Shown here: piece after piece, positions 1-64,000 of the stretch | Layout of the letters: each line of letters starts with the position of its first letter | Position numbering within the stretch: the first letter of the stretch is position 1 | Assembly (NCBI GenBank): GCA_002450835.1 | Contig: DKAM01000030.1 | Coordinates: 63,688 to 127,687 of the forward strand | Reading direction: 5' to 3' | Length of the DNA: 64,000 bases | Source of the DNA: Dehalococcoidia bacterium UBA6926 | GTDB taxonomy: Bacteria; Chloroflexota; Dehalococcoidia; UBA6926 | Translations under genes and position numbers: made by a program | Notes under the pieces: generated by a model | Databases searched by the model: none | Told to the model about the DNA's origin: nothing | Seen by the model: only the letters and a program-made list of their open reading frames with translations

Positions 1-769
1 TTTCCGAAACCCAATGGCAGACCCAGGAATCATCGGTGTATCAGCAGGAGGTTCATTTGGCGCGGTGATAGCGATCACACTACAGTTGGATAAATATTTG
101 TTTATCTCAGTCCCAGCATGTGCTTTCATCGGATCATTATTAGCATCAATTATCGTATATAGTTTTGGGCATTCAAAAGGTCAACTATCAATGCCAGCAT
201 TATTACTGGCAGGAGTAGCGGTATCAGCGTTTTTCAGTTCATTAATATCTGCGATAGTCGTACTAGAAAAAGACACGAACTCTGTGCGTGAAATACTGTT
301 TTGGCTTGCTGGGGGTTTAGACTCTCGATCTTGGGAACATGCAATTACTGCAGGACCATTAATAATACTTGGGGCCATCCTAATCATGTTTTATAGCAGA
401 GATTTAAATTTACTGAACTTAAATGATGATGATGCAAAAGCCATGGGAATTAATGTAAATGTGACCCGGCCTTTTTTAATAATTTTGTCTGCTTTGCTAA
501 CGGGAATGGCGGTTGCAGTAAGTGGAACGATAATATTTGTAGGCCTTATAACGCCCCACATATTACGTCTTATCGTCGGCCCTGATCATCGAATTCTAGT
601 TCCTCTATCTGCATTGACCGGAGCACTTTTCGTAATATCAGCAGATACATTAGCTAGAACAGTAATTCAGCCAGCTGAATTGCAAGTAGGGATGGTTACT
701 TCATTTTTAGGGGCCCCATTTTTTCTGTTCCTGCTTGTTAAAAACAAAAATCGGTTACACAGCCTATAG
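1..769 (+). CDS. FecCD-family ABC transporter permease (iron-siderophore/cobalamin type); 5' end truncated by the window edge
   Basis: ORF is open to position 2. Multi-TM protein with a typical FecCD/BtuC C-terminal half (GLITPHILRLIVGPDHRILVPLSAL...). Followed by a cognate binding protein. Confidence 0.8.
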   Translation, partial: FRNPMADPGIIGVSAGGSFGAVIAITLQLDKYLFISVPACAFIGSLLASIIVYSFGHSKGQLSMPALLLAGVAVSAFFSSLISAIVVLEKDTNSVREILFWLAGGLDSRSWEHAITAGPLIILGAILIMFYSRDLNLLNLNDDDAKAMGINVNVTRPFLIILSALLTGMAVAVSGTIIFVGLITPHILRLIVGPDHRILVPLSALTGALFVISADTLARTVIQPAELQVGMVTSFLGAPFFLFLLVKNKNRLHSL

Positions 770-781
770 GAGGATCAAGTT

Positions 782-1822
782 TTGAATCAACTAAACCCTA
801 AAAAAAATAGAATAAAGCCACTATTACTCACAATAATATCTTCGCTCATGGCCTCTATATTATTAATAATTGGGATTAACGTGGTAAAAGATCCTGCCAC
901 CAGTACTATAGAAAAAAAAGACCCAGTGGTTGATCAAAATATCTGGCCTAGAGAAGTAAATGCGTTAAATGGTACAGTTCTAATCTTAGATAAACCTCAA
1001 AGAATCTTAACAGCATCAGTTGGTCACGATGAGCTAACCGTCGCACTCGTAAAATTAGATAAACTTGTTGGTGTAGCGGGTATTACAAAAAATCAAACGT
1101 ATTCAAATGTCGCTGACTTAGTACAAAGTATTCCAGAAATAGATAGAGATCCAGAGAATATTGTAGCTTTAAACCCTGATATCGTCGTGACAAGTGAATA
1201 TTTCCCAGAGGAATCCATTCAAAGATTGAATGATCTAAACATACCCGTTATCCAAACAGGTATGGCATCTAGCATCGAAGAACAAAAGGATACTATATTA
1301 CTGTTGGGGCGCATCTACGGTGAAGAGCAAAGAGCTACTCAATTAGTCGCAGAAATAGCGGAAAGATATGATTTCATCCAATCGGTAATCGAGCAACAGA
1401 ATGGATCCAAAAAGAAGAAGGTGCTTTCGATCACCCGATATTCAGATCAAATATGGGCCGCAGGAAGTGATTCAACAGAGGGAATGATCATAGAATCTGC
1501 GGGTGGGATAAATACCGCTGCAGAATCGGGAATTAAAGGAAACATGACAACGAGTATCGAAGGTGTAATCGAAATGGCCCCCCAAATCATCATAATCGCA
1601 CAACCAAGAGAGTCAGGAGGAGATGAATTCCGAGAGTATTTAGTTAATAGTAGAGTTACGCAACAAATACCAGCGGTATCAAATAATAAAATCTACTTTG
1701 TAGAGACCAAACACTTCACTACCCTATCATTCTGGAACATAAGAGGAATCGAAGAGCTCGCGAAGCTTTTATGGCCAGAAGATATAGGAGACAAATCATT
1801 TGGCGGTTTTAGTCTTCCGTAA
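782..1822 (+). CDS. ABC transporter periplasmic substrate-binding protein (class III, FhuD/BtuF/TroA-like); TTG start
   Basis: N-terminal signal/TM anchor. Conserved mid-region typical of iron/B12 binding proteins. Lies directly downstream of the FecCD permease. Confidence 0.75.
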   Translation: MNQLNPKKNRIKPLLLTIISSLMASILLIIGINVVKDPATSTIEKKDPVVDQNIWPREVNALNGTVLILDKPQRILTASVGHDELTVALVKLDKLVGVAGITKNQTYSNVADLVQSIPEIDRDPENIVALNPDIVVTSEYFPEESIQRLNDLNIPVIQTGMASSIEEQKDTILLLGRIYGEEQRATQLVAEIAERYDFIQSVIEQQNGSKKKKVLSITRYSDQIWAAGSDSTEGMIIESAGGINTAAESGIKGNMTTSIEGVIEMAPQIIIIAQPRESGGDEFREYLVNSRVTQQIPAVSNNKIYFVETKHFTTLSFWNIRGIEELAKLLWPEDIGDKSFGGFSLP

Positions 1823-1912
1823 TAGGTAATATAATTAAGGAGATATATAAACTAAATATATGTATACTGTTCACTTAAAATAAGTAAACAATTAATTCTG
1901 GAGATCAGAAAT

Positions 1913-2155
1913 ATGGAAGCGGAAACTACAACAATTGTGCCTATTGTGTATACCTTAAAAACATGTCCTTCTTGCATTGTTCTTAAAGAGGACTGGGAAA
2001 AAGAAGCGATTGAATTCGAAGAACGTCAGGTTGACGAAAACCAAAAATGGTTGGATGAAGCTCGGGAATTTGGTGACATAGTCCCAATCGTTGTATATCC
2101 GGACGGAAAAGTAACTATGGGCTATAAAGATATGATAGGTTGTAATATAGGTTAG
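1913..2155 (+). CDS. glutaredoxin-like small thioredoxin-fold protein (CPSC motif)
   Basis: 80 aa. KTCPSCIVLKEDWEK motif and a C-terminal VYPDGK...GY stretch resemble the NrdH/glutaredoxin family. Confidence 0.6.
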   Translation: MEAETTTIVPIVYTLKTCPSCIVLKEDWEKEAIEFEERQVDENQKWLDEAREFGDIVPIVVYPDGKVTMGYKDMIGCNIG

Positions 2156-2178
2156 GTAGCGGAGCAGGAGTAAATTTA

Positions 2179-2772
2179 ATGTCTAATAATACAAGCGTCG
2201 TAAGTTTAGAGAGATACAATTCTGGCTTAACTTATGAAGACTATGTGCTCAATATCAAAGTAAACAAAGATAGATTCGAAACGTACTATGAAAGCGCAGA
2301 ACTAAAAACGGAAGATAAAGATTTTTTTTCGTCTATTTCATCAACTCCTAATGGAATAAAAAAATTAATGATCATAGGAGAAGATTGGTGCCCAGACGTT
2401 TTCAGAGGGATGCCAGTATTCGCGAGAATTGCTGAAGCAGCTGATATCGAAATGCGAATATTCCCAAGAGATGAAAACCTCGACATTATGGATGAGTTCT
2501 TGAAAGATGGCGAATTTAGATCAATACCAGTAGCTGTATTTTATGATGACCAACTAAATGAAATCGCTAGATGGATTGAAAGACCAGTTATCGGATATGA
2601 ACAATCCAAACAAATTACGGATCGAACAGAAAAAGACATGGGAACCGCTAGTGACCAAGAAAAAAGGAAAAATATCCGAGATCAGATATATGCTCTATAT
2701 CCTTCTTGGCAACAAGAGACGGTGGTAGAAGTAAAACAACTGTTGAGCGTTCAGCTAGTAGATAAGGGCTAA
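2179..2772 (+). CDS. thioredoxin-like family protein (monothiol WCPDV motif)
   Basis: IIGEDWCPDVFRG matches the WCPDC-type thioredoxin-like family, but the second Cys is replaced by Val (codon gtt). Confidence 0.5.
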   Translation: MSNNTSVVSLERYNSGLTYEDYVLNIKVNKDRFETYYESAELKTEDKDFFSSISSTPNGIKKLMIIGEDWCPDVFRGMPVFARIAEAADIEMRIFPRDENLDIMDEFLKDGEFRSIPVAVFYDDQLNEIARWIERPVIGYEQSKQITDRTEKDMGTASDQEKRKNIRDQIYALYPSWQQETVVEVKQLLSVQLVDKG

Positions 2773-3662
2773 CTTCTTTTAAATAAATAATCAAATTGGT
2801 GGGCAATATATAGCAATTTATCACCGTCTACTTGTTCGTGTCTTTCTTTTATCCATAATTCAAGCTGTTGCTTATCGACTTTTGGTTTTCCTATAAGAGC
2901 TTCGTGAACTGTATTAATAATGTAATGTAAGAAATACTGCGTATCAGCATCATATCCGAGGGCAGGAGGATAGATAACCCAATCCGAACTACCAACCGAT
3001 AAGATCTCACCTTCAGAATCTACAAATCGGGATAAAAGGTTACGACCAGTCTTACTATCAAACATTGTTTGGTGATACTGCTCTTCAATAAATGCGTCAA
3101 ATTCATGATCTATAGTTGGGCCAAAATATGTTACACCGTCAAAATTTATTGACGAATATAAAAGGCCACCTGGTTTCAATGTTGCAAAAATACTAGGTAA
3201 GGCTTCTTCAACGTTTAGCAGATCAAGGACAGCCTGCGCAATAACAAGATCAGTGCTCTCGGATTTTTCTTGGGACTTTATAATCTCAACTGCATCTTGG
3301 TCATACAGTTTTAACGTCATAGAGAACGAACCTTTCTTTAAGAACACTTCGTAAGGTGCTAGGTTCTCGATTACGTAATCGTGTTTTTTTGCGAAAGCGA
3401 TGATCCTCTTCTTTGCTTCTTCTATATTTTTTCGAGAAATATCAAAAGCTTCATATTCTCCACTGGGCATCAGTTCCGCTTCCAAGAGGCGCTCAATCAT
3501 AGTTCCTACACCAGCGCCAATTTCGATAGTTTTGAATGGTCGCTCAGTGTTTCTAACATTTAGTTCTGCAGATAAAGCTCCTAAAACTCTTTGATTTAAT
3601 GATAAATCATCAATGTATTTCTTCGATGCAAGATACCTTTGATAACTATACTCAAGATCCAT
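2769..3662 (-). CDS. class I SAM-dependent methyltransferase
   Basis: Motif I IEIGAGVGT and later AFD...LKPGGLL motifs. Last gene of the minus-strand operon. Confidence 0.75.
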   Translation of the reverse strand: MDLEYSYQRYLASKKYIDDLSLNQRVLGALSAELNVRNTERPFKTIEIGAGVGTMIERLLEAELMPSGEYEAFDISRKNIEEAKKRIIAFAKKHDYVIENLAPYEVFLKKGSFSMTLKLYDQDAVEIIKSQEKSESTDLVIAQAVLDLLNVEEALPSIFATLKPGGLLYSSINFDGVTYFGPTIDHEFDAFIEEQYHQTMFDSKTGRNLLSRFVDSEGEILSVGSSDWVIYPPALGYDADTQYFLHYIINTVHEALIGKPKVDKQQLELWIKERHEQVDGDKLLYIAHQFDYLFKRS

Positions 3663-3667
3663 ATTGC

Positions 3668-4747
3668 TTAATACTCCTCTAAAACTTTTACTAGAAAATC
3701 TCTTGAGTTAATCGCAGAATCTTTCCATGTTGGATACCCTGAATAAGTATTCAAAGCCTTCCAACTCATATCGATCAAAGTCTGCGGATGTTTGATCAAT
3801 GATTGCAGGTAGGAAGCTAATGTTTTACTGTCACCTTTATCAATCAAATAGCCATTTTCTCCATGCTGTATAATCTCTTTCGCTGCGCCTTCTGTCGTTG
3901 CTATAGCCGGCAGTCCGAAGCCCATACCTTCTAAATAGACTATTCCGAATCCTTCCCAAGATGAAGGCACAACTAGTAAATCTGAATTATTTAACCGCTC
4001 AGATAATTCTATGTCTGACAAAGCTCCGGAAAATGTTACACGGTCACGCAAACTCAAATTATTCACTAAGGTTATTACATTATCAAAGTATCTAGAATCG
4101 ACATCAGTCTTACCAACAACATCTAAATGCCAAAGATCAGATTTAATCAAACCAAGTGCTTCAACTAGAACCATTAATTGCTTCCTAGGTATTACATTAC
4201 CAATAAAAATAATGTTCAACCGGTCACTAGAAGCTACCCTTGAACTAACAAAATCTCTGGTGATTTTAGTATTAAATCGATCCCCACCGGGGCTCGAAAT
4301 CACGTATGGCTTATCCAAATTAGTAAGAGTTTCGACACTATCCTTGGTGGTATTGCTATTAAAAATATAGCCGTCCACTGACTCCAAATATGCTTTCTCA
4401 ATTTTCTGATATGCCCAATTTGCAACCCTACCGCGCTCTTCATTAGATCTTAGGTGGTGCACTATCGAAATAATAGGGTAATTCCCACGGATTTTTTTGT
4501 TTGCGTGAAAAAGAGATGGATGGTTCAATTCATCTTGTAACATCAAATCTATATCAGGGTCATTCATCATCTTTATTAGCTCTTTAGACCAATTATCTGC
4601 AACATTAGAATGATAAGATTTATTTGGGATTGATATGACTTTAACATCATCCCCTTGGGATTTTAGATAATCGACTAACATCCGATCGTATAAGTAACCA
4701 CCTGAAAGAGTATTTAAACTTCCGTAGATGACCAAAGCAATTTTCAT
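3668..4747 (-). CDS. GT4-family (GT-B fold) glycosyltransferase
   Basis: C-terminal VPSSWEGFGIVYLEGMGFGLPAIAT motif. Its start ATG overlaps the upstream gene's stop (ATGA), so I moved the start to the internal MKIALV. Confidence 0.8.
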   Translation of the reverse strand: MKIALVIYGSLNTLSGGYLYDRMLVDYLKSQGDDVKVISIPNKSYHSNVADNWSKELIKMMNDPDIDLMLQDELNHPSLFHANKKIRGNYPIISIVHHLRSNEERGRVANWAYQKIEKAYLESVDGYIFNSNTTKDSVETLTNLDKPYVISSPGGDRFNTKITRDFVSSRVASSDRLNIIFIGNVIPRKQLMVLVEALGLIKSDLWHLDVVGKTDVDSRYFDNVITLVNNLSLRDRVTFSGALSDIELSERLNNSDLLVVPSSWEGFGIVYLEGMGFGLPAIATTEGAAKEIIQHGENGYLIDKGDSKTLASYLQSLIKHPQTLIDMSWKALNTYSGYPTWKDSAINSRDFLVKVLEEY

Positions 4748-5124
4748 TTTAGAATTCTTGTGTGCGATGCCCATGCTAATGAGTCTTCCCATAATCTAAC
4801 TTCCACAGAATAAACATCCGCAACTGACAAGCTCTTACAAAACATGTCACCAATAATTCTACAAAAGTTCTCCAAGCTAGGATTCAAATTTTCAAACTCA
4901 GGGAAATCATTTAGAGTATTGTCTTTGTAAGTACTAACAATATCATTTATTACGTTTTCAACTTCAACGATATCCACGAGATAACCATGTTGATCCAGTT
5001 CCTCGTTTTCTATGGTGATCTCTAGTCGATACTGGTGTGAATTCAAGTCGTTTTCAGATCCCCAATCTCCTCCAATTAAATAATGCTGAGCAATAAATTC
5101 CCTCAAAACTGCTACTTTATACAT
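4744..5124 (-). CDS. 6-pyruvoyl-tetrahydropterin synthase (PTPS/QueD) family protein
   Basis: MYKVAVLREFIAQHYLIGGDWGSENDLNSHQYRLEI... has PTPS-like N-terminal motifs. I chose the second ATG (MYKV) because a GGAGG RBS precedes it; the first ATG lies inside that RBS. Confidence 0.7.
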   Translation of the reverse strand: MYKVAVLREFIAQHYLIGGDWGSENDLNSHQYRLEITIENEELDQHGYLVDIVEVENVINDIVSTYKDNTLNDFPEFENLNPSLENFCRIIGDMFCKSLSVADVYSVEVRLWEDSLAWASHTRILK

Positions 5125-5156
5125 ACTTACCTCCAAAATAATAAACCTCTATACGC

Positions 5157-6176
5157 CTAAGTATCATATTTGAGAATTACCTGTAAAATATCATCAGAAT
5201 TTTGGTGAAGATTATCATATGCTACTTTAGCTTCCTCGATGGGGTATTCGTGAGTAACCAATCTTGAAGGCTTAATAGCTCTTAACATATCCCACGCAAC
5301 ACTAAATCTACGTTCTTTAGTCCATCTACCAGAAAATTTCGGGTCAATAGTGCTTACCTGACTAGTAATTAGGTTAATTCTGCTTCTGTGAAAAGAATCC
5401 CCTAGGGATAGCTCACTCTTCTTATTGCCATACCAGGAACCAATAATAATCCTACCGTTATATCCAGTTATATCTATAGCATTGTTTAACGATCCTGGAT
5501 TTCCAGAGACTTCATAGACAAGATCAAAACCTTTATATTCCTTATCGAATATCGAATTCATCATAGGTTCTTCAAAAGAACCAAAGGTATGAGAAGCTCC
5601 GAATTCTAATGAAACTCGTCTTCTTTTAATAATCGTATCGAATGTCACAAGATTATCTAACGGAAAAGAATTAAGCAAACTTGTAGTCAACAGACCAACT
5701 ATGCCCTGACCGATAACTGCAACATTCTCCCCAATAACGGGTGAACCATCCATAATAAGGTTCAGGGCTGTTTCCATATTTGGCAAAAATATAGCGTCTT
5801 CGTAACCAATTCCATCTGGAATTTCTATAAGATCTTTGACACTCGTAAAAAAGTGACTCTCGTGTGGATTAAAGGAAAAAACACGGCGACCAATCCATTT
5901 ATTGTCCACATTGGCACCAACATCTATTACTTCTCCCACTGTGGCATAACCATACTGTGTGGGGTAACTAAAAGTTTCACTAAATTCAGGAATAAGTGGA
6001 TCTAGAAGCATCCCTTCAGGTATTTCACCTCGATAGACTAAAAGTTCAGTACCAGCGCTAATACCACTACAAAAACTCTCCACAAGAACTGTATCATCTG
6101 GAACTTTTACATCGAGATTCCGCTCTTTAACTAAAATTTCAAAAGGATTATTAAACACCAAGAATCTATTTTTCAA
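5157..6176 (-). CDS. MDR-superfamily (alcohol dehydrogenase-like) oxidoreductase; TTG start overlapping the upstream stop
   Basis: GroES-like N-terminal domain with catalytic Cys (ESFCSGISAGTE). Rossmann motif VAVIGQGIVG. The canonical GHE zinc motif is replaced by GYA. Confidence 0.7.
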   Translation of the reverse strand: MKNRFLVFNNPFEILVKERNLDVKVPDDTVLVESFCSGISAGTELLVYRGEIPEGMLLDPLIPEFSETFSYPTQYGYATVGEVIDVGANVDNKWIGRRVFSFNPHESHFFTSVKDLIEIPDGIGYEDAIFLPNMETALNLIMDGSPVIGENVAVIGQGIVGLLTTSLLNSFPLDNLVTFDTIIKRRRVSLEFGASHTFGSFEEPMMNSIFDKEYKGFDLVYEVSGNPGSLNNAIDITGYNGRIIIGSWYGNKKSELSLGDSFHRSRINLITSQVSTIDPKFSGRWTKERRFSVAWDMLRAIKPSRLVTHEYPIEEAKVAYDNLHQNSDDILQVILKYDT

Positions 6177-7518
6177 TATTCTCCCAATCAGGGGTTCCCC
6201 AAACTATGAAATCATCTCCGAGTTTTTCATAACCTATATTTCTAAGTCTTGGACGGAAATTACCTAATTTGTTAATGTCGCCAATAGCGTTTAATCCGCC
6301 TAGCAAGCTAGGGGTAAGAGTAATCACAACATGGTCAACTAGTTCACTAAGTATAAATTGGGTTATAACTTGTCGTCCCCCTTCTACCATAATAGACCGA
6401 AATCCCTGTAAATATACGCTCTTGAGAATCTTTTTCAGATCAAGTTTCCCTTCTGCATCCAGCATAACGGAGGAAACACGTAACCCTGCGGCCTCTAATT
6501 CCCTTCTCTTATCATCTGGGGCATCTGGGCCACAAAAAATCCAGGCAGGTGGCCCAGAATTACGCAATAAATTCGCAGTTATTGGAAAACGTAATTGAGT
6601 GTCAAGAATAATTGGCTGAGGATTTATGCCTTCCACTTCTCGCACGGTCAAATCAGGATCATCAGATATAATCGTACCGATGCCCACCAATATCCCATCA
6701 TGTTCCGAGCGAAGAGCATGTGTCATAGCATTTGCTTGTTGCCCACTGATAGAAAAAGGGACCCCCTCATCCAGAGCAATCGAGCCATCAATACTCTGAG
6801 CATAAGTTAAAGTTACAAATGGTCGTTTAAGCTCTGCTTCTTTAGATATATTTTTGGGCGCAATCGGTATTGGAACCCCTCTATAAGCTTTTGTATCAAG
6901 ATCCAACATGTGGCCCATACGTTTCGATTTTGTACTTAAATAGTCGATATTATCTTGATTAGGTATAGTTTCTATGGGTTCACGTTTGGATACATCTATA
7001 CCAAATTTCTCCAAAGCACTAATCTTCAAAGAGTTGTTAGTCAAAAGTTTTACAGACTGGACACCCAAGTCTTCGAGCATAAGACAAGCTACCCTATAAT
7101 CACGCTCATCCGCTTGATGTCCCAATTCAATATTTGCATCAACGGTGTCGTATCCTTCGTCCTGAAGATTATACGCTCTAAGTTTATCCCTTAACCCAAT
7201 GCCTCTGCCTTCCTGTCTCAAATAGATCACTACGCCAGATCCCTCTTCCGATATTTTTTCCATCGCCTGGCGTAATTGATTGCCGCAATCACACCTCCGG
7301 GACCCAAATACGTCACCAGTAAAACACTCAGAATGGATTCGAACTAAAACATCGCTTTTACCTTCTAAAGGCCCTGTTACTAAAGCGACATGTTCCTTAT
7401 CATCCTTATTGTTAGAGTAGTAAATCAACGAGAAATCCCCTTCTTTCGTCGGAATTCTCGCAGAAACATCGCGTGTTACCCTAAGATCAAACATAGCCGT
7501 ACTATTATATAGATCCAA
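6166..7518 (-). CDS. bifunctional GTP cyclohydrolase II (RibA-like) fused to a RibD-type pyrimidine reductase domain (no deaminase domain)
   Basis: N-terminal half closely resembles RibA: zinc Cys (HSECFTGD...RRCDCG), RAYNLQDEGYDTVDAN, LLTNN. C-terminal half matches the RibD_C reductase (TLTYAQSIDGSIA...MVEGGRQV). Alternative start ATG at 7494. Confidence 0.8.
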   Translation of the reverse strand: MDLYNSTAMFDLRVTRDVSARIPTKEGDFSLIYYSNNKDDKEHVALVTGPLEGKSDVLVRIHSECFTGDVFGSRRCDCGNQLRQAMEKISEEGSGVVIYLRQEGRGIGLRDKLRAYNLQDEGYDTVDANIELGHQADERDYRVACLMLEDLGVQSVKLLTNNSLKISALEKFGIDVSKREPIETIPNQDNIDYLSTKSKRMGHMLDLDTKAYRGVPIPIAPKNISKEAELKRPFVTLTYAQSIDGSIALDEGVPFSISGQQANAMTHALRSEHDGILVGIGTIISDDPDLTVREVEGINPQPIILDTQLRFPITANLLRNSGPPAWIFCGPDAPDDKRRELEAAGLRVSSVMLDAEGKLDLKKILKSVYLQGFRSIMVEGGRQVITQFILSELVDHVVITLTPSLLGGLNAIGDINKLGNFRPRLRNIGYEKLGDDFIVWGTPDWENIEK

Positions 7519-7532
7519 ATTAAAAGGTCAAT

Positions 7533-9302
7533 TTATAAGGCAATTGGCAAATCTTCCATTCGGTGTATGGCCTCTTTCCAAACTCCAGCTTCTTGAAGCA
7601 TTTGATTCGCAGTATCCGTAATATTCGTACTAACACCGTACATATTCATTATCTCAGCGTTTTTTTCTGCTCCATTGATGTAAGAATTCTCACTTACCGT
7701 TCGGCCGTTTACTTCTCTTTTTTCAATTCTAATATGATTATCTGCAAACATGGCTAATTGAGGAAGATGGGTTACACAGATCACCTGGTTATTTATTGAA
7801 ATTTTGCTTAATTTTTTTCCTATCACGGATCCCAACCTTCCCCCAATACCATAATCAATTTCATCCAATACAATTGACCTTCCGCTATCAAAATCAATCG
7901 AAGAAGCTTTTAACGCTAGCATTAACCTCGCAGCCTCGCCTCCTGAAGCTATTGTCTGTACCTTTTTAAATGATTCCCCCTTACCAGGTCTTATCATAAA
8001 TTCTAAGCTTTGCAGCAGTTGCCTTTTCTCTATACGATCCATATCTAACCGCAATATGTCTTCTCGTTTATCAGACAAAATTCCGTCTGTAATATTAATA
8101 CAAATATCTGTTGAGTCCATACCTAATTCAGCCAATTCACTTCTGACCGATTCTATGAATGAATCGCAGGCCGCTTTCCTATCCATAGATAGGCTATAAT
8201 TAGCGGTCTGAAAATCTTCAACAGCACTCTCAAATTTTTCTATCGTAGATTCCAATTGCAACTCCACATTTTCGCTAGCTTCCATCTCTTTACCCAGTGA
8301 AGCTACACGCTCTAATAAAATATCAATCGATCCCGCATCATATTTATTCATCAAGGTTTTGATTAGATGAATTCGCTCCAGCAACACATCTAAACGCTTG
8401 GGGTTATCCTCCAGCCCATCAAGATATTTCCTTAGAAAGTTCCCTGCGTCATTCAAATCATTCGCGATGATCTCAAAATTTGAGTGCACTAATTCAAATT
8501 CTTGATCAAAATTTGAAGCCTTAGCTAGATGCGTTAAAACACTATTTAATTGATTTCGAAGTGAATAATTTTCATCTGTGGACCCATAGATAGCTTCCAA
8601 AGATGACTGCGCTGAATCGACCAAAAGCTGGACATTCGACAAAATTTTTACCTGGGCCTCAAGCTCTTTAAGCTCTCCAGATTTAAGTTGTGCCTGGGAT
8701 ATCTCATCATATTGTTGATTAATAAGGTCATGATTTTCTCTATTCTCCAACGAGGCATGTTCCAGTTCAAATATCGCTGATCGATATTCCAATAGACTAG
8801 AAACCATACGCTCAACATCGTTTGCTCTATCAGAAAGGCCAGCATGCGCGTCAAAAATAGTCAGTTGCTGTTCAGATTCATATATCTTATTATGATCTCC
8901 TTGCCTATGTATGTCAGAAACTATACCGCCAATCCGATTGAGCAATTTTAATGATATTTTTTTTCCATTTAAATACGCTATGTTTTTTGATTCACGAGTA
9001 TACCGTCTACCTAAAAGAATGTCATTGGTCGTATTCAAATTGACCAATTTACCAAGATCCAATGTTTCTAATTGTTTTTTAGATTCAGCATTTAAAGAAA
9101 AAAGACCTTCTACCAGAAATTCATCTTCCCCAAATCGTATATCGTATACCCCTGGTTTTGCTCCGCAAATCAAAGCGATTGCACGTACTATCAGGGATTT
9201 TCCAGAGCCGGTCTCGCCAGTTAGCACAGTAAACCCCGACGTAAAATCGACATCAATTGAATCTATTAAACCAAGGTTTCGAATCAACAGTTTCTTCAAC
9301 AT
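7533..9302 (-). CDS. recN: DNA repair protein RecN
   Basis: N-terminal Walker A (LTGETGSGKSLI), long coiled-coil, C-terminal signature and Walker B. 589 aa. Confidence 0.9.
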   Translation of the reverse strand: MLKKLLIRNLGLIDSIDVDFTSGFTVLTGETGSGKSLIVRAIALICGAKPGVYDIRFGEDEFLVEGLFSLNAESKKQLETLDLGKLVNLNTTNDILLGRRYTRESKNIAYLNGKKISLKLLNRIGGIVSDIHRQGDHNKIYESEQQLTIFDAHAGLSDRANDVERMVSSLLEYRSAIFELEHASLENRENHDLINQQYDEISQAQLKSGELKELEAQVKILSNVQLLVDSAQSSLEAIYGSTDENYSLRNQLNSVLTHLAKASNFDQEFELVHSNFEIIANDLNDAGNFLRKYLDGLEDNPKRLDVLLERIHLIKTLMNKYDAGSIDILLERVASLGKEMEASENVELQLESTIEKFESAVEDFQTANYSLSMDRKAACDSFIESVRSELAELGMDSTDICINITDGILSDKREDILRLDMDRIEKRQLLQSLEFMIRPGKGESFKKVQTIASGGEAARLMLALKASSIDFDSGRSIVLDEIDYGIGGRLGSVIGKKLSKISINNQVICVTHLPQLAMFADNHIRIEKREVNGRTVSENSYINGAEKNAEIMNMYGVSTNITDTANQMLQEAGVWKEAIHRMEDLPIAL

Positions 9303-9363
9303 AAAGCACCTCTATTATCAGAACAATAATAGAACATACGTTCTCTGTCAAGAAGGGCTCTGC

Positions 9364-9978
9364 CTATTTATCGCTCTCAAGTATAGTAACTTCCTCGAGA
9401 GTCTGGCCAGGAGTAGCAGAAGATGCTGGGTCACGAGGTTCTATAGCAAGAGCAATGTCGAGACCATCTATAACACGGCCAAACACTGCATGGCGATCAT
9501 CTAAATGTGGTGTTGCGACAAAAGTTATAAAAAATTGACTCCCATTAGTCCCTGGTCCTGCATTAGCCATAGAAAGAATACCAGGTGAGTCATGGCGTAG
9601 TGTCTGATCAAATTCATCATCAAATCTATACCCAGGTCCTCCCATTCCGGTACCGCTGGGATCACCTCCTTGAGCCATAAACTCTGGGATTACTCGGTGA
9701 AAAGTAGTTCCGTCATAATATTTATCTCGGGCAAGAAAAACAAAGTTGTTCACGGTAACCGGAACTTTATCTGCAAAAAGTTCAACTGTGAAATCCCCTG
9801 CTGATGTTTTGAATATTGCATGGTACGTCTTATTAGGGTCAATCACCATGCTAGGTGCCTCATTATATTTATTCACCAACAACTCTCCTTCATTTTTTTC
9901 CTCTGTCAAACATCCAATTGATATTAACAATACAATACTAGAGAGTATAACAAGTTTTACAATTATTTTATGTAACAT
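9364..9978 (-). CDS. cyclophilin-type peptidyl-prolyl cis-trans isomerase, predicted lipoprotein
   Basis: [15 protein letters not shown]...GSQFFITF cyclophilin core. Start moved to the internal [23 protein letters not shown], a signal peptide with lipobox. Confidence 0.85.
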
Positions 9979-10157
9979 TTGTATCCTAACGACAACGATT
10001 AAAGCTTGATTGCAATGGTACAGATGTATGCTATGTACTAGCACTAAACTGATTTGTTATTCAACAATTTTGAGATAATATAGATTATCGCCATAAATCA
10101 CCTTGCTATAAATATATCAATAAACACAAATTGTAAAATTGAGGTTAAAAACAGAAC

Positions 10158-10667
10158 ATGTCGAAACTCATAATCGGATTAGTGGTCTTTTCTTTGTTAT
10201 TATTTGGATCCATTTCTTGCGGTGGTAATAAATTGAGTGATTCTGGAAACCCTGGAAAACGATTGGTAACCACTGGGGATACTGTATGGGTGCATTACGT
10301 TGGGACTTTGGAAAATGGAGAGGAATTTGATAATTCAAGGGAAAGATCTCCCTTTTCATTTACCTTAGGTGAAGGCCAAGTAATAAAAGGGTTTGAAACA
10401 GGCGTTTTAGGATTGGCAACCGGAGATAGCGTGAAGGTCACACTCGAACCTGAAGAAGCATATGGACCATACAATGAACAATTAGTTTTTCAATACCCAA
10501 TTGCGGGGGCCCCGGAAGGAGTACGAATTGGTGATGAGGTAGTACTAGATAATGGTAGCCGAGCAAGAATTAAGTCAATAACAGATGAAATTGTAGAAAT
10601 AGATGCAAATCATCCATTGGCGGGTAAGATTCTTATATTTGAAATTGAGCTTATGGGTATCGAATAA
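10158..10667 (+). CDS. FKBP-type peptidyl-prolyl isomerase, predicted lipoprotein
   Basis: GDTVWVHYVGTLENGEEFDNS...GEGQVIKGFE FKBP motif. N-terminal signal with ISCGG lipobox. GAGG RBS. Confidence 0.85.
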   Translation: MSKLIIGLVVFSLLLFGSISCGGNKLSDSGNPGKRLVTTGDTVWVHYVGTLENGEEFDNSRERSPFSFTLGEGQVIKGFETGVLGLATGDSVKVTLEPEEAYGPYNEQLVFQYPIAGAPEGVRIGDEVVLDNGSRARIKSITDEIVEIDANHPLAGKILIFEIELMGIE

Positions 10668-10891
10668 ATATCTAAGCCTAAAAAAGTTCTTTACTTAACG
10701 CGAACAATTCGAAGCACCAGCCTGTAAATACTATAATGCACTATATGATATTTTTGCACATATTCTCTAATAGCCCCGGTTATGGAGACGAAATCGCTAA
10801 CTTTGGTTTTATAATTATTATATTGATAACCTTATTTGTAATGTCCTATCTCGGAAAAAAACGGAAACCTTAGCATATACCAATTTCCTGA

Positions 10892-11605
10892 TCATTTTTT
10901 TTCAAGGTTCTCTTCAGCAGCAGATTTTCTCAAATAAACAGGCTGTAGCTTTGTTGGATCATCCATAAGACCTTGCGTAAAACGCCTATACCCCAAGCGC
11001 GCTAATTCTCCTGAGCGACGCTGTCTTTCTGGGATCGGTGGGATATGAATGATTGTGTTATTCATTTGCACTAATCGATCTTCTAGATCATCAGTTATTT
11101 CGCCACAGATAATCATGGGGCCTTTTTGTTCATCAATAAAAGAAAATAACTCATCAACCGTTATTATGTGATCTTCAATAATCTTTTTATAAGGCGCCAA
11201 TATACTAGAATCGTTCTCATCATTGCGGAAAACAGCGCAACTAAATTCGCCCCTACCTGCAGGCAATAACGATATAATTTGATCTCTCTGATTGATGAAT
11301 GGAAAAGCCGCTACATCAAGAGTACTTATGCCAACAACAGGAATATCCAAAGAAATACTAATCGCTTTGGCAGCAGCAAGGCCGATACGAATCCCAGTAA
11401 AACTCCCCGGCCCAATTGTTACTATCAAACCTTTGAGATCATTAATTCCAATTGCAGATTCAACAAGGGCAGATTCAATAGCTATATGTAGTTCAGAAGT
11501 ATGGTTTCTATTAGATAACCAATTTTTCTCGTGTATAACATGGCCTGCCTTATTCAGTAAAGCAACGCCTGCATGCTCGGTAGCTGTATCCAAAGCAAGA
11601 AACAT
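10892..11605 (-). CDS. tsaB: tRNA threonylcarbamoyladenosine biosynthesis protein TsaB (YeaZ)
   Basis: LALDTATEHAGVALL...TIGPGSFTGIRIGLAAAKA motif. Adjacent to tsaE. Confidence 0.85.
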   Translation of the reverse strand: MFLALDTATEHAGVALLNKAGHVIHEKNWLSNRNHTSELHIAIESALVESAIGINDLKGLIVTIGPGSFTGIRIGLAAAKAISISLDIPVVGISTLDVAAFPFINQRDQIISLLPAGRGEFSCAVFRNDENDSSILAPYKKIIEDHIITVDELFSFIDEQKGPMIICGEITDDLEDRLVQMNNTIIHIPPIPERQRRSGELARLGYRRFTQGLMDDPTKLQPVYLRKSAAEENLEKK

Positions 11606-11612
11606 ATTAATT

Positions 11613-12095
11613 CTATTCCTGTCTACTAAATTCCCAGTTCTTTCTAATCATGCCCAAGGTTATCTCAGATTCTGAGCCTTTCGACTCAATTATGATATCC
11701 CTAACATCGTCAGAAACGACCTCGATCGTTATCACAATATGATCATCTGGGAAAATATCTTGTGCTCGATCACCCCATTCCACAACAATCACTGCTCCCG
11801 TGAACATATAGTCATCTAAACCCAACAACCAGGCCTCCTCTGTTTGTGCTACGCGATACAAATCTGCGTGCACAAGCGGAACACGACCCTCATATTCATT
11901 GACTAAAACAAAGGTTGGGCTTTTCGTGTATTCGTTTACTCCAAGGCCATTCGCTATACCTTGAGTCATCGTAGTTTTACCGGCCCCCAATGACCCAACG
12001 AGCAAAAAAAGTTCATCACCCACAAGAGTTTCTCCCAACTTCCTCCCAAACAATAAAGTTTCGTCAGAATTCGACGTTCTAAGGGTCCACCGCAT
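11613..12095 (-). CDS. tsaE: tRNA threonylcarbamoyladenosine biosynthesis ATPase TsaE (YjeE)
   Basis: Walker A GSLGAGKTT and a conserved KSPTF...HADLYR segment. Confidence 0.85.
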   Translation of the reverse strand: MRWTLRTSNSDETLLFGRKLGETLVGDELFLLVGSLGAGKTTMTQGIANGLGVNEYTKSPTFVLVNEYEGRVPLVHADLYRVAQTEEAWLLGLDDYMFTGAVIVVEWGDRAQDIFPDDHIVITIEVVSDDVRDIIIESKGSESEITLGMIRKNWEFSRQE

Positions 12096-12166
12096 GAGAT
12101 AATGCTCCTATTGGAGAATGATTTATGATCAGCAACGATATGATACTACAAAGGCGACCACTTATT

Positions 12167-13414
12167 TTATTTAACAAACAAGAATTTTGGCTGTAAAAGT
12201 AAAACCAAAAGTACAGATATACTTAAAACAGTTCCCATTGATATCAAAGCGAAGGCAGGTCCAAAAAATTCTGCAGCGTACCCTGCAACTAAACTACCCA
12301 AAGGAACAAATCCCCGGTCTAATAAATATAAGCTTATTACGCGGCCATGGAACCGGGCTTCCGACAAGGTCAGAAGAAGTCCGTTTGTAACGGTCCTCTG
12401 TGTTGAATCAAAAAAACCAACTAATATCAGAACTCCCATGGCCAGAATCAGAAACGGAGCCAAGCCCAAAGCGACCAACGCAATACCACTTAGGCACATA
12501 GTGACAGATATCATTGCTCCCTTGCCTTGAAAGTCACCCATAAACGCTAAGATCAATGGGCCAATTAACGACCCAGCCCCCATCATACTAACCAATAAAC
12601 CAAAACCTTCCGGCCCTATGTCAAATCTCTCATCCGCAAGCGCGGGTAAAACAACCATAAATGGCTGTAAAAGCAAAAGCGACAAAAATCCCAAAACCAG
12701 AAGGATCACTATACTTCTATGATTTCTTACGTATGCGAGGCCCTCTAATGTGCTCTTAATAGCCGATTTTTCAGGTTTACCAAGTCTCTTATCTTTAGGA
12801 ACCTTTATATTTAGCCAAGCGATAATCACAATAATTTCAAACAAAACAATTACTGCAAATACCAAGGCAGAACCAGCAAAAGCAAACATCAATCCAGTAA
12901 ATATCGGAGATATCACGCGGGTTCCATTAAACAAAAATTGTTGAATCGCAACAGCTGAACCAATATCTGCTTCTTTTACTAGTGAGGGTATTAAAGCTTG
13001 CCTAGGAGGTTGGTTAAAAGCTATCATTACCCCCCTCAAAAAAAATAGTGAATACACGTGCCAAATCTCTAAAATGTCCATTAGTAATAACGCTAAAATC
13101 GAGAGGTAAACAAATAAGATACCAATCTGTGTAGTTACTAATATGATTTTCCGGTTTACCCGATCCGCTAAAACGCCAGCAGGTACAGCTAAAAATAAAA
13201 TCGGTATTGTCCGCCAAAAATTAACTAAGCCAACTGCTGCAACAGACCCCGTCATCTCCCAAATAAGCCAATTCCTTGCTACTATCTCCATCCACAAGGT
13301 AAAAGCATGAGATGTAACGCCTATCAATAGGTACTTAAACGAACCTTGACTCAATAGCTCGGACAAATTCCGAAAGGCACCAACCTTAAAAAAACGCGTT
13401 AGTTTAGTGAACAT
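12167..13414 (-). CDS. MFS transporter
   Basis: About 12 predicted TM helices with MFS motif patterns. Lies in tandem with a second MFS gene and a MarR regulator. Confidence 0.75.
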   Translation of the reverse strand: MFTKLTRFFKVGAFRNLSELLSQGSFKYLLIGVTSHAFTLWMEIVARNWLIWEMTGSVAAVGLVNFWRTIPILFLAVPAGVLADRVNRKIILVTTQIGILFVYLSILALLLMDILEIWHVYSLFFLRGVMIAFNQPPRQALIPSLVKEADIGSAVAIQQFLFNGTRVISPIFTGLMFAFAGSALVFAVIVLFEIIVIIAWLNIKVPKDKRLGKPEKSAIKSTLEGLAYVRNHRSIVILLVLGFLSLLLLQPFMVVLPALADERFDIGPEGFGLLVSMMGAGSLIGPLILAFMGDFQGKGAMISVTMCLSGIALVALGLAPFLILAMGVLILVGFFDSTQRTVTNGLLLTLSEARFHGRVISLYLLDRGFVPLGSLVAGYAAEFFGPAFALISMGTVLSISVLLVLLLQPKFLFVK

Positions 13415-13488
13415 TATTAAAGGTTAGCCTAAAACCGTTGATACCCATTGAATAAATTTGCCCTCTTGGAAATCCAAATTTTTTGTCA

Positions 13489-14919
13489 CTAATCCAAATT
13501 GTAAATCCGTTTTGAAAAAAACATGTAGTAGCCTGTTACTAAAATCAATAAAGCGGCGGTGGTTCCCACAGCAATTTGAACTCCAATAACATCAGCGATC
13601 AAAGCAACTATAAATATCCCTATGCTGGTCATTCCCCAATTAAGCATATAAATGCTCATAACCCGACCTCTATATTCGGGTGCACTATAAGCTTGAGCTA
13701 AACTATTACTCAAGGCCATCCTACCCGCTTGACCCAATCCCAGAGGAATAAAAATAAGTAAGGCAACAAAAAAGGAATCTGTAATACTAAAGATTACTAG
13801 ACTCACTGCCATAAGTAGTATGTTAATCAGCAACCATTTACCCCTATTTCGATCAGGCATTGACGCAATAAAATAGGAGCCAATCAATGCACCAATACCA
13901 GAGACACTCAGTAGTAACCCTTGCCTTGCGGCAGAGTTAGATAGGGTTTCAAAAAATCCTCCTACTAAAGGCACAGACCCTATAGCAGAAAGCTTGAACC
14001 CGATTAACCCATCCGATATATACGATGGTAAAAATATTCCCTCAGCTGAAAGTGTTTTACCCATTTCAACCATTAAAATAGTATCTGTAAACGCGGGCAA
14101 CAAAAACATATATGGCATCGAAAAAACAAACGACATCAATGTAAAGATTAAAAGAGAGTAAATTGCTTTATTCGAGTAAATGTAGCGTACCCCCTCCCCT
14201 ATATCAGACAATACACCAGTGCCTTTTATACTAACACCGCCGGAAACTGGCAATTTTATTAGGAAAAACGCCCCATACATATATAAAACTGACATGACAA
14301 AATACACACCTTGTATACTCCACAACGCTATTAGAAACCCTGCTAACGCGGGTCCTATAAGGCGGAATAAGTTCATTGCAGCACCATTTAAAGTTACAGC
14401 ATTAGTTATAAGTCTAGGGCCAACAAGTTCAGGAATAATTGCCTGCCTTGCCGGCATCATTAAACTCATCACAACACCTTGTAAGAAAGAAGCAGCCATT
14501 AGGTGTACCCATGTTACTGACCCGAAAACGATAGAAAAACCAACCATCATTGTCACTAAAGCAGATGCTATATGTCCCGCTATTAGAACTTTTTTCTTAG
14601 AAATATTATCAGCTAAAACTCCTCCGAATAGTGAAAGAAATAACATTGGGACAGCATTTGCTAGCGCTAAAACTCCAAGCAAAGTTATGTTGTGAGTCAA
14701 TTCATAGACAAACCAGGACCGAGCAACCATCTGCATATTCATCGCAGCCATTTGACCTAATATTACGATGTAATAGGTCCGAAAAGACGGAACAGCAAGC
14801 GAAGCAAATGTCGATACGCGAAACCCATCATCAGAAGAATTAGAAATCGAATCACCGTCAGGACTCCCAACAGGTTCACTCTCTTCTATTCCAGATTTCT
14901 CAGTATCTAATCGGCTCAA
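13489..14919 (-). CDS. MFS transporter (with hydrophilic N-terminal extension)
   Basis: Multi-TM MFS-like architecture. Sits immediately downstream of the MarR gene. Confidence 0.75.
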   Translation of the reverse strand: MSRLDTEKSGIEESEPVGSPDGDSISNSSDDGFRVSTFASLAVPSFRTYYIVILGQMAAMNMQMVARSWFVYELTHNITLLGVLALANAVPMLFLSLFGGVLADNISKKKVLIAGHIASALVTMMVGFSIVFGSVTWVHLMAASFLQGVVMSLMMPARQAIIPELVGPRLITNAVTLNGAAMNLFRLIGPALAGFLIALWSIQGVYFVMSVLYMYGAFFLIKLPVSGGVSIKGTGVLSDIGEGVRYIYSNKAIYSLLIFTLMSFVFSMPYMFLLPAFTDTILMVEMGKTLSAEGIFLPSYISDGLIGFKLSAIGSVPLVGGFFETLSNSAARQGLLLSVSGIGALIGSYFIASMPDRNRGKWLLINILLMAVSLVIFSITDSFFVALLIFIPLGLGQAGRMALSNSLAQAYSAPEYRGRVMSIYMLNWGMTSIGIFIVALIADVIGVQIAVGTTAALLILVTGYYMFFSKRIYNLD

Positions 14920-14927
14920 TATATCTC

Positions 14928-15395
14928 CTATTCTGCTCGTTTTATTGCGGAAATTAACGCTCTCAATCCTACTAAAGAATCTTTAATTTCATCCTCGTTT
15001 AATTCACTAAGCCTGCTATCCCACCAACTCTTACGAGAGTAAAGTAGGCTCTCAACCAGTTCTTGACCTTTTTGAGACAATTCACAAGATACAGATCTGC
15101 GATCATCGGTACCCGTTTTGCGGACAACAAGATTTTTCTCTACTAATCTATCAACAAGGCCAGTACTATTAGGCAACGATACCCCTAAAAGCGAGGCTAT
15201 AACACTCATACGAGAAACACCATTTCGGTGAAGTGCGAACATAACTCTCACCTGAGGCATGGTCAAGTCGACATCCATCCATTCTTCTGATATTCGAGAC
15301 CTTAAGTGATGAAACAGATTGTCCAGCAAGTGGTAAAGTTCACTGGGGGGGTTAGTTTTAACTATATCAGGCTTATCAGTACTATTATTTAACAT
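14928..15395 (-). CDS. MarR-family transcriptional regulator
   Basis: Winged HTH segment LTMPQVRVMFALHRNGVSRMSVIASLLGVSLPNSTGLVDRLVEKNLVVR. Confidence 0.8.
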   Translation of the reverse strand: MLNNSTDKPDIVKTNPPSELYHLLDNLFHHLRSRISEEWMDVDLTMPQVRVMFALHRNGVSRMSVIASLLGVSLPNSTGLVDRLVEKNLVVRKTGTDDRRSVSCELSQKGQELVESLLYSRKSWWDSRLSELNEDEIKDSLVGLRALISAIKRAE

Positions 15396-15546
15396 TAGAC
15401 TACTTATGATACAAAATAATTAACCTTATGTAAATATTTAACCTCATCTAAACTATTATATCTAGGCCCAATTCTCTAATCCCTGCGATCAATCGCTCCA
15501 AATCTGATACTATTAAACTCGGTATTTCAATTTTGAGGGAGATTTT

Positions 15547-16005
15547 ATGTCAGTGGAACAGACTTTAATACTTGTTAAGCCAGATGGCGTTCAAAGAGGT
15601 TTGACGGGTGAAATCATAAACCGGCTGGAAAAAAGAGGGCTACAAATAGTAGGCGCAAAGCTGATTCACCCGACAAGAGCGATTGCAGAGGAACATTACC
15701 AAGAACATGTTGGGAAACCCTTTTATGAGGGGTTAATTGAATTTATCACTTCAGGGCCGGTCCTTGCGATGGTCATTCAAGCGGAAAGAGCAATCGCCAT
15801 ATCAAGACAGACCATGGGGTCGACTGATCCAGCAGAGGCGGCTCCTGGAACAATCAGGGGAGACCTTGGTTTAACCGTTGGCCGGAACCTCGTCCATGGT
15901 TCAGACTCTGCAAAAAGGGGCGCTGAAGAGATAAGAATATGGTTTGATGAATCTGAGATAATTAACTTTGAGCAAACCATGCAGCCTTGGATCATTGAAT
16001 CCTAA
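15547..16005 (+). CDS. ndk: nucleoside diphosphate kinase
   Basis: ILVKPDGVQRGL...NLVHGSDS motifs with catalytic His. 152 aa. Confidence 0.9.
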   Translation: MSVEQTLILVKPDGVQRGLTGEIINRLEKRGLQIVGAKLIHPTRAIAEEHYQEHVGKPFYEGLIEFITSGPVLAMVIQAERAIAISRQTMGSTDPAEAAPGTIRGDLGLTVGRNLVHGSDSAKRGAEEIRIWFDESEIINFEQTMQPWIIES

Positions 16006-16372
16006 CCAAATTCTTAGCATCACGCCAGATGCGTTCTAAATCGTAATAGTTTCGACCTGTAGGAGAGAATATATGGACAATAACGTCACTGTAGTCCATC
16101 AAAATCCACCCAGACTGGGCATCGCCTTCCGAACGAAGCAACGCTCTTTTACCTTTAAAAATATTTTTATCTATAGCTTCTCTAATAGAATTTATTTGAC
16201 GGTCCGATGTGGCGGAAAGCAAAATAAAAGCGTCGGCATACGAGCATATCTCTCTTACATCCAGCAAAAGTATATCGTGCGCTTGAAGATCTTCAGCCAC
16301 ACCAATAATCTCCCTGGCTATTTCAAAAGATTTCACAGAAACATCATCTATTTTAGTTTTATCATTAACCAT
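15992..16372 (-). CDS. rsfS: ribosomal silencing factor RsfS (Iojap)
   Basis: ILLLDV...DAFILLSATSDRQ...WILMDYSDVIVHIF motifs. Convergent with ndk. Confidence 0.85.
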   Translation of the reverse strand: MVNDKTKIDDVSVKSFEIAREIIGVAEDLQAHDILLLDVREICSYADAFILLSATSDRQINSIREAIDKNIFKGKRALLRSEGDAQSGWILMDYSDVIVHIFSPTGRNYYDLERIWRDAKNLVRIQ

Positions 16373-16439
16373 GTTTTTTATTTTATTGCACTAAATAATC
16401 ACCTTCAACACAAATTAAAGTTCAATTAGGAGTTAAATA

Positions 16440-17291
16440 ATGTCATTAGCAATATTATTGGCAGGAATCGCCTTACTCATCGGAGGTTTGGCTGATTTAC
16501 TCTACAGAGTAGCACAGGATCGAGGTATTGATTCAGGGGTATTTGTATTTTGGCAATCGATCATTTTCTCTGCAATTTTGTGGGCCTATGCGATAGCTTC
16601 TGGTGATATTTCAAAATTAGATACTTTCACCTGGGTAGTCGGTTTACCAGCGGGAGCTCTAGGTTACGCGGGATTGACCCTATTTATAATTAGTGTGAAA
16701 ACTGGTGACGTTAGTGTAAATGCACCAATATTTAGATTGAATTTTGTGATAACTAGCGCAGGAGCGATGATTCTCTTAGGAGAGTCAGTTGTATGGGCAA
16801 AGCTGCTGGGAATTACGTTTGCTCTCCTAAGTGTAGTGTCTTTTGCTGGTATTAAATCGCTTAATTTTAGTAGTAAACAAGCGTCATCTCTCGCTCTTGT
16901 TTCAGTAGGATCCATAATTTTTGGTGTGGTAGGGATATTGATCAAATACGCCCTGAATAACGACGCTGAGCCTATACCATTATTAATGACTCAAACTATC
17001 GCTTTCCAAATAGCTGCAACTATCTACGTCGTGTATGCAAAAAAATGGAAACCCAACAGAGCAACGAGTTTGTACTCTCCTTGGATCGCAATATTACAGC
17101 TAATCTGGGCTTCTTTAACGTTAACAGCGTTATCATTCGGTGAGGCTAGTATCATTTACCCTATAGTCCAGTTAAGTTTCGTTGTAACAGCAATACTCGG
17201 AATCATCCTTTTACACGAAGATCTTACAAAGGGGAAAGCGGTAGGAATAGTTTTAGCTTTAGGGGCAGTAGGGGCACTTGCTATCGCCTAG
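16440..17291 (+). CDS. EamA/DMT-family transporter
   Basis: Ten predicted TM helices arranged as two EamA-like halves. Confidence 0.7.
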   Translation: MSLAILLAGIALLIGGLADLLYRVAQDRGIDSGVFVFWQSIIFSAILWAYAIASGDISKLDTFTWVVGLPAGALGYAGLTLFIISVKTGDVSVNAPIFRLNFVITSAGAMILLGESVVWAKLLGITFALLSVVSFAGIKSLNFSSKQASSLALVSVGSIIFGVVGILIKYALNNDAEPIPLLMTQTIAFQIAATIYVVYAKKWKPNRATSLYSPWIAILQLIWASLTLTALSFGEASIIYPIVQLSFVVTAILGIILLHEDLTKGKAVGIVLALGAVGALAIA

Positions 17292-17385
17292 CGGGGCATC
17301 TCGTAAAAAACGGCTGAATCGCTGTGATAATTGATAGCCAACCTTATTGGCATTTACCTATTTTTCAAGTATGCTGATGCCCATC

Positions 17386-18537
17386 ATGAAAACAAAAAGT
17401 CGCGTCGTAGTCGCTATGAGCGGAGGAGTTGATTCCTCCGTAGCAGCTTATTTATTAAAAAAGCAAGGTTATGAAGTAATCGGTGTGACTATGAGGCTTT
17501 GGAGTACAGAAGTTGAAATGGCTTCAAAACACAATCGCCAATGTTGCTCCATAGAAGATACCCAAGATGCAAAAAGAGTCTGCCAAATCCTAGGAATTCC
17601 TCATTATGTATTAAATTTTGAAAAGGAATTTCAGAAACATGTTATGGATTATTTCATCCAGGAATACAAACAGGGGAGAACCCCACACCCCTGCATCGCC
17701 TGTAACGATAAGATAAAATTTGCATTCTTTTTGGACAGAGCTATGACTTTAGATGCAGATTTTATAGCAACTGGTCATTACGCAAAACTCATTAAACAAG
17801 GAGAAGATTTTCATTTGGAAAGGGCCGTCGATAAGGCAAAAGATCAAACGTATGTTTTGTACGGATTATCCCAAAAAGATTTGAAACGGTCTCTATTCCC
17901 TATTGGAGATCTACCAAAAGAAGAAGTGCGCACTATAGCAAAAGAACTAAAACTACCAGTCGCGGACAAACCAGATTCCCAAGAAATTTGTTTTGTACCC
18001 AACGGTGATTATCGGGAGTTCCTTATAGATAAAATTGAGTTCACGCCTGGCCCTATAATAGACCTAGATGGCAATATCATTGGTAGCCATAATGGGACTG
18101 CAGCCTATACAATTGGCCAACGTAAAGGACTCCCATCAAGTAATACGGGTAAACGTCAATTTGTTGTAGATATAGATGCAGAATCTAACACAATAGTGGT
18201 AGGCGACCAAGAAAGTCTCTTTTCTGGAGGTCTCTCAGCATCAGATTCCAATTTCATTAACGAAAATATGGTTGAGGTACTCAAGAAAAATCCCGAAGTG
18301 ACAGCGAAACTGCGTTACCAAGCACCTATGATAAAAGCAAAGTTTATACCCAGTGAGAATGATTCCTCATTTTCCCTAGTTTTTGATTCACCACAAAGAG
18401 CGGTTACACCCGGCCAAGCAGTAGTACTTTACCAAAACGATATATTGATAGGTGGCGGGAAGATTGATCGCGCTACAGAAATTGATTCTGACGAACCATC
18501 CCGAAATAGGGTAGAATTAGCCGCGGGGGAAAAATAG
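17386..18537 (+). CDS. mnmA: tRNA 2-thiouridine(34) synthase MnmA
   Basis: PP-loop RVVVAMSGGVDSS and catalytic Cys segments. The reading frame is open from TTG 17347; ATG 17386 best matches MnmA N-termini. Confidence 0.85.
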   Translation: MKTKSRVVVAMSGGVDSSVAAYLLKKQGYEVIGVTMRLWSTEVEMASKHNRQCCSIEDTQDAKRVCQILGIPHYVLNFEKEFQKHVMDYFIQEYKQGRTPHPCIACNDKIKFAFFLDRAMTLDADFIATGHYAKLIKQGEDFHLERAVDKAKDQTYVLYGLSQKDLKRSLFPIGDLPKEEVRTIAKELKLPVADKPDSQEICFVPNGDYREFLIDKIEFTPGPIIDLDGNIIGSHNGTAAYTIGQRKGLPSSNTGKRQFVVDIDAESNTIVVGDQESLFSGGLSASDSNFINENMVEVLKKNPEVTAKLRYQAPMIKAKFIPSENDSSFSLVFDSPQRAVTPGQAVVLYQNDILIGGGKIDRATEIDSDEPSRNRVELAAGEK

Positions 18538-19161
18538 ATGTCCATTATTGCAATCACTTTGGCTACTAGAAATTGGCTAAAAAAGAAAAATTTAGATACG
18601 GGTGGGGCTTACTATGATGGTGATTCCCAAGGCTACATATCTACGGATTTCCTATATGGTGCGATCGAGGCGGCAGAGCAAACTATTTTGCAATCAATAG
18701 AAACATTCTCTGAGAAAGAGATGCTTTGGAGACCGTATCCTGAAACACCTTCTACTGGATTCTTGATATGGCATGTCGCCCGAGTTCAAGACGTTTTAGT
18801 ACACAAGTATATTCTTGAACAACCTGAAATATGGTCTAGTCAAGGATGGGCACAACAGTTCGGGCTCCCTTTGGACGAGACAGGCCAAGATTACACGGGT
18901 GAACAAATTTCACATTTCGAAGAACCACCTAAATCAGAATTGATTGAATATTTGAAAGCAACTTTCCGAGCAGCACTTCGTTCTGTCGAGCAGTTAGGTG
19001 CGGATCAAAACACTCTTTCAAACGAAAAAATGATGCAAAGCATGCGCTACCTGATAATTTTGAACACTCATGTTAACCTTCATGCAGGTTCAATCAACTA
19101 CATTAGAGAAGTTTTAACAGCATCAAGGGAGACTCCTGAAGTCCCATACGAAGCATCTTAA
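18538..19161 (+). CDS. DinB_2/DUF664-like four-helix-bundle protein
   Basis: LWRPYPETPSTGFLIWHVARVQD and a later HxxxH-like segment. Family assignment is tentative. Confidence 0.55.
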   Translation: MSIIAITLATRNWLKKKNLDTGGAYYDGDSQGYISTDFLYGAIEAAEQTILQSIETFSEKEMLWRPYPETPSTGFLIWHVARVQDVLVHKYILEQPEIWSSQGWAQQFGLPLDETGQDYTGEQISHFEEPPKSELIEYLKATFRAALRSVEQLGADQNTLSNEKMMQSMRYLIILNTHVNLHAGSINYIREVLTASRETPEVPYEAS

Positions 19162-19172
19162 ACTGAATAATA

Positions 19173-19802
19173 ATGCCTAATAATCCAACGGAAAAACCCA
19201 CTTTAGCATATGAGCTAAAATTAGCGAGGCTAGGAGCAACCAGTATTGCAGGAGTGGATGAGGCAGGAAGAGGATCCCTAGCAGGGCCAGTTGCTGCGGC
19301 AGCTGTCATACTACCTGATGACCCACTTCCGTGGTTTGAACAGGTCAATGATAGTAAGTTGCTTACAAGCAGAACAAGAGAAAAGTTATACAAAAAAATC
19401 ATTGAAGATGCCCGCGTCGGACTAGCTATGGTCCCGTCAACCACTATTGATCAAATAGGAATAGTACAAGCTACTGAACGAGCGATGTTAGATGCCATTT
19501 CTGTAATAGCGCTAAACCTAGATGGTCTTTTAGTTGATGCTATGGAACTTCCCAAAGCTGCTATCAAACACAAATTATCAATAATCCGGGGAGATCAACT
19601 ATCTATCTCAATAGCTAGCGCATCAATAGTAGCAAAGGTAGCAAGGGATTCTTTAATGAGGGATTTAGATGGGCAATTTCCTGGATATGGTTGGGTAAGA
19701 AATAAAGGGTACGGGACGGACGGACATCTAAAAGCTCTTTCTAAACTGGGCCCAAGTCCACTTCATCGACATAGTTTCCTTTCAAACCTTGATTGGTCTT
19801 AA
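19173..19802 (+). CDS. rnhB: ribonuclease HII
   Basis: IAGVDEAGRGSLAGPV catalytic motif, plus conserved SI.AKV..D and GYP..D segments. Confidence 0.9.
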   Translation: MPNNPTEKPTLAYELKLARLGATSIAGVDEAGRGSLAGPVAAAAVILPDDPLPWFEQVNDSKLLTSRTREKLYKKIIEDARVGLAMVPSTTIDQIGIVQATERAMLDAISVIALNLDGLLVDAMELPKAAIKHKLSIIRGDQLSISIASASIVAKVARDSLMRDLDGQFPGYGWVRNKGYGTDGHLKALSKLGPSPLHRHSFLSNLDWS

Positions 19803-19804
19803 AC

Positions 19805-19833
19805 TTGACACTGGTTGCCAGCGTGATTACTAT
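19805..19833 (+). promoter_or_regulatory. sigma70-like promoter (TTGACA, 17 nt spacer, TACTAT) upstream of the CNNM/CorC transporter gene, with a leader of about 210 nt
   Basis: Exact -35 hexamer. The 17-nt spacer and a near-consensus -10 are read directly from the sequence. Confidence 0.5.
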
Positions 19834-20045
19834 GTCCGGACATGGATAGGTGGTAAGGGAGATCAAGGACCCAATATATTTTGAATAACAAATTTACTTT
19901 TAATACCGGTATCGTAGTCAATAGACTTCAGACTAGTAATTTAATCAAAATTGCTGTACGACCCATTTTATGCTCAGGAATAGCATTATCAATTGATCGC
20001 ACTGAAACCATTTAAATACTTGATCTTTAATAAGGAAATCATAAA

Positions 20046-21353
20046 TTGATCGCACTATCCACCCTGCTCTACTCAGTCGAATTATTGATCGTATTTATCT
20101 TTGTATTAGGACTTTCTGCGTCAGAAACAGCTTTTTCAATCGTAAAAGGAGACAATCTCGAGCGAATAGTACAAAGAAGATCAGCTGGTGCACGTAGACT
20201 GGAGGCACTACAAGAGAAAAACACTTCTGTCATGATATCTCTATTGATGACGAAAACGGTACTTATCGTATCCTTTATCGTTATAAGTATAGATTTTGGT
20301 AAAACATTATATGACGGTCCTTGGGGCGAGGTTGTATCTGCAGCAGCGGGCCTGGTGATCGTGCTAGTAACACAAACCATTGGCCAACTCTGGGGAACGA
20401 ATAACCCAGAGAGCATCGCCCTAAAATTTACTGCACCCGTTTCAGCATTAACTAAAGCATTATCGCCTTTAGTAAAGATTGTGACATCTCTCGCAATTCC
20501 TCCGATAACGAAATTATTGGGCAATAAATCGGACGCAAATGGTAACGGGAATGAACCCCCAAACATTGAAACCGTGGAAACACTAGGGACAGATAACGAG
20601 TCTTCGCGAAACACAGAAGACAATGAACTGGGCCGCCAAATCATGCGAGGGGCTTTACGACTAGAATCAATGTCAGTTAAGGAAATCATGGTTCCTCGCC
20701 CAGACATAATAAGTATAGCAACAGACAAAACTGTGAGAGAAGGAATAGAGGTTGTACTTAATGAAGGTTACAGCCGTATCCCCTTATATCATGAAACAAT
20801 AGATAATATACGAGGCGTCGTGTACGCAAAAGATCTACTGGCAGTATCCCAAAAAGAACCTGCAGCAAACCTTGCAAGCGTTGCGCGATCTGCACTACTT
20901 ATACCCGAAACAAAAAAATTAGGTTCATTACTTCGTGAATTTCAGGACAAAAGGATACAGATAGCTCTAGTCATTGACGAATATGGAAGCTTATCTGGCT
21001 TAGTTACTAATGAAGACCTATTAGAAGAAATAGTAGGTGATATAGAAGATGAATTTACAGTAGCAGAACCTATAATTGAGCAAATCAATGAAGATACAGC
21101 AATAATAGATGCGAGAGCGCCTTTACAATACGTCAATGATCTTTTCAAAGTTGATCTTGAAGCTGAAGGATCAGCTACCTTAGGTGGCCTGATTTATGAT
21201 AGATTGGCCAGAATGCCTCACCCCGGAGATATAGTCGAGGATGAACAAGTTCGGATAAGGGTACTAACAACCTCAGGGCGGAGAATACGAAGAGTAAGAG
21301 TCAACCGCCTAGATACCCAACAAATTGGAAATTCTAATTCAAGCAGCAAATAG
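20046..21353 (+). CDS. CNNM/CorC-family (DUF21-CBS-CorC_HlyC) magnesium/cobalt transporter; TTG start
   Basis: N-terminal DUF21 TM region, tandem CBS domains (IMVPRPDI...), and a C-terminal CorC_HlyC domain. Confidence 0.8.
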   Translation: MIALSTLLYSVELLIVFIFVLGLSASETAFSIVKGDNLERIVQRRSAGARRLEALQEKNTSVMISLLMTKTVLIVSFIVISIDFGKTLYDGPWGEVVSAAAGLVIVLVTQTIGQLWGTNNPESIALKFTAPVSALTKALSPLVKIVTSLAIPPITKLLGNKSDANGNGNEPPNIETVETLGTDNESSRNTEDNELGRQIMRGALRLESMSVKEIMVPRPDIISIATDKTVREGIEVVLNEGYSRIPLYHETIDNIRGVVYAKDLLAVSQKEPAANLASVARSALLIPETKKLGSLLREFQDKRIQIALVIDEYGSLSGLVTNEDLLEEIVGDIEDEFTVAEPIIEQINEDTAIIDARAPLQYVNDLFKVDLEAEGSATLGGLIYDRLARMPHPGDIVEDEQVRIRVLTTSGRRIRRVRVNRLDTQQIGNSNSSSK

Positions 21354-21611
21354 CATTAGGTACCCTTTAATATCATTTATTTATAGCTAAGGATAGGCTA
21401 CAACCAATTGTTTGAGCACAAGCTTTTAATAAGAAATCCTGGCTAACAGATTGTCTATGCATACTCCATAGAGTTATATTTTTTGTATGCCCATACCTGC
21501 CTCTTTTTTTTGTGCGGAATAACAACATAAAACACGCTAATATATCGCTAGACATAAATTGATTAATCAAATAATCAATGTCTGCAGGTTACAAAACGAA
21601 AAAATGATTGG

Positions 21612-21656
21612 CTAAAAATAAAAGAACCCCCCCGAAAGGGGGTTCTTTTATTTGAA
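21612..21656. terminator. bidirectional rho-independent terminator (GAACCCCC-CCGAAA-GGGGGTTC flanked by A/T runs on both sides)
   Basis: Perfect 8-bp GC-rich stem. A T-run lies 3' on the + strand and an A-run 5' (a T-run on the minus strand). Sits between convergent genes. Confidence 0.7.
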
Positions 21657-21677
21657 TTTGCCCTTAGATTATGTAAT

Positions 21678-22253
21678 CTATTCCCCGGTTATAGGATCAG
21701 GTAAGAGAGTAGCTTTTACATGTAAAGCGGTTGTTGCAGAAGCTCCATCACGAGCTGCTGTTGCTTTAAGTGTATACACTCCAACACCAAGTCCAGATGG
21801 AATCGCTGGGCTACCAGCTGAACCTAGAGTTTCCTCTACGGCTCCCGACCCATTGGTCTTAGCACTGCCTACCGTATAATCACCGCCAGGGCCATCAGCT
21901 TCAACTATAGTCACTGTGATTGTATCTTTACGGGGGAATCCCGCCAAAGTTACTTTCAAGGTCTCTTGACCAGCAACATTCCTAACTGTGGATACAGCTA
22001 TTGAAGCAAACCTAGCAGCATTGCCGTCAGCGCCGTTTTTACCGTCTGATCCGTCTGATCCGTCTGCGCCCGCTGGTCCTGCTGGACCTGCTGCGCCTGC
22101 CGGACCCGCTGGACCTGCCGGACCTGCTGCACCTGCTGCACCTGCTGCACCTGCCGGGCCTGCTTCACCAGCAGGGCCTGCACAAGCAGAGATTAACAAC
22201 ATTCCTACTAAAGATAGTATAACTAGGGGGTAAATCGCTTTCCCTTTGAACAC
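21678..22253 (-). CDS. collagen-like (GXY-repeat) lipoprotein with a C-terminal globular domain
   Basis: GTG start 6 nt after a GGAGGA RBS. Signal peptide MFKGKAIYPLVILSLVGMLLISAC with lipobox. About 17 consecutive Gly-X-Y triplets (GPAGEAGPAGAAG...GSDGKNGADG). Confidence 0.6.
   Translation of the reverse strand: MFKGKAIYPLVILSLVGMLLISACAGPAGEAGPAGAAGAAGAAGPAGPAGPAGAAGPAGPAGADGSDGSDGKNGADGNAARFASIAVSTVRNVAGQETLKVTLAGFPRKDTITVTIVEADGPGGDYTVGSAKTNGSGAVEETLGSAGSPAIPSGLGVGVYTLKATAARDGASATTALHVKATLLPDPITGE
22028..22183. repeat. low-complexity nucleotide repeats encoding the Gly-Pro/Ala-Ala-Gly collagen-like tract
   Basis: Reiterated gcaggtcc/gcagcagg-type 9-mers. The antisense ORF 21988..22233 is an artefact of this repeat. 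Confidence 0.7.
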
Positions 22254-22458
22254 GACTGTTCCTCCTTCTAGGAGATTGAGATTTATCAACGGAAATCTAT
22301 TCCGATTAACCACATATGTGGTCCAATACGGTCATGATAGGCATTCTAGGTTAGGTGTGTCAAGTAATTTGACATAGGAAATCTTTTAAATGTACTTAAT
22401 GTTAATCAAACGGACCAACCGCTGCTATAATAACAATCCGAGATGCTAGCGTCTTTTT

Positions 22459-22546
22459 GGAGAGGTGGCCGAGCGGTTTAAGGCGTCGCTCTCGAAAAGC
22501 GGAGTCTCCTTATCGGGGACCGTGGGTTCGAATCCCACCCTCTCCG
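22459..22546 (+). tRNA. tRNA-Ser (anticodon CGA), class II with long variable arm
   Basis: Manual fold gives acceptor GGAGAGG/CCTCTCC, anticodon loop CTCGAAA, and T-loop GTGGGTTCGAATCCCAC. Confidence 0.8.
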
Positions 22547-22547
22547 C

Positions 22548-22639
22548 GGAGAGATGCTGGAGTGGCTGAACAGGCACGCCTGGAAAGCGTGTAGAGTCTG
22601 TAAGGGCTCTCGCGGGTTCGAATCCCGCTCTCTCCGCCA
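22548..22639 (+). tRNA. tRNA-Ser (anticodon GGA), class II, CCA encoded
   Basis: Acceptor GGAGAGA/TCTCTCC, anticodon loop CTGGAAA, T-arm GCGGGTTCGAATCCCGC. Lies 1 nt after the previous tRNA. Confidence 0.8.
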
Positions 22640-22665
22640 GTTTATCAGTGATGAGGAATATACTT

Positions 22666-23814
22666 ATGGATATATCAACCGCTGCTATTAGTGTAATAGT
22701 CCTATTTGGTTTAACGTTATTATATTTAGCCTGGGCATCCAGATCTAAAACAAGCCGTAAAGAGGAATATGAGGAAATCATAGAGACCATCATTAAAGAA
22801 CAGTTAGGAACTGCTTTCCCGGATGCGATCAATAAATCTTCAGATTATTTAATCAAATTAAACCAACAGCACATGCAATCCTTAACAAAAGATTTTGAAG
22901 ACAAAAGAAACCAAATTGAAAAAAGTATGGAAAGAATCTTCGGCAGTCTTCAGAATTTGACAACTTCCACTGGAGAATTAGGAAGCAAGATTACCACCGA
23001 GATAAAAAACGTTGGACAACAAACAAGTGAATTGAGGAACACGACAACCCACCTCAACAATTTGCTCGACAATAATCCTAAAAGAGGCCAATGGGGTGAG
23101 AGGGTTACAGAAGATATACTGAGATCATTGGGTTTTGTAGAAGGCATAGGATATCAGAAGCAACAGAGCCATCATGGAGAAGATGGCGGAACAAGACCAG
23201 ACTATGAGTTCCCTCTACCCGGTGGGCTCAAAGTATATATGGACGTTAAATTCCCGTTCACAGCGTACGAAGAGTACTTCAATGAAGACTCGCCACCAAA
23301 AAAAGAAGAGCATAGAAAACGTTTTCTGCAAGATGTAGAGAGGAAAGTAAAAACTTTACCAAAATACATAAATGTCTCAGAAGGTACAGTTGATTACGTT
23401 TTCATGTTCATACCAAATGAAGCGGTAATGTCTTTCTTATACGAAAGCGATCAAAGCCTCTTCGAAAAAGCTTTACGCCAACGAGTACTACTTTTATCAC
23501 CAATTACTCTTTACTCGGCGTTATCAACAATCAGACATATCTTAGATACTATAAAAATAAGACAGTCAGCGAATGAAATTACTGAGTTAATGAGTGTTTT
23601 TGATGCAGAGTGGAAAAAATTTAAGTCCCAATACGACAAACTTGGCAATCAAATTCAAACTGTACAAAATACTTATTCAGATGATTTATCAAGAAGAATC
23701 AGGATGTTAGAAAAACCTTTAGACAAAATAAACGAATTAAAATCAGATATCTATCTAACGAGAACTGAAAATATTATTGAAGATAGCCTAGAAACAATTG
23801 ATGAAGATGCCTAG
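22666..23814 (+). CDS. rmuC: DNA recombination protein RmuC
   Basis: N-terminal TM helix, long coiled-coil, and a conserved C-terminal RmuC region (DYVFMFIPNEAV...LLLSPITLYSAL). ATG 22666 has a GAGGAA RBS; the frame is open from 22648. Confidence 0.8.
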   Translation: MDISTAAISVIVLFGLTLLYLAWASRSKTSRKEEYEEIIETIIKEQLGTAFPDAINKSSDYLIKLNQQHMQSLTKDFEDKRNQIEKSMERIFGSLQNLTTSTGELGSKITTEIKNVGQQTSELRNTTTHLNNLLDNNPKRGQWGERVTEDILRSLGFVEGIGYQKQQSHHGEDGGTRPDYEFPLPGGLKVYMDVKFPFTAYEEYFNEDSPPKKEEHRKRFLQDVERKVKTLPKYINVSEGTVDYVFMFIPNEAVMSFLYESDQSLFEKALRQRVLLLSPITLYSALSTIRHILDTIKIRQSANEITELMSVFDAEWKKFKSQYDKLGNQIQTVQNTYSDDLSRRIRMLEKPLDKINELKSDIYLTRTENIIEDSLETIDEDA

Positions 23815-23882
23815 AATCTCGATATAAAACTATCCTACCCTAGGTTATTTAACACTAAATATAGAAAAGTAAGAGAGGAAGG

Positions 23883-24758
23883 ATGGAAAAAGACCTAGAG
23901 TTTTGGTTGTCTTTCCATGCTATACCTGGTTTCAAAGCAAATCATTTTGTTTTGCTCAAATCAGGATTTGATAATTTAGGGAAAGCATGGAGGGCGTCAA
24001 AAGATGATCTTGCTAAATTAGGAATACCAAAATCAATCATTAACCATATTGTGTCCAAGCGATCTAAGCAAAACCCGGAAGAGCAACTGGAAAAATTGGA
24101 GAGATATGGAGCGAATGCTATTACTAGCGATAACCTTTTTTTTCAAGAGAACCTACAAAAACTTTTCCCAGTATCTCCCATTATTTACTATAAAGGGGAG
24201 CTATCATTACTTGAGAAAGAATCCATTTCTCTTATAGGCGGTCATCAAACTACAGACTACTCCCGACAAGTAGCACAGAATATTATGAAGGACCTTATTG
24301 CATATGGGTACATTTTTATTGGAGGATTAGCAAAAGGCATGGATTCACTTTGCCATAATACGGCTCATATCCAAAAAGGTGTCACAGTAGGAGTACTGTC
24401 TTCAGGGATAGATATTATATACCCTACTGAAAATCTAGATCTCTCTAGAGAAATCACTGATACCGGTGTCCTCATTACCGATAAACCTTTAGGAACTAGG
24501 CCTTCAAGAAATGGTTACTTATCGAGTGGGAATTTAATTACAAGGATTAGCGTTGCCTCAATATTTATAGATGGTAAAACCGACGGTATTGAGTCATCGA
24601 TAATTTCCAACGCTATTAAAGAAAAAATCCCTGTGTTCGGAATACCAGGCAACATATTCTCAGAGACCAGTCGAGGTCCAAATTTATTCATAGTACAAGG
24701 AGATGCCACACCTATCCTGCATTTCAGTGAAGTCGCTGAGTACCTTGGAAAATCTTAA
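23883..24758 (+). CDS. dprA: DNA processing protein DprA (Smf)
   Basis: Rossmann-like core (GGLAKGMDSLCH, GVLSSGIDIIYPTEN, GNLITRISVASIFID). Lies directly upstream of topA, a conserved dprA-topA synteny. Confidence 0.75.
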   Translation: MEKDLEFWLSFHAIPGFKANHFVLLKSGFDNLGKAWRASKDDLAKLGIPKSIINHIVSKRSKQNPEEQLEKLERYGANAITSDNLFFQENLQKLFPVSPIIYYKGELSLLEKESISLIGGHQTTDYSRQVAQNIMKDLIAYGYIFIGGLAKGMDSLCHNTAHIQKGVTVGVLSSGIDIIYPTENLDLSREITDTGVLITDKPLGTRPSRNGYLSSGNLITRISVASIFIDGKTDGIESSIISNAIKEKIPVFGIPGNIFSETSRGPNLFIVQGDATPILHFSEVAEYLGKS

Positions 24759-24910
24759 TATTTATAATACTCTGCAATAGACTGGTAGACATTCTACATA
24801 ATACAAATAACCCAATCTCAACAGCATTGCAGGTATTAAATTATCAATATATGTTGACGAATCCACAAAACAAATATTAAATGAGTATGCTTACAAGGAG
24901 ACTTAGACCG

Positions 24911-27109
24911 ATGGCAACCAAAACAAAAAATAAAACGAAGAAGTCTGGCAGAGCAGCTCCTACCGCCGATAAAAGCAAGTTGGTTATTGTAGAGTCACCA
25001 GCAAAAGCCAGGACCCTTTCAAGAATACTAGGCTCAGAGTATTCTGTTATCGCATCTATGGGTCATGTAAGAGATCTACCCAGCGGAAAATTAGGAATTG
25101 ATATAGAAAACGATTTCGAGCCTCAATACAGAATCCCGCGTGGTAAAAACACCATAATTAAAGAGGTTAAAGCCGCTATAAAAAATGCTACCAACGTTTA
25201 CCTTGCAACAGATCCAGATCGAGAAGGTGAAGCAATCTCTTGGCACTTAATGGAAGCTGCTTCTATCGATCCAGATATTGTTGAGAGAGTAGTTTTCCAC
25301 GAAATAACAAACTCAGCAATACTAGAAGCATTCAAAGAACCTAGAAAAATTGATTGGAATTTAGTCGAAGCGCAACAAGCAAGACGAGTACTGGACCGAT
25401 TAGTTGGTTACACGCTAAGCCCAGTTCTCTGGAAGAAAGTTAGAAGAGGTCTATCAGCCGGACGGGTTCAATCCGCTGCTTTGCGCCTGGTGGTTGACCG
25501 CCAACAAGAAATAGATGCTTTCAACCCAAGAGAATATTGGTCGATTGAAATCAAACTTAACACAAATAATAAAAAAGATAACGAATTCATCGCAAAGCTC
25601 CATAGAGCCCTAGGCGAAAGAAAAAATATTGAAATCAATAGCGATGATGAAGCACAATCTATAGCAAAGATTCTACGAACTTCAAAGTATGAAGTTGCTT
25701 CTATAAATACTAGACCTACAACCAGACGACCATCCCCCGCGTTCATTACATCAACTTTGCAACAAGAAGCCTTTAGAAAATTAAGATTTACAGCTCGAAG
25801 GACGATGTCCGTCGCACAACAATTGTATGAAGGAATTAACTTAGATTCTGAGGGTTCTTCAGGACTAATAACCTATATGAGGACCGATTCAATCAATATG
25901 TCATCATATGCAATTGATCAGGCGAGAGAAGTAATCAAAGAAAAATATGGAAGCGAGCATATCCCAGAGAAACCAAAGTCCTATAAAACGAAAGTAAAAG
26001 GAGCGCAAGAGGCCCACGAGGCGATTAGACCAACTTCATTTTCTCGGTTACCAGAATCTATTAAAGACAATCTTACTAATGACCAATACCGGCTATATGA
26101 TCTTATATGGAAGAGAGCAATAGCATCTCAAATGGCAGATGCAAAATTTCAGCAAACCTCTGTGGATATTCACACGGAAAACAACGAGTCCGACATGCGC
26201 TATTTACTTCGAACAAGTGGATCGATAATGACATTTGACGGATTTTTAAAAATTTACACAGAAGGCCAAGATGAGCCAAGTAATGATTCTGATGACGGAC
26301 GAATTATTCCAGAATTATCTGAAGGCCAAGCACTGACTGCTTCCGATATTGCTCCAAATCAACATTTCACTCAACCACCCCCTAGATACACTGAAGCCTC
26401 TCTTGTCAAAGCTTTAGAAGAAAAAGGAATTGGGCGACCAAGTACTTATGCAACCATAATGGGAACTATTCAAGACAGAGGTTACGTCGATAAAGAAAAT
26501 AATTCTTTCAAAGCTTTGCGATTAGGAGTGGCAGTCTCAGATCTTCTAAAACAATTCTTCCCCGAGATCGTCGACTTGGATTTCACGTCTGAAATGGAAA
26601 ATAAATTGGACGACATAGCTAATGGAGAACTCGAGCGCATTCCCGTTATAAAAACTTTCTACAATCCATTCAATTTTCAAATTGAGTCTGCCAAAGAGAA
26701 TATGCCTAGAGTCACCGACATCGACGAACCTTCGAACGAAATTTGCCCTCTCTGTGAGAGTAAGATGGTTATAAAAAGAGGTAGGTTTGGTCCATTTTTA
26801 TCATGCTCAACTTTCCCAGAATGTAAAGGTACGAAAAAGATCGAATCAAAAATTGGTGTAGACTGTCCAAAGTGCGGCAGTGAACTATTGGAACGAAGAT
26901 CTAATAAAACAAAAAGGACCTTTTACGGATGCTCAAGCTTCCCAAAATGCGATTTCCTTGTAAATCAGAAGCCACTAATTGAAAAATGCCCAGAGTGTAC
27001 GGGTTTGTTAGTTGCCGCAAGAAAAGATGAAGCCAAATGTGTTGATAAGGAATGTGGATGGAACGGATCTACAGAGGAATTATCTGCCACAGCGGTAGAT
27101 ACCGCATAA
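24911..27109 (+). CDS. topA: DNA topoisomerase I
   Basis: Toprim (LVIVESPAKA), catalytic Tyr region, and several C-terminal Cys4 zinc ribbons. The frame is open from ATG 24881; ATG 24911 has an AAGGAG RBS. Confidence 0.9.
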   Translation: MATKTKNKTKKSGRAAPTADKSKLVIVESPAKARTLSRILGSEYSVIASMGHVRDLPSGKLGIDIENDFEPQYRIPRGKNTIIKEVKAAIKNATNVYLATDPDREGEAISWHLMEAASIDPDIVERVVFHEITNSAILEAFKEPRKIDWNLVEAQQARRVLDRLVGYTLSPVLWKKVRRGLSAGRVQSAALRLVVDRQQEIDAFNPREYWSIEIKLNTNNKKDNEFIAKLHRALGERKNIEINSDDEAQSIAKILRTSKYEVASINTRPTTRRPSPAFITSTLQQEAFRKLRFTARRTMSVAQQLYEGINLDSEGSSGLITYMRTDSINMSSYAIDQAREVIKEKYGSEHIPEKPKSYKTKVKGAQEAHEAIRPTSFSRLPESIKDNLTNDQYRLYDLIWKRAIASQMADAKFQQTSVDIHTENNESDMRYLLRTSGSIMTFDGFLKIYTEGQDEPSNDSDDGRIIPELSEGQALTASDIAPNQHFTQPPPRYTEASLVKALEEKGIGRPSTYATIMGTIQDRGYVDKENNSFKALRLGVAVSDLLKQFFPEIVDLDFTSEMENKLDDIANGELERIPVIKTFYNPFNFQIESAKENMPRVTDIDEPSNEICPLCESKMVIKRGRFGPFLSCSTFPECKGTKKIESKIGVDCPKCGSELLERRSNKTKRTFYGCSSFPKCDFLVNQKPLIEKCPECTGLLVAARKDEAKCVDKECGWNGSTEELSATAVDTA

Positions 27110-27163
27110 GCTAGAGTATACATGGGTATACTGAGCCCAAACAAAAAACGTTAGGACCACCAG

Positions 27164-28144
27164 GTGTACAATTCTAAAATTCAAACGAATTTAGACCAAA
27201 CTAAAGAGATAATTGAAGTATACCAATCACATCTAAAGAACGAACGCTTGCTTTCTGGGTACACCATACGTAATTACACAGAAGACACAGTGTCTTTTCT
27301 GGGTTTTGCACTAGAAATTGGGAACAAAGATTTACATGAGATCGATAGATCCCATATCGAAAAATGGATCTTTCAATTAAGTAACGCTGGAACAGCAAAA
27401 TCATCAATCGCACGAAAACTTTCGGCAATACGCAATTTCTGGAATTTTCTCGCAGATAAAAATATCGTTAATAATAGAGAAATGCCTGCACGAGTCCCAT
27501 CGCCCAAAAAAGGTCGTAGCCTCCCAAGATTTCTCTCACAACAAGAAATCGAAATTCTCATTAATGGCCCAGCAAGAAAATATAAATCTCTACAACTACA
27601 GAACACCAAACATCATTCCATTGAAAAATCCCGTCTAGATAGAGATACGGCTATACTCGAAATCTGCTATGGAGCAGGCTTGCGCGTCTCTGAACTTGCT
27701 CAACTTGACACTGAAAATATTGATCTAAGAAAAGGCATTGTAAGAGTTATCGGCAAAGGTAACAAAGAACGAGAATCTTTCTTCGGCGAGAGCTGCAAAT
27801 TGGCCCTAAAAAATTATATTGAAAAATCAAGACCTCAACTTATGAAAAATCAACTAGAGACTGCTTTGTTTATCAATAACAGAGGAACAAGATTATCAGT
27901 TAGGGGATTCGAACTTGTAGTAAAAAAATGGGCATCTGAAGTAGGAATAGAAGGGGAAATTCATCCCCATACTTTAAGGCATTCTTTCGCAACCCATCTG
28001 CTAGATGGAGGAGCGGATTTAAGAACTGTCCAAGAGCTTCTAGGGCACTCATCAGTTGATACTACAGAAATATACACGCATGTCACTCAAACACAAATGG
28101 CAACCGTTTACGCGAGATCCCATCCTAGGATGGATCAAGATTAA
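27164..28144 (+). CDS. tyrosine recombinase, XerC/XerD family; GTG start
   Basis: C-terminal catalytic motifs HPHTLRHSFATHLLDGGADLRTVQELLGHSSVDTTEIYTHV. Confidence 0.8.
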   Translation: MYNSKIQTNLDQTKEIIEVYQSHLKNERLLSGYTIRNYTEDTVSFLGFALEIGNKDLHEIDRSHIEKWIFQLSNAGTAKSSIARKLSAIRNFWNFLADKNIVNNREMPARVPSPKKGRSLPRFLSQQEIEILINGPARKYKSLQLQNTKHHSIEKSRLDRDTAILEICYGAGLRVSELAQLDTENIDLRKGIVRVIGKGNKERESFFGESCKLALKNYIEKSRPQLMKNQLETALFINNRGTRLSVRGFELVVKKWASEVGIEGEIHPHTLRHSFATHLLDGGADLRTVQELLGHSSVDTTEIYTHVTQTQMATVYARSHPRMDQD

Positions 28145-28204
28145 TACAAATTATGCCAAAAAAATTGTTCTAGATGCTAGAATGCATTAAACATATCTAT
28201 AGGA

Positions 28205-28642
28205 ATGAACATGCATATACTTTTGGTTAATGGGCCAAATCTCAATATACTCGGTAGCCGTGATGCCGATCACTACGGCACGATAACGTTGAAAGAAATC
28301 GAAAAAACGTTTACAGAACGAGCATCTGATCTGAATGTAGATTTGGTTTCAGTATTTCAAGCAAATAGCGAAGGGGACTTAGTTGATTTTATCCAAAACA
28401 ATAAAGCTGATGCAATCGTAATCAATCCAGGGGCTCTAACCCACTATGGATATAGCCTAAGGGACGCTTTAGAGGATTTCGGTAAACCAGTTGTAGAAGT
28501 ACATATTTCAAACATCTACGCTAGGGAAGATTTCCGGAACAAAAGTGTCATTGCAGACATCGCAACAGGACAAATTTCAGGGTTAGGCTTGAACGGATAT
28601 CTAGCAGCTCTCGATTTTTTAATTGGAAACAACCAACCCTAG
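28205..28642 (+). CDS. aroQ: type II 3-dehydroquinate dehydratase
   Basis: ILLVNGPNLNILG...INPGALTHYG...HISN motifs. Confidence 0.9.
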   Translation: MNMHILLVNGPNLNILGSRDADHYGTITLKEIEKTFTERASDLNVDLVSVFQANSEGDLVDFIQNNKADAIVINPGALTHYGYSLRDALEDFGKPVVEVHISNIYAREDFRNKSVIADIATGQISGLGLNGYLAALDFLIGNNQP

Positions 28643-28660
28643 TAAGCGAGTATAATATTT

Positions 28661-29743
28661 ATGGTGGACTATATTAGTCGAATTCAACACTTACGCGATT
28701 CCCTTGCAAACGAAAACTTGCAAGGGGCGATAATATCTCAACCAGAAAACAGAAGATATATTAGTGGATTCACAGGATCATCGGGACTTTGTATCATTTC
28801 CGAAAAAAATGCCCTTTTATCTACAGATTCAAGATATACAGAACAAGCAGCAAAGCAATCACCTGAATTTTCAATTTTTCAAACAATTGGTAACTTTGAT
28901 AAATGGCTACCAAACGTGCTCGATAATCTTCCACGGGGCAGCAACTTAGGAATAGAATTTGAGCATGTAACACATGGGACATTTAACAGGTTCAAAGCAG
29001 TTGCAGACGATATGAATATAACTTTAAAGCCAATGAATGGCATATTAGAAAAACAACGCAATATAAAAGATGAAGATGAAAAACATTGGCTAAAAAAAGC
29101 TATTGAGATAACCGACGCATCAATAGAAAAATTGATGGGAACTATACATACAGGAATGACGGAAAAAGACGTTTCATGGGAAATCGAGCAGAACATGCGA
29201 AATCTGGGTGCCGAAGGAATCGCTTTCGACTTGATAGTAGCTTCAGGGCCAAATGGAGCAATGGCTCACCATTTCCCTTCAGACCAAAAAATAGAAGCAG
29301 GAGTACCCATCGTTATCGATATTGGCGCTAAATTTAACGGTTACCACGCAGATTTAACACGAAGCTTTACGTTAGGAAAATCAGACAAAAGATTCAATGA
29401 AATATTCGATGTAGTGCTAACCGCCCAGGAGACAGCAATAGCAACAATACAATCTGGAATCACAGGGGAAAAGGCTGACAGTCTAGCACGAGCAATCATA
29501 GAGGACGCTGGATTCGGAGAAAACTTTGGGCATTCTCTAGGCCACGGGGTAGGCCTGGCAGTGCATGAGTATCCTAGGCTCGCTCAATCGGCCGAAGAAA
29601 TATTAGAGGATGGAATGATTTTTACCGTAGAACCTGGGATATATTTAAGTGGCTGGGGTGGTATTAGAATAGAAGATGTTGTCGAATTAAAGGATGGCCG
29701 CTGTTGGCCACTAAGCCAAGCTTCAAAAATTAGAGAGGTTTAG
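28661..29743 (+). CDS. M24-family Xaa-Pro aminopeptidase
   Basis: Creatinase N-terminal domain plus pita-bread metal ligands (DIGAKFNGYHADLTR, HGVGLAVHE, EPG, IEDVV). Conserved aroQ-pepP-efp neighbourhood. Confidence 0.85.
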   Translation: MVDYISRIQHLRDSLANENLQGAIISQPENRRYISGFTGSSGLCIISEKNALLSTDSRYTEQAAKQSPEFSIFQTIGNFDKWLPNVLDNLPRGSNLGIEFEHVTHGTFNRFKAVADDMNITLKPMNGILEKQRNIKDEDEKHWLKKAIEITDASIEKLMGTIHTGMTEKDVSWEIEQNMRNLGAEGIAFDLIVASGPNGAMAHHFPSDQKIEAGVPIVIDIGAKFNGYHADLTRSFTLGKSDKRFNEIFDVVLTAQETAIATIQSGITGEKADSLARAIIEDAGFGENFGHSLGHGVGLAVHEYPRLAQSAEEILEDGMIFTVEPGIYLSGWGGIRIEDVVELKDGRCWPLSQASKIREV

Positions 29744-29757
29744 AGAGGAACCTGGAA

Positions 29758-30315
29758 ATGACATTAAACACCGGAGATCTTCACAAGGGAGTGACCATAG
29801 AAATAGACGGCGTCTTATTCCAATTACTCGACGTGCATCACATAAAAGCTAAGCGGTCAGCGCAGGTCCGAATGAAACTACGTGACGTCAAAAACGGGCA
29901 TACCGTAGAAAAAACAGTCTTTTCTGGAGAAAAATTTGTTAAAGCTGATGTCGAAACAAGAGAAGTACAATATCTATATAACGATGAAGATTTATATTAT
30001 TTCATGGACACTGAATCATTTGATCAGTTCCCGTTGAATAAAGAAAGTATCGAGAATGTTATACCATTCATTACAGATAACATTCTATTAGAACTAGCTT
30101 TCTATGAAAACGATCCTATCGGTGCACAAATGCCTACAACGGTCGTACTGAAAGTAGATGATACCCCGCCCTCACATAAGGGTGATACTGCGACATCTGG
30201 AACAAAGCCCGCAACTCTAGAAACAGGCCTAGTAATCACAGTGCCAAGCTTCATTCAAAAAGATTCTCGAGTTGTGGTTGATACTCGAACTGGGGAATAC
30301 GTGGAGCGTGCTTAA
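29758..30315 (+). CDS. efp: elongation factor P
   Basis: Three-domain EF-P (KGDTATSGTKPATLETGLVITVP). The modification loop reads HIKAKRSAQVR, which is atypical. Confidence 0.9.
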   Translation: MTLNTGDLHKGVTIEIDGVLFQLLDVHHIKAKRSAQVRMKLRDVKNGHTVEKTVFSGEKFVKADVETREVQYLYNDEDLYYFMDTESFDQFPLNKESIENVIPFITDNILLELAFYENDPIGAQMPTTVVLKVDDTPPSHKGDTATSGTKPATLETGLVITVPSFIQKDSRVVVDTRTGEYVERA

Positions 30316-31009
30316 CCAACAAAAAGACGAAGATAATATAGAGCGAATCCGCGCAGATTTTCATATACACAGCAGCTTTTCACCAGATTCAAGATTTAAG
30401 ATCAAAGACCTTATTAAATCTTGCACCAAAAACAATTTAAACCTCATAGCGATAACTGATCATCATACGATTAAAGGTGCGCAAGAAATTCAAGCGGAAG
30501 CACCGTTTCCTGTCATCATTGGCCAAGAAATATTATCATCCGACGGTGAAATAATCGGCTTATTTTTGAATAGAACCATTAAGAAACACATGTCTGCGAA
30601 AGAGACGGTTAAAGCGATAAAAGATCAAGGCGGGTTTGTGCAAATACCCCATCCTTTTGATCGATTCCGGAATAATCACATAAATAAAAAGGCTCTAGTT
30701 GAAATACTAGGTGAGGTAGATATCATTGAGGTTTTTAACGCCCGAACAATTTTAACCAAAGATATTGATCAATCAATACAATTTTATTTAGATAATAAAG
30801 AGAAGTTTAATCTCCATAAGGTAGGTGTTACAGATTCTCATACCAGCTATGAAATTGGAAAAAGTTACACTGAGTTACCAATGTATGACGGCCAAGACCA
30901 TTTCTTGGATTCTCTTAATCACGGCACAGTTATCGGGAAAAAAATGAGTCCTTTTATACACGCTGTTACAAGGTACAACACGTGGGTAAAAAAATTAAAC
31001 TGGGCCTAG
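30272..31009 (+). CDS. PHP-domain metal-dependent phosphoesterase
   Basis: FHIHSSFSPDS, ITDHH and HP motifs. An alternative GTG start at 30308 overlaps the efp stop. Confidence 0.7.
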   Translation: MWLILELGNTWSVLNQQKDEDNIERIRADFHIHSSFSPDSRFKIKDLIKSCTKNNLNLIAITDHHTIKGAQEIQAEAPFPVIIGQEILSSDGEIIGLFLNRTIKKHMSAKETVKAIKDQGGFVQIPHPFDRFRNNHINKKALVEILGEVDIIEVFNARTILTKDIDQSIQFYLDNKEKFNLHKVGVTDSHTSYEIGKSYTELPMYDGQDHFLDSLNHGTVIGKKMSPFIHAVTRYNTWVKKLNWA

Positions 31010-31012
31010 TGG

Positions 31013-32323
31013 TCAAGCGGTTTTTCTGATTGATTCCCAGTCTAATTGATTCCCATTATCATCCACTAACGCAGGTAAGATTTTCTTCTCTGCAACTTCT
31101 TTTGAAATAACGCAGGAATGAGCATCTTCAATACTGGGGATTTCATACATCAAGTCAAGCAATACATCTTCCATTATTGTCCGAAGTGCTCGCGCTCCTG
31201 TATTCTGCTTCAAAGCTTTTTCTACAATCACATCAAGCGCATCATCTGTAAATGAGAGCTTAACTCCATCCATCTCAAACAACGATAAGTACTGTTTGAT
31301 TAAAGCGTTCTTAGGCTCTTTCAAAACCTTAAGCAAATCTTCCTTCCTCAGTGGGTTTAATGCTACAGCTAAAGGCATTCTTCCTACAAATTCTGGTATC
31401 ATTCCATACTCTAATATATCGTCATGGCTTAAATTCATCATAGTACTAGAATCTCCATCTGAATCATGTGTGGTATTAGTAGATAAATTAAAACCAACCA
31501 CATGACGATTCTTAGAAATTCGCTTTTCAACAATTTCATCAATTGCCTCGAAAGCTCCACCACATATAAACAAAATACCCGACGTATCGATCTGAATAAA
31601 TTCTTGCTGAGGATGTTTACGGCCGCCTTGGGGCGGCACGTTTACAATTGCTCCTTCGATAATCTTCAATAAAGCTTGCTGGACTCCTTCTCCCGAAACA
31701 TCCCTAGTAATAGAGGGATTTGACGCTCTTCTTGCAGTCTTATCAATTTCATCAACATAGATAATACCCTTTTCAGCCTTTTTAACGTCATTGCCAGCAG
31801 CCTGAATTAATTTCAACAATATATTTTCAACATCTTCCCCAACATATCCTGCCTCGGTTAGAGATGTAGCATCCACAATAGCAAATGGAACTTCAAGAAT
31901 TCTGGCCAAAGTCTCAGCCAACAAAGTCTTTCCTGATCCTGTTGGACCCACTAACAATATATTAGTTTTCCCTAATTCAACAGATTCTGCCATGTTAGTA
32001 CGCTGAGATTGTACTTTTTTGTAGTGATTGTACACACCGACACTCAAAACACGTTTAGCATGCTCCTGCCCTATTACATACTCCTGCAACCGGTCGTATA
32101 TGAATTTTGGTTTTGGAAGATCTTCTACCTGAATTCCATCAAAGTCTGTCGTAGCTAAATCGTTTAAGCTGGCTCCAGAAATTATTTGGGTACACACAGC
32201 AACACATTCATCGCATATATAGACTTGCTCCGAACCCGCAATAAGGCGTTTCACTTCAGTTTGGGGTTTTGAGCAAAAAGAACACGAATAGGATGACTCA
32301 TCACCACCAGATATGTCGCTCAT
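31013..32323 (-). CDS. clpX: ATP-dependent Clp protease ATP-binding subunit ClpX
   Basis: N-terminal C4 zinc finger (CSFC...CDEC), Walker [20 protein letters not shown] 32323 has a GGAAGAGG RBS. Confidence 0.9.
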
Positions 32324-32373
32324 ACTTGTACCTCTTCCTTGCCTATATGCATGCAAATATGGACCATTCGATT

Positions 32374-32997
32374 TTAGGAGGAATCGCCCGCAGACTCTTC
32401 CTTGCTTAACACCTGGTCAATAAGCCCATAGTCCATAGCTTGGTCAGAAGTAAGGTAGTAGTCTCTATCAGTATCTCTAGCTATTTTATCAATTGGTTGT
32501 CCGGTGTGTGTGGAAAGTATACCTCGAATTATCTCCTGAATTCTGAGTATTTCTCTTGCAGCAATCTCAATATCAGAAGCCTGCCCTTGGGCGCCTCCCA
32601 ACGGTTGGTGCATGTGAATCGTAGAACTCGGAAGAGCATAGCGCTTTCCTTCTGCTCCAGCACAAAGAAGTATGGTCCCCATACTTGCAGCCATGCCAAC
32701 ACAAATAGTAGAAACATCTGCCCTAATCAATTGCATAGTATCGTATATTGCTAAACCAGACGTTATGACGCCCCCCGGGCTATTAATATATAATGAGATG
32801 TCTTTATCTGGATCTTCTCTATCTAAATACAATAGCTGAGCGACAATTAGATTAGCTACTTGATCATTAATCTGGGTTCCCAAAAAAATGATCCTCTCCT
32901 TTAACAGAAGAGAGTATATATCAAAAGAGCGCTCACCTCTTGCTCCTGACTCGATTACCATAGGTATAATATTTTGTGGGTCATTGATCAACGCCAT
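32374..32997 (-). CDS. clpP: ATP-dependent Clp protease proteolytic subunit ClpP
   Basis: Catalytic Ser (GMAASMG), His (HQP) and Asp in the expected context. tig-clpP-clpX order. Confidence 0.9.
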
Positions 32998-33034
32998 CTC
33001 ATAATCTCCTTAGATATACTAAATTATTAATCGC

Positions 33035-34459
33035 TTACTTTTTTTGTACTTTTTTTCTAGGCTTAGTTTTTGTTCCTGTTGATTTACTTGCCTTAGTAGT
33101 AGTTTTTTTCTTGGCGGGGGATTTCCTTTTCTTTTTAACTGGTTGAGTTGCAATATCACTCAAAAAATCAACCGTCTGGCGAGCGGTTAATCTTCTGTTA
33201 ATCGTATCCCTAGCAGCCGGATTGGTAAATAATGCTACAGCTTGTTCTCTTTGATCACCCTCCGGCTGTTCCTCAATAAATCGATCGATTTCATCTTGAA
33301 TTTCTTCCTCAGAGGGAGTAATTTTAGCTACCTCAGCTAACTCTGAAACCAATAGTGACTGCTTAATCCTTTTCTCCGCCTGTGGTTTCATCGATTCTCG
33401 TATACTATCAGGATCCTGGCCACTACTTTCTAAATATGCTTCCAATGACATCCCCATACCACGCAACTGTTGATCTTGATCCTGTATCATGTGATCTATC
33501 TCAGCATCAAGCATCAGCGGCGGGAAATTCAAGGTCGCTTTCTCTTCAAGTAATGTCAATATTTGTTCTTCATATTGAGCATCTGAATCTTGTTTTGCCC
33601 GTTCTTCAATATCGCCTCTAATCTTATTTTTTAAATCATCAAGGCTCTCATAGGATTCGTTCTCGCTAAGCTCTACCGACTTAGCCCATTCGTCGTTAAT
33701 TTCCGGTTTAACCTGATCTTTGACTTCATGAACCGTCACGACAAATTTAGCTTCTTTCCCTTTCAGTTCTTCCATCGAAAAATCGTCGGGGACTTGGATA
33801 GAAAACTCCCTAGTATCGCCTTGAATTGCTCCTACAAGGTTATCTGCAAAGCCTGGTACAGGATAAGTTACCTCGTTATTAATCAAATAACTTATTGATT
33901 TTTCTGCCATAAACGCAGAATCAGAAACTTCTCCATTATCTTTGATAACATAACCGTCAATATCTACAGTAGAAAGATCTCCTAATTTCAACCCTCTATC
34001 TACAGGTTCCCACGGTGTCCTTTGCATAACAATATTTTCTATGACCTCTTCAACCTGGCTCTCATCTACTTCGATTTTCTCTTTTGGTAACCGTATCGAA
34101 TCATAGTCACCTAGGTTTACCTCCGGCTTGAGAGGAATCACAGCGGTAAAGGTAATAGGATCCAATGAGTCGATATCAGTTATTTTGGGTGGAGCCACTG
34201 GTTCCAATTTTTCCTCTTGAACCGCATCTACCGTCATATCATCTAAGAATTGATCAAGACCTTCTTGCACTAAAGTTTCTGAACCTATAAATCTTTCTAG
34301 AATAGATCGAGGCGTTTTACCTTTCCGGAAACCCGGAACATTGTAGAGCCCCACTAATTTTTTATATGAGCGCTCTTTATGCTTCTCAATTTCCTCTGGC
34401 TCTAATTCAATTACCAGTTGAACCTGTCGATTCTGTAGATCTTCTGAGGTGATCTTCAA
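33035..34459 (-). CDS. tig: trigger factor with a lysine-rich C-terminal tail
   Basis: Ribosome-binding GFRKGK motif, PPIase and C-terminal domains. The last ~40 aa are KKKRKSPAKKKTTTKASKSTGTKTKPRKKVQKK. Confidence 0.9.
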   Translation of the reverse strand: MKITSEDLQNRQVQLVIELEPEEIEKHKERSYKKLVGLYNVPGFRKGKTPRSILERFIGSETLVQEGLDQFLDDMTVDAVQEEKLEPVAPPKITDIDSLDPITFTAVIPLKPEVNLGDYDSIRLPKEKIEVDESQVEEVIENIVMQRTPWEPVDRGLKLGDLSTVDIDGYVIKDNGEVSDSAFMAEKSISYLINNEVTYPVPGFADNLVGAIQGDTREFSIQVPDDFSMEELKGKEAKFVVTVHEVKDQVKPEINDEWAKSVELSENESYESLDDLKNKIRGDIEERAKQDSDAQYEEQILTLLEEKATLNFPPLMLDAEIDHMIQDQDQQLRGMGMSLEAYLESSGQDPDSIRESMKPQAEKRIKQSLLVSELAEVAKITPSEEEIQDEIDRFIEEQPEGDQREQAVALFTNPAARDTINRRLTARQTVDFLSDIATQPVKKKRKSPAKKKTTTKASKSTGTKTKPRKKVQKK

Positions 34460-34533
34460 CGTTTAATACTCCTAAAAACAATCCGTGAAATTACTGAACC
34501 TATTATACACAGCGAGGAACAATTTATTACCTG

Positions 34534-36339
34534 TTATTCCTCAACAATGTCATTAATACTAAGCCCAATATCCTGTAATTGCTGCACATCAACCAGGGAC
34601 GGTGCCTTGGTCAATAGATCTTGGGATGTCTGAGTTTTTGGAAAAGGAATCACTTCTCGTATGTTAGGTTCACCAGCAAGAACAGCAACAAGTCTATCTA
34701 TCCCAGCTGCAATACCTCCATGAGGGGGTGCTCCGTAACTCAAAGCATTCAAAAGATGGCCAAACCTACCCTCCATTTCCTCCTGAGAATACCCGATAAA
34801 TCTTAATAGATTTTCTTGTAACTCTCTTTCATGAATTCTTATCGAACCTGAAGCTATCTCATATCCATTTAAAACACAGTCGTACGCCCGAGATCTCATA
34901 TCTCCAGGCGACTCATCTAATAAGTGCATCTCCTCCAATTTAGGGGAAGTGAAAGGATGATGGGTAGACTCCCATTGTTCCCGCTCTTTACTCCATTGAA
35001 ACAGAGGAAATTCCGTTATGAACGCAAAGTTAAGTTTGTTAGGGTCTTTCATTTCTAATTTATCCCCAAGAAAATTCCTTAATTCACCTAGGGATTCATC
35101 CACAATACTTCTTTCACCTGCAACTATTAACAGCATATCACCAACACTAGCCTCCACTTTCGCTGCGATATCCTTTACCAGACCAACTGTTAAATATTTC
35201 GAAAGGGGTGACTTTATATCATCCATCTTTACATCAGACAACGAAGTTTGAGCATCACCCTCTATGGCTACGGTTAGTAGCCCTTTTGCACCTCGCGAAC
35301 GTACAACTTCAGTTAACTCGGTAATCTCACGTCGAGAGAATTTAGAACCACCAGGTGCAACTATCGCTTTAATTATTCCATTTTCATCTATAACCGACTG
35401 AAATACATCCATTTGGCTCAGGCCGTTTATATTGGTAATGTCCGTCAGTTCCATCGAAAATCGTAAATCAGGCTTATCAGATCCAAAGCGATCCATCGAT
35501 TCTTCATAGGTCATAATAGGAAAAGGGCCAGCTAACTCCAACTCAGGGGTAATTTCCGAAACTAAATTTGTAAACAATTCTTCAACGAGTTCAAAAATGT
35601 CGGCTTCTTCTACAAAACTTATCTCCAAATCTAATTGGGTGAATTCAGGTTGCCGATCAGCTCTTAAATCTTCGTCTCTGAAACATCGGGCGATCTGGAA
35701 ATATTTTTCAATTCCTCCAATCATTAATAGCTGCTTGAGCTGTTGGGGTGACTGAGGCAAAGCAAAAAAATGACCTGGGTATACTCTAGAAGGCACCAAG
35801 TAATCTCTAGCCCCTTCCGGGGTACTTTTCATCAAAATTGGTGTTTCAATCTCAAGAAAATTTTGGTCATCGAGAAAATCTCTTATGAATTTGACAACAT
35901 TATGCCTCAACAAAATATTTGAATACATTCGATCTCTTCGTAAATCAAGATAGCGATATTCAAGCCTCAGAGATTCATCTACATCCGATTCTTCATTTAT
36001 ATAAAACGGAGGATTAAGGCTCTTGTTTAATACTTCAAGTTTGTGGGCGTGTATCTCGATTTCACCACTGCTTATATTCGGATTATTTGTACCGTCGGGT
36101 CGACTAGAGACACTGCCTTCTATTTTAACTACCCATTCACTACGTAACTCTTCGGCTACGCTATAAATGGCTTCGTTCTTATCTGGATCAAAAGTCACTT
36201 GAACAATTCCCGACCGATCCCGGAGATCCAAAAAAATTAGTCCTCCGTGGTCCCTCCTCCTATTAACCCAACCAGCGAGCGTCACTTCCTCGCCAACACT
36301 AGCACTATCCAACTCACCGCAATTATGGGTCTTCAACAT
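34534..36339 (-). CDS. aspS: aspartate--tRNA ligase
   Basis: OB fold (AGWVNRRRDHGGLIFLDLRDRSG), class II motifs 1-3, GAD insertion domain. Confidence 0.9.
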   Translation of the reverse strand: MLKTHNCGELDSASVGEEVTLAGWVNRRRDHGGLIFLDLRDRSGIVQVTFDPDKNEAIYSVAEELRSEWVVKIEGSVSSRPDGTNNPNISSGEIEIHAHKLEVLNKSLNPPFYINEESDVDESLRLEYRYLDLRRDRMYSNILLRHNVVKFIRDFLDDQNFLEIETPILMKSTPEGARDYLVPSRVYPGHFFALPQSPQQLKQLLMIGGIEKYFQIARCFRDEDLRADRQPEFTQLDLEISFVEEADIFELVEELFTNLVSEITPELELAGPFPIMTYEESMDRFGSDKPDLRFSMELTDITNINGLSQMDVFQSVIDENGIIKAIVAPGGSKFSRREITELTEVVRSRGAKGLLTVAIEGDAQTSLSDVKMDDIKSPLSKYLTVGLVKDIAAKVEASVGDMLLIVAGERSIVDESLGELRNFLGDKLEMKDPNKLNFAFITEFPLFQWSKEREQWESTHHPFTSPKLEEMHLLDESPGDMRSRAYDCVLNGYEIASGSIRIHERELQENLLRFIGYSQEEMEGRFGHLLNALSYGAPPHGGIAAGIDRLVAVLAGEPNIREVIPFPKTQTSQDLLTKAPSLVDVQQLQDIGLSINDIVEE

Positions 36340-36489
36340 ACACTACATTCCTAACACGTTTATGTTCTCACAATTAGATATATCAGATCATAGCACGGCA
36401 ACTAGTAAATTTGGATCAAGTTCTTGAAACGTCGCTCAAAATCCTATTATGGTTTAACATTAAAACAGTGCTAAGGAGGTGAGCTCGGT

Positions 36490-37593
36490 TTGGAAAATAA
36501 AGCTATATTAGGAATAGGACTCTCAATACTAGAACAACTAGGGAAAGAGGCTGCTGCACCATATTATGAAAAAAATGTTTCCTTACTAATAAAACAGATT
36601 CTAGATAAGCACAATATTGCATATACAGAAGATACCTATGGAAATATAATTGCCTCTTATCAGAACCTGAACAAAGAACACTCCATACCAAAAGTGGCTT
36701 TCGTATCGCATATGGATCATCCAGGTATTGAAATATTATCAGTTGAAAATTCTAAAATAATAGGCAAAATGATCGGCAGAACTTCGGACTCCATATTCAC
36801 GGAAAAAATACCGTTAATCATACACGATTCCCTAGGCCAAAAAATTATAGCTGAATCTACAGGAGAACAGACGGATTCAAAAGACGAAATATTCATAACA
36901 ACTCTGGAAGAAAAGCTCCCTACTCTTCCAGCTTTCGCAGTTTTTGATCTTCCTGAATTTCTTCTGGAAGATCAAAAAATACTAATGAGAGCATGTGACG
37001 ACCTTGTAGGCTGTGCTGCATCTCTCGCTGTGTTAGAGTACCTAGCTAAAGAGAATAAACCGGGGAATATACAGGCTATTTTTACAAGAGCAGAAGAAGC
37101 TGGATTAGTAGGTGCAAGGCTGATGGCCAATGACCAATTCTTAACACAAGAAACAATAATCATCTCAATAGAAACATCGAAAGCTATACCGGGGGGAGAG
37201 CTGGGGAAAGGCCCAATAATAAGAGCCGGAGATGCTCTAACCACTTTTTCACAAAAGGCAGAAGCATTGCTGAATTTTGCTAAAGCAAATCTACTACGAC
37301 AAGACAAAACCATTAATATCCAACGACAACTAATGGATGGTGGGGTGTGCGAGGCTACTGCTTTCATTTTAAATGGTTATGAAGCCACAGGCATAGCTTT
37401 CCCTCTTGCGCACTATCACAACGGGCTCGGCGAACCATCAATACAAGCCGAATTCATCGATGTTAATGATTTTAATGGAGGATTACAATTGCTTCTCGAA
37501 ACAACCTCCGTCGATGCTGATCAGGATCCACCCTTTGCCTCCAGAATTAAATCTTATCCGGTAGAACAAGCTGAGAAATTAAAACATCCATAG
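36490..37593 (+). CDS. M42-family (FrvX/CelM-like) metallo-aminopeptidase
   Basis: HMDHPG, DDLVGC and EEAGLVGA segments match M42 metal-binding motifs. Assignment is by motif only. Confidence 0.6.
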   Translation: MENKAILGIGLSILEQLGKEAAAPYYEKNVSLLIKQILDKHNIAYTEDTYGNIIASYQNLNKEHSIPKVAFVSHMDHPGIEILSVENSKIIGKMIGRTSDSIFTEKIPLIIHDSLGQKIIAESTGEQTDSKDEIFITTLEEKLPTLPAFAVFDLPEFLLEDQKILMRACDDLVGCAASLAVLEYLAKENKPGNIQAIFTRAEEAGLVGARLMANDQFLTQETIIISIETSKAIPGGELGKGPIIRAGDALTTFSQKAEALLNFAKANLLRQDKTINIQRQLMDGGVCEATAFILNGYEATGIAFPLAHYHNGLGEPSIQAEFIDVNDFNGGLQLLLETTSVDADQDPPFASRIKSYPVEQAEKLKHP

Positions 37594-37597
37594 ATCA

Positions 37598-38461
37598 TCA
37601 AATACTCACACCCAAACTGTCTCTGATTTTCTTCAGACGAAGGACATTCTCTAAATCAGGACCTGTTCTTCCTTTTATACCGGGTACCTCTAAGAAAAAG
37701 GGCACATTTTCAAAAGATTTATTACCAATAATCGCTTCCCAACCATCCAAACCAATAAATCCGTCGCCAATATTCTCGTGGCGATCCAAGTTGCTGCCTA
37801 AATCACTCTTCGCATCGTTAGCATGTACAGCTACTAACCGCTCAGCACCAACTTTTTCGTCGAATTGCATCATGACCTTACTTAAGGAATCTTTTTCTCT
37901 TATATCATAACCTGAAGCAAGCAAATGGCATGTATCCAAACAAACTCGTAATCGATCGTCTCCCACAGCCCCAATAATTTCTCCCAATTCATCGAAATTA
38001 GAACCTATCTGATTCCCATGCCCAGCATTATTCTCTATACAGAGCGATACCCCATCGCTCGGCGATCCATCTAATATTTTATTAAAACTATCTATAATCT
38101 GGGGAAATACAGCTTCTAATCCTGCTCCCTTGTGGCTACCAATGTGAAAAATGACTCCTTGGGCACCAAGTTTTTCTGCAAAATTCATATAGTAAATTAG
38201 CGAGTCTATACTTTTGTCCAAATTAACTGCGTTGTCAGTAGCTAAATTAATCAAATAAATTCCATGGAAAAAAACAGGCCCTATATTAGTATTCTCTCTC
38301 TTTGACCTAAACGATATGATTGATTCTTCAGTGTGTTTAGTTTTTGCCCAACCTTGAGGCGGTGTTACAAATAACTGTATAGCTTCAGCCTGGATGTCTT
38401 CTGCTCTACCAATTGACTTATCAATCCCACCAGAGGAAGAAACGTGAGCCCCTATTTTCAT
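37598..38461 (-). CDS. nfo: endonuclease IV (deoxyribonuclease IV)
   Basis: TIM-barrel AP endonuclease motifs (IGAHVS, FHGIYLINLAT, CLDTCHLLASGYD, VAVHANDA). Confidence 0.85.
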   Translation of the reverse strand: MKIGAHVSSSGGIDKSIGRAEDIQAEAIQLFVTPPQGWAKTKHTEESIISFRSKRENTNIGPVFFHGIYLINLATDNAVNLDKSIDSLIYYMNFAEKLGAQGVIFHIGSHKGAGLEAVFPQIIDSFNKILDGSPSDGVSLCIENNAGHGNQIGSNFDELGEIIGAVGDDRLRVCLDTCHLLASGYDIREKDSLSKVMMQFDEKVGAERLVAVHANDAKSDLGSNLDRHENIGDGFIGLDGWEAIIGNKSFENVPFFLEVPGIKGRTGPDLENVLRLKKIRDSLGVSI

Positions 38462-38606
38462 TATTTATCCCGCCTGTTTTTTTGTTAGAACAATACTAAA
38501 TATAACAAAAGTGAATTAATAATCTAGTAACTAAAGAGAAATATTAAAGTATAATTAAAAACAAATAATTTCTATTATGACAAATGTGAAAGGTAACTCG
38601 CTTTAA

Positions 38607-39608
38607 ATGAATCCCCTAAAGAAACCTCAATTTCTTCTTAGGGTTATTTTTGGATTTGTGGTTGGTGTCATCTTCCTATTCTTTACAACCAGAGATATAA
38701 ATCTGAATATATTTATCAATAGCATTGCTGATCTATCGTTCAATTTCATTCTACCATCAATCGGGTTCGTGGTACTTAGCTTGTTTACTAGTGCCTATCG
38801 ATGGAAAACACTTTTCACTGAACACCCACCTTCCATATTGAGGCTTTTTGTTGTGGAAAATACAGGAGTAGGTATAAATAGTCTAGCTCCCATCCGTATA
38901 TTGGCAGAGCCAATACAATTTGCATATCTAACGGTAAGAGATGGGTACAAGCAATCGCAGGTATTAGCATCACTTATATTAGTTAGAATGGTTGACCTTG
39001 CAATAACATTAATCACAATCGTTTTCGGCTTACTGCTATCCCCTCCTCCACATGAACTCAAAGATTTTATCTGGACGACTTCATTAATTTTAGCTTTGTT
39101 CTTAATGGTCATCACTTATATTTCATTAACGATTAACCGATGGGAGTATTTCAAGAAATATCCTTTAATAATTGAATACGGTACTGTGTGGAGAGATTTA
39201 TTTAGACAAGCGTCTCGGCTATTTAAGGTACTGCTTATAACAAATATCAAATGGCTTTTATTAGGAGTAAGTGGTTGGTTAATCGCCAAAGATCTAGGGT
39301 TGGCAATTCATTATTGGCAGCTTTACGTCATTATTTTGATAATCACAACTATAGCTTCTATCGTTCCGGGCCTGCCGTCTGGCCTCGGCCCTTTTGAATT
39401 TGCGTCAATCGTTTTTCTAGGATTACATGGAATCGAGCGCGAGTCTGCTTTGGTATTTGCCTTAGCGGCTCACTTAATCTATTTCCTGCCACCCATCATC
39501 ATTGCAGGCATTAACATTGCCATATCAGGTAGCCCATTTCCTATTTGGGATCGATTAACAAAGTTTAGCTTTTTAGACAGAGTCTTTAATACCACCAAAC
39601 GTAACTGA
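38607..39608 (+). CDS. flippase-like domain protein (UPF0104/LPG-synthase TM-region family)
   Basis: Eight predicted TM helices with UPF0104-like topology and a conserved YRW segment. Tentative. Confidence 0.55.
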   Translation: MNPLKKPQFLLRVIFGFVVGVIFLFFTTRDINLNIFINSIADLSFNFILPSIGFVVLSLFTSAYRWKTLFTEHPPSILRLFVVENTGVGINSLAPIRILAEPIQFAYLTVRDGYKQSQVLASLILVRMVDLAITLITIVFGLLLSPPPHELKDFIWTTSLILALFLMVITYISLTINRWEYFKKYPLIIEYGTVWRDLFRQASRLFKVLLITNIKWLLLGVSGWLIAKDLGLAIHYWQLYVIILIITTIASIVPGLPSGLGPFEFASIVFLGLHGIERESALVFALAAHLIYFLPPIIIAGINIAISGSPFPIWDRLTKFSFLDRVFNTTKRN

Positions 39609-39765
39609 TCTCATTTCAATACCAAGCGTTATTCGAAAATTGAAGATTAAAGCAAATTTGGTTACGATGCACTATATAAATTACCGTAAGAGCTTATATA
39701 AAATGACGGTCTATCTATTAAGTACTGTTGTTTTCGAAAATATTTAGAGTTGAAAGGATTTCCAA

Positions 39766-41025
39766 ATGCTTAACTCCGGGTGGGCAAAATTTGGATTGGC
39801 TAATATAGCTCTAGCTAGCGGTTTATATGTGGTGAAAAGCAGTTGGGACTTCGCCGCTTATATATTCGACGTATTAATAATTATATTTATGGCCTGGATC
39901 GTATCATTAGCAATGAGGCGCCTTGTTTCTAGAATAAGGGCCCTTCTTCCAGCAATCGACCAAAGATTAAATATTATAGGTGCTCAAATAGACCCTATGT
40001 TTTCCTCAATAATTGAAAAAATAACAAGAATTTCTGATGAAAATACTAAGTCGCTCATATTAAACAGAATTAATTTATTGAAGAACGAAAGAATCTTTCA
40101 AAGATTATTGTGGGCGGCTATACCGATATCATATCTATTAGTTTTACTACCGGTTGTTGTCATATTCGTAATAATTGTTCCCATCACCTTAGAACAAGCA
40201 GTCGCGTTATCTAAAGATCTTCCTAATTTTGCAGAAACTTTATCAGGAACCATCAATAGGGGAGAAGATTTGGCAGCTTCTTTGGGTTTGACAAGTACTG
40301 AAGCCTCGAGCAGCGATAATGCTACACTTTTAAGAGCCGGAGAAGTAATTGGTAACTGGATGGAAGCAAACGCACTCGACGCCTTAAAAGGCGCCACTAG
40401 CATATTAATAAGATCAGCTCTGATTATGGCCTTATCAGTTTATATGGTAATCGAGGGAAGCCTAATAATGAGCACAGTTTACAAGTTAATACCAGAAAGT
40501 TATCACCAAAATATTAGTGCAAGCCTAAATCATTTAGATAGAATTTTCTTCGGCTACTTAAAAGGGATTTTTACGATAATGTCTTTATATAGCATAATGA
40601 TTGCGTCAATCATGATGATCGCAGGACTCCCATTCGCCCTGCCGATTGGTATATTATCTGGCCTGATACAATTAGTCCCTGTTGTAGGAGAAGTTGTTGC
40701 CCTCGGGATGCCAATCCTAGTAAGTTTCTTGACAGGTACCCTTTCAACAACGGCCTTTGTAGGCATTACCCTCATTGGCTGGAGCCTTCTGATGAACAAC
40801 GTTGTGCTGCCAAGAATTATGGGTAATGCTCTTCAGATGCCTGGCTTATTTGTCCTATTGGCCGTCCTACTAGGAACTAGGCTTGCAGGTCCATGGGGTG
40901 CAGTTCTGGGTGTTCCGATAGCAGGTTTTATATATGCGATAGTCCTAGCTTGGGTCAATCCAGGAGACGACACAATGTCAGGCAACCAGTATCGGCTTAC
41001 CGTCCGAAAAGAAGAAGAAACTTAG
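39766..41025 (+). CDS. AI-2E family transporter (UPF0118/PerM-like)
   Basis: Multi-TM protein with the characteristic C-terminal LLMNNVVLPRIMG...GLFVLLAVLLGTRLAGPWGAVLGVP segment. Confidence 0.75.
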   Translation: MLNSGWAKFGLANIALASGLYVVKSSWDFAAYIFDVLIIIFMAWIVSLAMRRLVSRIRALLPAIDQRLNIIGAQIDPMFSSIIEKITRISDENTKSLILNRINLLKNERIFQRLLWAAIPISYLLVLLPVVVIFVIIVPITLEQAVALSKDLPNFAETLSGTINRGEDLAASLGLTSTEASSSDNATLLRAGEVIGNWMEANALDALKGATSILIRSALIMALSVYMVIEGSLIMSTVYKLIPESYHQNISASLNHLDRIFFGYLKGIFTIMSLYSIMIASIMMIAGLPFALPIGILSGLIQLVPVVGEVVALGMPILVSFLTGTLSTTAFVGITLIGWSLLMNNVVLPRIMGNALQMPGLFVLLAVLLGTRLAGPWGAVLGVPIAGFIYAIVLAWVNPGDDTMSGNQYRLTVRKEEET

Positions 41026-41040
41026 AACGCCCCCAGCGTC

Positions 41041-41451
41041 TTAATTAATTTCTACGCTCGCTCCAGCTTCTTCTAGTTTTTTCTTAATATCTTCAGACTC
41101 TGATTTCGCAACATTTTCTTTTATCTCTTTTGGAGCAGATTCAACGAGGTCTTTCGCTTCTTTCAAGCCTAAACCGGGAACTACTTCTCTAACGGCCTTA
41201 ATAACATTAATCTTGTTAGGGCCAATTTCCTTCAAAACTACAGTTACCTCGGCTTCGTCTGCATCTGCGTCTCCGCCAGAAGCTGCGGGTGCAGCATCAC
41301 CAGCACCTGCAGATGGTGCTGTAGCAGCCGCTGGTGCCGCTGCTACAGCAGTAACTCCCAGCCTCTCCTCTAAAGTCTTAACTAAATCCGCTAGATCTAG
41401 AACAGACATTTCTTCTATCGCTGCTACGATGTCCTCTTTTTTTGTCGCCAT
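41041..41451 (-). CDS. rplL: 50S ribosomal protein L7/L12
   Basis: Ala/Pro-rich hinge and conserved C-terminal domain ([10 protein letters not shown]...[12 protein letters not shown]). Its ATG overlaps the rplJ stop (TAATG). Confidence 0.95.
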
Positions 41452-41981
41452 TATTTATTCCTTTCCTCCACCTGTATTCTTCTTTGTTCAATAGTATTAA
41501 CCAATTTTATTAAAGCGTTCTTAAGCACTGAAACTAAACCCTGGGATGGAGCATTTAATCCACCCAGCAGTCGAGATAGAATGACATCCTTAGATGGCAA
41601 TTTAGCCAAAGTGTCAATTTGCTTCGCATCAACAATCGCTCCGTCGATTAAAGCTCCCAAAATTTTCATGTCTAATCGGTTTTCATTGATATAATCACTC
41701 AGAGCTTTAGCTACAGCGACGGGTTCCGAATGTGATGTTACCAATCCCGTAGGTCCATCAACTATCTCCGAAATATTATCGCTGTCAATATTATTTGCTG
41801 CTATAGCTAAAAGGCGGTTTTTTACCACCCGATAACTCGCGTCTGACGCCCGAAGTGCACGCCTTAACCCTTGCATATCTTCCACGTTCAGACCGCGATA
41901 ATTAGTTCCTATAATGATAGTGTTATCTTTTAGATAAGATTCTAGTTCTTCAACTTGTTCTATTTTCTTTGTCGCAACCAT
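41451..41981 (-). CDS. rplJ: 50S ribosomal protein L10
   Basis: L10 family protein sitting between rplA and rplL. Confidence 0.9.
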
Positions 41982-41987
41982 AAGTTA

Positions 41988-42707
41988 CTAAGCCAAACCT
42001 CTCATATCCGATACCGCATTAATATCCATTTTTATACCAGGACCCATCGTGCTGCTTAATGATACACTCTTAATATATTGACCCTTAATTGTATCTGGTT
42101 TGTCGGCAAGAATTGCATCCATAAGTACGGCAAGATTACCAGTCAGTTGATCTTCATCAAAACTAGCTTTACCGATAGGGCTATGAATTATGCCAAAACG
42201 GTCAAGCCGGTACTCTATACGCCCTTTCTTCGAATCCAAAATCGACTTTTCAAGATCATCCGGTTCAACCACAGTTCCTGCACGAGGACTCGGCATCAAT
42301 CCTTTTCTTCCTAGTACTCTTCCTAGTTTACCAATCCGAGTCATAATATCAGGAGTTGCCAAAGCAACATCGAATTCAGTCCATCCTTCTTCAACACGAG
42401 CAACGAGCTCATCTGCCCCTACAAAATCTGCTCCGGCATCTTCGGCAATTTTTTGAGCCTCACCCGCAGCAAACACAAGAACGGTCAGTGTCTTACCAAC
42501 TCCGTGGGGTAAAACAACAACTCCTCTGACCTGTTGGTCAGCCTGACGTGAATCAACATTTAGTCGAGCATGTAGCTCTATAGTCTCATCAAACGAAGCC
42601 GTAGAGCTATTTTTTACTAGATTGATAGCTTCAACGGGTGAATACAACATTCCACTATCAATGTTCCCTTCAGATTCAGAATATCTTTTACTGCGCTTAT
42701 TACCCAT
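41988..42707 (-). CDS. rplA: 50S ribosomal protein L1
   Basis: Conserved L1 motifs (RGVVVLPHGVGK, GRVLGRKGLMPSP). Confidence 0.95.
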   Translation of the reverse strand: MGNKRSKRYSESEGNIDSGMLYSPVEAINLVKNSSTASFDETIELHARLNVDSRQADQQVRGVVVLPHGVGKTLTVLVFAAGEAQKIAEDAGADFVGADELVARVEEGWTEFDVALATPDIMTRIGKLGRVLGRKGLMPSPRAGTVVEPDDLEKSILDSKKGRIEYRLDRFGIIHSPIGKASFDEDQLTGNLAVLMDAILADKPDTIKGQYIKSVSLSSTMGPGIKMDINAVSDMRGLA

Positions 42708-42732
42708 GCTAGTTTCTTTCTAATTCTCCTAT

Positions 42733-43164
42733 TTAGTTCTCAGATACTTGAATACCCATACTTCTTGCGGAACCAATAACCATATTTACAGCCGCATCCA
42801 CATCATCAGTATTGAGGTCTTCAAGTTTTATTTTCGCAATTTCCTTAACTTTATCTAGACTAACGGTTCCAACATTCTCTGTCCTTACATCAGAACTTCC
42901 TTTATCAACCCCAACTGCTTTCCGAAGTAAATCAGAAACCGGAGGAGTCTTTGTAATGAAAGTAAATGATCTATCCTCATATATGGTAATGTCAGCTGGA
43001 ATGATGTTTCCACTTTGCGATGCAGTTTTTGCGTTGTACTCTTTAACAAAACCCATAATATTAACCCCGTGCGGACCCAATGCGGTCCCGACAGGAGGTG
43101 CCGGTGTTGCTTTACCTGCCTCGATCTGTAATCTCACAACTGCGCGTACTTTTCTAGCCACCAT
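42733..43164 (-). CDS. rplK: 50S ribosomal protein L11
   Basis: [30 protein letters not shown] motif. Confidence 0.95.
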
Positions 43165-43187
43165 AGCTCCTAAAATTTAGATATTTA

Positions 43188-43745
43188 TTAGATTTTTTCT
43201 ACTTGCAGAAAATCTAACTCTACGGGCGTTTCTCGACCAAAAAACGATACCATAACAATGACTTTCCCTCTATCTTCATTAACCTCTTCCACAGAACCCA
43301 TGAAATCCAAAAATGGGCCATCCGTGATTTTTACACTCTCGCCTGTCGAATATCCTACACTGACTCTAGGAGCCTCTGCTTCCATCTGATGAAGAATATT
43401 CCTCACCTCAGAATCAGCTAGGGGAACCGGTCTGGGTGGATCTCCACTACTAACAAATCCGGTAACTCCCGGTGTTTCTCTAATCACTCTCCAAGTGCGA
43501 TCATCCATGATCATTTCTACTAATATGTATCCAGGAAACACTTTTTTTGTTACGGTTTTTTTCTCGCCACCTTTAATTTCTATTTGCTCTTCAGTAGGTA
43601 CAACAACACTTAAAACCAAATTCTGAACATCCAGAGACTCTATCCTGTTCTCTAAATTTCGTCTGACTCTCTCTTCTTGGCCAGAATAGGTATGCACTAC
43701 ATACCAATCGGATGTAGGGTTATCAGTTTGTTCTGTATCGACCAT
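43188..43745 (-). CDS. nusG: transcription termination/antitermination factor NusG
   Basis: NGN domain (WYVVHTYSGQE) and KOW domain (VKITDGPFLDFMGSVEEV). Confidence 0.9.
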   Translation of the reverse strand: MVDTEQTDNPTSDWYVVHTYSGQEERVRRNLENRIESLDVQNLVLSVVVPTEEQIEIKGGEKKTVTKKVFPGYILVEMIMDDRTWRVIRETPGVTGFVSSGDPPRPVPLADSEVRNILHQMEAEAPRVSVGYSTGESVKITDGPFLDFMGSVEEVNEDRGKVIVMVSFFGRETPVELDFLQVEKI

Positions 43746-43768
43746 GTATAAATCTCTAATCTCTTAAA

Positions 43769-43999
43769 TTACACGTTTACAATAAAGGTTGAAAAAATCT
43801 TACTAAAAACAAAATCAGCCAATCCCAGTACAACTCCCATGAAAGCAGAAACAACTAGTACCATAACTGTAAGTCGCCTAGCCTCTTCTTTAGAAGGCCA
43901 AGTGGATTTTTTTAACTCAGAAATAACTTCTCTAGGAACTCTTAAAAGCCCTCCTGATCGAGAATCTCTGTTGGTCCTAACTGGGTTCCTTGTACTCAT
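43769..43999 (-). CDS. secE: preprotein translocase subunit SecE
   Basis: 76 aa with a single C-terminal TM helix and an ELKKSTWPSKEE motif. Lies between rpmG and nusG. Confidence 0.85.
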   Translation of the reverse strand: MSTRNPVRTNRDSRSGGLLRVPREVISELKKSTWPSKEEARRLTVMVLVVSAFMGVVLGLADFVFSKIFSTFIVNV

Positions 44000-44008
44000 C
44001 GTTACTTC

Positions 44009-44176
44009 CTATCGAACCTCACGATGAATCCTATGTTGGCGACATCGAGGGCAAAATTTATTGAACTCAATACGATCAGAATCATTTCTCCTGTTTTTTT
44101 CAGTAGAATAAGTCCGCTCACTACACTCCACACAAGACAGCGTTACCAGCACGCGAGCTCCGCTTTTTTTTGCCAT
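44009..44176 (-). CDS. rpmG: 50S ribosomal protein L33 (below the ORF-track size cutoff, found by manual translation)
   Basis: Minus-strand translation gives [55 protein letters not shown], with four Cys (CxxC...CxxC). Lies between tuf and secE. Confidence 0.85.
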
Positions 44177-44217
44177 TTTTACATACAAGTCAGCTCAAAA
44201 TTTTACGGGTATCATAT

Positions 44218-45417
44218 TTAGTCTGAGACTTTAGTGATGACACCAGAGCCAACCGTGCGTCCTCCTTCTCTGATAGCGAACCTCAATCCTTCTTCCATCG
44301 CAATAGGTGTAATAAGCTCAATTCTCATCTCAACACTATCACCTGGCATAATCATTTCAGTTCCATCTGGGAGATGTGCGCTCCCAGTCACGTCAGTCGT
44401 CCTAATATAGAATTGTGGTTTGTAACCATCAAAAAACGGAGTATGCCTACCACCTTCATCTCGAGTAAGGATATACACTTGGGCTTCCGCCTTCGTATGA
44501 GGGGTTACGGTGTTAGGTTCGGCTACTACTTGACCACGTACGACTTCTTCTCTATCAATTCCTCTAATCAACAATCCAACGGCATCCCCTGGTTCAGTTT
44601 CATCGACCTCTTTATGAAACATTTCGATACCAGTCGTGACAGTTGTTTTGTTATCGTCAAAACCAATAATGTCGATAGTATCTCCTACCTTAAGAGTTCC
44701 TCTTTCAACACGGCCAGTTACCACTGTACCTCTTCCTTTAATTCCAAACACATCTTCGATTGGCATCAAGAAAGGTTGGTCCTTGGGTCGATCTGGTTCT
44801 GGTATATAACTATCTACCGCTTCCATTAATTGAACAATGGGCTGATAAACTTCTGCACTTATATCTTCAGAAGATTCCTCAAGAACACCTAGGGCGCTCC
44901 CTCGAATTATTGGAATCTCATCTCCTGGAAAATCATACTGAGAAAGCAGCTCTCTAACTTCCAATTCTACAAGCTCAAGTAACTCTTCATCATCCATCTG
45001 ATCAACCTTGTTCAGAAAAACAACAATACGAGGAACTTCCACCTGTCGAGCTAACAAAATATGCTCTCGCGTCTGAGGCATCGGACCATCGGGGGCGCTA
45101 ACCACAAGGATAGCACCATCCATCTGCGCCGCTCCTGTAATCATATTTTTGATGTAATCGGCGTGACCCGGGCAATCTACGTGTGCATAATGCCGTGTTG
45201 CCGTCTCATACTCAACATGAGATATATTGATTGTGACGCCACGTGCTCTTTCTTCAGGCGCATTGTCTATACTATCAAATGCTCGGAACTCACTGGTTCC
45301 AGCAGTATTTAATACTTTTGTGATAGCAGCAGTCAACGTTGTTTTACCATGATCCACGTGACCAATCGTCCCCACATTCAAATGCGGCTTGTTCCGCACA
45401 AATTTCTGTTTGGCCAT
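44218..45417 (-). CDS. tuf: elongation factor Tu
   Basis: [18 protein letters not shown] and SAL G-motifs. 399 aa. Confidence 0.97.
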
Positions 45418-45442
45418 GACCTTATCTAAGCCTCCTTCACCA

Positions 45443-45517
45443 TGGAGCCCACAACCAGACTTGAACTGGTGACCTCGTTCTTACCAAGAACGTGCTCTAC
45501 CGCTGAGCTATGTGGGC
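45443..45517 (-). tRNA. tRNA-Thr (anticodon GGU)
   Basis: Manual fold of the minus strand gives acceptor GCCCACA/TGTGGGC, anticodon loop TTGGTAA, T-arm ACCAGTTCAAGTCTGGT, and CCA encoded. Confidence 0.8.
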
Positions 45518-45586
45518 CCGCTTAAATCTAATAAATCCGATAAAAATTTTGTTCTTTACGGGTACACCAGTAAATCAACATTCTCT

Positions 45587-45662
45587 TGGAGCCCGAGAGG
45601 GGATTCGAACCCGCTAACCTGCCGATTACAAATCGGCTGCGCTACCATTGCGCCACTCGGGC
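45587..45662 (-). tRNA. tRNA-Thr (anticodon UGU)
   Basis: Acceptor GCCCGAG/CTCGGGC, D-arm GCGCAATGGTAGCGC, anticodon loop TTTGTAA, short variable loop so not Tyr. One C-C mismatch in the T-stem. Confidence 0.7.
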
Positions 45663-45808
45663 CACGCGACTGTCAAACCCTGCTCGACACCACAAGAAAA
45701 TAAGCTAGCAAATGCTAGCGGATTTAAGTATGAATGTTAGGATGGATCACGTCAAGTTAATTTAATCAGGATAATATAGATTTAATAATAAAATATTACT
45801 AGGCGATT

Positions 45809-47173
45809 TCAGAATTTTTTGATCGCATCTTCAATATTATTCACCTTAATTAGATTTATATCTATTTCATTTAAAGAATCGCTTGGAACAAACGACTTTG
45901 GCACTATTACCCTTTGAAAGCCCAGTCTTGCTAACTCTGTGATACGCCTTTCTATGTATATAGACTTCCTAATCTCTCCAGTCAAACCCAGTTCTCCTAC
46001 TGCAGCCGTGCTCGCCGGAAACTCTTTATCAAGAGCACTACTTGCAATCGCAAGGGCGATACCTAGATCAGCAGCAGGTTCACTAACCCTAATACCACCG
46101 ACAACATTTACTATTATATCTTTCCCTATAATATCAACCGAAGATTGTTTCGAAAGCACTGCAGATATTAAGACTAATCTATTAAGCTCTATACCGTTTG
46201 CCGTTCTCCTTGGCTCAAACGAATTTCCTGTTTGGGAAACCAAAGATTGGACTTCGACTAACAATGGTCTTGTGCCCTCAATTATTGGAACTACAACAGA
46301 GCCAGGAACACCTTCTGGTCGTTCTGAAATCAAATCACTTGAAGGGTCAAGAACTTCAACCAAGCCATTCTCTCGCATTTCCAAAACAGCCATCTCATTT
46401 GTAGAGCCAAATCGATTTTTTAGACCATGCAAAGATCTGAAAGATCCAGAAGCGTTACCATCCAATTGGAGTACGACATCAACCGAATGTTCTAGAACCT
46501 TAGGCCCTGCGACTGAACCCTCTTTGGTCAAATGCCCACTCATAAAGAGGGGAACCTGTGAAATTTTAGACCAAGTTATTAGTTTGGAAGCGCAAGCTCG
46601 GATTTGAGCAACAGAACCAGCAACTGAATCTAACCCAGGATCGACTAAAGTTTGGATAGAATCTATTATGACAATCGATTGTTCATGTTGATTCAATTCA
46701 AACAAAATCGAGTCAACATCGGTTTCGGGAAATATCTCTAAACGCTTACCTTCAATCCCAATTCTTTTTCCTCTAATACCTATTTGATCCGGTGATTCCT
46801 CACCCGCAATATAATAGATCCTCCCATCATTGCGATCGCTCAATCCATCCGCTAAATGTAATAATAGGGTCGATTTACCTATGCCAGGTTCGCCAACTAA
46901 TAAAGTAGTTGAACCTTTGACCACTCCTCCTCCTAGAACCCTCTCTGTTTCTGGCATGCCAAAAAGAATCCTGTCAGGCGCTTCCGCAGACCCCAGTATT
47001 TCCGAAAATTTGTATGATTGTACTGAAGATTTATCTTTGAGTGTTTGAGCCCCTGAGTGTTTTTCAATCTCAACTAAAGATCCCCAAGCATCGCATATGG
47101 GGCACCTTCCCAGCCAACTGTTGGACTCATTTCCGCAAGCAGTACAACTATATGCTAATTTGCCTTTAGCCAT
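45809..47173 (-). CDS. radA: DNA repair protein RadA (Sms)
   Basis: N-terminal C4 zinc finger (CTACGNES...CPIC), Walker A GEPGIGKST, KNRFG motif, C-terminal Lon-like domain. Confidence 0.9.
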   Translation of the reverse strand: MAKGKLAYSCTACGNESNSWLGRCPICDAWGSLVEIEKHSGAQTLKDKSSVQSYKFSEILGSAEAPDRILFGMPETERVLGGGVVKGSTTLLVGEPGIGKSTLLLHLADGLSDRNDGRIYYIAGEESPDQIGIRGKRIGIEGKRLEIFPETDVDSILFELNQHEQSIVIIDSIQTLVDPGLDSVAGSVAQIRACASKLITWSKISQVPLFMSGHLTKEGSVAGPKVLEHSVDVVLQLDGNASGSFRSLHGLKNRFGSTNEMAVLEMRENGLVEVLDPSSDLISERPEGVPGSVVVPIIEGTRPLLVEVQSLVSQTGNSFEPRRTANGIELNRLVLISAVLSKQSSVDIIGKDIIVNVVGGIRVSEPAADLGIALAIASSALDKEFPASTAAVGELGLTGEIRKSIYIERRITELARLGFQRVIVPKSFVPSDSLNEIDINLIKVNNIEDAIKKF

Positions 47174-47298
47174 AATAAATCCTAATCATTCCACCGATTG
47201 TTACGAGTACAATAATATGCCTGCCCGGAAATAACCACACTAAATTAGAATTTGATAAATAAAGCGACCCCATTTAAATCTATAAAAGTTAATTAAAG

Positions 47299-49806
47299 CT
47301 ACGCGACCGGGCTTTTCTCACCATCAACTTCAGAGTCATTACTTTCTTCAGATGCATCAGAAGCTTCCGGTGTGATTACGCTAATCGAAATCTCCTCATC
47401 CACAAAATCCACCAGAACATCATTTCCTTCATCGATAGTGCCATCCAAGATCAAATCGGATAATTTATCCTCGATCAAATTCTGTATGACCCTCCGGAGG
47501 GGACGAGCACCATAAGTTTCATCGTAACCTTCACGGCCAATATAATCTCTAGCTTCGTTCGTAACCTCAATGGTAATTTGTTTTTCTGAAAGTTGTTTTT
47601 CAAGGTCCGCAATCATAAGATCAACAATTTCACGTATATGCTCTTCCGATAGCGCATGAAATACAACCTGAGCATCGATCCGATTAAGGAATTCTGGCCT
47701 GAAGAATTGCTTAACTTCATTAAGAACTTTATCCTTCATCGCTTCGTAAGATTTTTTCCTAGCCTTAGCGCCATCTGCTTCAAGTGAAAACCCTATATTA
47801 GAGTCTTTCTTAATCACCTCTGCACCTATATTTGATGTCATAACAATAACAGCATTACGGAAATCTACTTTTCTCCCTTTGGCATCGGTTAAATGGCCGT
47901 CATCAAATATCTGAAGGAGAATATTGAAAACTTCTGGATGCGCTTTTTCAATTTCATCAAGCAAAATAACACAATATGATTTCCGGCGAACGGCCTCTGT
48001 AAGTTGACCTCCATCATCATATCCAACATATCCTGGGGGCGACCCAACCAATCTCGCCACGCTATGACGCTCCATAAACTCGGACATATCAAGACGAATC
48101 ATTGCTTCTTCAGACCCAAACATAAAATCTGAAAGGGTGCGGACGAGCTCGGTTTTACCAACTCCTGTGGGTCCTAAGAACAAGAAATTACCTATCGGAC
48201 GTCTAGGATCCTTTAAACCAGCCCTAGCTCTCCTAACCGCTTTTGAAACGGTCAAAATAGCTTCATCTTGGCCAATTATCCTATCATGCATTGCTTCTTC
48301 CATATGGATCAATCTGGCTGTTTCTTCTTTAGCCAAACGCATCACGGGAATATTTGTCCACATGCTGACCACTTGAGCTATATCTTCTTCAGTTACCTGT
48401 GGTTCTACGTCGGTACGCTCTTTCTGCCATTCTTGCTCAAGCTTAGCAATTCTCTCAGCTAAGCTTACTTCTCGCTCACGCATCTCAGACGCGAAATCGA
48501 AATTGCCTGATTCAACGGCTGTATCTTTCTCAGTTCTTACTCTCTCTAAAGCGATCATCGCCTCTTTCACCGACAAAGGTGTTGAAGACGCTTTAATACG
48601 AACACGGCTCGCAGCCTCATCAATAAGATCTATTGCTTTATCCGGTAAGAAACGATCGGCAATATACCTGGAAGCCAAATTAGCGGCCGCATATATAGCT
48701 TCATCAGTTATTTTCAAGTTATGATGCTCTTCATAAGCGGCTTTCACCCCTTTAAGAATCTCTGCCGTATCATCTGATGAGGGTTCCTCAACGGTTACCG
48801 GTTGGAAACGACGCTCCAAAGCGGGATCACGCTCAATATGTTTGCGATAATCATCTAAGGTGGTAGCCCCTATGGTCTGAATCTCACCACGAGCCAGAGA
48901 CGGCTTCAATATATTTGAAGCATCAACCGCGCCTTCTGCAGCACCAGCTCCAACAAGAGTATGCATTTCGTCTATAAACAAAATAGTATTCTTAGCAGTT
49001 CTCATTTCATCAACTACTTTTTTGAGGCGCTCTTCAAACTCTCCTCTATACTTAGTACCAGCTACCAGAGCACCCATATCTAAAGTCACTAACCTCATTC
49101 CAGCGAGGCTTTCTGGTACATCGCCGGAAACAATCCTTTGAGCCATAGCTTCTACAATAGCTGTTTTACCGACACCAGGTTCCCCGATTAAAACGGGGTT
49201 ATTCTTGGTTCTTCGGGATAAAATTTGTATTACTCTTTCTATTTCCTTTGATCTACCAACGACTGGATCAAGATCACCTTTTTTTGCCATAACGGTTAAA
49301 TCAACTCCTAGTTGATCTAACGTTGGAGTTTTTGTGGATGAGCGAGATCCGGATTTTTGGCCACCTTCATTCAATATCTTAGTTGTTGCGTCTCGAGATT
49401 TGTCTAAAGAAACGCCCAAGCTCTCGAGAACCCCGGCTGCGACACCTTCTCCCTCGCGAAGAAGACCTATCAACAGATGTTCGGTCCCTATGTATTGATG
49501 AGACATCTGTCGAGCTTCGTCAACAGCAAGTTCAATAACTTTTTTGGCGCGGGGGGTCAATCCAACATCACCTGTAGTGGGTTTTTCACCACGCCCAATA
49601 ATGAATTCAACAGCCGACCGAACTTTAGAAAGATCGATGTCCATTGATATTAAGACTCTAGTACCAACTCCTTCAGGCTCTCGTACCAAACCTAATAAAA
49701 CGTGCTCAGTTCCAATATAATTATGATTAAAATGCTGAGCTTCCTCTTGAGCCAAGGATAATACTCGTCTAGCTCTCTCTGAAAATTTCTCAAATCTGCT
49801 AGCCAT
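47299..49806 (-). CDS. clpC: ATP-dependent Clp protease ATP-binding subunit ClpC
   Basis: Two Clp_N repeats, two AAA+ modules (GEPGVGKT; GPTGVGKT), a UVR-like linker, and a ClpP-binding loop region. Confidence 0.9.
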
Positions 49807-49854
49807 AGTTTAACTCCTAAGTTTCGTTTGCTTTGGTTTAGACTACCTCAATTA

Positions 49855-51276
49855 CTAACCAGATTTACCTTCCTCTACATCATCCTCTGATGTGTCCGCA
49901 GAAGCAACATCACCAATAACTAATTCCTCATTACCCTCTGATGCGACCTCCGAAGTTTCATCCATATCCTCCGGTGAATCATCTGATTTCTCTGGAGTTC
50001 CTTCAACAGCTTGATCCTCCAAAGTAGTTTCGTCAACTTTTTCGGGTGACGTTACATCTGATTCTTCCTCAGAAGAAGCAGTTTCTTGTTCATCAGGTGC
50101 TATTTCTTCAGACGCGATAGTCTCAGATACGTCCACGGTATCTTGAACCTGGCGAATACTCAAACCAAGTCTTCTTCGCTCGGGTTCAATACGTAATATC
50201 TTAACTTGATGGGAATCACCTTCGTGAACAATTTCCTTAGGATGCCGTACATGGTTTTCAGACAATTCAGATATGTGAATCAGACCTTCTATATTATCTT
50301 GAATCTTAGCAAAAGCTCCGAAAGGTGTTAGCCGTGTAATCGTTGCCTCAACTATGTCACCTTCTGAAAATTTAGATATCTCTATTTGCCATGGATCTGG
50401 CTCGGTACGTCTTAAGCTTAAAGAGATTCTACCAGACTCCGTATCCACTTTAAGTATAAATACATCTATTTCATCACTTGGTTGAACTATATCTGACGGA
50501 GCCTCTACTGGTTGCCATGAAAGTTCAGATATGTGAATGAGTCCATCAATGCCTCCTAAATCAACGAAAGCACCAAACTCCCTAACACCGGTCACACGAC
50601 CTTTTACAATTGATCCTTCTGTCAATTCGGACATCAATTGCATCCGCTGCTCATCACGCTCTTCTTGATTAAACACTCTTTCAGACAGGATAGCGCGCTG
50701 TCTTCTTTTGTTTACTTCAATAATTTTTAATGATAGCTCTTCACCTATCATTTTTTCCAATATCTCAGCAATCTGTTCTTCATTACTTTCCTGCATCTCA
50801 GATCGACGATCAGAGGATAACTGCGAAAGAGGCACAAACCCTTGTACACCCAAAGCGTCTACAAGGAGGCCCCCACGGTTATATCCAGTCACTGTCACTT
50901 CGATGGAATTTCCGGCTTCCATTTCTTGCTCAAGCTGGATCCATCCTCTTTCAGCCTGTGCTTTGTCATAAGACAGCAAATATTGGCCATTATCTTCCTG
51001 TCGCATCATTATTGTTACGATGGGATCTCCTGGGCTTAAAGCCGCAACTCCGGAATCCCCCAAACTACGAATTTCTCTCATTGGGACAACACCTTCACTT
51101 TTTGCCCCAATATTGACCAATACACCTTCTTCATTAATAAGTATTACTTTCCCCTCAAGAGCTTCACCTCTTCTCAGAGAAGGCATCTTACTAATTTCTT
51201 CTTCTAGAAGCCGCGCCATCTCGTTTTGTTCACTCAACTCGCTAGCATCTAAGTCATCACTTTTGTCTCGAACCAT
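49855..51276 (-). CDS. rpsA: 30S ribosomal protein S1 with an acidic low-complexity C-terminal extension
   Basis: Four S1 repeats. The C-terminal ~95 aa are extremely Asp/Glu/Ser/Thr-rich. Confidence 0.85.
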   Translation of the reverse strand: MVRDKSDDLDASELSEQNEMARLLEEEISKMPSLRRGEALEGKVILINEEGVLVNIGAKSEGVVPMREIRSLGDSGVAALSPGDPIVTIMMRQEDNGQYLLSYDKAQAERGWIQLEQEMEAGNSIEVTVTGYNRGGLLVDALGVQGFVPLSQLSSDRRSEMQESNEEQIAEILEKMIGEELSLKIIEVNKRRQRAILSERVFNQEERDEQRMQLMSELTEGSIVKGRVTGVREFGAFVDLGGIDGLIHISELSWQPVEAPSDIVQPSDEIDVFILKVDTESGRISLSLRRTEPDPWQIEISKFSEGDIVEATITRLTPFGAFAKIQDNIEGLIHISELSENHVRHPKEIVHEGDSHQVKILRIEPERRRLGLSIRQVQDTVDVSETIASEEIAPDEQETASSEEESDVTSPEKVDETTLEDQAVEGTPEKSDDSPEDMDETSEVASEGNEELVIGDVASADTSEDDVEEGKSG

Positions 51277-51543
51277 AAATTAATCCCACCGTAATACCCC
51301 TTTTGGCGAAAGCACTAAGTTTGTGCTTCCAGGTCTATTACACACACATTATACACCCGAGGAGACCCACATGTATTTTTAATGGATCGAATAAGCCGAT
51401 AAAACTAGTTTACTGAAATAAAATACTGCAACCATCTCCATAAAAAAGGATGCAGCTAAGTTATTATGGCATGCTCAGAAAACCGATTATATGGTGTATG
51501 TTATTAAGAGGTATTTAGATAAACCCGACACAAGGAGAATGCT

Positions 51544-52983
51544 ATTAATAAAGTAAATTCTGAGTCCTATAAGTGGATCGTCGCTTTAATAGTAGGCTTT
51601 GGAGTATTAACTAGCACCGTTGATGGCAGCATCATTAACATGGCTCTTCCTTTCCTCACCGAAGAGTTTGAGACGGATCCCAGCGTTATAGTTTGGATAT
51701 CGATAATCTTCCTACTAACCAGTATCGGAATCATACTAACCTTAGGTAGTTTGGGAGACTCGGTCGGGCGTAAACGGGTTTTCTTAGGTGGATTCATAGT
51801 TTTTGGAATTGGGCTTATATTGGCCCCTCTGAGTAGATCATTACCTTTTCTCTTTTTTGGCAGAGCGGTTCAGGGCATAGGGCAAGCCATGATAGTCTCA
51901 AACGGAAACGCTCTCTTAGTTCAATCCTTCCCAGATAACCAAAGAGGAACAGCTCTTGGGATTGAGAATGCTGTGGTAGGCGTTGGTCTCGCCAGTGGCC
52001 CATCTATAGCAGGTCTTATCTTAGAGAATTGGGATTGGCAATCATTATTTTATTTCCGGGTTCCTTTTATGATTATATTTTTTGTGATTGGCTTTCTATA
52101 TCTAGAGAAGGATCGACAAAGTACCTCGCAATTCCAGTTTGATATCTATGGTTCTATAAGTTTATTTATTACAATGACCTGTTTCCTTTTAGGAATCACT
52201 TTTGGAAGAAATCATGGCTGGATTAGTTCTTGGACAATTATTCCTTTTAGTATCGTCCCCTTAAGTTTCGGCCTTTTCATCCTCGCCGAGTCAAAAGCGA
52301 AATTCCCAGTCTTAGAACTAAAATTATTCAGAAGCAGATTGTTTTCATTCGCAAATGCAGCTAATTCACTACAGTTCTTAAGCCAAGGTGCAATAATCAT
52401 ATTACTACCTTTTTTTCTTCTTGACGCAAGAAATCTTCGACCAAAAACAGCGGGCCTAATATTAGGAACTTTGCCAATAGTACGATTAATCGTCGGTCCT
52501 TTAGCTGGGTGGATAGCAGATAAGACGGAGTCAATAAAAATAACAACTACAGGGCTAGTAATAATGGCATTTGCGTATTTTTTCCTTGCAAAAATCGGTC
52601 TTGGAACTCATCTTGGGTTAATCGTGATAGTTTTGCTTATTGAAGGAATTGGCACCTCCATTTTTGGCCCCGCAAACAATAGTGCGATAATGGGATCGGT
52701 GCCTCAAAGGTACCTAGGAACGGCGTCAGGAATGATAGCAACCGTCAGACAGGGAAGCATGGCAACCGGGATAGCCATATCCGGCACTTTCTACTCGATT
52801 TTTTTCACAGAAAAGAGCAATGCACTTTCCGCTCAAAATTTATCTACAGAACTTATTGCAAGAATGTCGTCTGCTCATGGGTTTCAACAGGTGCTGAACA
52901 TCATGCTAGTTACTCTAATTATCGCAACATTACTGTCTTTATTACGAGGAAAAGATAACCCTCGTAATATAAAATCGTTTTGA
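51544..52983 (+). CDS. MFS transporter; true start upstream of the annotated ATG (51640), probably AUU at 51544 or a frameshifted ATG at 51539
   Basis: The in-frame upstream peptide YKWIVALIVGFGVLTSTVDGSIINMALPFL is a canonical MFS TM1. No in-frame ATG/GTG/TTG follows the stop at 51520. AAGGAG sits 6 nt before ATT 51544. Confidence 0.6.
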   Translation: MNKVNSESYKWIVALIVGFGVLTSTVDGSIINMALPFLTEEFETDPSVIVWISIIFLLTSIGIILTLGSLGDSVGRKRVFLGGFIVFGIGLILAPLSRSLPFLFFGRAVQGIGQAMIVSNGNALLVQSFPDNQRGTALGIENAVVGVGLASGPSIAGLILENWDWQSLFYFRVPFMIIFFVIGFLYLEKDRQSTSQFQFDIYGSISLFITMTCFLLGITFGRNHGWISSWTIIPFSIVPLSFGLFILAESKAKFPVLELKLFRSRLFSFANAANSLQFLSQGAIIILLPFFLLDARNLRPKTAGLILGTLPIVRLIVGPLAGWIADKTESIKITTTGLVIMAFAYFFLAKIGLGTHLGLIVIVLLIEGIGTSIFGPANNSAIMGSVPQRYLGTASGMIATVRQGSMATGIAISGTFYSIFFTEKSNALSAQNLSTELIARMSSAHGFQQVLNIMLVTLIIATLLSLLRGKDNPRNIKSF

Positions 52984-52986
52984 AAT

Positions 52987-53445
52987 TTATAGACCTTTTA
53001 CTACCTCAAGAGATTCACGAGCATGGCGTTCCATATCCCCAGGGTCATCAATGATATGGCGCAAAATCCCATCCTTATCAACAACATAAGTAATTCTCTT
53101 AGTTAATCCTCTTTCGTCGTTGAAAGCGCCCAAAGTTTTAGCCCCGTCATGGTTAGGAAAACCGCTAACTGCCTTGAAAGATAAGCCACAGTGATCTGCG
53201 AATGCCTTCTGACTAGGAGCCAAATCAATACTAACAGCCCAAACTTGGGTGTCTAGCTTTTGGAATTCTTCATAGTTATTTTCAAATTCCTTTAGCTCTC
53301 TTTCTCAGCCCCCGGTAAAGGCCATAACATAAAATGCTATAACTAAATTTTCCTTACCCTTCAAATCTGCAAGAGATACTGTCTCTCTATCCGCTGTTCT
53401 GAAGCTAACCTCGGGGCAAGGATCTCCGATCTTAGGTAAAGTCAT
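52987..53445 (-). CDS. Bcp/PrxQ-type peroxiredoxin with an in-frame TGA (53305..53307) at the peroxidatic-Cys position; candidate selenoprotein
   Basis: ATG 53445 has a GGAGGA RBS with an 8-nt spacer. The frame MTLPKIGDPCPEV...FYVMAFTGG-TGA-ERELKEF runs on into the track ORF 52987..53223 with only this one stop. TGA aligns with Cys in FYPkDFTpGCTtE. Confidence 0.55.
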
Positions 53446-53517
53446 AAACCAGTCCTCCGAAAAATCTTTATTACATTCTAGAGCAAAATGTAAGGAAATT
53501 TAAGAGGCACCCAATAA

Positions 53518-53994
53518 TCATCGATTTTTAGCAGAATAATATTGGTACCAAATGATTCCCAATATCCATTCAACGTTTATAGGGCCTAAAACCCTGCTAT
53601 CAGTACTGTTGTTGTAATTGTCGCCAAGAACGAAATATTCGTCCTTTTTTAGAGTCCATTTCTGGACATTTGACCTATCGCCTTTATCTGACAAGCTTAC
53701 CTTCCCATAATCAACATCATTGATTAAAAAAGCGTTGGAAGATAATTGCACTACGTCCTCAGGCGTCGCAACAATTCGTTTCACATAATAGAGGTTGGTC
53801 AATGGGTGGTGGAAAAATATCACATCATCATTCTTAAGATTAATCATTCTATATTTAGACTTAGTAGCCAAAAACATATCCCCATCAAACATAGATGGCT
53901 CCATGCTAGACCCTGAAATTCTAACTCTTGAAGAAAAAACTATGTCTGTAAATAATTTGATGACTTGAGATAGATAGAATAATATATTGTGCAT
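53518..53994 (-). CDS. sodX: S26 signal-peptidase-like protein, probable NiSOD maturation peptidase SodX
   Basis: S26 motifs (GSSMEPS, YVKRIVATPED, GDNYNNSTDSR) with an N-terminal anchor. Divergently adjacent to sodN. Confidence 0.7.
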   Translation of the reverse strand: MHNILFYLSQVIKLFTDIVFSSRVRISGSSMEPSMFDGDMFLATKSKYRMINLKNDDVIFFHHPLTNLYYVKRIVATPEDVVQLSSNAFLINDVDYGKVSLSDKGDRSNVQKWTLKKDEYFVLGDNYNNSTDSRVLGPINVEWILGIIWYQYYSAKNR

Positions 53995-54132
53995 GTCACC
54001 ACTATATACTGATACACAACTATGGGCGCCTTTTGGCTTTGATATTTTCCCCTATTGAGTTGCGATCAGGCTCACTGGTGGTGTAAACTCGCACCGGTCT
54101 ACAATCAAAACCGTCGGCTACAGGGAGGGAAA

Positions 54133-54627
54133 ATGTCAACCAGTAAATATTTAATATCTTTGGTGGAAAAAATATCACCTGCTCGTATCGGATACGCACA
54201 CTGTGATATACCATGCGGGATTTATGATCCCCATCAAGCTCAAATAGCTGCTTTGAGTGTGATAAGGATGGTTCAATTAATCGAAGACTTGGATGATTCC
54301 AATTCAGCAGAAAATCAAAACAAGTTATCAAGGTTTATAGCGGTTAAAGAAGAAAGTGCGGAACAAGCTAAAAGCGAACTCCGCGTTCTTTGGGGTGATT
54401 ACTTTAAACCAGAACATCTGGAAGAATATCCAGATTTACATAACCTGTTTTTCTCTGCCATGAAGCAAGGATCACAAGTGAGACAATCGGTCAACTTACA
54501 AGCAGCGGAAACATTCCTTGCAACAGTTCAAGATATCGCAGAAATTTTCTGGAAAACTAAAGGAGCAAACCCTAGTAGGCAACCTTCCAGACAAGCTGTA
54601 GGCGGGGAAATCGTTTATCCGGGATAA
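54133..54627 (+). CDS. sodN: nickel-containing superoxide dismutase precursor (NiSOD)
   Basis: Ni-hook HCDIPCGIYDP sits right after a 22-aa propeptide (MSTSKYLISLVEKISPARIGYA). GGGAGGG RBS before ATG 54133. Confidence 0.85.
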   Translation: MSTSKYLISLVEKISPARIGYAHCDIPCGIYDPHQAQIAALSVIRMVQLIEDLDDSNSAENQNKLSRFIAVKEESAEQAKSELRVLWGDYFKPEHLEEYPDLHNLFFSAMKQGSQVRQSVNLQAAETFLATVQDIAEIFWKTKGANPSRQPSRQAVGGEIVYPG

Positions 54628-54839
54628 CAGGATAAAGAACATTTAAAGACGCCTTTAGCGTTCGGTATTCTTAGCTGATATGGAATGCTAAAGGCGCATA
54701 AGTTCGGTGGTTTGCTAAAAGCAAAAAAACTTCTCTAATATTACAAATTCTTAAAGAATACCTTCGCTCCATTCCGTATTAGAATCGAAAAATCTGATCT
54801 TATAGAGCAACCTATCAAGACCAAACGATTCTCTATCCT

Positions 54840-55331
54840 TCACGGATATCCCAAATCCACGGAATATGCGGGCTGACTGTAAACATTACCAGTTTCTCCA
54901 AGATACCAGCCATATTGGCCACTTGGGGCATTGGTAGCGGAAGAGTTTTTTATTGAATCGGCAGAGCGAATTACTGCAGAGTCCGTCAAAGATCCTGTGA
55001 GAACCATTTTTTCGAAATCCAACCAAGAGCAAATTTCTCCAATGTCAGAGTCATCACATTGATATCCTTGAATGTTCCCCTCGACGGGAAAACCTACAGA
55101 CCCAGACAAGGTAGGCAACTGGGATAATGGAAATATGTTTTCTTTATGTTGCTCCACAGCCCTTTGAAGTGCTTGCTGGTCGGCGGTATAGGCTCTTTGC
55201 TCAAATTTTGAGATAATAAAAGGTAAAACAATAAAACCCATTATTAAACCACCTATAAGAATAATCATTACAAAAATTATATCGTTACGAATCTTATTAA
55301 TTAGGGGATACGGGGAAGGCTTATACATCAA
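54840..55331 (-). CDS. hypothetical membrane-anchored protein (single N-terminal TM, Cys-containing extracytoplasmic domain)
   Basis: Hydrophobic segment IIFVMIILIGGLIMGFIVLPFII. No family recognisable by eye. Confidence 0.4.
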   Translation of the reverse strand: MMYKPSPYPLINKIRNDIIFVMIILIGGLIMGFIVLPFIISKFEQRAYTADQQALQRAVEQHKENIFPLSQLPTLSGSVGFPVEGNIQGYQCDDSDIGEICSWLDFEKMVLTGSLTDSAVIRSADSIKNSSATNAPSGQYGWYLGETGNVYSQPAYSVDLGYP

Positions 55332-55353
55332 ATTATAGTCCTGGAAATGCTTC

Positions 55354-55581
55354 CTACTCGTTTTTATGTATCTCTAAGCTCTCTCCAGGTCGAAGAGCCA
55401 CTCTTCTGACGCTGACATTATACTTCAGAAGCCAGTACCAAAGAGTACCTTTACTAATACCCAACTCTTCAGACATTCCTGGTAAACCAAGTTCATTATA
55501 CAAATCTGGCAAGACCTCTTCTAATGGTCTCCCATATTTGCTTTCCACTTGTTTCATTAAACGAGTCTTTTGCCGAGCCAC
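55354..55581 (-). CDS. small helix-turn-helix protein, putative transcriptional regulator
   Basis: 75 aa. ELGLPGMSEELGISKGTLWYWLLKYNV resembles an HTH. Lies upstream of, and same-strand as, the membrane-protein gene. Confidence 0.4.
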   Translation of the reverse strand: MARQKTRLMKQVESKYGRPLEEVLPDLYNELGLPGMSEELGISKGTLWYWLLKYNVSVRRVALRPGESLEIHKNE

Positions 55582-55769
55582 CGAACCTCCAATTGCGCAA
55601 ACGAACCTTATTGATTAATCTTAAAGACATAATATAAGCAAGAGACACATTTTAAACCAAATTTAAACTAAATACTAGAATATGGTTTCTGTACATAAAA
55701 TAGCGAGCGATTTAATACAAATCTTAAGAATTATTTGTATATAATTATCGAATAAAGGAGTGGGGTTAT

Positions 55770-56249
55770 ATGGGGTCTAATTGGCTAACTTCAGTGAGGA
55801 AAAACCATGCCGTAGAGCATGCTACTATATCCATTCTTGGTCGTAATCTAGATAAATATGGCCAGTTCGGTGGAAGCTCAAACGGCAATGGTTATTACAT
55901 TTTTGGCCCTGCGACCAAAGAAAATATTTTGGACGCCAGCACTGAAGCAATTGGTCGGCTAAATTTAGGGGAGCATCAACTAGCTATATCACCTTTTTGT
56001 GGCACCAATTTTCTTTTAGGTGGCGCTGTAGCAACACTGACAACCGGCGCAATTCTGGGGAAAAAAAATAGACTTGCAAAAATTCCCGAAGCGATTGGAT
56101 TATCAGTCTTAGGTCTTGTTGGAGCTTTTCGATTAGGATCGATTGCGCAAAGAAAATGGACTACTATGGCTGAAATCGGTAACCTAACAATAGCCTCTAT
56201 AGAAGAAATAAACGAAGGTTTATATAGGGTTAACACTAATATTGATTAG
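55770..56249 (+). CDS. hypothetical protein with an NHAVEHA motif (distantly DUF1385/YqhQ-like?)
   Basis: 159 aa with hydrophobic Gly-rich segments. Family uncertain. Confidence 0.35.
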   Translation: MGSNWLTSVRKNHAVEHATISILGRNLDKYGQFGGSSNGNGYYIFGPATKENILDASTEAIGRLNLGEHQLAISPFCGTNFLLGGAVATLTTGAILGKKNRLAKIPEAIGLSVLGLVGAFRLGSIAQRKWTTMAEIGNLTIASIEEINEGLYRVNTNID

Positions 56250-56257
56250 CTTCACTA

Positions 56258-56334
56258 GTCCCTGTAGCTCAATTGGATAGAGCAGCTGATTTCTAATCAG
56301 CAGGTTCCGGGTTCGAGTCCCGGCAGGGGCGCCA
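56258..56334 (+). tRNA. tRNA-Arg (anticodon UCU), CCA encoded
   Basis: Acceptor GTCCCTG/CAGGGGC (one G-U pair), D-arm GCTCAATTGGATAGAGC, anticodon loop TTTCTAA, T-arm CCGGGTTCGAGTCCCGG. Confidence 0.8.
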
Positions 56335-56371
56335 GCACACAAGCTAGTTCTTAGAGAACTAGCCTTCTACT

Positions 56372-57583
56372 CTACTCAGAATAATCAGAATCGATGACTC
56401 CATTTTCGATAAGGTCATTAATCTTTTCTAGAGAATATTTAGCTATGTTTACTAATACTTCCTCGGTGTGTTCGCCTAAATCCGGTGCGGGACCCAAGCT
56501 GTCTGGCGAAGTCCTAGAAAATTTAAAGGGTGTATTAACGACGGGTACTGGTTCAATCCTCTTATGCGGAACCTTCACAATGGTATTTCTATGTTTGATT
56601 TGCGGGTCATCTACGACACGGTCAATAGTATTTACCGGACCGCAAGCAATACCCAAATCACTAAAGGTTTTTAACCAGTGCTCTGCAGTGTTACCGCTGA
56701 TCGCTTCTTGTAAGACAGGAATTAAAGCTTCATAGTTTAAAGTTCTACTGTGCCCATCAACATACCTAGGGTCATCGATTAGCTCAACCTTTTCTATAGC
56801 AGAGCAAAAAAGCGGCCATTGATCGTTAACTCCACCCACTATCGCAACCACAATCCAAGCATCCTTTGACTTAAATGCTTGAAATGGCGTGAATGAAGGA
56901 TGCCGAGTTCCTATAGGTCCTGGTATGTCGCCTGTAGAGTAATAACGCCCTACTGCCGCTTCTAAAGTCGCAACCTGGCTATCTAGCATCGATAAATCAA
57001 TAAATTGTCCTTTTCCAGATCTCTCCCTTTCATAAACTGCGGATAAAATCCCTGTGGCTGAAAACAATCCTGCCACAATATCCCCTAGGGAGGATCCAGG
57101 TCGTACGGGACCCCCTCCCTGCTCACCAGTGATACTCATAATCCCACCCATAGCTTGGACGATAATATCCAAAGCGGGTTTATCAGAATAAGGTCCAGTT
57201 TGCCCAAATCCGGAGATAGAGCAATAAATTACTCTCTCATTAATCTCAGAAAGCGTTCCATAGTCCAAACCAAATTTCTTCATAGCTCCAGGGACAAAAT
57301 TTTCGATAAGAATGTCGCACTCTGGTATTAAATCTTTAATTACTTGTGCGCCTTCAGGAGAGGACAAATCAACAGTAACGCTCTTCTTTCCTCTATTTAC
57401 ACTAATAAAATAATAACTCTCTCCCTGTATAAAAGGGGCTGTACCTCTGGACAAGTCGCCACCCTCTGGACGTTCGATTTTTACCACTTCGGCACCTAGG
57501 TCCGCAAACATCATCGTAGTAAAAGGACCAGACAAAATCCGAGTTAAGTCCAAGACTCTTAATCCGCTTAAAGGGCCACCCAT
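56372..57583 (-). CDS. family III CoA-transferase (CaiB/BaiF/formyl-CoA transferase family)
   Basis: LSGLRVLDLTRILSGPFTTMMFADLGAEVVKIERP N-terminus and a conserved catalytic Asp region. I chose ATG 57583 because it is preceded by GGAGGAAG. Confidence 0.85.
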   Translation of the reverse strand: MGGPLSGLRVLDLTRILSGPFTTMMFADLGAEVVKIERPEGGDLSRGTAPFIQGESYYFISVNRGKKSVTVDLSSPEGAQVIKDLIPECDILIENFVPGAMKKFGLDYGTLSEINERVIYCSISGFGQTGPYSDKPALDIIVQAMGGIMSITGEQGGGPVRPGSSLGDIVAGLFSATGILSAVYERERSGKGQFIDLSMLDSQVATLEAAVGRYYSTGDIPGPIGTRHPSFTPFQAFKSKDAWIVVAIVGGVNDQWPLFCSAIEKVELIDDPRYVDGHSRTLNYEALIPVLQEAISGNTAEHWLKTFSDLGIACGPVNTIDRVVDDPQIKHRNTIVKVPHKRIEPVPVVNTPFKFSRTSPDSLGPAPDLGEHTEEVLVNIAKYSLEKINDLIENGVIDSDYSE

Positions 57584-57750
57584 CGATCTTCCTCCATCTT
57601 TCATTCTACTGTTATCATTGTATCTTCGTTAGAAAAGATATGCTGGCAAAAAAAGCTATGTTTGTAGGGATATCGAGTACTTTAAATAATCGTAGGTATT
57701 TTTTGATTATTGGCAATAGAACAACTTAATAGTGAGAAGGGTTCGACAAT

Positions 57751-58113
57751 ATGGATAAAATAGGGCTTACGGGCATGACTTTCTATGGAAGACATGGAGC
57801 AACCCAGGAAGAAAAAGCTTCTCCTCAGGAATTTATTGTAGATATAGAAATTCTGAAAGATTTACAAAAATCAGGAAATACAGATAACTTGGATGATACG
57901 ATCGACTACTCCAAGGTGTATATGGTAATAAAATCTATCATAGAAGAGACGTCTTTTAATTTAATTGAAGGTATTTCTGATGCGATTGCTACAAAAATCC
58001 TGGATACGTTTCATGTCCATAAAGTAATTATTAAAGTAACAAAATCCAATGCTCCAATGGGGGATAACCATCAAAATGCGTGGGTAGAAATAACAAGAGA
58101 ACAAGGTAACTAA
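57751..58113 (+). CDS. folB: dihydroneopterin aldolase
   Basis: 120 aa. GLTGMTFYGRHGATQEEK...IVDIEI FolB motifs. Confidence 0.85.
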   Translation: MDKIGLTGMTFYGRHGATQEEKASPQEFIVDIEILKDLQKSGNTDNLDDTIDYSKVYMVIKSIIEETSFNLIEGISDAIATKILDTFHVHKVIIKVTKSNAPMGDNHQNAWVEITREQGN

Positions 58114-58158
58114 TAACAATTTTGACAGCTATATTAAGTTACTCGAAAAATATGAGAT

Positions 58159-58605
58159 TCAAGATCCTGTAGAACCAAAACCACCCGAACCCCTCTTGGT
58201 TTCCGTTAGTTCATCAGTTGTAACTTGGATATCAACATCAGCCAAATGGTTAAAGATAATTTGGGCAATTCGATCACCCTCTTGGATCTTGTAATTTTGA
58301 TTTGCCTTCAACGTATACATTGTGACGAAAATTTCTCCCCTATAATCAGAATCAATCGTACCTAAAGGTCCAATTACCCCTTTGAGCGTTAACCCCGATC
58401 GAGGCCTTATTTGGGCGTCAATACCAAATGGAACTTCTATTGCTATGCCAGTAGGAACTCTTATAGGATCGTTACCTATTTCAATGTAATCTTCACCTTC
58501 ACCCAAGCAAGCAAAAATATCGAATCCTGAAGCTCCTTTTGTGGCTTTCTTAGGCACAATTGCCGACATACGTAAAAGTTTTATAGCTATTTTTGTTTCG
58601 TCCAA
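58159..58605 (-). CDS. dut: dUTP diphosphatase
   Basis: dUTPase motifs (ASGFDI, RPRSGL, GTIDSDYRGEI, GDRIAQ). Confidence 0.9.
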   Translation of the reverse strand: MDETKIAIKLLRMSAIVPKKATKGASGFDIFACLGEGEDYIEIGNDPIRVPTGIAIEVPFGIDAQIRPRSGLTLKGVIGPLGTIDSDYRGEIFVTMYTLKANQNYKIQEGDRIAQIIFNHLADVDIQVTTDELTETKRGSGGFGSTGS

Positions 58606-58654
58606 AGAAATATCCCTCGCCTATGAGCTTGTTAAAGGATTTTATTGTATACCA

Positions 58655-59917
58655 TCAATTTAGTAGATCTTTGTGGATCACATCCCACTGTCTAGAGTCA
58701 ACAACATTTTTCCAAGATACTGGGAGTAGATCAGGTAAGCCTAATAACCCTTTAAGTATAGGTGCTAAACCAACCAAAATCCCGAACATTTTAGAAGGAT
58801 AGTCTATATCACCATAATTATTAATTTTTGACCGAAAAAGAGGAAGGCGGAAAATATCCATAAGCCTATTCAGTTTATCATCGCCTAAACCTAAATATAC
58901 CTGCCTTATATCTAAGCCGCGCTGCATCTCCTGCCCAAAATCTTCTGTCCAATTTTTTTGATAAACACTAAGAGATTCATTATCCAGCGAATCTTCATCT
59001 AAATTCTCATTTATTGCCTGCGCCGCGTAGGAAGCAGCCTTTAAACTCGTGTATATTCCCCCGCCGCTCGTGGGTTTAACTTGAAGCGCAGCATCACCTA
59101 CTAATAAAGCACGGTCATCGTAGGTAGACGATGCACTATACAAAGGAATGAAGCCCCCGCCGAAAGAAATAATTTCAATACCCTTAAAATGTTCAGGAAA
59201 CTCATTTAAAAGGTCATTCAATAATTTTCGAGGTTTTAAAGATGTGCTATGCATGGCCGCCCCGATACCTATCCTCACTCGGTTAGTTCCAGTAGGTATT
59301 GACCAACCAAACCACCCTGGAGCCAAATCTTGGGAAGCATAAATTCTGACCATGTCCATCGGATGACCCTCTAATCTTGCTTCCGCCCCAATGCACCATA
59401 TCATTTCTCCAGAATCTCTTCCGAGATCTTTTGCAACTATCGATCGAACACCATCCGCACCAACAACACATCGAGCAAGATACTTTATTGGTTTTTTGTC
59501 ATGAATAGCCAATACCTCGACAAAAGAGTCTTTCCTTTGAACAGAAACAACTTTGTTATTCATCTTAAAGGATGCGCCGGAATCACCAGAAGAACTGGCT
59601 ATGGACTTATCAAACAACTCTCTGTCCACGACCACTGCTCGCTCAATATCACCACCTAATATTAGTGGTTTTGCTTTATTATTTGAATAAACTAAAGCTC
59701 CTTTAACAGAGTTCATGACGATACTAGATTCAATTTGTGCAATATCAAGAGTTCTCGGCGTTATAAATCCAGAACAATGAACAGGAAACCCGACCTCTTG
59801 ATGTTCTTCAAGAACGATCACGGAATGGCCACGCTCTGATAGTAAAGCAGCTGTCCTGGCTCCTGCCGGGCCAGCGCCAACAACAATTACGTCCGCGTCG
59901 AAGTTGTATCCCATCAA
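58655..59917 (-). CDS. FAD-dependent oxidoreductase, geranylgeranyl reductase family
   Basis: N-terminal dinucleotide fold DVIVVGAGPAGARTAALLSERGHSVIVLEE and a GDAAL segment. Confidence 0.75.
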   Translation of the reverse strand: MMGYNFDADVIVVGAGPAGARTAALLSERGHSVIVLEEHQEVGFPVHCSGFITPRTLDIAQIESSIVMNSVKGALVYSNNKAKPLILGGDIERAVVVDRELFDKSIASSSGDSGASFKMNNKVVSVQRKDSFVEVLAIHDKKPIKYLARCVVGADGVRSIVAKDLGRDSGEMIWCIGAEARLEGHPMDMVRIYASQDLAPGWFGWSIPTGTNRVRIGIGAAMHSTSLKPRKLLNDLLNEFPEHFKGIEIISFGGGFIPLYSASSTYDDRALLVGDAALQVKPTSGGGIYTSLKAASYAAQAINENLDEDSLDNESLSVYQKNWTEDFGQEMQRGLDIRQVYLGLGDDKLNRLMDIFRLPLFRSKINNYGDIDYPSKMFGILVGLAPILKGLLGLPDLLPVSWKNVVDSRQWDVIHKDLLN

Positions 59918-60001
59918 TCCCCAACTCCGTTCAATAATTAACAGAAAAACCGGACAATACGATCATTATCTTTGATCTAAATTCCACCATCAGGATGTTT
60001 T

Positions 60002-61018
60002 CTACGGGACGAGGACTACTTTACCTACAGCCTCATCATCTTCTACTATCCTTTGGCCTTCTCCTCCATCTTTCGTCGGAAGAACACTATGAATAACAGG
60101 TTTGATATATCCAGCCTGCACAGCATCAAGAGACTCCTGAAGATGGAAAACGGTACCCAGTGTAGAGCCCACAAGCTCGACTTCTCTGAAGAATATATGT
60201 CTGAGGTCTATCTGGCCTTCATACCCACTAGTAGCTCCACTAGTCACCACAATTCCGTTCCAAGAAGCCATCTGAACACTCAAGCCCATTGTGGCCTGAC
60301 CTGGATGCTCGAAAACAATATCAACTCCTCGTCGCCCGACGATATTCCGTACTTCTTTTCTGACGTCTTGAGTATTTCTATTGATTACGTGGTCTGCACC
60401 AATTTGCTTACAAAGTTCCAGTTTTTCGTCTGAAGAAGCTACCGCTATTACGTCTGCTCTAAACATTTTAGCGATTTGAATTGCCATTACTCCCAATCCG
60501 CCAGCTGCACCCCAAACCAATACAGTATCCCCAGGTTTTATACGAGCTTTATGAACGAGCTTGCGCCATGCAGTGACTAAAACCAGTGGCAATGATGCAG
60601 CCCCTTCAAAATCTAAATTGGTAGGCTTAGGTGCCAGATTTTCACTAGGAACGCAGACATACTCTCCATGAGCACCATCAAGAGCAGGCCAATCATATCC
60701 CCATATATTGTACTGTTGACCTTCTCCTTCTTTGTTACCTCGAGCAGGTCGTCCGCAATGAACTACAACTTCGTCACCAATTTTAACATCGGTAACTGCA
60801 TCACCAATTTGGGTGACTATACCTGCAGCATCACTTCCAGAAATATGCGGCAAAGGAACTTCCTGAGGTGCCCCTCTCCTTCCCCAAATATCATTGTAGT
60901 TAACTGCAGACGCTTTTACTTCAACAACTGCGTCGTTAGGACCTGGTTCTGGGTCAGGAACATCTTTCCATTCAAGAACCTCTGGGCCACCATATTTTTC
61001 AAAGACCAAAGCCTTCAT
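60002..61018 (-). CDS. MDR-superfamily NAD(P)H-dependent oxidoreductase (quinone oxidoreductase/enoyl reductase-like, zinc-independent)
   Basis: MKALVFEKYGGPEVLEW, Rossmann GAAGGLG, no catalytic zinc Cys/His. AAGGAGA RBS. Confidence 0.75.
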   Translation of the reverse strand: MKALVFEKYGGPEVLEWKDVPDPEPGPNDAVVEVKASAVNYNDIWGRRGAPQEVPLPHISGSDAAGIVTQIGDAVTDVKIGDEVVVHCGRPARGNKEGEGQQYNIWGYDWPALDGAHGEYVCVPSENLAPKPTNLDFEGAASLPLVLVTAWRKLVHKARIKPGDTVLVWGAAGGLGVMAIQIAKMFRADVIAVASSDEKLELCKQIGADHVINRNTQDVRKEVRNIVGRRGVDIVFEHPGQATMGLSVQMASWNGIVVTSGATSGYEGQIDLRHIFFREVELVGSTLGTVFHLQESLDAVQAGYIKPVIHSVLPTKDGGEGQRIVEDDEAVGKVVLVP

Positions 61019-61174
61019 AGTTTTTCTCCTTAATAAAAGTTAATGATACGACGATATGCGATAAATTTTACCCCATGCATCCATCTAGAAGACTGTAGCA
61101 TAAGCTTTCTATTTGTATCAACCAGTTTTAGATATTTTATTGCAATTTTCAAAGAGGGCGTCGTAAACCGTCGT

Positions 61175-62065
61175 TTACGGCGCTCGATCAGGACGCTTCA
61201 TCTGTGCCTGTGCTATCGCATCTTCCTCAGTATACCCATCGTTCATAAACTGAAAACCTGCGCGCATACCTTCTTCTGCCGTTACACGATTAACATCTTG
61301 AATACCGTGAGGAAGTGCCTCTGGAGATGCAGAGTAGGATGCCCACATGAGATTATCTGCAAATTCTAATGACTGGAACATCCCTTGGGCTTCATAATAA
61401 TGATTTATTGCACGTTTGTTTAACCGCGTCGATGCGGGAGGAAGTTTTGATATCGTGTTCGCTAATTTCCATACTTCTTCATCTAAATCTTCCCTACCGA
61501 CAACTTCACTTACCAGTCCTACTCTCAATGCTTCCTGAGCGTCCATCATATTCCCTGTAAACGCTAACTGCTTTGCTTTTTTCATGCCGACTAGTTCTGG
61601 CCAGATCATATTAGTCGCTATACTAGCATATCTAGCAGGCGGATACCCAAACAACGCATCCTCCGACGCTATTGTTATATCACAATGCAATGCCAGTTGC
61701 CCGCCTCCAGCCAATGTAAAAGAATGAACCTGTGCTATAACTGGTTTGGGATTATTCCACATCCAATCGATAAAAACTGAAGTTCCATCGGGTCGTTCAG
61801 TTATCATAGTGACCGCATCCCTATTTGGAGAACCTTGCGACTGCACATTCATGTCGTAGCCAGCGGAAAACGCTCTCCCTGCGCCTTTAATAACGATACA
61901 GCGAACGTTATCATCTTTCGCACCAGCCTCTAGGGCATCACCCAATTCTACAAGAAGCGCCTTACTTAAAGCATTCAGCCTCTCTGGACGATTTAATGTG
62001 ACATATGCTACGCCCCCACCGGCTCCTTCCCTAACTTCGTAAATAATATTTTCATATTCTGCCAT
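61175..62065 (-). CDS. enoyl-CoA hydratase/isomerase (crotonase) family protein, paralog 1
   Basis: Crotonase core (VIKGAGRAFSAGYDM, FTLAGGGQLALHCDITIA, GYPPARYAS) with a ~40-aa C-terminal extension ending KRPDRAP. Confidence 0.85.
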   Translation of the reverse strand: MAEYENIIYEVREGAGGGVAYVTLNRPERLNALSKALLVELGDALEAGAKDDNVRCIVIKGAGRAFSAGYDMNVQSQGSPNRDAVTMITERPDGTSVFIDWMWNNPKPVIAQVHSFTLAGGGQLALHCDITIASEDALFGYPPARYASIATNMIWPELVGMKKAKQLAFTGNMMDAQEALRVGLVSEVVGREDLDEEVWKLANTISKLPPASTRLNKRAINHYYEAQGMFQSLEFADNLMWASYSASPEALPHGIQDVNRVTAEEGMRAGFQFMNDGYTEEDAIAQAQMKRPDRAP

Positions 62066-62130
62066 CTTAAATAACCCTGCCTTTCACGACTCATTTATTG
62101 ATAGATCCTTGTCTGACTCAAAAACGGTTT

Positions 62131-63021
62131 TTATGGAGCTCGATCGGGTCTTTTCATTTGGCCTCGCGCTATTGCATCTTCGTCCGTATATGCCTCATTC
62201 ATATATTGGAATCCTGCACGCATCCCTTCTTTTTCTGTAACACGGTCGACGTCTTGCATACCATGTGGAAGGGCCTCCGGAGACGCCGAGTAAGACGCAT
62301 ACATCAAGTTTTCAGCAAACTCAAATGACTGGAACATTCCTTGGGCTTCATAATAATGATTTATTGCACGCTTATTCAATCGAGTAGAGGCAGGAGGTAG
62401 TTTTGATATTGTGTTCGCTAGTTTCCAAACCTCTTCATCCAAGTCTTCACGTTTAACAATCTCGCTTATTAGTCCTACTCTCAATGCATCCTGAGCATCC
62501 ATCATATTGCCTGTAAAGGCTAGCTGCTTTGCTTTTTTCATACCCACTAATTCCGGCCAAATCATGTATGTAGCAACGCTTGCATACCTTGCCGGAGGGT
62601 ACCCAAATAACGCATCCTCTGAAGCTATTGTTATATCACAATGGGAAGCTACCTGCCCTCCCCCAGCCAGAGTAAAAGAATGAACCTGCGCTATGACTGG
62701 CTTGGGGTTATTCCAAATCCAACGTTGATACATTTCAGTGGGATCAGGGCGATTATTTATCATTGTAACCGCGTCCCTTGAGAGAGCACCTTGCGACTGC
62801 ACATTCATGTCGTAGCCAGCAGAAAACGCCCTACCCGCGCCTTTAATAACGATACAAAGAACGTTATTATCTTTAGCACTTGCCTCCAATGCGTCCCCTA
62901 ATTCTGACAGAAGCTTCCGGCTCAAAGCATTCAATCTCTCCGGGCGATTCAATGTGATATATGCTATACCCCCGCCAGCTCCTTCTATAACTTCATAAAT
63001 GATGTCCTCATAGTCAGTCAT
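62131..63021 (-). CDS. enoyl-CoA hydratase/isomerase (crotonase) family protein, paralog 2
   Basis: About 85% identical to paralog 1 and about 82% to paralog 3, with the same C-terminal extension. Confidence 0.85.
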   Translation of the reverse strand: MTDYEDIIYEVIEGAGGGIAYITLNRPERLNALSRKLLSELGDALEASAKDNNVLCIVIKGAGRAFSAGYDMNVQSQGALSRDAVTMINNRPDPTEMYQRWIWNNPKPVIAQVHSFTLAGGGQVASHCDITIASEDALFGYPPARYASVATYMIWPELVGMKKAKQLAFTGNMMDAQDALRVGLISEIVKREDLDEEVWKLANTISKLPPASTRLNKRAINHYYEAQGMFQSFEFAENLMYASYSASPEALPHGMQDVDRVTEKEGMRAGFQYMNEAYTDEDAIARGQMKRPDRAP

Positions 63022-63083
63022 CTCAATGTACCCACCTTTTCACAGATACCGTATTTCAGAACCTAAGACCTGATTTGATGAAG

Positions 63084-63974
63084 TTACGGAGCTCTGTCAG
63101 GGCGCTTCATTTGGGCTTGCGCTATTGCATCTTCGTCCGTATATGCCTCATTCATATATTGGAATCCTGCGCGCATTCCCTGTTCTTCAGTAACACGATC
63201 AACATCCTGCAACCCGTGTGGCAGTGCCTCGGGAGATGCAGAGTAGGATGCGTACATCAAATTCTCTGCGAACTCAAATGACTGGAACATCCCTTGAGAT
63301 TCATAATAGTGATTTATTGCACGTTTGTTTAAACGGGTTGATGCCGGAGGAAGTTTTGATATTGTATTTGCTAGGTTCCATACCTGTTCATCTAAATCAC
63401 CTGCAGGAACAACTTCACTCACTAGTCCAAGCCTCAGTGCTTCTTCCGCATTTATCATGTTACCTGTAAACGCCAGCTGCTTTGCTTTTTTCATACCGAC
63501 TAATTCTGGCCAAATCATGTAGGAAGCCACACTCGCATATCTTGCCGGCGGATAACCAAATAAGGCATCGTCTGCGGCAATTGTAATATCACAATGGCAC
63601 GCGAGTTGTCCTCCACCAGCTAAAGTAAATGAATGAACTTGTGCTATAACGGGCTTGGGATTATTCCAAATCGATCGCCTATACATTGCTGTAGGAATAT
63701 TATCAGCGTTGATCATAGTAATAGCATCTCTTGGAAGAGCACCTTGTGACTGTACATTCATATCATAACCAGCTGAAAACGCTCTACCCGCACCTTTAAT
63801 TACAATGCAACGCACATTTTCGTCCTTAGCCGCATTTTCCAAGGCATCACCAACTTCGGCTAATAAATCGCGGCTTAGAGCATTCAGGCGCTCAGGGCGG
63901 TTCAGAATTATATAACCAATTCCTCCGCCAGCTCCCTCTCTAACCTCATATATAATATCTTGATAATCTGCCAT
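63084..63974 (-). CDS. enoyl-CoA hydratase/isomerase (crotonase) family protein, paralog 3
   Basis: Start set at MADYQD (GAGGTGAGGGGGG RBS); the upstream ATG lies inside the RBS. Confidence 0.85.
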   Translation of the reverse strand: MADYQDIIYEVREGAGGGIGYIILNRPERLNALSRDLLAEVGDALENAAKDENVRCIVIKGAGRAFSAGYDMNVQSQGALPRDAITMINADNIPTAMYRRSIWNNPKPVIAQVHSFTLAGGGQLACHCDITIAADDALFGYPPARYASVASYMIWPELVGMKKAKQLAFTGNMINAEEALRLGLVSEVVPAGDLDEQVWNLANTISKLPPASTRLNKRAINHYYESQGMFQSFEFAENLMYASYSASPEALPHGLQDVDRVTEEQGMRAGFQYMNEAYTDEDAIAQAQMKRPDRAP

Positions 63975-64000
63975 TTCTTTTACCCCCCTCACCTCATATA

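What the first reader, a model, noticed from the sequence alone, without database searches (positions are those of the whole stretch)
2769..7518. Five-gene operon: GTP cyclohydrolase II-reductase fusion, MDR dehydrogenase, PTPS/QueD-like, GT4 glycosyltransferase, SAM methyltransferase
All five genes are co-directional on the minus strand, with 4-11 nt overlaps or gaps of 22 nt or less (6166/6176 and 4744/4747 overlaps), which suggests translational coupling. The first enzyme joins a bona fide GCHII (zinc Cys triad and the catalytic Tyr are present) to a RibD reductase domain without the deaminase domain. Its predicted product is 2,5-diamino-6-ribitylamino-4(3H)-pyrimidinone 5'-phosphate. That intermediate belongs to the reduce-first (archaeal/fungal-type) riboflavin route and is also an entry point to toxoflavin-like azapteridines. 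The partners are odd: a PTPS/QueD-family enzyme normally needs the GCH I product, the MDR dehydrogenase has lost the GHE zinc motif, and a glycosyltransferase and a methyltransferase follow. Together they look like a tailoring pathway for a glycosylated or methylated pterin-, flavin- or ribityl-pyrimidine-derived metabolite that I cannot match to a described cluster.
Basis: partly seen in the sequence, partly recalled or inferred. Interest (0 to 1): 0.65.

Follow-up and report, generated by a model that had tools for sequence, protein, structure and literature searches.

The report
Orphan GTP-derived glycoside pathway operon
This is a real five-gene operon that diverts GTP, through an intermediate bacteria do not normally make, into an unidentified sugar-carrying and methylated compound; the same gene set recurs from Streptomyces to salt-loving archaea, often next to membrane-lipid genes, and nobody has yet identified its product.

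Summary
Five co-directional minus-strand genes (7494-2769) have overlapping or tightly spaced junctions and a near-consensus promoter just after recN.

The first enzyme is a bona fide GTP cyclohydrolase II fused to a reductase. The reductase carries the fungal RIB7-type Thr, not the bacterial Lys, at the substrate-specificity position. It therefore most likely makes 2,5-diamino-6-ribitylamino-pyrimidinone 5'-phosphate.

The block cyclohydrolase(-reductase), zinc-less MDR, PTPS-like, GT4 and (often) methyltransferase keeps its order in about 35 loci from at least six bacterial phyla and in archaea. No riboflavin genes lie nearby.

It is not unmatched. It is the Chloroflexota version of the Streptomyces coelicolor SCO6650/SCO6655-type ("PTPS-IV") neighbourhood, which is known from comparative genomics, one crystal structure and one enzyme study. 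No product has been published.

New here: the cassette is specifically linked to a CDP-alcohol phosphatidyltransferase, an MprF-like flippase domain protein and a small membrane protein. These occur at 16 of 39 cassette loci and 0 of 44 ordinary ribA loci, and a reciprocal search confirmed the link. The Streptomyces and haloarchaeal versions share them. The product may therefore be a lipid head group. This window copy lacks those membrane genes nearby.

Product unknown. Interest is moderate to high.

The parts
7504..7531 (-). Promoter-like site TTGACC-16 nt-TATAAT. It begins 2 nt after the recN stop, and its -10 hexamer ends 9 nt before ATG 7494, which would give a leaderless or near-leaderless transcript.
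   Evidence: It matches 11 of 12 consensus positions. This is a consensus match only; the total count of such sites in the region is not above the shuffled expectation.
6166..7494 (-). Fusion protein of 442 aa: GTP cyclohydrolase II domain (about nt 6979-7470) joined to a RIB7/ArfC-type pyrimidine reductase domain (about nt 6205-6822). There is no deaminase domain.
   Evidence: Pfam PF00925 at 8e-68 and PF01872 at 1e-41. TIGR00505 ribA scores 256.6, above its cutoff of 205.85. The Cys triad and the Tyr of LRAY are invariant. The specificity residue is Thr, as in yeast RIB7. The start is corrected by reference to homologue P0001.
5157..6176 (-). MDR-superfamily dehydrogenase of 339 aa. It lacks the catalytic zinc ligands, has the GxGxxG motif and an acidic residue at the end of beta-2 (NAD type), and sits in the polyol/secondary-alcohol dehydrogenase lineage. 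BchC is the nearest named family.
   Evidence: (BchC model matches full length but at 76 bits against a 291 cutoff). TTG start; 11-nt overlap with the fusion gene's stop.
4744..5124 (-). T-fold PTPS/QueD-superfamily protein of 126 aa; its closest solved relative is SCO6650. The pyrimidine/pterin-anchoring Glu113 and His14/His30 are kept. Glu24 replaces the catalytic Cys. Asn28 replaces the middle zinc-binding His in this lineage.
   Evidence: GGAGG Shine-Dalgarno sequence 5 nt before the ATG.
3668..4747 (-). GT4 (GT-B fold, retaining-type) glycosyltransferase of 359 aa. Its ATG overlaps the PTPS stop (ATGA).
   Evidence: The best solved relatives of the family profile are sucrose-phosphate synthase, MshA, PimA/PimB' and BshA.
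2769..3662 (-). Class I SAM-dependent methyltransferase of 297 aa, starting 5 nt after the GT4 stop. It is the last gene; its 3' end overlaps the convergent thioredoxin-like gene by 4 nt.
   Evidence: Orthologues follow GT4 in 19 of the cassette loci and in the CAPT-linked loci.

Best explanation
The five genes are one operon. It encodes the soluble enzymes of a widely conserved but uncharacterised pathway that branches from GTP.

Step 1 (inferred from intact catalytic residues): the GCH II domain converts GTP to 2,5-diamino-6-ribosylamino-4(3H)-pyrimidinone 5'-phosphate.

Step 2 (inferred from the fungal-type specificity residue and the absence of a deaminase domain): the fused reductase reduces this directly, probably with NADPH, to the 6-ribitylamino compound. 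The normal bacterial riboflavin route never makes this intermediate, so it marks a committed branch.

Steps 3-4 (reaction class inferred, chemistry not shown): a zinc-less, NAD-type, polyol-dehydrogenase-like MDR oxidises or reduces a secondary alcohol or ketone on the ribityl-derived chain. A SCO6650-like T-fold protein, which keeps the Glu that anchors a 2-amino-4-oxo-pyrimidine ring, then remodels or cyclises the chain into a pterin-like or modified ribitylaminopyrimidine compound.

Step 5: an MshA/PimA-like GT4 adds a sugar to a hydroxyl of this polyol(-phosphate).

Step 6: the SAM methyltransferase methylates the product.

In many other genomes the same cassette is joined to a dedicated CDP-alcohol phosphatidyltransferase, an MprF-type flippase-like protein and a small membrane protein. 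The likely fate of the product is therefore to become, or be attached to, a phospholipid head group. In this marine Chloroflexota window those membrane genes are not adjacent.
For: Operon:
- Junction overlaps, Shine-Dalgarno motifs and a promoter-like site after recN.

Conservation as a unit, with unrelated flanks:
- Found in Chloroflexota, Acidobacteriota, Marinimicrobia, Methylococcales, Spirochaetes, Salinivenus, a Euryarchaeota MAG, haloarchaea and Streptomyces.

Fusions that tie the enzymes together:
- GCHII-reductase fusion here, the two as separate adjacent genes in 9 loci, and a GCHII-MDR fusion in L029.

GCHII competence:
- Cys triad and Tyr present; score above the TIGR00505 cutoff.

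Reductase specificity:
- Thr/Ser/Cys, never Lys, at the RibG-K151 position. The motif is identical to yeast RIB7, where a T35K mutation shifts preference to the deaminated substrate.

Consistent pattern of which variants carry a reductase:
- The archaeal variants (L029, and L118-L120 with ArfA) carry no reductase, and archaea make the ribityl-diamino intermediate in their housekeeping route.

Not a riboflavin operon:
- No ribB/ribE/ribH/deaminase within 10 kb of any cassette, and no FMN riboswitch in the window.

T-fold protein:
- The family profile hits SCO6650 at 1.7e-15; the next best hit is 2.6e-7. The anchoring Glu is invariant.

MDR:
- The zinc ligands are replaced family-wide. Its nearest relatives are polyol and secondary-alcohol dehydrogenases and BchC.

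GT4:
- Nearest to enzymes that act on sugar- or polyol-phosphates or on phosphatidylinositol.

Lipid link:
- CAPT, LPG_synthase_TM or DUF7475 lie in the flanks of 16/39 cassette loci and 0/44 ordinary ribA loci.
- A reciprocal search starting from the CAPT recovers the cassette on nearly every contig long enough to show it.
- DUF7475 is embedded inside the cassette in L044 and L035/L036.
- The Streptomyces and haloarchaeal versions also carry the CAPT, and Streptomyces a flippase-like gene.
Against: - No enzyme of this window, and no product of any member of the cassette, has been identified. Steps 3-6 rest on family resemblance only.
- Reducing C1' and then oxidising the chain again looks wasteful if a pterin is the goal.
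- Some bacterial variants (L028, L030, L044, Streptomyces L121) have no reductase nearby, so the ribityl intermediate may not be universal.
- The window's PTPS-like protein has Asn in place of one of the three zinc-binding His residues that most of the family conserve. Its metal site may therefore differ, or its activity may be altered.
- The window itself has no CAPT or DUF7475 in 64 kb. Its only LPG_synthase_TM gene is 30 kb away and only 24% identical. The lipid link is therefore extrapolated from relatives.
- A review states, as unpublished work, that PTPS-IV is involved in F420 synthesis.
Confidence: 0.6

Rival explanations
1. The cassette makes a soluble glycosylated pterin, comparable to cyanobacterial biopterin glucoside or Chlorobium tepidopterin, by a route that does not use GTP cyclohydrolase I. 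Under this reading, GCHII and the reductase are followed by MDR oxidation at C2', which recreates the Amadori ketone. This cyclises to dihydroneopterin phosphate. The T-fold protein then does PTPS-like side-chain chemistry, GT4 glycosylates, and the MT methylates. No lipid is involved, at least in this organism.
For: - The architecture parallels the biopterin-glucoside pathway: cyclohydrolase, then a PTPS-type T-fold protein, then a reductase, then a GT4.
- The T-fold protein keeps the pterin-anchoring Glu, and most family members keep the zinc His triad.
- Tetrahydrobiopterin glucosyltransferases are among the GT4 structural relatives.
- The window has no adjacent membrane genes.
Against: - BGluT (7.5e-18) ranks well below sucrose-P synthase, MshA and PimA (1e-39 to 1e-25) for the GT4 family profile.
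- A reduce-then-reoxidise route to a compound that GCH I makes in one step is uneconomical.
- The tight and specific association with CAPT, flippase-like and DUF7475 genes in many lineages is left unexplained.
Confidence: 0.22
2. The operon, or at least the fusion and the PTPS-like protein, supplies the pyrimidine precursor for riboflavin and/or the deazaflavin F420 by an archaeal/fungal-type reduce-first route. The T-fold protein would fill a missing step such as the deamination.
For: - A review reports, as unpublished data, that PTPS-IV is involved in F420 synthesis.
- In haloarchaea the MDR and PTPS-like genes sit directly downstream of arfA, whose deletion in Haloferax causes riboflavin auxotrophy.
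- The archaeal deaminase is still unassigned or only predicted.
- No other rib genes occur in the 64-kb window, so a housekeeping role cannot be excluded from the window alone.
Against: - A glycosyltransferase, methyltransferase, MDR, CAPT and flippase-like protein have no role in riboflavin or F420 synthesis, yet they are the most constant partners.
- No cassette is next to ribB, ribE/ribC, ribH or F420 genes.
- S. coelicolor has two other GCHII paralogues that make the normal product, and the cluster copy SCO6655 is the divergent one (Spoonamore & Bandarian 2008, from my own knowledge; the Met-for-Tyr change is seen).
- The F420 claim has not been published in the literature I could search.
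Confidence: 0.1
3. It is a specialised antibiotic or toxin cluster of the toxoflavin/azapteridine type, which also starts from GCHII.
For: It starts with a GCHII and contains a SAM methyltransferase, as toxoflavin clusters do (from my own knowledge of the tox operon).
Against: - There is no deaminase domain; toxoflavin ToxE is a full RibD.
- None of the five genes carries any other domain.
- The distribution is broad, syntenic and core-genome-like, next to recN/tsaE/tsaB in Dehalococcoidia.
- There are no PADLOC hits apart from a generic methyltransferase domain match.
Confidence: 0.03

Closest known systems
Streptomyces coelicolor SCO6650/SCO6655-type cluster (PTPS-IV neighbourhood). SCO6650 has a crystal structure (PDB 3d7j). 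SCO6655 is a GCHII paralogue reported to make the formylated FAPy product.
   Same: - Homologous MDR (33% identity, E 2e-34), T-fold protein (best PDB hit for the family profile, 1.7e-15), GT4 (E 7e-18) and GCHII (50% identity). The MDR, PTPS and GT4 genes are in the same order, followed by a methyltransferase-like gene.
- The literature already records PF00925 and PF01872 as the characteristic neighbours of PTPS-IV.
- The product is unknown in both.
   Different: - The Streptomyces GCHII has Met instead of the catalytic Tyr (LRAM) and is paired with a creatininase/ArfB-like deformylase. There is no reductase in the cluster, and the CAPT and flippase-like genes are inside it.
- The window has a Tyr-type GCHII fused to a RIB7-type reductase, no deformylase and no membrane genes nearby.
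- The T-fold proteins are only 21-24% identical, and the window protein has WGSEN where PTPS-IV has its FGPAQ signature.
Fungal/archaeal reduce-first riboflavin steps (yeast RIB7, M. jannaschii ArfC; GCH II/III, then reductase, then deaminase)
   Same: The GCHII product is reduced before any deamination. The reductase motif PFVTLTYAQS[IL]D and the Thr specificity residue are as in yeast RIB7.
   Different: No deaminase, lumazine synthase or riboflavin synthase partners are present. Instead there is an MDR, a T-fold protein, a GT4 and an MT. The fusion to GCHII is not the arrangement in fungi or archaea.
Pterin glycoside pathways (GCH I, PTPS, sepiapterin reductase and the UDP-glucose:tetrahydrobiopterin glucosyltransferase BGluT of cyanobacteria)
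   Same: The logic is the same: a GTP cyclohydrolase, a PTPS-superfamily T-fold enzyme, a side-chain oxidoreductase and a GT4 glycosyltransferase. BGluT structures are detectable relatives of the GT4.
   Different: - It uses GCH II (or III), not GCH I.
- The T-fold protein lacks the catalytic Cys.
- The oxidoreductase is a zinc-less MDR, not an SDR.
- The GT4 is closer to MshA, PimA and sucrose-P synthase than to BGluT.
- It is linked to lipid genes in relatives.
Phosphatidylinositol-phosphate synthase plus PimA (PI mannoside) and MshA (mycothiol) logic
   Same: In relatives a CDP-alcohol phosphatidyltransferase and a GT4 sit together, as pgsA1 and pimA do in mycobacteria. The GT4 family profile aligns over its full length with PimA and MshA, whose acceptors are phosphatidylinositol and inositol-1-phosphate.
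   Different: The alcohol here would be a GTP-derived ribityl or pterin polyol rather than inositol. This is an analogy only; no activity has been tested.

Membership tests
SCO6650/SCO6655-type (PTPS-IV) conserved cassette | T-fold protein whose closest characterised or solved relative is SCO6650 | tested here: met
   Single sequence: 3d7j is the best PDB hit. Family profile: 3d7j at 1.7e-15 over its full length; the next hit is at 2.6e-7.
SCO6650/SCO6655-type (PTPS-IV) conserved cassette | PTPS-IV sequence signature FGPAQ | tested here: not met
   The window has WGSEN and the family consensus is WGxEN at that position. The haloarchaeal form has PGPEG and Salinivenus has CGPEN, so the signature grades between lineages.
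SCO6650/SCO6655-type (PTPS-IV) conserved cassette | Neighbouring GTP cyclohydrolase II (PF00925), often with RibD_C (PF01872) | tested here: met
SCO6650/SCO6655-type (PTPS-IV) conserved cassette | Adjacent homologous MDR and GT4 genes in the order MDR-PTPS-GT4 | tested here: met
   tblastn of the window proteins against Streptomyces locus L121: MDR 2e-34, GT4 7e-18, same order. The order is also the same in about 35 other loci.
SCO6650/SCO6655-type (PTPS-IV) conserved cassette | CDP-alcohol phosphatidyltransferase and flippase-like membrane genes in or next to the cluster | tested here: not met
   The window has no CAPT or DUF7475 anywhere in 64 kb, and only a distant LPG_synthase_TM gene 30 kb away. 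These genes are present at 16/39 cassette loci elsewhere.
GTP cyclohydrolase II (RibA) | Zinc-binding Cys triad, the catalytic Tyr that gives the deformylated product, and a score above the curated cutoff | tested here: met
   C65/C76/C78 and Y116 (450-aa numbering) are invariant. TIGR00505 scores 256.6 against a cutoff of 205.85; NF001591 scores 263 against 148.
RIB7/ArfC-type 2,5-diamino-6-ribosylamino-pyrimidinone 5'-phosphate reductase | RibD_C fold with the GxG...GG NADPH motif; a small or uncharged residue (Thr or Asn) instead of Lys at the RibG-K151 position; no deaminase domain | tested here: met
   PF01872 at 1e-41. Thr238 lies in PFVTLTYAQS, aligned to Thr of RIB7, Asn of 2azn and Lys of RibG. 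VGIGT and EGG are conserved. The archaeal equivalog TIGR01508 scores only 118 against its cutoff of 186, so this is membership by features, not by the curated model.
RIB7/ArfC-type 2,5-diamino-6-ribosylamino-pyrimidinone 5'-phosphate reductase | Demonstrated preference for the non-deaminated substrate | not testable with these tools
   This needs an enzyme assay with both substrates.
Canonical PTPS / QueD (6-pyruvoyl- or 6-carboxy-tetrahydropterin synthase) | Three zinc-binding His residues, a catalytic Cys (CxxxHGH or CxxxxxHGH), and a score above the curated cutoff | tested here: not met
   The window has His14 and His30 but Asn28. Glu24 is at the Cys position. QueD model scores 45 against a cutoff of 89; 6PTHBS scores 27 against 125.
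Zinc-dependent MDR polyol/alcohol dehydrogenase | Catalytic zinc ligands (Cys, His of GHE, Glu) | tested here: not met
   Ser37, Tyr and Ala occupy these positions in the window protein. The Ser and the Tyr are invariant across 14 orthologues, including archaeal and Streptomyces ones.
BchC (3-hydroxyethyl bacteriochlorophyllide dehydrogenase) | Score above the TIGR01202 cutoff | tested here: not met
   76.5 bits against a cutoff of 291, although the alignment is full length. This is a resemblance only.
Bacterial riboflavin (rib) operon | RibD deaminase domain, RibE, RibH and RibB (DHBP synthase) nearby; FMN riboswitch | tested here: not met
   tblastn with Paenibacillus and Fusobacterium RibD/E/BA/H finds only the GCHII and reductase domains, both in the window and at every cassette locus. 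There is no FMN riboswitch in the window.
Pteridine glycosyltransferase (BGluT) | Closest GT4 relatives are tetrahydrobiopterin glucosyltransferases | tested here: inconclusive
   BGluT structures are hit at 7.5e-18 and 4e-17. This is behind sucrose-P synthase (9e-39), MshA (3e-33) and PimB'/PimA (2e-27 and 3e-25).

The most novel reading that the evidence does not exclude
The cassette is the soluble half of an undescribed pathway, shared by bacteria and archaea, that builds a GTP-derived head group (a ribityl-diaminopyrimidine or a pterin made from it). The head group would be glycosylated by a PimA/MshA-like GT4 and methylated. A dedicated CDP-alcohol phosphatidyltransferase would attach it to a membrane phospholipid (diacylglycerol- or archaeol-based), and an MprF-type flippase-like protein would move it across the membrane. 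This would be a new class of pterin- or pyrimidine-bearing lipid, possibly redox-active or UV-absorbing, at the cell surface.
Probability: 0.3. Interest if true: 0.85.

Novelty: new member of a known kind. Interest (0 to 1): 0.6.

Why it matters
This gene set is very common. The fusion protein alone has more than 6,000 database relatives. It occurs in abundant uncultured groups (marine Dehalococcoidia, Anaerolineae, Acidobacteriota, Marinimicrobia), in methanotrophs, and in genetically tractable model organisms (Streptomyces, haloarchaea).

Its product has stayed unknown since the SCO6650 structure and the SCO6655 enzymology of 2008. If the product is identified, it would assign a function to five to nine gene families that annotation pipelines currently mislabel as riboflavin or queuosine enzymes. 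It would also reveal a second metabolic fate for the first riboflavin intermediate.

The link to a phosphatidyltransferase and a flippase-like protein gives a concrete, testable hypothesis: look in lipid extracts of S. coelicolor or Haloferax knockouts.

Tried and rejected
Literature:
None found a paper that names a product for this cluster.
- Only two comparative-genomics papers mention PTPS-IV.
- The key papers (Phillips 2012; Spoonamore 2008) are not held in the library.

Riboflavin operon idea:
- Rejected for the locus. There are no other rib genes and no FMN riboswitch.

Defence-system idea:
- PADLOC gives nothing except a generic methyltransferase-domain match.
- The Pfam 'GT4-conflict' hit is partial and weaker than the general GT4 models.

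TIGR03112 and MSMEG_0565 family hits are far below their cutoffs and were not pursued.

Other neighbours at cassette loci (LspA-like, RluD-like, threonine aldolase-like, PNP-like, rhomboid-like, MerR-like by eye) are not recurrent and were set aside.

Technical points:
- A seven-sequence CAPT alignment was too divergent for the locus finder; a three-sequence alignment worked.
- No structure prediction was run. Sequence and profile matches already fix the folds, and a monomer model would not show the inter-subunit T-fold active site.

Full report
**1. The observation**

Pfam assigns them as follows:

| Gene | Pfam assignment |
|---|---|
| Fusion | GTP_cyclohydro2 (8e-68) + RibD_C (1e-41); no deaminase domain |
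| MDR | MDR dehydrogenase (ADH_zinc_N) |
| PTPS-like | PTPS (4e-23) |
| GT4 | Glycos_transf_1 |
| MT | Class I SAM methyltransferase |

Reading the junctions directly confirms tight packing:
- The fusion stop and the MDR TTG start overlap by 11 nt, with GGGAG upstream of the TTG.
- PTPS stop and GT4 start share ATGA.
- GT4 and MT are 5 nt apart.
- A GGAGG Shine-Dalgarno sequence precedes the PTPS ATG.

Three start codons need correction.
- The fusion most likely begins at ATG 7494. This gives 442 aa, the length of its 97%-identical database homologue. The TTG at 7518 lies inside a TTGACC-16-TATAAT match (11 of 12) that begins 2 nt after the recN stop. That site suggests an own, nearly leaderless promoter, but it is a consensus match only.
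- PTPS begins at ATG 5124. This gives 126 aa, the length of the 100%-identical protein P0121 found in Tara Oceans and NCBI marine Chloroflexota assemblies.
- GT4 begins at ATG 4747.

**2. Is it more than chance?**

Yes.
- The fusion architecture is widespread: more than 6,000 hits.
- On contigs from Acidobacteriota-like and Chloroflexota-like organisms, the fusion is followed by the same four genes in the same order, although the flanking genes differ.
- A scan of one genome per species, followed by tblastn with the five window proteins, found the same block in about 35 loci. The block is cyclohydrolase(-reductase), MDR, PTPS-like, GT4 and, in 19 of these loci, MT.
- These loci come from Anaerolineae, Caldilineae, Dehalococcoidia, Thermoflexales, Vicinamibacterales, Blastocatellia, Marinimicrobia, Methylococcales, Spirochaetes, Salinivenus and a Euryarchaeota MAG.
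- The constant core is MDR + PTPS-like + GT4.
- GCHII and the reductase are fused in many loci and are separate adjacent genes in nine loci.
- In L029 the GCHII is instead fused directly to the MDR.
- Only the close Dehalococcoidia relatives share the window's recN/tsaE/tsaB/MFS context. The cassette therefore moves as a unit.

**3. The first two steps**

The GCHII domain is competent.
- It exceeds the curated ribA cutoffs.
- It keeps the zinc Cys triad.
- It keeps the Tyr of LRAY, which separates true GCH II from formyl-product paralogues.

The reductase domain is of the reduce-first type.
- It has the NADPH motifs.
- At the position where E. coli RibD Lys152 and B. subtilis RibG Lys151 select the deaminated substrate, it has Thr.
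- Yeast RIB7 has Thr at this position, and its T35K mutant switches preference. Archaea have Asn (PMC3631187).
- The window motif PFVTLTYAQSID is the same as that of yeast RIB7 (alignments).
- Across the fusion family this residue is Thr, Ser or Cys, never Lys.
- No deaminase domain is detectable in the window or at any cassette locus.

The predicted product, 2,5-diamino-6-ribitylamino-4(3H)-pyrimidinone 5'-phosphate, is therefore well supported by inference.

One comparative pattern fits. The archaeal versions lack a cassette reductase: L029, and the haloarchaeal L118-L120, which use GTP cyclohydrolase III/ArfA. Archaea make this intermediate in their housekeeping route. Most bacterial versions, whose RibD deaminates first, carry their own reductase. 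The exceptions are L028, L030, L044 and Streptomyces, so the rule is not absolute.

**4. The other enzymes**

*MDR*
- All three catalytic zinc ligands are replaced. The Ser and Tyr substitutions are invariant in 14 orthologues, including archaeal and Streptomyces ones.
- It keeps GxGxxG and an acidic residue after beta-2, which is the NAD type.
- Its nearest solved relatives are butanediol, threonine, sorbitol, xylitol and galactitol-1-phosphate dehydrogenases.
- The nearest named family is BchC, far below its cutoff.
- It is therefore probably a secondary-alcohol/ketone oxidoreductase with an unusual catalytic set: invariant Ser37, Ser40, Thr43, Glu44, Tyr77, His105, Glu135 and His263.

*T-fold protein*
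- It is closest to SCO6650. The family profile scores 1.7e-15 against it, compared with 2.6e-7 for the next structure and about 1e-4 for QueD and PTPS.
- The family keeps the pyrimidine/pterin-anchoring Glu113. In most members it also keeps the three zinc-binding His residues.
- Glu24 replaces the catalytic Cys.
- The window lineage has Asn28 in place of the middle His.

*GT4*
- The family profile is nearest to sucrose-phosphate synthase, MshA, PimB'/PimA and BshA.
- Tetrahydrobiopterin glucosyltransferases rank lower.
- This hints at a polyol- or sugar-phosphate acceptor or a phosphatidyl-polyol acceptor. It is only a hint.

*Methyltransferase*
- It has no informative relatives.

**5. Comparison with what is known**

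The cluster is not unmatched.
- PTPS-IV is a recognised subfamily of COG0720. Its reported genome neighbourhood contains PF00925 and PF01872 (PMC5445326).
- A review states, without published data, that PTPS-IV is involved in F420 synthesis (PMC5041015).

I fetched the Streptomyces locus that encodes a 98%-identical copy of SCO6650. It reads as follows:

1. CDP-alcohol phosphatidyltransferase (on the opposite strand, divergent from the MDR)
2. MDR
3. SCO6650
4. GT4
5. a methyltransferase-like protein of 479 aa
6. a 405-aa membrane protein that looks flippase-like by eye
7. a creatininase/ArfB-like gene on the opposite strand
8. a GCHII with Met in place of the catalytic Tyr

From my own knowledge, this last gene is the SCO6655 type that Spoonamore and Bandarian showed makes the formylated product. 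They also reported that SCO6650 lacks PTPS activity. I could not retrieve either paper.

The window proteins are homologous to the Streptomyces GCHII, MDR, T-fold and GT4 proteins. The window cassette is therefore a new member, in a distinct variant form, of this known but functionally unsolved system. It does not carry the FGPAQ signature (it has WGSEN). I therefore call it PTPS-IV-like rather than a strict member.

**6. The membrane-lipid link (new in this analysis)**

Clustering the non-core neighbours of the cassette loci gave three recurrent families:
- a roughly 400-aa CDP-alcohol phosphatidyltransferase (PF01066; weakly nearest to PgsA and archaetidylinositol-phosphate synthase);
- an LPG_synthase_TM/flippase-like protein (PF03706);
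- a small membrane protein (DUF7475).

At least one of these lies within the fetched flanks of 16 of 39 cassette loci. None lies near any of the 44 ordinary ribA/ribBA loci brought in by the same scan.

The reciprocal test started from the phosphatidyltransferase in metagenome contigs. On nearly every contig long enough to show it, the result was CAPT, flippase-like, DUF7475, GCHII, reductase, MDR, PTPS-like, GT4 and MT.

Further support:
- DUF7475 lies inside the cassette in L044 and in L035/L036.
- The haloarchaeal variant has DUF7475-CAPT-GT4-MT divergent from ArfA-MDR-PTPS.
- The Streptomyces cluster also contains the CAPT and the flippase-like gene.
- I found no paper that mentions GTP cyclohydrolase II together with a CDP-alcohol phosphatidyltransferase.

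This makes a lipid-linked or phosphodiester-linked end product a serious possibility.

The caveat for this window is clear. It has no CAPT or DUF7475 in 64 kb, and its only LPG_synthase_TM gene is distant (38607-39608). Its Dehalococcoidia relatives L004 and L025 also lack them nearby.

**7. Most likely mechanism and rivals**

I commit to a dedicated GTP branch through the ribityl-diaminopyrimidine. The MDR and the T-fold protein then remodel it, and it is glycosylated and methylated. Its probable destination is a phospholipid head group in lineages that have the membrane module. Overall confidence is 0.6; the lipid part alone is about 0.3.

- Steps 1-2 are inferred from diagnostic residues.
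- Steps 3-6 are inferred only at the level of enzyme class.

The rivals are:
- a soluble pterin glycoside made without GCH I (0.22);
- a housekeeping riboflavin/F420 precursor role (0.10). This is kept alive by the arfA adjacency in haloarchaea, the riboflavin auxotrophy of the Haloferax arfA deletion (PMC8305020) and the unpublished F420 remark;
- a toxoflavin-like product (0.03).

Chance adjacency is excluded by the conservation data.

**8. Verdict**

The locus belongs to an orphan pathway that specialists know of but that remains unsolved. I rate it as a new member of a known kind.

Its interest (0.6) comes from three things: how common the cassette is, the fact that no published product could be found, and the new, directly testable connection to membrane-lipid enzymes.

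Noticed in passing
L007, L016, L018, L026-L028, L030, L031, L034-L036, L040, L041, L043-L045; L086-L120; L121: A dedicated CDP-alcohol phosphatidyltransferase, an LPG_synthase_TM flippase-like protein and a small DUF7475 membrane protein are specifically linked to the cassette. They occur at 16/39 cassette loci and 0/44 ordinary ribA loci, and a reciprocal search confirmed the link.
   Followed up: yes
L118:9369-15409 (also L119, L120): Haloarchaeal variant. DUF7475-CAPT-GT4-MT lies on one strand. ArfA (GTP cyclohydrolase III)-MDR-PTPS-like lies on the other. There is no GCHII and no reductase. A HAD-type phosphatase-like gene sits next to arfA.
   Followed up: partly
L029:9983-11722: A single 579-aa ORF fuses a Tyr-type GCHII directly to the zinc-less MDR, with no reductase domain. 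The contig is labelled as a Euryarchaeota MAG.
   Followed up: partly
window 5041-5043 (Asn28 codon of the PTPS-like gene): The window lineage (and P0139) has Asn where nearly all other family members have the middle zinc-binding His of the HSH motif. It is unclear whether metal binding is lost or altered in marine Dehalococcoidia.
   Followed up: partly
window 7494-7531: The 11/12 sigma-70-like promoter match ends 9 nt before the ATG. This implies a leaderless or near-leaderless mRNA for the first gene, with no Shine-Dalgarno sequence, whereas the downstream genes do have Shine-Dalgarno motifs.
   Followed up: partly
window 1913-2155 (+) and 2179-2772 (+): A glutaredoxin-like protein resembling the Uxx-star family (43.6 bits, below the 66 cutoff) with a CPSC motif, followed by a Thioredoxin_9 protein. 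They converge on the operon, and the second overlaps the methyltransferase stop by 4 nt. They are not conserved next to the cassette elsewhere.
   Followed up: no
window 38607-39608 (+): An LPG_synthase_TM/flippase-like ORF (Pfam 4e-36) lies 30 kb from the cassette. It is only 24% identical over a part of the cassette-linked flippase-like proteins. Its neighbours are a xylose-isomerase-like TIM barrel protein, an M42 peptidase and an AI-2E transporter.
   Followed up: partly
L003:10443-10787: In a Blastocatellia contig a small DMT_6 (PF04342) membrane protein is inserted between the MDR and the PTPS-like gene. A YdjC-family gene, extra methyltransferases and a GT flank the cassette. This may be another membrane or tailoring variant.
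   Followed up: no
L106:12654-14506 and L107: On two metagenome contigs (L106, L107) the membrane genes are followed by the reductase; in L106 the MDR follows it as well. No GCHII is detectable nearby, so the cyclohydrolase may be supplied from elsewhere in these genomes.
   Followed up: no
window 12167-14919 (-): Two tandem paralogous multi-pass membrane ORFs. Their positional counterparts in relative L004 are MFS_3-type transporters. tsaE and tsaB lie next to them. This synteny is shared with L004/L005 but not with other phyla.
   Followed up: no

Follow-up and report, generated by a model that had tools for sequence, protein, structure and literature searches.

An old, lineage-specific tandem triplication of a crotonase-superfamily gene in marine Dehalococcoidia, with divergence between the copies concentrated in one loop

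Three consecutive crotonase genes lie head-to-tail on the minus strand at the end of the window, i.e., the whole 64,000-nt stretch of DNA analysed here. They are named c1 to c3 from the downstream to the upstream copy and repeat with a period of 956/953 nt. The array and the gene downstream of it comprise the following features:

60002..61018, minus strand: MDR-family reductase of 338 aa, Ccr/enoyl-thioester-reductase-like, downstream of the array (Pfam ADH_N and ADH_zinc_N)
61175-62065, minus strand: c1, the downstream copy, an open reading frame of 296 aa (ECH_1, 155 bits), with the loop GSPNRDAVTMITERPDGTSVFIDWMW
62066..62130, minus strand: c2-c1 spacer of 65 nt, with the RBS-like GAAAGGCAGGG before the c1 ATG
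62131-63021, minus strand: c2, the middle copy, an open reading frame of 296 aa (ECH_1, 152 bits), with the loop GALSRDAVTMINNRPDPTEMYQRWIW
63022..63083, minus strand: c3-c2 spacer of 62 nt, with the RBS-like AAAAGGTGGG before the c2 ATG
63084-63974, minus strand: c3, the upstream copy, an open reading frame of 296 aa from the ATG at 63974, with the loop GALPRDAITMINADNIPTAMYRRSIW

As stated in a preliminary description of this DNA, there are three copies of 296 aa, and c3 does start 26 nt from the window edge, with its ATG. All three are real open reading frames and match Pfam PF00378 (ECH_1; 152-155 bits, cut-off 27). The GTG at 63992 listed as the start of c3 would add six residues that are missing from c1, c2 and all homologs, and the Shine-Dalgarno-like run GAGGTGAGGGGGG is found upstream of the ATG. 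The spacers have an RBS-proximal motif in common, and a consensus scan found no terminator-like hairpins in either of them. Based on these short and hairpin-free spacers, c1-c3 are probably co-transcribed. With its head-to-tail order, its constant period and a repeat unit that includes flanking non-coding sequence, the locus has the properties of a tandem array formed by unequal crossing-over. The protein identity among the copies, given earlier as 82-85%, was measured as 80.4-85.1%, and the C-terminal tail (QM.RP.R.P) is conserved, as described, in c1-c3 and also in homologs down to ~48% identity. No further ECH copies besides c1-c3 were detected within the 64-kb window, and the composition of the array (GC3 of 0.34-0.40, with similar neighbours) showed no sign of horizontal acquisition.

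The array was thought to continue possibly past position 64000. This is excluded by contigs 100% identical to the window, in which c3 is followed upstream by a NUDIX gene (170 aa), then a 272-aa ECH (36-39% identical) and then UvrC. Relatives with a single copy carry a cassette of UvrC, a 27x-aa ECH, NUDIX, a 29x-aa ECH and the MDR reductase, so that the reductase is syntenic with the 29x-aa crotonase there. The Pfam-typed gene order is conserved in relative L014, while in L012 a 344-aa open reading frame stands at the reductase position. The reductase of the window scores 258 bits with TIGR01751, under the cut-off of 379; its best PDB match is 2eih, followed by crotonyl-CoA reductases (E ~1e-48), and it is probably a pathway partner of the crotonases. 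Inside the window, a family III CoA-transferase is encoded 3.6 kb from the array. Given the marine habitat and the genes nearby, a DMSP/acrylate pathway (AcuH or DmdD, AcuI and a DddD-like CoA-transferase) was considered and rejected, as the glutamates are missing from the crotonases and the AcuI score is 50 bits versus a cut-off of 440.

The proteins had been taken implicitly for ordinary enoyl-CoA hydratases with a conserved catalytic core. The conservation of the core holds when the copies are compared with each other, yet none of the three has the canonical hydratase glutamates. Glu144 of rat ECH is replaced by Gln123 in c1, c2 and c3 in two independent alignments, position 123 being Q, H or N in 42/42 subfamily sequences of at least 48% identity, and Glu164 is replaced by Pro143 in a subfamily-invariant motif (G-Y-P-P-A-R-Y). 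According to a published report (PMC6048173), no ECH enzyme deviates at either glutamate, and in the AcuH hydratase an alanine at either of them abolishes activity (PMC5651017). Since both catalytic glutamates are replaced (by Gln/His/Asn and Pro), the reaction is probably not canonical enoyl-CoA hydration, and c1-c3 are probably not ordinary enoyl-CoA hydratases. The oxyanion-hole positions (rat Ala98 and Gly141) align at the sequence level to Tyr70 in F-S-A-G-Y-D and to Gly120 in A-G-G-G, and F66, G69 and D71 are invariant among 80 homologs. An alternative oxyanion-stabilised chemistry, e.g., isomerisation, decarboxylation or C-C hydrolysis, may take place instead. Among the NCBIfam named crotonase families, including PaaF/PaaG and EchA19, no model reaches its cut-off; the best scores were obtained with PRK08272 (179-187 bits versus 257) and PRK08290 (175-179 versus 280). 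A ring-forming or ring-hydrolysing crotonase of the MenB/BadI/EchA20 type was rejected on the same kind of evidence (MenB 115-126 bits versus 343-380, BadI 109-114 versus 468).

An AF2 model of c2 based on an alignment of 80 sequences (pLDDT 90.6, pTM 0.90), used instead of a single-sequence model with a pLDDT of 36, has the crotonase (beta-beta-alpha spiral) fold, and the 50 matches listed in a Foldseek search against the PDB all share this fold. The best structural match (TM-score 0.82/0.90, rmsd 2.2 Å) is PDB 4K29, an enoyl-CoA hydratase/isomerase of Xanthobacter autotrophicus Py2 with a function-less title, which is also the best sequence match (E=1e-43, residues 4-278). The model suggests that the C-terminal helices are placed as in 4K29 and not as in canonical ECH, with an rmsd of 2.2 Å versus 11-17 Å to the rat, human and M. 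tuberculosis enzymes. However, 4K29 is 33% identical, keeps both glutamates (GACE and GEPE, versus GGGQ and GYPP in the window proteins) and does not have their last ~18 tail residues. The mitochondrial short-chain hydratase ECHS1 (rat/human; 1DUB, 2DUB) likewise has a crotonase fold with oxyanion-hole motifs (FAAGAD versus FSAGYD in the window; GGG), but it is only 28-29% identical, has the two glutamates and lacks eight residues that the window proteins have between two conserved anchors. The mature rat ECH chain has 261 aa, and the window proteins exceed it by 35 residues, the extra sequence following the shared C-terminal helices. They appear to lie outside the canonical hydratase family. 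The second-best PDB matches (E ~1e-34) are the mycobacterial 3OME and 3T3W, "probable enoyl-CoA hydratases" of the PRK08290-like NCBIfam type, in which both glutamates are missing from the alignment too (GGLL, SDPV), although the identity is ~30-35% and AGHD stands for the AGYD of the window.

The differences among c1-c3 were confirmed to be focused in one segment of about 25 residues, residues 78-103, which hold 17 variable columns in 26, versus 51 among the remaining 270 columns (Fisher p=1.4e-6; p=2e-4 by permutation across all 26-residue windows). The corresponding codons, assigned by translation and by alignment to rat ECH 105-124, are:

61757..61834, minus strand: c1 codons 78-103, variable specificity-loop segment
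62713..62790, minus strand: c2 codons 78-103, variable specificity-loop segment
63666..63743, minus strand: c3 codons 78-103, variable specificity-loop segment

This segment lies between two conserved crotonase anchors and falls onto residues ~105-124 in an alignment to the verified rat ECH sequence. We infer that it corresponds to the helix-loop-helix "substrate specificity loop" over the acyl-tail pocket of enoyl-CoA hydratases (PMC13126182), a mapping based on a sequence alignment over a gapped region (34 residues versus 26 between the anchors) and on the predicted model. As to the earlier question of whether the segment lines the acyl-binding pocket, the alignment places it on the specificity loop (112-121) of ECHS1 and its pocket-covering helix. 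The alpha3 helix/helix-loop-helix region has been reported as the decider of ECH specificity, and sequence or indel changes in alpha3 reset the acyl specificity in short- versus long-chain ECH (Ms3HPCD, CaCRT and LiuC; PMC6048173). The change in c1-c3, which have a 1-residue insertion compared to the single-copy relatives, affects the corresponding region, but the cited examples are true hydratases found in separate organisms and not tandem paralogs.

A focus of change in this loop could also be expected if the copies were redundant or served gene dosage and drifted neutrally, the loop being a weakly constrained, flexible surface element that does the same job in all of them. We consider this unlikely, even though the loop is the fastest-evolving segment also among presumed single-copy orthologs and the model confidence is lowest at residues 71-100 (pLDDT of 55 at residues 71-80 and 83 at residues 81-100). 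Among 66 non-paralog pairs that are 85-90% identical in the rest of the protein, the loop identity has a mean of 0.77 and a minimum of 0.58, and the value for c2-c3 (0.65) is inside this background range. On the other hand, the loop identity of c1-c2 (0.54) is below the minimum of 0.58 of its own 85-90% bin, and that of c1-c3 (0.35; 84.8% identity outside the loop) is under 0.58 and also under the minimum of 0.54 of its 80-85% bin. In addition, c1 has VFID in place of the MY(R/K)(R/K) motif, which is conserved in single-copy homologs down to ~63% identity, and pure dosage copies would be expected to get lost, or homogenised by conversion, over the time in which dS saturates.

Further evidence against drift of the loop comes from the variation within each paralog. 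LRMED-148, a second species with ~86% nucleotide identity across the locus, carries one-to-one orthologs of c1, c2 and c3 (97%, 95% and 98.6% amino-acid identity), and the omega values against them are 0.019-0.068, with 0.068 for c2; these are ortholog comparisons, and the saturation of dS between the copies leaves no valid test of dN/dS > 1 on the post-duplication branches. Every copy is under strong purifying selection, and this extends to the loop, in which 0, 1 and 0 nonsynonymous versus 4, 5 and 1 synonymous changes separate c1, c2 and c3 of the window from their orthologs. The loop holds 16/49 of the fixed paralog differences but 1/27 of the post-speciation changes (p=0.0035) and 8/95 of the columns that are polymorphic across 32 population variants (p=6e-4), in a contrast for which the clusters were set by overall identity and some variants came from short contigs. 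The c1 loop is identical in 12/12 population variants. Sites fixed within paralogs and different between them are therefore concentrated in what is, by homology, a functional element, as is characteristic of functional divergence. The specificity diversification after duplication proposed in the preliminary description is supported in this respect, namely that the change is focused on the substrate-determining loop and is conserved within and different between paralogs, but not in its assumptions of recency and of ordinary hydratases.

The three proteins might also be obligate subunits of a mixed crotonase trimer or hexamer, some of them possibly non-catalytic, and not enzymes for separate substrates. 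Crotonases form trimers and hexamers in which the C-terminal helix of a neighbouring subunit covers the active site (PMC5651017; PMC13126182), the genes have the same length, lie side by side and are probably co-transcribed, the canonical catalytic residues are missing from all three, and two PDB entries (2pbp, 2ej5) bear the names "enoyl-CoA hydratase subunit I" and "subunit II". However, the differences are concentrated in a pocket-covering loop, with no second cluster seen along the sequence, and the subfamily-invariant residues are kept in c1, c2 and c3 alike. In related genomes a lone copy stands at the syntenic locus, which makes it probable that the ancestral protein functions with no paralog as a partner. 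Overall, we give such an obligate heteromer a low probability.

Regarding the age of the array, pS between the copies is 0.66-0.73 (dS 1.6-2.8, dN 0.09-0.13), versus a dS of 0.31-0.57 between the orthologs of the window and LRMED-148. The triplication had been described as recent. Because the synonymous sites are saturated and LRMED-148 has all three orthologs, it is not; it is older than a species split, and neither the low synonymous divergence nor the absence from a sister species typical of a recent duplication was observed. The idea of recent copies with a loop under ongoing diversifying selection is very improbable: it could draw on the high protein identity among the copies (80-85%) and on a 52-nt tract identical in c2 and c3, but it is already refuted by the synonymous divergence and the ortholog triplets in two three-copy species, and the loop is static inside each paralog. 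The long, nearly identical stretches reported for c2 and c3 were not recovered either, as their nucleotide identity is 77%, with 89% in the best 100-nt window and a longest run of 52 nt, which corresponds to:

62166..62217, minus strand: c2 conversion tract of 52 nt (gene nt 805-856), identical to the c3 tract
63119..63170, minus strand: c3 conversion tract of 52 nt, matching that of c2

The tract is identical between c2 and c3 in LRMED-148 too, with sites 849 and 855 varying between the genomes and never within them, and it is a local gene-conversion tract, concerted in both genomes.

Since syntenic relatives carry one copy, the triplication is lineage-specific. In the 6-8 kb around the locus, a single copy was found in L012 and L014, where its position is syntenic, and likewise in L013, L016 and L017. 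The three copies are monophyletic (NJ tree) and have the 1-residue loop insertion and six derived columns in common. Of the three, c3, the copy most similar to the single-copy ortholog of L012 (80%), is nearest to the single-copy ancestral state, and c1 is the most derived paralog (MYRR to VFID), with 15 unambiguous derived changes on its stem, six of them within the loop. An origin of c2 as a chimera from unequal crossing-over (5' c1-like, 3' c3-like) was considered and rejected. A maximal chi-square test was significant for nucleotides (p=0.005) and not for amino acids (p=0.07), and the pattern fits better with asymmetric evolution and a short c2/c3 conversion tract: by outgroup polarisation, most states shared by c2 and c3 are ancestral with c1 derived, and in residues 134-226 most states shared by c1 and c2 are ancestral with c3 derived.

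Tandem repeats are a known hazard for assembly, and three hybrid variants on short contigs (P0002, P0132 and P0159) could be assembly chimeras, but a collapsed or falsely expanded repeat, which had been named as a possible refutation, has next to no probability, considering that the identical three-copy array and the exact c2 protein occur on 18 independent contigs of marine metagenomes, which come from different samples and, as suggested by their naming styles, different assemblers and pipelines (three of them with 10-kb flanks, 100% identical to the window across 10 kb), that a MAG whose name (LRMED) suggests long-read assembly also has the array, that the copies are just 75-79% identical in nucleotides, with no in-register run shared by any two of them longer than 52 nt, and that a second species has a separate ortholog of each copy.

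Based on these results, we think it probable, if well short of certain, that the locus goes back to an old tandem triplication, specific to one lineage, of an atypical crotonase-superfamily gene, that an early divergence of the loop was followed by purifying selection, and that the copies differ in their acyl specificities and share a non-hydratase chemistry. As the relatives show, the single 29x-aa crotonase gene of the conserved cassette was duplicated twice in the lineage of the window, presumably by unequal crossing-over of a ~955-nt unit including the ribosome-binding site of the gene. Early change was concentrated in residues 78-103, most of it in c1, after which each paralog, loop included, was held by strong purifying selection, while small conversion tracts still swap sequence outside the loop. 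The proteins would bind CoA thioesters with the backbone NH groups of Tyr70 and Gly120 in their conserved oxyanion hole and take different acyl groups. The change from MY(R/K)(R/K) to VFID in c1 would point to a lost contact with an anionic or polar group of the substrate, and c1-c3 would probably be co-transcribed and feed the neighbouring reductase.

A further hypothesis, which we put forward as a speculative possibility, is that c1-c3 are members of a so far uncharacterised subfamily of crotonases (invariant Tyr70; Gln/His/Asn at 123; Pro143; Arg145; His114; conserved basic C-terminal tail) that abandoned hydratase chemistry for another reaction of the oxyanion hole, with CoA esters derived from dissolved organic matter in the ocean as substrates. 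The triplet would then be a small specificity panel in which the charge-altering change from MYRR to VFID re-tooled c1 for an acyl group of another chemical kind, and the Ccr-like reductase encoded next to the array would receive the products.

Crotonase paralogs with non-hydratase roles are known, e.g., the ring hydrolase EchA20 (PMC5380842), although the 21-member EchA set of M. tuberculosis consists of scattered paralogs and not of a tandem array. Paralog expansions in SAR202 and marine Dehalococcoidia have been described for flavin monooxygenases, the enolase superfamily and CaiB/BaiF CoA-transferases (PMC5395668; PMC10444878). They concern the same class and habitat, and the proposed logic is that paralogs widen the range of organic substrates, but they are ancient, for the most part dispersed, and large (tens to ~100 genes). 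Neither of the two studies mentions crotonases, and in the literature on SAR202 and enoyl-CoA we found no paper describing crotonase paralogs.

The divergence of a specificity loop after duplication is a well-known pattern, and our results do not challenge the current understanding of it. The subfamily is publicly annotated as "enoyl-CoA hydratase" despite the absence of both catalytic glutamates, and, because these are missing, any metabolic reconstruction of marine Dehalococcoidia in which the genes figure as hydratases of beta-oxidation is probably in error. If our inference holds, the locus would be a compact natural experiment in abundant and largely uncultured ocean bacteria, with an ancestral-like c3, an intermediate c2 and a strongly re-tooled c1, for which the single-copy orthologs would provide the pre-duplication reference.

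We detected three tandem crotonase genes near the end of the window, named c1 (downstream), c2 (middle) and c3 (upstream), which are arranged head-to-tail with repeat periods of 956 and 953 nt.

61175-62065, minus strand: c1, 296-codon ORF
62131-63021, minus strand: c2, 296-codon ORF
63084-63974 (from ATG), minus strand: c3, 296-codon ORF

Each scores 152-155 bits against Pfam ECH_1 (cut-off 27), and no other ECH gene is present within the window. Their pairwise identity is 80.4-85.1% at the protein level and 75.3-78.6% at the nucleotide level. Eighteen contigs, drawn from independent marine metagenomes (among them Tara Oceans samples, JGI 3300020477, and a 665-kb ERZ6778701 contig), encode the exact c2 protein, and each of these contigs that is sufficiently long carries the same three genes. 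In addition, the last 10 kb of the window is 100% identical to all three contigs fetched with 10-kb flanks. The contigs extending past the window edge encode, upstream of c3, a NUDIX hydrolase, a further crotonase and then uvrC (position x of the identical contig L001 corresponds to window position 73022-x).

L001 8459-8971, beyond the window end, upstream of c3: NUDIX hydrolase, 170 aa
L001 7618-8436, beyond the window end, upstream of c3: 272-aa ECH

The array is thus genuine, not an artefact, and ends at three copies. The observation made in the preliminary description was real but partly mis-described: the three tandem paralogs stand as one array, while the suggested continuation past the window end is replaced by the NUDIX, divergent crotonase and uvrC genes, and the reported long near-identical stretches between c2 and c3 reduce to a longest identical run of only 52 nt (best 100-nt window, 89% identical). 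Separately, the complete identity of positions 54001-64000 in L001, L002 and L003, which derive from three metagenome projects (Tara Oceans assembly, ERZ6778701 and JGI 3300020477), suggests a population that has been sampled widely and varies hardly at all at the crotonase locus. Plus-strand ORFs at 61043-61369, 63218-63469, 60053-60433 and 60668-61033 (83-126 aa) overlap the crotonase genes and the adjacent MDR-family reductase gene; the genes on the opposite strand match their families strongly, and these antisense ORFs were treated as spurious.

The nearest genome records are marine Dehalococcoidia MAGs, and the three proteins are publicly named as 'enoyl-CoA hydratase/isomerase family protein [Dehalococcoidia / Chloroflexota bacterium]'. 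All three genes are shared with LRMED-148, a MAG of a second species with ~86% nucleotide identity at the locus and one-to-one orthologs of c1-c3 at 97%, 95% and 98.6% amino-acid identity. Other relatives carry a single copy of the gene, either as the 29x-aa ECH of a cassette of UvrC, 27x-aa ECH, NUDIX and 29x-aa ECH (L014, 72% identity, and L012, OZ250138.1, a more distant genome) or in other gene contexts (L013, L016 and L017). In L012, the ortholog spans 8001-8891. In a neighbour-joining tree, c1-c3 are monophyletic and placed among single-copy lineages, and comparison with nine outgroups shows that they share six derived columns and an insertion of one residue in the loop. Based on the single-copy relatives, the monophyly and these shared characters, the triplication is confined to the lineage of the window genome and LRMED-148.

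The triplication had been described as recent. Between paralogs, however, synonymous substitution has reached saturation (pS 0.66-0.73; Jukes-Cantor dS 1.6-2.8; dN 0.09-0.13), while the window and LRMED-148 orthologs differ by a dS of 0.31-0.57 with omega values of 0.027, 0.068 and 0.019. Therefore, the event is old and preceded a split at the species level, with strong purifying selection having maintained every copy. Local exchange has occurred between copies: c2 and c3 are identical over gene nucleotides 805-856 in the window genome and LRMED-148 alike, and sites 849 and 855 of this tract differ between the genomes but are the same within each, a signature of local gene conversion. Hybrid-like population variants were also found, namely P0132 (c1 with a c3-like 226-280 block), P0159 (c3 with a c2-like 174-264 block) and P0002 (c2 with a c3-like 174-255 block; its locus L020 has an in-frame stop codon). 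These three, all on contigs of at most 1.7 kb, may reflect either true recombination or chimeric assembly, and in each of them the variable loop remains paralog-specific. A fourth hybrid, P0020 (L019), has its breakpoint within the loop and lies on a 1465-nt contig with a different gene context.

This loop, residues 78-103, is where the differences between the copies cluster, as first proposed: 17 of its 26 columns vary among c1, c2 and c3 vs 51 of the 270 remaining columns (Fisher p=1.4e-6, odds ratio 8.1), and when the 68 variable columns were placed at random, any 26-residue window reached 17 in at most 1 of 5000 trials. The rat mitochondrial ECH sequence, confirmed against PDB 1DUB (100% identity, numbering offset +29), was aligned to the family, and the variable segment falls at approximately rat residues 105-124, between the anchors FSAGYD / FAAGAD and KPVIAQV / KPVIAAV. 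According to one independent study, the conformation of the alpha3 helix (helix-loop-helix) and the pocket residues set specificity across ECH enzymes, and a two-residue indel in the alpha3 region divides short-chain from long-chain types (PMC6048173). By homology, the loop residues would touch the acyl group. An AlphaFold model (80 homologs; pLDDT 90.6, pTM 0.90) has 4K29 as its best structural neighbour (TM-score 0.82/0.90) and places helices at residues 84-89 and 94-103; its confidence is reduced over 71-100.

The timing of loop divergence was examined by comparing the two species and the population variants. Over the 26 loop codons, the window and LRMED-148 orthologs differ by 0, 1 and 0 nonsynonymous and 4, 5 and 1 synonymous changes, and with columns polarised by nine single-copy outgroups, the loop holds 16 of the 49 columns fixed differently between paralogs vs 1 of the 27 that changed after the species split (p=0.0035). 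Among distinct full-length population variants of c1 (n=12), c2 (n=9) and c3 (n=11), 30, 32 and 33 columns vary, with 0, 4 and 4 of them within the loop; the loop thus contains 8/95 (8.4%) of polymorphic columns, against 8.8% of protein length and 33% of fixed differences (p=6e-4). The loop thus changed in a post-duplication burst, after which it came under the same degree of constraint as the remaining residues; this argues against simple relaxed constraint. The divergence is asymmetric, with 15 unambiguous derived changes in c1 (6 within the loop), 2 in c2 and 3 in c3. Of the three copies, c3 is nearest to the single-copy consensus G.LPRDA.TMI..DHPT.MYR.WIW, and c1 has VFID in place of the MY(R/K)(R/K) motif that single-copy homologs keep down to ~63% identity.

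Two main rivals remain. In the first, c1-c3 are functionally redundant and have drifted in a labile loop: this region is the fastest-evolving in the family even among non-paralogs, and only pairs including c1 exceed that background. In the second, the three proteins are co-assembled as a heteromer. The reading of divergence after duplication centred on a specificity-determining loop, fixed between paralogs and conserved within each copy afterwards, is right at its core.

The ordinary hydratase chemistry implied at the outset probably does not hold. Both catalytic glutamates are reported as conserved throughout ECH enzymes (PMC6048173), and alanine in place of either abolished the activity of the hydratase AcuH (PMC5651017). 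In c1, c2 and c3, Gln123 and Pro143 stand where rat ECH has Glu144 and Glu164, as read from two alignments (HMMER to 4K29, MAFFT to rat ECH). The 42 family members with ≥48% identity all have Q, H or N at position 123, P at position 143 and an invariant Tyr70, and E/E returns in more distant homologs. None of the NCBIfam models (hydratase, MenB, BadI, PaaG and others) reached its cut-off for c1-c3. Based on the preserved oxyanion-hole motifs without the canonical glutamates, we infer that c1-c3 are probably CoA-thioester enzymes relying on oxyanion stabilisation and on other acid/base residues, with the invariant His114, Arg145 and Asp71 as candidates. In the 272-aa crotonase, whose identity to c1-c3 is 35-39%, Asn replaces the first glutamate (Glu144), and only the counterpart of Glu164 is retained (GEPE).

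The c3-c2 and c2-c1 spacers (62 and 65 nt) contain Shine-Dalgarno-like runs and no terminator-like hairpins, and the region's best promoter-like match lies directly upstream of c3, beyond the window; co-transcription of c3-c2-c1 is plausible. After a 156-nt spacer, c1 is followed by the MDR-family reductase, closest to Thermus 2EIH and then to crotonyl-CoA reductases/carboxylases (Ccr score below cut-off). A Pfam-typed MDR reductase also adjoins the crotonase in L014; L012 has a 344-aa ORF at this position, known by ORF layout only. This conservation in L014, with L012 alike in layout, suggests that UvrC, ECH27x, NUDIX, ECH29x and MDR may form a functional unit. The NUDIX protein has, as read from its sequence, a zinc-ribbon-like Cys motif at the N-terminus. 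Past the MDR gene follow a flavoprotein, dUTPase, FolB and a family III CoA-transferase. The flavoprotein, two genes downstream of the array in this bacterial genome, shows sub-threshold similarity to archaeal digeranylgeranylglycerophospholipid reductases and has no counterpart at the same position in L014. Other features of the window are listed with it.

58655-59917, minus strand: geranylgeranyl-reductase-family flavoprotein (TIGR02032, 224 bits vs cut-off 159)
56258-56334, plus strand: tRNA-Arg (TCT), adjoining a DUF6391 gene (55770-56249)
54055-54627, plus strand: nickel superoxide dismutase (Sod_Ni), from annotation of identical contigs
53518-53994, minus strand: adjacent S26-family peptidase, from the same annotation
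45443-45662, minus strand: tRNA-Thr pair (GGT, TGT), ~70 nt apart
22459-22639, plus strand: tRNA-Ser pair (CGA, GGA), abutting

In L016, a 1.72-Mb relative, an 805-aa CoA_transf_3 protein (7088-9505) adjoins the single-copy ortholog (65% identical). Its length, about twice that of the window's single-domain 410-aa enzyme, suggests a tandem-domain fusion of a family III CoA-transferase, and this neighbourhood again connects the crotonase subfamily with CoA-transferases.

Paralog expansion leading to a wider substrate range is an established theme in marine SAR202/Dehalococcoidia (PMC5395668, PMC10444878), in papers that make no mention of crotonases. Overall, c1-c3 represent a clean case of a known evolutionary pattern within an uncharacterised crotonase subfamily.
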